DNA of 14,201 nucleotides from the NCBI GenBank assembly GCA_041497675.1, contig JBGQGY010000098.1:1-14201 (forward strand), read 5' to 3'. This document shows positions 1 to 14,201 of this stretch, piece after piece. Both the position numbers and the translations under genes were made by a program. Positions within the stretch are counted from its first letter, which is position 1. Each line of letters opens with the position of its first letter. The notes beneath the pieces were generated by a model that was not told the origin of the DNA, ran no database searches, and was given only the letters and a program-made list of their open reading frames with translations. Origin of the DNA: a bacterium. GTDB lineage: Bacteria > Sysuimicrobiota > Sysuimicrobiia > Sysuimicrobiales > Humicultoraceae.

Positions 1-1512
1 CGTCTTGATGTTCTTAAACGCCTGGTAGATCGCCGGGCCGAAGTATCGCTCGAGAAACCAGCCGCGCACCATCCCGTCGCCGTGCTCGGCGCTGAACGCG
101 CCGCCGAACTCGATGACCAGTTCGCCGACCGCCTCGGCGATGGCGCGCATCGTGTCGACCTGCTGCGCGTCCTTCAAGTTGATCAGCGGTCTGACGTGGA
201 GACACCCCACGCTTGCGTGCGCATAGATCGCGGCGCGGATCCCGTACCGGTCGAGGATCTGTTGGAATCGGTCGATGTAGGCGGCGAGACGCTCCGCCGG
301 GACAGCGGTGTCTTCGACAAAGGCGATCGGCTTGCTGTCACCCTTGACGCCCTGCAGTAACCCTTGTCCGGCCTTGCGGACGCGCCAGATGTTGTCCTGG
401 GTGGGGAAATCGAGCGCCTGCAATACCGCATAACCCATCTTCGCCCCGGCCAGCGTGCGCTCCATCGCGTCGAGCCGCGAGCGCGCCTCGTCCAGGGTGT
501 CGCCGGAGAACTCGACGACCAGGATCGCTGCCGGGTCACCCTCCACGAACGTCATGCGCCGGGCGAATTCGGGCTGCGTGCGGGTCATTTCCATGATCAT
601 GCGATCGATCAGTTCGACCGCCGACGGCCCGAGCGGCAAGATCAACGGGACCGCTTCGAGCGCCTGGCGCAGATCGCGGAAGTGCACGACGGCGACGACC
701 GCGTGCGGTGGTCGCGGCACGATGCGAACCGTCGCTTCGGTCACAATCCCGAGGGTGCCTTCCGATCCGACGATAAGCCGGGCCAGGTTGAACGGCCGCA
801 TGAACGTCTCGGGCAGGTTGTACCCGGCGACGCGGCGCAGCAGCTTCGGATACCGCCGCTCGATCTCGTCACGGTTCGCTTCGGAGGTGTCAAGAACAGC
901 CTGATAGAGCCGTCCTTCACGTGACGACTCCTGCCGCTTCGCCGCAAGCCTGGTGTCATCGAGCGGCCCAATCGTCAGCTCGGTGCCGTCCCCGAGGTGC
1001 ATCTGCAGCCCCAGGACGTGGTCGACCATCTTGCCGTACACGATCGACCGCGCCCCGCACGAGTTGTTGCCGATCATCCCGCCGAGCGTCGCGCGGTTGC
1101 TGGTGGCGGTGTCTGGACCCAGGCGAAAGCCGTGCGGGGCGAGGGCCGCGTTCAACACGTCCTGGACCACTCCCGGCTGCACCCGCGCGATGCCCCGACC
1201 GGGATCGAGCTCCAGGATGCGGTCCATGTACTTGGAGCAGTCGAGTACCACGGCCCGGCCGACCGTCTGACCGGCCAGGCTGGTGCCGGCGCCGCGGGGG
1301 AGCACCGGCACCCCGTCCTCCGCGCAGGCGCGAAGCGTAGCGGCGATATCGTCGGCGTCGCGCGGGACGACGACGCCGATCGGCATGATCTGATAGATGC
1401 TCGCATCGGTGCTGTAGAGGACGCGGGAGACCGCGTCAAAGCGAACGTCGCCTTTGACGGACGCGGTGAGCGTGCGCGCCAGACTGCCGAACTCGGAGGA
1501 TGAATTCGTCAC
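1..1512 (-). CDS. FAD-binding oxidoreductase (GlcD/YdiJ-like FAD-linked oxidase), 3' end truncated by the window edge
   Basis: Not in the ORF track because it has no stop inside the window. Manual translation from GTG at 1512 gives VTNSSSEFGSLARTLTASVKGDVRFDAVSRVLYSTDASIYQIMPIG...PRGAGTSLAGQTVG...GPDTATSNRATLGGMIGNNSCGARSIVYG...GGAFSAEHGDGMVRG. Both ends are in the same frame. PRGAGTS, GGMIGNNSCG and EHGDG are typical of this family. Confidence 0.9.
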   Translation of the reverse strand, partial: MTNSSSEFGSLARTLTASVKGDVRFDAVSRVLYSTDASIYQIMPIGVVVPRDADDIAATLRACAEDGVPVLPRGAGTSLAGQTVGRAVVLDCSKYMDRILELDPGRGIARVQPGVVQDVLNAALAPHGFRLGPDTATSNRATLGGMIGNNSCGARSIVYGKMVDHVLGLQMHLGDGTELTIGPLDDTRLAAKRQESSREGRLYQAVLDTSEANRDEIERRYPKLLRRVAGYNLPETFMRPFNLARLIVGSEGTLGIVTEATVRIVPRPPHAVVAVVHFRDLRQALEAVPLILPLGPSAVELIDRMIMEMTRTQPEFARRMTFVEGDPAAILVVEFSGDTLDEARSRLDAMERTLAGAKMGYAVLQALDFPTQDNIWRVRKAGQGLLQGVKGDSKPIAFVEDTAVPAERLAAYIDRFQQILDRYGIRAAIYAHASVGCLHVRPLINLKDAQQVDTMRAIAEAVGELVIEFGGAFSAEHGDGMVRGWFLERYFGPAIYQAFKNIKT

Positions 1513-1521
1513 GCGGCCTTT

Positions 1522-1546
1522 CTTCGGCTGCGCGGTTGGCCCTCCT
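1522..1546 (-). promoter_or_regulatory. Putative SigH-like promoter (AGGA-N17-GAAG) 9 nt upstream of the oxidoreductase start
   Basis: Minus strand reads GGAAGGA gggccaaccgcgcagcc GAAG aaaggccgc GTG. The spacing matches the element at 7314-7338. Confidence 0.4.
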
Positions 1547-1571
1547 TCCGCGCGCCTCGGAAATACGGCTA

Positions 1572-1580
1572 TGTTACAAT
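1572..1580 (+). promoter_or_regulatory. Extended -10 promoter element (TGtTACAAT) for the yggT / Lrp-domain genes
   Basis: TG-N-TACAAT in an AT-rich patch, 45 nt upstream of the ATG at 1626. Confidence 0.6.
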
Positions 1581-1625
1581 TACGGTGGTGTCGCGCCTCG
1601 TGTCGTTTCGAGGCGAGGGAGACAG

Positions 1626-1907
1626 ATGGGGCTCCTGTTCCTACTCCTTGACCGCGCGTTCCAGGTTGTCTCGGCGTTGATCCTCATTCGCGTCTTGCTC
1701 TCCTGGGCCGGAGTCTTCGGTCTCAATCAACCGATCGTGCGCACCGTCGATCGGGCGGTCCATCAGCTCACCGCGCCCATCATCGACCCTATCAGACGTG
1801 TGATGCCCCCGGCGGGTGGTCTCGACCTGTCACCGCTGATCGCGTTGTTGCTGCTCCAGGTCGCCAACCAGCTTCTCCACACGGTGCTGTTGAGCATGCT
1901 CCCCTGA
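1626..1907 (+). CDS. yggT: YggT family membrane protein
   Basis: MGLLFLLLDRAFQVVSALILIRVLLSW...LTAPIIDPIRRVMPPAGGLDLSPLIALLLL contains the YggT motifs IRxLLSW and PIRR..GGLDLSP. SD GAGGGAG precedes ATG 1626, so the track start at 1500 is too long. Confidence 0.92.
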   Translation: MGLLFLLLDRAFQVVSALILIRVLLSWAGVFGLNQPIVRTVDRAVHQLTAPIIDPIRRVMPPAGGLDLSPLIALLLLQVANQLLHTVLLSMLP

Positions 1908-1934
1908 GCGGGGAGCCGGCGGGAGGACACAGCA

Positions 1935-2177
1935 ATGGTGCAGGCCTACGTGCTGATCCGCATTCTGCCTGGAAAATTGGGGGACGCGCTGTCACAAATC
2001 CAAAAGACGCCCGGCGTGAAAATGGCGCACGCGGTCACCGGTCCGACGGATATCATCGCCTACGTCGAGACCGAGAGTATGGACACGCTTGGGCGGCTGA
2101 TCGTCTCGCGCTTTCAAGAGACGCCCGGTGTCACGCGTACCACCACGTGTGTGGTGACGCCGGTCAGCGGCGCCTAG
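1935..2177 (+). CDS. Lrp/AsnC ligand-binding (RAM) domain protein with no HTH
   Basis: 80 aa, MVQAYVLI...AHAVTGPTDIIAYVE...PGVTRTTTCVV. SD GGGAGG upstream. Confidence 0.88.
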   Translation: MVQAYVLIRILPGKLGDALSQIQKTPGVKMAHAVTGPTDIIAYVETESMDTLGRLIVSRFQETPGVTRTTTCVVTPVSGA

Positions 2178-2191
2178 GTGCCCGACGTGTC

Positions 2192-3403
2192 TTACGACGA
2201 GCGCGACACCTGACGCGGCAGCAGCGCGACACAGACCAAGGACGGGAGCGCCAGTCCCAGGCTCGCCGTTAGTGTACCGGTCAGCCCGATCCGATCGGCG
2301 ACGGCCCCCACCAGCGTGAGCGAGACCCCCGCAATGCCCCACGCCATGCCCGTGACCATGCTGCTCGCGAGGCTCGCGCGGCGCGGGAGCATCTCTTGCG
2401 CCATCGCCACATTGACCGGCGCTCCAAGGTAGAGCGTCAGGCCGCCGAGGGCAAGCGCCACCAAGCCCCACGCCGACGTCGTCTGCGTGAAGAGAAAGAG
2501 CAACGGCGGGCTCAAGATAAATGAGGCGGCCAAAATCGCACGGCGGCCGACCCGGTCAGACAGAATCCCGCCGGCAAACCCGCCAAATGCACCGATGCCT
2601 CCAAACAAAAAGACGGCGGTCGCGCCGGCAATCAGCGATTGGCCGCGCTCCCGCATCAACAGCGGGAGAAAGAGGATGAACGAGAGCGAGATGATGCCGC
2701 GGATCACCGCGATCAGCCAAATGACCACCAGCACGCGGCCGTGCTGGCGCAAATCGCTCCTCAGCGTGTCGGGGGCGGGCACGCGGGCCGGCCGCAGCGA
2801 GCGCACGTGCCGCCACAGGAACGCGCAGGCGATCAAACCCGGTATGGCGGCGATCACCGTGCCGTGCAGTCCGACCGCGCCCACGATCAGCGCCACATAG
2901 AGTGGTCCCACCGCGTATCCGAGTTCTCCACCTGCCACGAACACGGACAACGCCGTGCCCCGCCGCGCACCCCCAAGCGATCCGGCGAGCGCGAACGATT
3001 GCGGGTGGAATGAGGCCACGCCGACACCGGTGATAAACAGGATCAGCAGCATCAAGCCGTACGATGGCGCGAGCCCCACGAGCCCCATCCCCACGATCGT
3101 GAGCAGGGGGCCGAGGATCGTGAACAGCGGTCGCGACGTGCGATCCGCGGCCAGACCGAAGAACGGTTGGGAGAGGGCCGCCGACGCGTTGAACGTCGTC
3201 CCGGTAAGACCAGCGAGGGTGAGCGACAGGCCGAACTTGCTGACGACCAGCGGGAGCATGGGCGCCAGAAACGCCGCGTAGACGTCGTTGAGGAAGTGCG
3301 CAAACGCCATAGTGAGGAGCACGGACCACGCAAGGCGTTCAGGGCGCGGAAGGGTCGCCGCGCGGCGCGTGTCCTGAGGGACCGGCACGGCGCCGTCGCT
3401 CAT
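2192..3403 (-). CDS. MFS transporter, Fsr (fosmidomycin resistance)-like
   Basis: 403 aa with about 12 hydrophobic segments. Motifs AHFLNDVY, LSQPFFGLAADR, GVASFHP and GGILSDRVGRR. Confidence 0.9.
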   Translation of the reverse strand: MSDGAVPVPQDTRRAATLPRPERLAWSVLLTMAFAHFLNDVYAAFLAPMLPLVVSKFGLSLTLAGLTGTTFNASAALSQPFFGLAADRTSRPLFTILGPLLTIVGMGLVGLAPSYGLMLLILFITGVGVASFHPQSFALAGSLGGARRGTALSVFVAGGELGYAVGPLYVALIVGAVGLHGTVIAAIPGLIACAFLWRHVRSLRPARVPAPDTLRSDLRQHGRVLVVIWLIAVIRGIISLSFILFLPLLMRERGQSLIAGATAVFLFGGIGAFGGFAGGILSDRVGRRAILAASFILSPPLLFLFTQTTSAWGLVALALGGLTLYLGAPVNVAMAQEMLPRRASLASSMVTGMAWGIAGVSLTLVGAVADRIGLTGTLTASLGLALPSLVCVALLPRQVSRSS

Positions 3404-3479
3404 CGGCCGTTGTCCGGGATAAAAACCTCGTTGGTGTGACTGTAGGTTCCGCCGGAAGCGCGCACGGGTGGTCGGGTGC

Positions 3480-3944
3480 TCAGCGGGCGCGCACCGCGCG
3501 GCGCGGGCGCTTGATGGCTCGGGCCCGGCGACGACCGTCGCGCGTTGGCAGGGTCTCCTCCCAGGTCACGATGCTGTGGAAGAAGACCTTATCGCCTTCT
3601 TCCAGCCCGCGGGTGATCTCGGTGATGTGCATCTTGGTCGCGCCAAATTGCTTCAGCGCGTACTCGACGGCGGCTTCGGGCTTCGCTTCATCCCCACAGG
3701 TGAAGATGTCCAGGGCCACATAGCCGTGTTCGGGCCAGGTATGCACCGACAGATGCGATTCGGAGATCACCACGACGCCCGAGACCCCGCTGGGCGGAAA
3801 GCGATGAAACGAGATCGACCAGACCGTGACGCCCGCAACTTCCGCTGCGCGCACCAGGATCTGCTCTACAGTCTCAACCTTCCCGATGATCTCGGGAGCA
3901 CACCCCGAGCCCTCGGCGACATAATGGTGCCCGACCGGCTCCAT
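3480..3944 (-). CDS. speD: S-adenosylmethionine decarboxylase proenzyme (pyruvoyl-dependent, class 1B)
   Basis: FPPSGVSGVVVISESHLSVHTWPEHGYVALDIFTCG includes the ESH self-cleavage site. SD GGAGG upstream. Confidence 0.9.
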   Translation of the reverse strand: MEPVGHHYVAEGSGCAPEIIGKVETVEQILVRAAEVAGVTVWSISFHRFPPSGVSGVVVISESHLSVHTWPEHGYVALDIFTCGDEAKPEAAVEYALKQFGATKMHITEITRGLEEGDKVFFHSIVTWEETLPTRDGRRRARAIKRPRRAVRAR

Positions 3945-3993
3945 CTCCCACCTCCCCGATCACGCGTGAACGCGACGAGTTGTCCGAGATCAG

Positions 3994-4022
3994 ATGGTAG
4001 AATTCGCCGTCCGGGGTGTCAA
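3994..4022 (-). promoter_or_regulatory. Sigma70-type promoter for speD (TTGACA-N17-TACCAT)
   Basis: Minus strand TTGACA (4022-4017), a 17-nt spacer, then TACCAT (3999-3994). The -35 overlaps the dedA stop codon. Confidence 0.75.
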
Positions 4023-4666
4023 CGCATTCTTGCGGCCGACCGCTCCTGCCAGATGGTGAAGACCATCGGGAGGAAGGAGATCAAGATGATCCCGATGATC
4101 ACCAGCCCAAAATGCTGCTGCACCACTGCAAGGTTGCCGAAGAAGAATCCGCCGAGGACGAACAACGCGACCCACATGATGCCGCCGAGGACATTGTACG
4201 TGGCGAATCGCCGGTAGGTCATGCGCCCAAGCCCGGCCACGAACGGGGCGAACGTGCGCACGATGGGGACGAAACGGGCCAGGATGATTGTCCGTGCGCC
4301 GTGCCGTTCGTAGAACTGGTGCGTGCGGTCGAGATGCTCTTGTTTGATCAACCGGATCCTCTTGCCCCCGACCAGACGATCGCCGAGCGCGTGACCGACC
4401 CAGTAGTTGGCGGCATCGCCAACGATCGCGGCGACGGCGAGCAATACTGCGAGCAGCCCGATATCGAGCGACCCGCGCGCGGCGATGGCGCCCGCGGCGA
4501 ACAGCAGCGAATCCCCGGGCAGGAAAGGCGTAACAACCAGTCCGGTCTCGGCAAAGATGATCAGAAACAGCAGGGCGTAGGCCCAGGTCCCGTAGTCCCG
4601 GATGAAGAGGTCGAGGTATCGGTCGAGGTGCAGGATGAACTCGACCGCATGCGCGAGCAGCTCCAC
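4019..4666 (-). CDS. dedA: DedA family membrane protein
   Basis: FAETGLVVTPFLPGDSLLFAAG, GDAANYWVG and ARFVPIVRTFAPFVAG are canonical DedA motifs. Confidence 0.95.
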   Translation of the reverse strand: MELLAHAVEFILHLDRYLDLFIRDYGTWAYALLFLIIFAETGLVVTPFLPGDSLLFAAGAIAARGSLDIGLLAVLLAVAAIVGDAANYWVGHALGDRLVGGKRIRLIKQEHLDRTHQFYERHGARTIILARFVPIVRTFAPFVAGLGRMTYRRFATYNVLGGIMWVALFVLGGFFFGNLAVVQQHFGLVIIGIILISFLPMVFTIWQERSAARMR

Positions 4667-4668
4667 GC

Positions 4669-5916
4669 TTATCCCGGCTGCGCGACCCGGCCGGGCTCCG
4701 CGCGGCGGCGCTGATTGCGCGCCCGGTACATCGCGGCGTCGGCTCTGGCGATAAGAGTGTCGGCGTCACCGCCGTCGGTCGGGGCCGTGGCCACACCGGC
4801 ATCCAATCCCAACTCGATGCGCCGGGTGCCCACGACGAAAGGCGTCTCGGCCACAAGCCCGATCAACCGCTCGGCGACGACGTCGGCTTCGTGCCGCTCG
4901 GTCCGCGGCAGGATCATCGCGAACTCATCGCCGCCAAATCGAAAGACCAGATCGCCCGGCCGCACCGCGCCGTCGAGCAGACGCGCGAACTGCTGGAGGA
5001 CGACGTCGCCAACCAGGTGGCCGTGCGTGTCGTTGACCGCCTTGAAGCCCACCAGGTCGAGCAGCGCCAGGCTGAACGGCGTCACCGACCGGAGCTCGCG
5101 GCTGAACTCTTCTTCGAGCCGGATGCGAAAGTGACGGCGGTTGTAGAGGCCCGTCAGGGGATCGGTAATCGAGAGCCGCTCGACGGCGACGAGCGCGTCG
5201 GCCAGTTTCCGGTTCGCGTCGGCGAGACGCTCACTGGCCGCACGGGCGTCGTAGGTACCCTTGAGCGCCAGGCTGGCCAACAACCACGTGGAGAAACCCA
5301 GCAGCGCCCCGACGTCTCCGAGCGACGCGAACAGCAACCCGATGATGTAGCCCATCGGCGCCATGCTGGCCGAGAGCAGGAACGTCCGGGCGACCACGGG
5401 CGGTTGGACGAACCGGACCTCGCCGGTCTGCATCACGCGGCCGCCGAGCGTGAACGCCGTGTTGACCAGCGCATAGATGACACCGGCCAGCATGAACATG
5501 TCGAAGCGTTGACCGGTGAAGCGGGACAGCACGACGGGCAGGATCGCAGCCGCCGCCGCGATGCTCACCGTGATATTGCCGAGATCGTACGCGGCGCGCC
5601 AGATCGGCCGCCGCACGCGAATCCAGAAGACCAGGAGGCTGACCACCGTGAGCATGACCGCGGCCTGCCAACCGTACAAGAAGAGCACCGCCAGCGAGAT
5701 GCCGCTCTGAGGTATGAAGGTGATGCCCTCAGGCAACTGAAAGGCGATGACCGCTGAGAGCACCGACATCGATCCAAACAGGAGCCACGTGCGCCAGGGG
5801 ATGGCCGGGGCCTGCGTCACCGCCATCACGACGAGCGCCGCCCCGACAACGCCGAGCACGCCGGCGGCGAGCCTGTACGCCGGAGGGTATGGTGCGGCCA
5901 CGACCGCGGGCGGCAT
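4669..5916 (-). CDS. Diguanylate cyclase with an N-terminal multi-pass membrane (MASE-like) sensor
   Basis: Hydrophobic N-terminal half, a coiled-coil linker, TDPLTGLYNRRHF, FKAVNDTHGHLVGD and RPGDLVFRFGGDEF (intact GGDEF plus RxxD I-site). Start placed at ATG 5916 because the TTG at 5964 overlaps the upstream gene. Confidence 0.9.
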   Translation of the reverse strand: MPPAVVAAPYPPAYRLAAGVLGVVGAALVVMAVTQAPAIPWRTWLLFGSMSVLSAVIAFQLPEGITFIPQSGISLAVLFLYGWQAAVMLTVVSLLVFWIRVRRPIWRAAYDLGNITVSIAAAAAILPVVLSRFTGQRFDMFMLAGVIYALVNTAFTLGGRVMQTGEVRFVQPPVVARTFLLSASMAPMGYIIGLLFASLGDVGALLGFSTWLLASLALKGTYDARAASERLADANRKLADALVAVERLSITDPLTGLYNRRHFRIRLEEEFSRELRSVTPFSLALLDLVGFKAVNDTHGHLVGDVVLQQFARLLDGAVRPGDLVFRFGGDEFAMILPRTERHEADVVAERLIGLVAETPFVVGTRRIELGLDAGVATAPTDGGDADTLIARADAAMYRARNQRRRAEPGRVAQPG

Positions 5917-5935
5917 CGCCGGCGGTGACGCGTGC

Positions 5936-7303
5936 CTAGGTTCGGTCGGCAAAATTGTAGGCAAATCGGATCACTGTTTCTATGCCCCGGTGGAAGTCCT
6001 TTAAGGCGAACTTCTCGTTGGGCGCGTGCAGGTTATCGTCGGAGAGACCAAAACCCATCAAGACCGTCGGGATCTTGAGCGTGCTGGAGAATCCGGCCAC
6101 GATCGGGATGCTGCCGCCGCTGCGCGTGAAGACCGGAGGCGTCCCATAGACGGCCTCCAGCGCCCGCGCCGCGGCCCGCACCGCCGGCGCGTCGGGAGAT
6201 ACCAAGACGGGCGGCGCCATGGCCAGTTGCCGGACGTCGACACGGACGCCCGGTGGTGCGTGGCGCTGCACGAACCGGGTGAGCTGTAAGAAGATGCGCT
6301 CCGGTCGCTGATCCGGCACGAGCCGCATGCTCACCTTCGCCGTCGCGCGCGCTGGAATGACCGTCTTCATCCCCTCGCCCACGAACCCTCCGGCGATCCC
6401 GTGGACGTCGAGGGTCGGGCGCGCCCACATCCGGTCGAGGACCGGATGGCCGGCCTCCCCCGGCGCGACGTCCGCGCCGGTCTCGCGCAGCACGTCCGCA
6501 TCGGTAAACGGTAGGCGCGACCACGCGTCGCGCTCGGCCGCGTCGGGCATGCGCACGCGACCGTAGAAGCCCGGAATCCTGATGCGCCCGTGTTTGTCCT
6601 TGAGGGCCGCCACGATCTCCGCTGCCGCGCCCACGGCATTCGGCGCCACCCCGCCGTATTGCCCCGAGTGCAGATCGCGGCGCGCGCCCGTGACCTCGAT
6701 CTCAGTGTAGAGAATGCCGCGCAGCCCGGTCGTGATCGTCGGCAGGTTCGGCGCGAAGAGCGACCCGTCGCTGACGAGCGCCGCGTCGGCCTGCAGCCGG
6801 CGGCGGTGCTTTGCGAGGTACGCCGGCAGTGATGGACTGCCGATCTCTTCCTCTCCTTCCAGCAAGAACTTGACGTTCACCGGAAGCCGGCCCGCGGTAC
6901 GGAGGATCGACTCGAACGCCTTGATGTGTATGAACAACTGTCCTTTGTCATCGGAAGCCCCTCGGGCGTAGAGCGTGTCGCCTTCAATGGTTGGCTCGAA
7001 CGGCGGGCGGCGCCACAGATCGAGCGGCTCGGGAGGCTGCACGTCGAAGTGCCCGTAGCAGAGCAGTGTGGGGCGCCCCTCAGCTTTGAGCCAGTCGGCC
7101 CGCACGACCGGGTGGCGCTCTGTGGGTTCGACACGCGCAGTGAACCCGAGGGACTCCAGGTGGCCGGCAAGCCACTGCGCCGCCTGCATCACGTCGCCGG
7201 CGCGATCGGGCGCCGTGCTGATGCTGGGAATGCGGACCAGATCGATCAGTTCGCGGACGAAGGACGCGCGGTGCTCGCGCGCGTAGGTGATGGCGGCATC
7301 CAT
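5936..7303 (-). CDS. M20 family metallo-dipeptidase (CNDP/Dug1-like)
   Basis: YGHFDVQP, ARGASDDKGQ, EGEEEIGS, DLHSG, GGSIP and HAPNE. Confidence 0.93.
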   Translation of the reverse strand: MDAAITYAREHRASFVRELIDLVRIPSISTAPDRAGDVMQAAQWLAGHLESLGFTARVEPTERHPVVRADWLKAEGRPTLLCYGHFDVQPPEPLDLWRRPPFEPTIEGDTLYARGASDDKGQLFIHIKAFESILRTAGRLPVNVKFLLEGEEEIGSPSLPAYLAKHRRRLQADAALVSDGSLFAPNLPTITTGLRGILYTEIEVTGARRDLHSGQYGGVAPNAVGAAAEIVAALKDKHGRIRIPGFYGRVRMPDAAERDAWSRLPFTDADVLRETGADVAPGEAGHPVLDRMWARPTLDVHGIAGGFVGEGMKTVIPARATAKVSMRLVPDQRPERIFLQLTRFVQRHAPPGVRVDVRQLAMAPPVLVSPDAPAVRAAARALEAVYGTPPVFTRSGGSIPIVAGFSSTLKIPTVLMGFGLSDDNLHAPNEKFALKDFHRGIETVIRFAYNFADRT

Positions 7304-7313
7304 GTCGCGGAGG

Positions 7314-7338
7314 ATTCGACGGCCGCCGCAGCGCTCCT
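7314..7338 (-). promoter_or_regulatory. Putative SigH-like promoter (AGGA-N17-GAAT) positioned for a leaderless dipeptidase mRNA
   Basis: Minus strand AGGA gcgctgcggcggccgtc GAAT cctccgcgac ATG. No SD before ATG 7303. Confidence 0.5.
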
Positions 7339-7903
7339 ATCCGCTGCGGCGCAGCCGTACCCGCAGGCGCACGGTGACCGGGTCCTCGGCCGCAAAGATC
7401 AGAAAGCGCGGGATGGGAATCCCGTACTCGCTCAGCTTGACGACGACTTCGCCGGAGGCGCGGTACTCATCGGCGAGCGCAGTGACCTCAAGCGGCAGCT
7501 CGATCTCGCGTGCGGCGTCGCGAATCGTCAACTGCCCCTTCATCAGCACCCGCATCATGGTCGCCATCGCTCGGTCGCGGTTGATCATGGTCCCCTTGAA
7601 GGTAATGAAGGGAAACTGTTCGGTCCGCAGGAAGTCGCGCCGCATCTGTGCGTCTCGCATGCCGTTGCCGGTGATCAGCGTGCGGGCGTCGATGCGGCCG
7701 TCGACGGTCGCGCTAAACGTCTCGCCTTCTCCCCTGACGGTCACGGTGCCCTCGACACGATCCGTGCTGCCCGTGAATCCTCCGCGGTTGTCGCGCATGA
7801 CGAACTCGACCCGACTCTCACCCGGTTCGATGCGAAACGTCCCTATCGGCAACAGGGACGGCGCCTGCACCAGGACGACCGCCGCGGCGAGCCATCGTAG
7901 CAT
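7337..7903 (-). CDS. YceI family (polyisoprenoid/lipid-binding) secreted protein
   Basis: Signal-peptide-like MLRWLAAAVVLVQA, then SRVEF, TGNGMRDAQMR, QFPFITF and GQLTIRD. SD GAGGGG lies 8 nt before ATG 7903. Confidence 0.88.
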   Translation of the reverse strand: MLRWLAAAVVLVQAPSLLPIGTFRIEPGESRVEFVMRDNRGGFTGSTDRVEGTVTVRGEGETFSATVDGRIDARTLITGNGMRDAQMRRDFLRTEQFPFITFKGTMINRDRAMATMMRVLMKGQLTIRDAAREIELPLEVTALADEYRASGEVVVKLSEYGIPIPRFLIFAAEDPVTVRLRVRLRRSG

Positions 7904-7940
7904 TACACGCACCCCTCTCGACGAGACGATTCATCCCCTG

Positions 7941-7949
7941 TGGTACCAT
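7941..7949 (+). promoter_or_regulatory. Extended -10 element (TGgTACCAT) for a leaderless transcript of the 7957 gene
   Basis: TG-N-TACCAT followed by 7 nt and then the GTG start. No SD. Confidence 0.55.
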
Positions 7950-7956
7950 AAGCACC

Positions 7957-8841
7957 GTGAACGCGCTCAACGTGCGCCTGCTGGCGAGCCGGCTGGCCGA
8001 GGGCGGGGTTCGCGACGCGCTCGGCCGCTATCTGCTTGTCGCGTGCGTGGCGGGCTTTGTGGTCTCGCTCGCGGTGCTGCGCATGCTGGGGTACGGCCTC
8101 GACCGCTGGGTGTTCATCCTCATCGTGTGGGCCGTGCTCATTTTTATCCCGCTGCGCATCGTGGTTGAGGCGTTGCGGCCGTTCGGCGCGCGCATGCGCC
8201 GACGGGTGGCCGACAGCCTGGGCGGCGACCCGCGGCGTTTCGAGCGGCCCGAACTGCTGCCCATCGTCGTCGGCGACATTGCCGCCCGCGAGGTCACCAT
8301 GCCGCGGTTCACCAAGCCGGAGCATTCGCTGAAGGCCCGCGAGGCCGCCGTCGCCATCCTGCGTCACACGATGACCGGGCCAGACGCCGCGGCCAAGCTC
8401 CGCGCCGCGATCCGCGCCGCCCTTGCGGCCGCCGCGACCGAAGCCGTGACGGTGAGCGCGTCGGCAACGGGAGTGGCCGCCGATCACATCCAGGCACGCT
8501 GGGAGGGTGCGCGCGCGCTCGGCGGGCTCGCCGCGCTTGTGGCGGTGCTGTCGGCATCGTATCGAGATCGCTGGGGGGCGATACCCGACCTGCCCGAACT
8601 GGACGGCCGTCCGCTGCGCGACTATCTGGACGCGGCGTTCGACTATTGTGACGAAGCGGCGCTGCAGGTCGACGCCCTGCCCTGGACCGAGCCACCGCTT
8701 GGGTCGTCGCTCGATCCGCATGCGATCGATGAGGTGCGCGCCGCGTGGAGAGCGTTCCTGGCTGCGGGCACGCCGTCGCCGCGCGCGCTTGACGCGATGG
8801 TGAACGTGGTCGTGACGCCGAGCGCACGGCCCGGCGCTTAG
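7957..8841 (+). CDS. Hypothetical protein with two N-terminal transmembrane helices and an Ala-rich helical domain
   Basis: 294-aa ORF with high-GC third positions that fills the gap between yceI and the selenoprotein gene. Two hydrophobic segments (YLLVACVAGFVVSLAVL and WVFILIVWAVLIFIPL). No family recognised. Confidence 0.75.
   Translation: MNALNVRLLASRLAEGGVRDALGRYLLVACVAGFVVSLAVLRMLGYGLDRWVFILIVWAVLIFIPLRIVVEALRPFGARMRRRVADSLGGDPRRFERPELLPIVVGDIAAREVTMPRFTKPEHSLKAREAAVAILRHTMTGPDAAAKLRAAIRAALAAAATEAVTVSASATGVAADHIQARWEGARALGGLAALVAVLSASYRDRWGAIPDLPELDGRPLRDYLDAAFDYCDEAALQVDALPWTEPPLGSSLDPHAIDEVRAAWRAFLAAGTPSPRALDAMVNVVVTPSARPGA
8815..8837 (-). promoter_or_regulatory. Putative bacterial SECIS element for the second UGA (codon 74)
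   Basis: UGA CACAUCUAA GCGCCGGGC-CGUGC-GCUCGGCGU forms a 9-bp stem (two G-U pairs) with a 5-nt loop and G at loop position 2. There are 18 nt between the UGA and the loop. Confidence 0.75.
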
Positions 8842-9068
8842 ATGTGTCAGCCGCGCTCGCCTTCGAACCCCACTTCAACGCGGCCGTCCGTGTGCACGAA
8901 CACCGGTACCGTGTTCTGACCGCTCATCGTGATGACGCGCTGGATCAGCGCCTCATCATCGTCGACCGCGATTTCTTCGAAGTCCACGTTGCGCGTGACG
9001 AGGACACGCCTCGCCTGGACGCAGGTCGGTCAATCGCTGAGCGAGTACATCACGAGCCGGCGGTTCAT
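8838..9068 (-). CDS. Glutaredoxin-like selenoprotein with two Sec residues (UxxC plus C-terminal U-x-x-stop), 76 aa
   Basis: Translation: MNRRLVMYSLSD-U-PTCVQARRVLVTRNVDFEEIAVDDDEALIQRVITMSGQNTVPVFVHTDGRVEVGFEGERG-U-HI*. TGA codons at 9032-9030 and 8849-8847, TAA at 8840-8838. Has the Grx cis-Pro TVP and GF motifs, an ATGA overlap with the upstream gene, and a hairpin after each TGA. Confidence 0.9.
8992..9023 (-). promoter_or_regulatory. Putative bacterial SECIS element for the first UGA (codon 13)
   Basis: UGA CCGACC UGCGU-CCA-GGCGAGG-CGUGU-CCUCGUC-ACGCG forms a 5-bp lower stem, a 3-nt bulge, a 7-bp upper stem and a 5-nt loop with G at position 2. There are 21 nt between the UGA and the loop. 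Confidence 0.78.
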
Positions 9069-10249
9069 GCCTCACCTCCCAGGAGTCTCAACGCTGCGCC
9101 GCCCAGCACCCTGGCGGCGATGGGCAGCGCGCTTTCGTCAAAGTCGAACTGCGCCGTGTGGTGCCGGCCGTCGAGCCCCCGCTCGCGGTTCGCCGACCCA
9201 ACCAGGAAGTAGCAGCCCGGCGCCCGTTCGAGAAAGTACGCGATGTCATCGGAGCCGGTCGTGGGCTCCATCTCAACCACGCGCGCGGCACCGACGGCTT
9301 CGATCGCGACCCGTCGGACGAGATCGGTCACCGCCGGATCGTTGCGCACCGGCGGGCAGCCAAACTGGCTGCTCACCGTGCCGCGGCATCTCAGGGCGGC
9401 CGCGGTGCCGGTGGTGATCTCCTCGATGCGCCGCATCGTGTGCTCGCGGACCTCTTTTGTAAAGGTGCGGACGGTGCCGTGCATCTCCACCCGGTCGGGG
9501 ATAATATTGAAGGCCGTGCCCCCGGCAATGGTGCCGATCGTCACGACTGCGGCGTCCAGCGGCGCGGTCTCGCGGCTGACGATCGTCTGCAGCGCGGTGA
9601 CCACGTGGGCCGCCGCGACGATTGGGTCCGCCGTCTGGTGGGGGATCCCCCCGTGGCCGCCCTTCCCTTCAATCGCAATCCCGATCCGGTCCATGGCGGC
9701 GAAGATGGGCCCGGCGCGCAGCGCCACGATGCCCGCGGGCAGGTCGTTCCAGAGGTGCAGCCCGACGACCGCGTCGACCTTCGGGCTGTCCATCACCCCC
9801 GCCTCGATCATCGGCAGCGCGCCCGAGGTGATCTCCTCCGCCGGCTGAAAGGCAAACACCACTGAACCCGGCAGCTCGCGCCGGAACCCGGCCAGGACTT
9901 CCGCCAGGATCACGGCGACGGCGGTGTGCCCGTCGTGCCCGCAGGCGTGCATGACACCGGGCTTCTGGCTCCGATAGGGCCGGTTTTCGGCTTCCAGGAT
10001 GGGCAGGGCGTCAATATCGGCCCGCACCATCACGGTGCGGCCGGTCTTCTCCCCCTTCAGCACGCCGACCACCCCGGTCCGGGCGACGCCGGTGCGCACC
10101 TCGAGCCCGGCGTGCTTCAGCCGCTCGGACACGATCCCCGAGGTCCGGGTTTCCTGAAATCCCAGTTCCGGGTGCGCGTGCAGATCCCGGCGCAGGTCCA
10201 CCAGGTCCCGCTGCCGGCCCTCAATCAATCCGAACATCTGTTCGATCAT
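9065..10249 (-). CDS. M20 family amidohydrolase (aminoacylase-1/hippurate hydrolase-like)
   Basis: RRDLHAHPELGFQE, RADIDALP, MHACGHDGH, FQPAEE, GKGGHG and GSDDIAYF. SD AGGAGG upstream. Confidence 0.94.
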   Translation of the reverse strand: MIEQMFGLIEGRQRDLVDLRRDLHAHPELGFQETRTSGIVSERLKHAGLEVRTGVARTGVVGVLKGEKTGRTVMVRADIDALPILEAENRPYRSQKPGVMHACGHDGHTAVAVILAEVLAGFRRELPGSVVFAFQPAEEITSGALPMIEAGVMDSPKVDAVVGLHLWNDLPAGIVALRAGPIFAAMDRIGIAIEGKGGHGGIPHQTADPIVAAAHVVTALQTIVSRETAPLDAAVVTIGTIAGGTAFNIIPDRVEMHGTVRTFTKEVREHTMRRIEEITTGTAAALRCRGTVSSQFGCPPVRNDPAVTDLVRRVAIEAVGAARVVEMEPTTGSDDIAYFLERAPGCYFLVGSANRERGLDGRHHTAQFDFDESALPIAARVLGGAALRLLGGEA

Positions 10250-10375
10250 CTCTCGCCTCCTGATGGGGCCTTCGAGCGTGGTTGGAGGAAGCCCTCTTCA
10301 GGTTGGGGAAGAATGAACGGGCCGGGAACGTCACGATTCCTCCGTGATTCCGCGGAGCGTCCAACGGAGTTCTTG

Positions 10376-11356
10376 ATGGCTTTGTGGCTGCGTGAAGCCG
10401 AAGTAGGCGCGCTGTTGTCCATGGACGATGTGATGGCGGCCGTGGAGCAGGGCTTTCGTTTTCTCGGTGACGGCAGCGCCACGAATCACCCGCGAACCCG
10501 GTCGATCACGTCGGGCGGCGCGCTGAACGTCATGCACGCCGCGGTGCCGTCACTGGGTGTGATGGGTGTGAAGACGTATGCGACGACACCGAAGGGCGCG
10601 CGCTTCCTGGCGATTCTCTACAGCCTGCAGAACGGGGAGGCGCTGGCGATCGTCGAGGCCGACACACTCGGACAGATTCGCACCGGCGCGGCGAGCGGCG
10701 TGGCGACGAAGTATCTGGCGCGCGCGAATGCCGGCACGATGGGCGTCATCGGCGCCGGCTGGCAGGCCCGCAGCCAGGTACAGGCGGTGGCGCGCGCACG
10801 TCCGGTCGCGCTGGTCAAGGTCTTTAGCCGGTCCGAAGAGCGTCGCGAAGCCTTTGCCGCCGAGATGGTGGAGGACCTCGGCACGGAGGTCGTGGCGGTC
10901 GACAACCCGCGCGACGCCGTCAGCGATGTCGACATTGCCATTACGATCACGTCCGCCCGCGAGCCGGTGCTTCACGGCGAGTGGCTGCGCCCCGGGACCC
11001 ATATCAACGCGGCCGGATCGAATGCGGCGTCCCGCCAGGAGATCGATGGCGAGGCCGTGCGCCGCAGCCAGGTCATCGCGGTCGACGCGCTCGACCAGGC
11101 AAAGATCGAGTGCGGCGACCTGATCGCGCCCGCCCGCGCCGGCGAGCCGGTGTGGGAACGAGTGGTAGAACTCGGTGCCATCGTGGCCGGCAAGACCCCC
11201 GGCCGGACCCGGGACGACCAGATCACGCTGTTCGAATCACAGGGCATCGCCCTCGAAGACGTCGTGACTATGGAGCTGCTCTACCGGCGAGCACGGGCGT
11301 CCGGCGCCGGGCAGGAGATCGCGCTTTCGCGCGAGGCCGTACCCATCCCCCGGTAG
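10376..11356 (+). CDS. Ornithine cyclodeaminase / mu-crystallin family protein
   Basis: MALWLREAEVGALL..., LGQIRTGAASGVATKYLA, GVIGAGWQA, GTHINAAGSN and ITLFESQGIALED. Start ATG 10376 with a GGAG SD. The track ORF from 9926 overlaps the amidohydrolase. Confidence 0.92.
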   Translation: MALWLREAEVGALLSMDDVMAAVEQGFRFLGDGSATNHPRTRSITSGGALNVMHAAVPSLGVMGVKTYATTPKGARFLAILYSLQNGEALAIVEADTLGQIRTGAASGVATKYLARANAGTMGVIGAGWQARSQVQAVARARPVALVKVFSRSEERREAFAAEMVEDLGTEVVAVDNPRDAVSDVDIAITITSAREPVLHGEWLRPGTHINAAGSNAASRQEIDGEAVRRSQVIAVDALDQAKIECGDLIAPARAGEPVWERVVELGAIVAGKTPGRTRDDQITLFESQGIALEDVVTMELLYRRARASGAGQEIALSREAVPIPR

Positions 11357-11380
11357 GACATCTGACGAGGAGGATTGTCT

Positions 11381-12868
11381 GTGACCGTTCGCGTGGTCGT
11401 TGCCGATCCCACGACTCACCGCTGTGACGTACTGGCCATCGGCGTGTTCAGCACGCCGGGCCGCCTGGAGGGGCTGGGCGCCAAGGTCGATCAGGCGCTC
11501 GGCGGCTACCTGGCGCGCGCGATGCAAGAAGAGCGCTTCACGGGCGAGGCCGGCACCGTGATGATCGTGCACACGCACGGCCGCCTGCCCGCCGCCCGCA
11601 TCGGCGTCGTGGGTCTGGGTGACCGCGCAACGTTCAGCCTCGACCGTCTGCGGCTTGGCGCGGCGGCCGTCGCGCGCAGGGCGCAGGACCAACACTTGGG
11701 TCGGGTCGCCTTCCCGCCGCTCCAGCAGAAAGAGTGGGAGCCGGCCGCGATCGCCTCTGCACGCACCGAGGGCGTGCTGCTCGGCACGTACACGTTCCAA
11801 AAGTATCGCAAGGACAAGAAGGCCGATGTCAACATCGACCTGTTAGCCGCCAACCGCGCCGAGGCCTCGGCGGTCGAGACCGGCCGCCGCCGCGGGCAGG
11901 TGCTCGCCGAGGCGGTCAACTACGCTCGCGATCTGGTCAACGAGCCCCCCAACGTCATGACACCTGAGGCGCTGGCGCAGGAAGCACGCCGGGTCACGCG
12001 CGGGACCAAGCTCAAGGTCCAGGTCTGGGGACCGCAGGATCTGAAGAAGCGCGGTCTCGAGGTCATCATGCACGTGGGGGCCGCGAGCGCCCACACGCCC
12101 CGCTTCATCGTGATCGAGTACGTCCCCTCGAAGCCGCGCCGCACGGTGGCGCTGGCGGGCAAAGGGGTAACCTTTGACACCGGCGGGGTCGACATCAAAC
12201 CCGCCGACGGTATGGAGACGATGAAAACCGACATGGCGGGGGCCGCCGCGGTGCTGGCGACGATGCGGGCGCTGCCGCTGGTGGCGCCGCCGGTGCGCGT
12301 GATCGCCGCGATCGCGGCGGTGGAGAACGCGATCGGCAGCCGCGCGATGCGACCGGGGGACGTGGTCACGGCGGTCAACGGCACGACGATTGAGATCAAC
12401 AATACTGACGCCGAGGGCCGGCTGGTCCTGGCGGATACGGTGGCGCACCTGGCCGCCGGCAACCCGGACGAGATCATCGACCTGGCGACGCTCACCGGTG
12501 CGGCGTCGGTCGCGCTCGGACCCTTTGCGGCGGCGCTGATGGGCAGTGATCAGGGACTGGTCGACCGGCTAATCGCGGCCGGCAGCCGCGTGGGCGAGCG
12601 GCTGGTGCCGTTCCCGCTCTACGAGGAGTACCGGAAAGCGATGCGCAGCGACATCGCGGATATCAAGAACTCGGGCGGGCGGCACGGCGGAGCGCAGAAG
12701 GGCGCGATCTTCATCCGCGAGTTTGCCGGCAGCGTACCGTGGGCGCACCTCGATATCGCGCCGGTGGCATTTCTGTCACGCGACGAAGGCACGACGCCGC
12801 TTCAGCCGAAAGGCGCCTCGGGCTTCGGTGTGCGGACATTGCTGGAGTATCTGTCAACGCGAACGTAG
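11381..12868 (+). CDS. pepA: Leucyl aminopeptidase (M17)
   Basis: GKGVTFDTGG, MKTDMAGAA, NTDAEGRLVLAD, DLATLTGA and WAHLDIA. AGGAGG lies 7 nt before GTG 11381. Confidence 0.95.
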   Translation: MTVRVVVADPTTHRCDVLAIGVFSTPGRLEGLGAKVDQALGGYLARAMQEERFTGEAGTVMIVHTHGRLPAARIGVVGLGDRATFSLDRLRLGAAAVARRAQDQHLGRVAFPPLQQKEWEPAAIASARTEGVLLGTYTFQKYRKDKKADVNIDLLAANRAEASAVETGRRRGQVLAEAVNYARDLVNEPPNVMTPEALAQEARRVTRGTKLKVQVWGPQDLKKRGLEVIMHVGAASAHTPRFIVIEYVPSKPRRTVALAGKGVTFDTGGVDIKPADGMETMKTDMAGAAAVLATMRALPLVAPPVRVIAAIAAVENAIGSRAMRPGDVVTAVNGTTIEINNTDAEGRLVLADTVAHLAAGNPDEIIDLATLTGAASVALGPFAAALMGSDQGLVDRLIAAGSRVGERLVPFPLYEEYRKAMRSDIADIKNSGGRHGGAQKGAIFIREFAGSVPWAHLDIAPVAFLSRDEGTTPLQPKGASGFGVRTLLEYLSTRT

Positions 12869-12910
12869 ACGACGACACGCAGCATCACCGTGGGTGAACC
12901 CCACGGGTCG

Positions 12911-12945
12911 GCCGGCGCGGACATGTTCCGCGCCGGTTTCGTTTT
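12911..12945 (+). terminator. Probable intrinsic terminator after pepA
   Basis: GCCGGCGCGGA-CATGT-TCCGCGCCGGT forms an 11-bp stem, followed by TTCGTTTT. Confidence 0.75.
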
Positions 12946-12985
12946 CCCGGCAGGTCTCGCGCGCGCTCGGCGTTCGTATGGATCA

Positions 12986-13029
12986 GTTGACAAAGTTTAC
13001 AATAATCTGATACTGTAAACTCAGTAAAC
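12986..13029 (+). promoter_or_regulatory. Sigma70 promoter with an overlapping palindromic operator for the toxin-antitoxin operon
   Basis: TTGACA (12987-12992), N18, TACTGT (13011-13016) with a TG extension. Inverted repeat AGTTTACA-N12-TGTAAACT plus outer half-sites. Confidence 0.75.
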
Positions 13030-13032
13030 AAT

Positions 13033-13653
13033 ATGGAGGACATGCCCGTGTCGGTAGTACGTCACGAACCCAGGAAAGCGCCAACCGGCGCCGAGCTGCT
13101 TTCGGAGGTGCTGGGCCGCGGCGTGGCCGCATTGAGCCGCACGCTGGCCGGGATGCCCCGCGCCGACCTCCGGCGGCTGCTGCGCGCTCGTGATGAAGAG
13201 CGCGTCCTGGTTGCGGCGGTGCTCCACCCCGAGATACTCGAACGCGTCACCGGGGCCACGCCCCTGCTGGCCGCGCAGATTCGCGCCGTCGAGGCCAAGC
13301 GCCGGCTGCTCGAATCTGATGGCGGAACCGTGTCTGGGGAAGAGGCCGGGCGCCTGCTTGGGATCTCCCGACAGGCCGTCGATAAGAAGCGCCGCGGGGG
13401 CCACTTGCTCGCGCTGCCCGTCGGCGCGCGGCAGCGTTATCCGGTCTGGCAGTTCAAGGACGGCGCCATCCTGCCCGGCCTGACGGGTGTGCTGGCGGCG
13501 TTTGCAGCTGCAAGCCCCTGGCTCAAAGCGGCATTTTTCGTGAGCCGGAATGCACGTCTAGGTGAGAAGAGACCGCTTGACCTGCTGCGGCAAGGCCGCA
13601 TCGATGACGTGATGCGCGCCGCCCACACCTACGGCGAGCATGGCGCGGCCTAG
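13033..13653 (+). CDS. Antitoxin (Xre-like HTH plus MbcA/ParS-type toxin-binding C-terminus)
   Basis: HTH-like VSGEEAGRLLGISRQAVDKKRRGGHLLAL, YPVWQF and NARLGEKRPLDLL. Overlaps the downstream RES gene by 14 nt. An alternative start is GTG 13048, 8 nt after GGAGG. Confidence 0.8.
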   Translation: MEDMPVSVVRHEPRKAPTGAELLSEVLGRGVAALSRTLAGMPRADLRRLLRARDEERVLVAAVLHPEILERVTGATPLLAAQIRAVEAKRRLLESDGGTVSGEEAGRLLGISRQAVDKKRRGGHLLALPVGARQRYPVWQFKDGAILPGLTGVLAAFAAASPWLKAAFFVSRNARLGEKRPLDLLRQGRIDDVMRAAHTYGEHGAA

Positions 13654-14201
13654 ACCGGAACCTCATTCCGGTCCTCCCGCAGACTTATCCTCGCGATCGC
13701 TCCCGCTCAAAGAATCCAGTGGGCCGTGGACACGCATTCACGCGCGCAACCGCCAGGCGCTCTTCTTCGGCCGGACCGGCGACAATCGCTTCGACGCGCC
13801 GGACGGAAGTTATGGAGTCCTCCACGCCGCGGAGGATGCGCTCGGCGCGTTCGTCGAGACCTTCGGTGATCCGCTCGATATCCGGCTGGTCAGCCGCGCC
13901 GACCTGGCCAAACGTTGCCTTGCGAGGATTACCTCCACACGCCGTCTCCGCCTGGTCGACCTGACTGCGAAAGGTCTCCGGCAGATCGGCGCAGACGCGC
14001 GGCTCACGTCGGGGGATCGGACGCTGGCGCAACGATGGGCTCTTGCGCTGTGGCACCATCCATCAAAGCCGGACGGCATTGCCTACCGGGCGCGCCACGA
14101 TCCTTCGAAGGAAGCCGTCGCGATCTTTGATCGGGCGAAGACCGTTGTGAAGTCGCAGCCGATGGGACGGCTCACCGACGACCCTGCAGCGCTGGCAAAG
14201 A
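13640..14201 (+). CDS. RES domain toxin (RES family NAD+ phosphorylase-like), truncated by the window edge
   Basis: Not in the track because it has no stop in the window. Translation: MARPRPEPHSGPP...WTRIH...FFGRTGDNRFDAPDGSYGVLHAAEDALGAFVETF...LRLVDL...AQRWALALWHHPSKPDGIAYRARHDPSKEAVAIFDRA. Confidence 0.87.
   Translation, partial: MARPRPEPHSGPPADLSSRSLPLKESSGPWTRIHARNRQALFFGRTGDNRFDAPDGSYGVLHAAEDALGAFVETFGDPLDIRLVSRADLAKRCLARITSTRRLRLVDLTAKGLRQIGADARLTSGDRTLAQRWALALWHHPSKPDGIAYRARHDPSKEAVAIFDRAKTVVKSQPMGRLTDDPAALAK

Follow-up and report, generated by a model that had tools for sequence, protein, structure and literature searches.

A glutaredoxin-fold protein of 76 residues is encoded at positions 8838-9068 of the minus strand of the window, the whole stretch of 14,201 nucleotides analyzed here, and both of its in-frame UGA codons are very probably decoded as selenocysteine (Sec). 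The probability that this is a functional gene read in this way was put at about 0.88, with a redox relay among its chalcogen residues as the part that we infer.

Identification of a probable two-Sec glutaredoxin-like gene

The main features of the locus are as follows.
8838..9068, minus strand: two-Sec glutaredoxin-like gene, 76 codons plus TAA, identified from its frame, PF00462, NF041212, homologues, AF2 model and pN/pS
9066..9068, minus strand: ATG start of the glutaredoxin-like gene
9030..9032, minus strand: UGA13, opening the U-P-T-C redox motif; TGA in 8/8 Armatimonadota, TGC/TGT in 11/11 others
8847..8849, minus strand: UGA74, Sec in the G-U-H-I-stop tail; TGA in 19/19 homologues
8838..8840, minus strand: TAA stop of the glutaredoxin-like gene
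9075..9079, minus strand: Shine-Dalgarno sequence GGAGG, 6 nt 5' of the ATG and within the end of the M20 gene
9065..10249, minus strand: M20/M25/M40 amidohydrolase gene (TIGR01891, 368 bits), upstream and coupled through ATGA
7957..8841, plus strand: convergent conserved ORF of 294 amino acids from no known family, 55-71% identical in relatives

Translation of the frame with TGA read as Sec (U) gave MNRRLVMYSLSDUPTCVQ...TVPVFVHTDGRVEVGFEGERGUHI-stop. The earlier note had described a continuous minus-strand frame that starts in an ATGA overlap with the amidohydrolase stop, is interrupted by two TGA codons, and carries TVP and GF motifs, and each of these elements was recovered. Only two in-frame TGA codons were present, codon 13 within U-P-T-C and codon 74 within G-U-H-I-stop, and the frame ended in TAA. 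The start codon shares the ATGA with the TGA stop of the M20 gene (9065-9067), and GGAGG-type sites also precede the starts in relatives. The frame is considered more than a chance opening because it matched the Pfam glutaredoxin family PF00462 (E = 7e-14) and because both TGA codons were kept in 8/8 close homologues. The pN/pS value was 0.24 for codons 4 to 12 upstream of UGA13 and 0.31 after UGA13, indicating purifying selection on both sides. Near-identical DNA was indexed in 18 sediment-metagenome runs, with at least half of the sampled words found, and two possible RNA runs contained smaller shares of the sampled words (0.22 and 0.10).

The expectation that standard gene callers would miss the gene also held for its relatives. 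G73 was the last residue of all 40 gene-called database relatives, of which 29 were N-terminal truncations; the called products were 46 to 57 or 71 to 73 amino acids long. The branch is thus systematically misannotated in public data, and 29/40 relatives lose the N terminus with the active site. A model built from alignment A4 would recover branch members.

Conservation of the two UGA codons

Homologues were detected in 8 of 61 related genomes (E ≤ 0.001), and both TGA codons were located at identical codons in all eight close copies from Armatimonadota (72-81% identity). A scan of genome contigs gave 18 loci, seven of which were the Armatimonadota genomes already found; the other 11 came from Chloroflexota, Dehalococcoidia, Bacillota and bacterium HR23, and all 11 encoded Cys at codon 13. 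Position 13 was therefore TGA in 8 and Cys (TGC or TGT) in 11 of the 19 sequences. Position 74 was TGA in 19/19 genomic homologues from at least three phyla, and 17 of the best 150 cluster representatives had Cys there within a GC-x-x(-x)-stop ending. Neither Trp nor any other residue besides Cys and Sec was seen at position 13 or 74 among the 19 homologues and the best 150 representatives. These results agree with the expectation that homologues would carry Cys or TGA at both positions, and they provide the Sec/Cys pairs that mark selenoproteins at positions 13 and 74. Because the Chloroflexota and Bacillota forms keep Cys13 and never give up Sec74, the tail Sec appears from these alignments to be the indispensable residue of the branch.

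The codons beyond TGA74 were examined as well. The next in-frame stop was always two or three codons away, giving a tail of two residues in 9/19 and three residues in 10/19 sequences. The stop itself varied (TGA in 9, TAG in 8 and TAA in 1 of the 18 fetched loci; TAA in the window). Synonymous-only changes were observed in the tail codons of Cys13 clades, for example AGCATCCTC, AGCATTCTC and AGCATCCTT, along with GGA, GGC and GGG; these were the SIL and xIG clades, and tail residues were kept within clades. Within Armatimonadota, the tail codons showed no synonymous differences (Sd 0 and Nd 24 over 28 pairs, with few sites), and the case for tail translation therefore rests on the other clades, the fixed stop spacing of two to three codons, and the Cys homologues.

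Selenocysteine machinery and SECIS-like hairpins

The genome encodes selA (536.6 bits), selB (361.5 bits), selD (393.6 bits) and tRNA-Sec (62.8 bits), each above its cut-off, so the Sec machinery on which the proposal had been made to depend is present in full. The selD gene of this genome carries one in-frame TGA. In the carrier genomes, selA was found in 7/8; it was not found in the remaining one (G038), which is 72% complete.

A SECIS-like hairpin was located shortly downstream of each UGA codon.
8997..9015, minus strand: hairpin 1, in the coding region; 7-bp stem GGCGAGG/CCUCGUC, loop CGUGU
8815..8837, minus strand: hairpin 2, in the 3' UTR; 9-bp stem, loop CGUGC

The stem of hairpin 1 begins 14 nt and its loop 21 nt past UGA13, and this offset was identical in all eight U13 forms. 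One compensatory pair was observed (UA in five sequences, CG in three). The hairpin coincides with the lowest synonymous variation of the gene, with 7 of 128 same-residue pairs differing compared with 518 of 1,377 elsewhere, and it also overlaps conserved residues (RRVL). As a feature that would discriminate U13 from Cys13 forms, hairpin 1 was only partly successful; the Cys forms were heterogeneous, with offsets of 2 to 25 or no hairpin, and four of them (L042-L045) shared a hairpin at offset 16, near the place of hairpin 1.

The stem of hairpin 2 directly follows the TAA, and its loop begins 18 nt past UGA74. The loop was positioned 18 to 22 nt past UGA74 in 19/19 sequences, although the stem sequences differed, and two compensatory pairs were found in the eight sequences compared. 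No T-run terminator was found at this hairpin, into which the convergent ORF at 7957-8841 extends with its last codons; hairpin 2 could nonetheless serve also as a terminator. The folding energies of the two hairpin regions were no better than those of dinucleotide shuffles (z = -0.17 and +0.11), but energy alone is uninformative here because the DNA is GC-rich. When 8700-9150 was scanned against Rfam at E ≤ 10, all matches were at chance level and none was to a SECIS family. Each UGA is accordingly followed at short distance by a stem-loop of the kind that selenoprotein genes carry, with the shuffle energies and the Rfam result as caveats.

Predicted fold and neighboring genes

The AF2 model (pLDDT 92.5, pTM 0.81) was a minimal glutaredoxin fold of beta-alpha-beta-alpha-beta-beta topology that lacked the last (third) helix, and the top Foldseek matches were the glutaredoxins 3ic4, 5cax and 7c10. 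In the model, the U13-P-T-C16 redox center is predicted to open helix 1, and the highly conserved DGRVEVGFEGExG-U-x-x tail would follow strand 4. Residues E65 and E71 were invariant and E69 was nearly invariant.

The M20 gene lies upstream of the glutaredoxin-like gene in 4/8 Armatimonadota loci. On the other side, the last codons of the plus-strand ORF at 7957-8841 overlap the glutaredoxin-like stop as well as hairpin 2, and an ESM Atlas look-up of this 294-residue product gave only sub-threshold matches. Because the plus-strand ORF was better conserved, two minus-strand ORFs in the same region (7903-8721 and 8309-8878) were dismissed as its antisense shadows. Among the neighbors in the window and the 14 scanned loci were M20, OCD, M17, YceI, ABC transporter, Metallophos_3 and Thioredoxin_9 genes. 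No single partner was conserved across clades in the 14 neighborhoods scanned; a Thioredoxin_9 gene was located directly downstream in 3/4 loci of one Dehalococcoidia clade.

A LexA-type box at the operon start

One further feature was located at the 5' end of the putative operon.
10231..10244, no strand assigned: perfect palindrome CGAACATCTGTTCG of the LexA/Cheo-box type, within M20 codons 2 to 6

This box is one of two perfect CGAACANNTGTTCG sites in the genome. Boxes with one mismatch precede both lexA copies and recA, and a perfect CGAACNNNNGTTCG box, which differs by one mismatch from the 12-base CGAACANNTGTTCG form, precedes an imuA/imuB-like pair. At one mismatch or fewer, 25 sites were counted in the genome, compared with four for a reversed control pattern. 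The Gram-positive LexA consensus is given as CGAACRNRYGTTYC in PMC2248561. The operator at the M20-glutaredoxin operon is thus of the type that this genome also has ahead of lexA and recA. A LexA-type box was present at 7/8 Armatimonadota loci; in four it lies inside the M20 coding start, and in three it falls in the intergenic region that separates the locus from a divergent OCD/M17 operon. Because of these two placements, the target gene of the box is not proven.

The operator pattern suggests that the M20-glutaredoxin operon is under SOS control. The conserved LexA-type operator would place such a protein, for the first time, in a physiological context that can be tested, namely, the DNA damage response. 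Full-text literature searches, whose coverage did not extend to Haft & Tolstoy 2025 (mSystems), returned no description of the branch, of an SOS-controlled selenoprotein, or of a comparable SOS-controlled glutaredoxin-like protein, and nothing relevant was found on Armatimonadota selenoproteins or LexA-regulated glutaredoxins.

Proposed mechanism and alternative explanations

In the proposed mechanism, SelB and tRNA-Sec would decode both UGA codons of the 76-residue protein, each with its own downstream stem-loop, hairpin 1 in the coding region for UGA13 and hairpin 2 in the 3' UTR for UGA74. The M20 and glutaredoxin-like genes would be cotranscribed and translationally coupled, and the perfect LexA-type box at the 5' end of the operon makes repression by LexA probable. 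The segment after strand 4 presumably lines the active site in glutaredoxins, and for this reason Sec74 could reach U13 and C16 and exchange a diselenide or selenenylsulfide with them. It could also serve a substrate as a third, mobile redox residue, in formal analogy to the Gly-Cys-Sec-Gly arm of animal thioredoxin reductase. We infer from this arrangement that U13, C16 and U74 may form a three-chalcogen redox relay. The full proposal, in which a distinct uncurated branch of Uxx-star proteins has an Armatimonadota form that works as such a relay and is a LexA-repressed, DNA damage-induced reductase of the SOS regulon, is tentative, and we regard it as possible but doubtful. If it is true, the SOS-regulon reductase would be a source of electrons for repair or for nucleotide supply once DNA has been damaged.

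The stop at which all gene callers end the relatives raises the question of whether TGA74 is simply an ordinary stop, with only UGA13 read as Sec, a protein ending at Gly73, and hairpin 2 acting as a terminator between convergent genes. Stops in GC-rich genomes are often TGA, and so is that of the neighboring M20 gene; hairpin 2 does sit between convergent genes and folds no better than shuffles, and the two tail codons lack synonymous variation across the eight Armatimonadota genes. However, all 19 sequences, which represent at least three phyla, had TGA at codon 74, and the stop that follows, invariably two to three codons on, was TGA, TAG or TAA. Tail residues are kept clade by clade, the SIL and xIG clades showing only synonymous changes there, and 17 of the best 150 representatives are Cys-x-x(-x)-stop homologues. 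Moreover, the hairpin loop is held at 18 to 22 nt from the UGA without a T-run, and the alignment to the Uxx_star profile (residues 6 to 75) takes in the tail. A stop at codon 74 is thus judged very unlikely. Two in-frame stops in a short ORF without a gene call would also suit a decaying glutaredoxin pseudogene, or a code in which TGA is a sense codon for Trp or Gly. This explanation is scarcely credible, given that both TGA codons are fixed in eight genomes at 72-81% identity with pN/pS of about 0.3 on both sides of UGA13, that the aligned residues in homologues are Cys and never Trp or Gly, that TGA terminates the M20 gene and 9/18 homologues, and that the Sec machinery is complete.

A different function is conceivable even with both Sec residues real. 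Together with E65, E71 and E69, the last of which is nearly invariant, the three clustered chalcogens would make a plausible metal site, and the Sec residues could be ligands of soft metals or metalloids (such as Hg, As and Cu) instead of a disulfide or diselenide oxidoreductase relay. No metal resistance genes were found in the window or the 14 neighborhoods scanned, the Thioredoxin_9 gene downstream in 3/4 loci of one Dehalococcoidia clade points to redox chemistry, and a LexA-type box is more in keeping with stress or redox repair than with the handling of metals, which makes a metal-binding role unlikely. The preferred reading remains a functional gene for a glutaredoxin-fold protein with two Sec residues. 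Its Armatimonadota form would combine a UxxC center with a tail Sec, and the apparent indispensability of the tail Sec offers a clear handle for the biochemistry of the Uxx-star family.

Comparison with known glutaredoxin-like selenoproteins

The best NCBIfam match of the window protein was the subfamily model NF041212, "Uxx-star glutaredoxin-like (seleno)protein," with 56.6 bits against a cut-off of 66. The name Uxx-star, which the earlier note had given for such proteins, is a real NCBIfam name and that of the best match. NF041212 was the best NCBIfam family for 19/19 members (best E = 3.7e-16), and the Uxx-star cut-offs were reached by none of the 19 homologues; the NF041212 cut-off was passed only by the more distant representatives P0082 and P0161. 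The alignment spans the tail, with residues 6 to 75 matching profile positions 2 to 69 of 70. The window protein shares with NF041212 a length of about 70 residues, a glutaredoxin/thioredoxin fold, and a C-terminal Sec (or Cys in the family) followed by two residues and a stop (U74-H-I-TAA); it differs in its score below the cut-off, and some members of its branch have three-residue tails (HVG, SIL and xIG).

Two-Sec Uxx-star glutaredoxin-like proteins are already catalogued in PMC13188914, where the N-terminal motif of the two-Sec family with a cut-off of 72 bits is listed as UxxT. Its small glutaredoxin-like proteins likewise have one Sec in an N-terminal redox motif and one in a U-x-x-stop tail. 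The window protein scored 36.3 bits against this cut-off, and it differs in having U-P-T-C, a full CxxC-type motif with the resolving Cys, and a G-F-E-G-E-x-G-U tail signature. The Gly-Sec-x-x-stop element after a glutaredoxin-like strand 4 is common to NF041211 (UXX-star family 2, GxGU), NF047338 (family 3) and NF045501 (HUGP/GUXX-star fusion), and the window protein scored weakly against all three (38.3, 38 and 45.7 bits; cut-offs of 100, 97 and 325, respectively). Family 2 is tabulated with one Sec in PMC13188914, and the window protein, unlike the NF045501 fusion, stands alone without a HUGP domain.

A clostridial selenoprotein glutaredoxin (PF00462, UxxC) is attributed to Kim et al. 2011 in PMC13188914. 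It resembles the window protein in its UxxC site within a glutaredoxin fold, and Cys-form structures (7c10 and 4tr0) were found at Foldseek ranks 4 to 8. The clostridial protein contains only one Sec, retains the usual C-terminal helix and binds glutathione, whereas the window protein lacks helix 3 and has a second Sec in its tail. In classical glutathione-dependent glutaredoxins, a CPYC-type motif and TVP are accompanied by a GG motif, after which the C-terminal helix completes the glutathione site. The window protein has TVP, but it carries UPTC as its redox motif and GF in place of GG, and its predicted fold lacks a third helix; the scores against TIGR02181 (GRX_bact) and TIGR02196 (GlrX_YruB) were 44.7 and 54.9 bits, with cut-offs of 90 and 88.55, respectively.

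Animal thioredoxin reductase carries a C-terminal Gly-Cys-Sec-Gly arm, whose Sec presumably passes electrons on to substrates from a dithiol within the enzyme. By analogy only, the tail of the window protein resembles this enzyme in placing a penultimate-region Sec after Gly on a C-terminal extension; the reductase is a eukaryotic flavoenzyme of unrelated fold and size. Judged by sequence comparison, the window protein belongs to an uncurated sister branch of the known Uxx-star kind. The branch, as far as its sequences indicate, spans Armatimonadota, Chloroflexota/Dehalococcoidia and Bacillota, lies below the cut-offs of all curated models, and is marked by the signature [U/C]-P-x-C ... D-G-R-V-E-V-G-F-E-G-E-x-G-U-x-x(-x)-stop.

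A gene hidden from standard gene calling

When TGA was read as selenocysteine (Sec, U), positions 8838-9068 of the minus strand formed one frame of 76 codons, MNRRLVMYSLSD-U-PTCVQ...QNTVPVFVHTDGRVEVGFEGERG-U-HI-stop, in which the only in-frame stops were the TGA codons 13 and 74 (UGA13 and UGA74). All features that the earlier note had described for this frame were present in the window sequence, and its reading of the gene as glutaredoxin (Grx)-like with two Sec residues was judged right. The relevant features are as follows.

9065-10249, minus strand: M20 amidohydrolase ORF, upstream of the Grx-like gene and ending in TGA
6 nt 5' of the Grx-like ATG, minus strand: GGAGG sequence
9066-9068, minus strand: start ATG of the Grx-like gene, overlapping the M20 TGA stop as ATGA
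9030-9032, minus strand: in-frame TGA, codon 13
8997-9015, minus strand: SECIS-like hairpin 1, 7-bp stem, loop CGUGU, 3' of UGA13
8847-8849, minus strand: in-frame TGA, codon 74
8815-8837, minus strand: SECIS-like hairpin 2, 9 bp, loop CGUGC, stem directly after the TAA, 3' of UGA74
7957-8841, plus strand: convergent ORF of 294 aa, a real downstream neighbor overlapping the Grx-like stop
10231-10244: perfect palindrome CGAACATCTGTTCG over M20 codons 2-6

As had been proposed, standard gene calling misses this gene, which is real: in each of the 40 relatives with gene calls in the protein database, the called sequence stops precisely at the Gly that precedes codon 74. Eleven of them begin at the true N terminus with CPxC, and the remaining 29 are fragments of 39 to 57 residues starting after codon 13. 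Three of these relatives, from Armatimonadota, carry the names "glutaredoxin family protein" or "glutaredoxin."

The Sec machinery, which the earlier note had named as a check, was found in the window's genome (98.6% complete). The selA and selB genes adjoin on contig C24 with tRNA-Sec nearby, selD (C39:15011-15934, locus L012) contains one in-frame TGA, and all four genes scored above the curated cut-offs. SelD is thus probably a selenoprotein itself. Among 61 related genomes, selA was above the cut-off in 50, including seven of the eight carriers of the Grx-like gene; the carrier without detected selA (G038) is 72% complete.

Conservation of both UGA codons

A homologue was found at an E value of ≤0.001 in 8 of the 61 related genomes, the window's own counted. 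The two in-frame TGA codons occupied the same positions in 8/8 close copies, which were 72 to 81% identical to that of the window, and G038 carries an additional distant Cys paralogue. Scanning one genome per species gave 18 loci, namely, the 7 same Armatimonadota genomes and 11 others from Chloroflexota, Dehalococcoidia, Bacillota, and bacterium HR23; the counts include one genome flagged as unpublished (G019), on which alone no conclusion rests. Codon 13 was TGC or TGT in all 11 non-Armatimonadota loci, and codon 74 was TGA in 18/18 loci, followed by two or three sense codons and a stop. This final stop varied over the 18 loci (TGA in 9, TAG in 8, and TAA in 1) and is TAA in the window. The tails were conserved by clade (HI, HL, HVG, and YL; SIL; EF and MF; DIG, EIG, and HIG), and the differences within the SIL and xIG clades were synonymous only. 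The two tail codons of the eight Armatimonadota genes showed no synonymous differences (Sd, 0; Nd, 24).

When 1.84 billion cluster representatives were searched with a profile, 52 matched at an E value of ≤1e-10. Among the best 150 representatives, 23 end at the Gly before position 74, 17 have Cys74 (GC-x-x(-x)-stop; P0057 was assigned to this class by eye, against the automated sorting), and 110 are ordinary Grx-like proteins. Neither Trp nor Gly was seen at position 13 or 74 among the homologues compared, and both positions form predicted Sec/Cys pairs. Because of this pairing without Trp or Gly, and because TGA is the true stop of the adjoining gene, a recoded genetic code is excluded. The invariance of Sec74, while position 13 alternates between Sec and Cys, suggests that the tail Sec is the essential residue. 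One representative, P0048 (269 aa), is a fusion in which 195 residues precede a C-terminal Grx-like module ending in ...GFEGEPG-C-H-F-stop (63.4 bits on the Uxx-star model NF041212).

Across the eight Armatimonadota genes, pN/pS was 0.24 in codons 4-12, 5' of UGA13, versus 0.31 in codons 14-73. By this measure, selection at the protein level is the same for codons 4-12 as for the remaining gene. The similar values on both sides of UGA13 therefore rule out both a start downstream of UGA13 and a pseudogene.

SECIS-like hairpins

In all eight genes with UGA13, the stem of hairpin 1 begins 14 to 15 nt, and its loop 21 nt, after the codon, with one compensatory pair (UA in five, CG in three). An equivalent of hairpin 2 (5 to 10 bp) was present in 19/19 sequences with the loop starting 18 to 22 nt after UGA74; the stem sequences differ, and the eight Armatimonadota sequences contain two compensatory pairs. 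These spacings are within the range of bacterial SECIS elements. Codons 18-24 form the 7-codon window with the lowest synonymous variation in the gene (7 of 128 same-residue codon pairs differed, versus 518 of 1,377 in the remaining gene), which indicates that the RNA itself is under selection. A second low-synonymous stretch was observed in the same eight Armatimonadota genes at codons 43-51 (8920-8946; 7-codon windows of 0.09 to 0.15 versus approximately 0.38 overall), where neither a structure nor an overlapping feature was found.

Folding of the two hairpin regions was no better than that of shuffled sequences, and an Rfam scan of them gave no match. A hairpin near the first site also occurs in some Cys13 genes. 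The final codons of the convergent ORF run into hairpin 2, at which no T-run terminator pattern was found.

Gene neighborhood and a LexA-type box

All seven Armatimonadota relatives conserve the 294-aa ORF, six at 55 to 71% identity and G038 at 31%; it matched no Pfam, NCBIfam, or Atlas family and is followed by a YceI gene. M20 lies before the Grx-like gene in four of the eight Armatimonadota loci, and divergent OCD/M17 genes directly face it in three others. The same box recurs at the matching position in the three further loci that bear M20 and 13 to 25 nt 5' of the Grx-like start in three loci without M20, giving 7/8 Armatimonadota loci (the exception being L037); a box near the gene was found in 0/11 Cys13 loci.

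In the window's genome, CGAACANNTGTTCG has two perfect sites (10231-10244 and one near a radical-SAM gene) and, at ≤1 mismatch, 25 sites versus 4 for the reversed control pattern. Such sites lie just 5' of both lexA paralogues, recA, and an imuA/imuB-like pair. The Gram-positive LexA consensus is CGAACRNRYGTTYC (PMC2248561), and the motif agrees with it. SOS control of the M20-Grx operon is thus probable from the box and its distribution; alternatively, the box at 10231-10244 could belong to the divergent OCD operon, which starts 133 nt away at 10377. Across this Armatimonadota genome, the LexA/Cheo-type box marks a putative SOS regulon, with boxes before recA, both lexA paralogues, the imuA/imuB-like cassette, a DEAD/HRQ1-type helicase, the radical-SAM gene, and the M20-Grx operon (window 10231-10244, C24:15189, C33:17102, C38:4818, C56:20200, and C30:2704).

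The neighbors in the Cys13 clades are unlike those of the Armatimonadota loci. A Thioredoxin_9 gene (PF14595; 207 to 208 aa) follows on the same strand, approximately 15 to 48 nt downstream, in three of four loci of one Dehalococcoidia clade (L048:2702-3328, L049:3251-3874, and L050:3234-3857) and is a possible redox partner of the Cys13/Sec74 homologues. In another Cys13 clade, a Metallophos_3 gene follows in all three loci scanned (L041, L042, and L044). Elsewhere in the window, a RES-domain ORF (13640-14200, plus strand; PF08808, E = 1.3e-13) runs off the end, overlapped and preceded by a 206-aa ORF without a family match (13033-13653, plus strand); together they resemble a RES toxin and the partner encoded upstream of it.

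Predicted fold and family placement

With C for U, the protein matched Pfam Glutaredoxin (PF00462, E = 7e-14). The AlphaFold2 model from the 19-sequence alignment (mean pLDDT, 92.5; pTM, 0.81) predicted the topology beta(5-9)-alpha(14-25)-beta(30-34)-alpha(39-49)-beta(56-58)-beta(64-66), with a short ordered tail after the last strand and no third helix. The top Foldseek matches in the PDB were small glutaredoxins, including Archaeoglobus fulgidus Grx (3ic4), methanoredoxin (5cax), clostridial cGrx1 (7c10), and the NrdH-like BC3987. The comparisons show two predicted Sec codons, each with its own candidate stem-loop, in a Grx fold.

In this fold, U13 would act as the exposed nucleophile where helix 1 begins, with C16 as the resolving residue. 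In glutaredoxins, the active site is lined by the GG/helix-3 element; the invariant stretch that follows strand 4 may take the place of this element, which would put U74 within reach of U13 and C16 as a third, mobile redox residue. The main functional rival, that the Sec residues are metal ligands, appears unlikely to us; PMC13188914 gives the function of UXX-star proteins as unknown and allows that metals or unknown substrates may be bound by their Sec residues.

The best NCBIfam match was NF041212, "Uxx-star family glutaredoxin-like (seleno)protein" (56.6 bits; cut-off, 66), with an alignment spanning the tail.

Scores of the Grx-like protein on further models (bits; cut-off)
UXX-star family 1: 36.3; 72
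UXX-star family 2: 38.3; 100
UXX-star family 3: 38; 97
HUGP/GUXX-star fusion: 45.7; 325

Each of the 19 clade members matched the Uxx_star model (best E value, 3.7e-16), none of them reaching 66 bits. Some of the nearest Cys-tail representatives scanned scored 35.8 to 63.4 bits on NF041212, and seven had no match at an E value of ≤1e-8; its cut-off was passed only by the more distant P0082 and P0161, the latter also passing family 2. Because the curated thresholds were unmet, we place the gene, by profile scores, in a sister branch of the known Uxx-star kind, outside every curated family. The kind is already catalogued; the new elements are the uncurated branch, the combination of UxxC with a tail Sec, and the LexA-type box. 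As described in PMC13188914, family 2 has a GxGU motif and one Sec, and family 1 has the motif UxxT and two Sec residues; the protein studied here shares the two Sec residues with family 1 but carries UPTC in place of UxxT.
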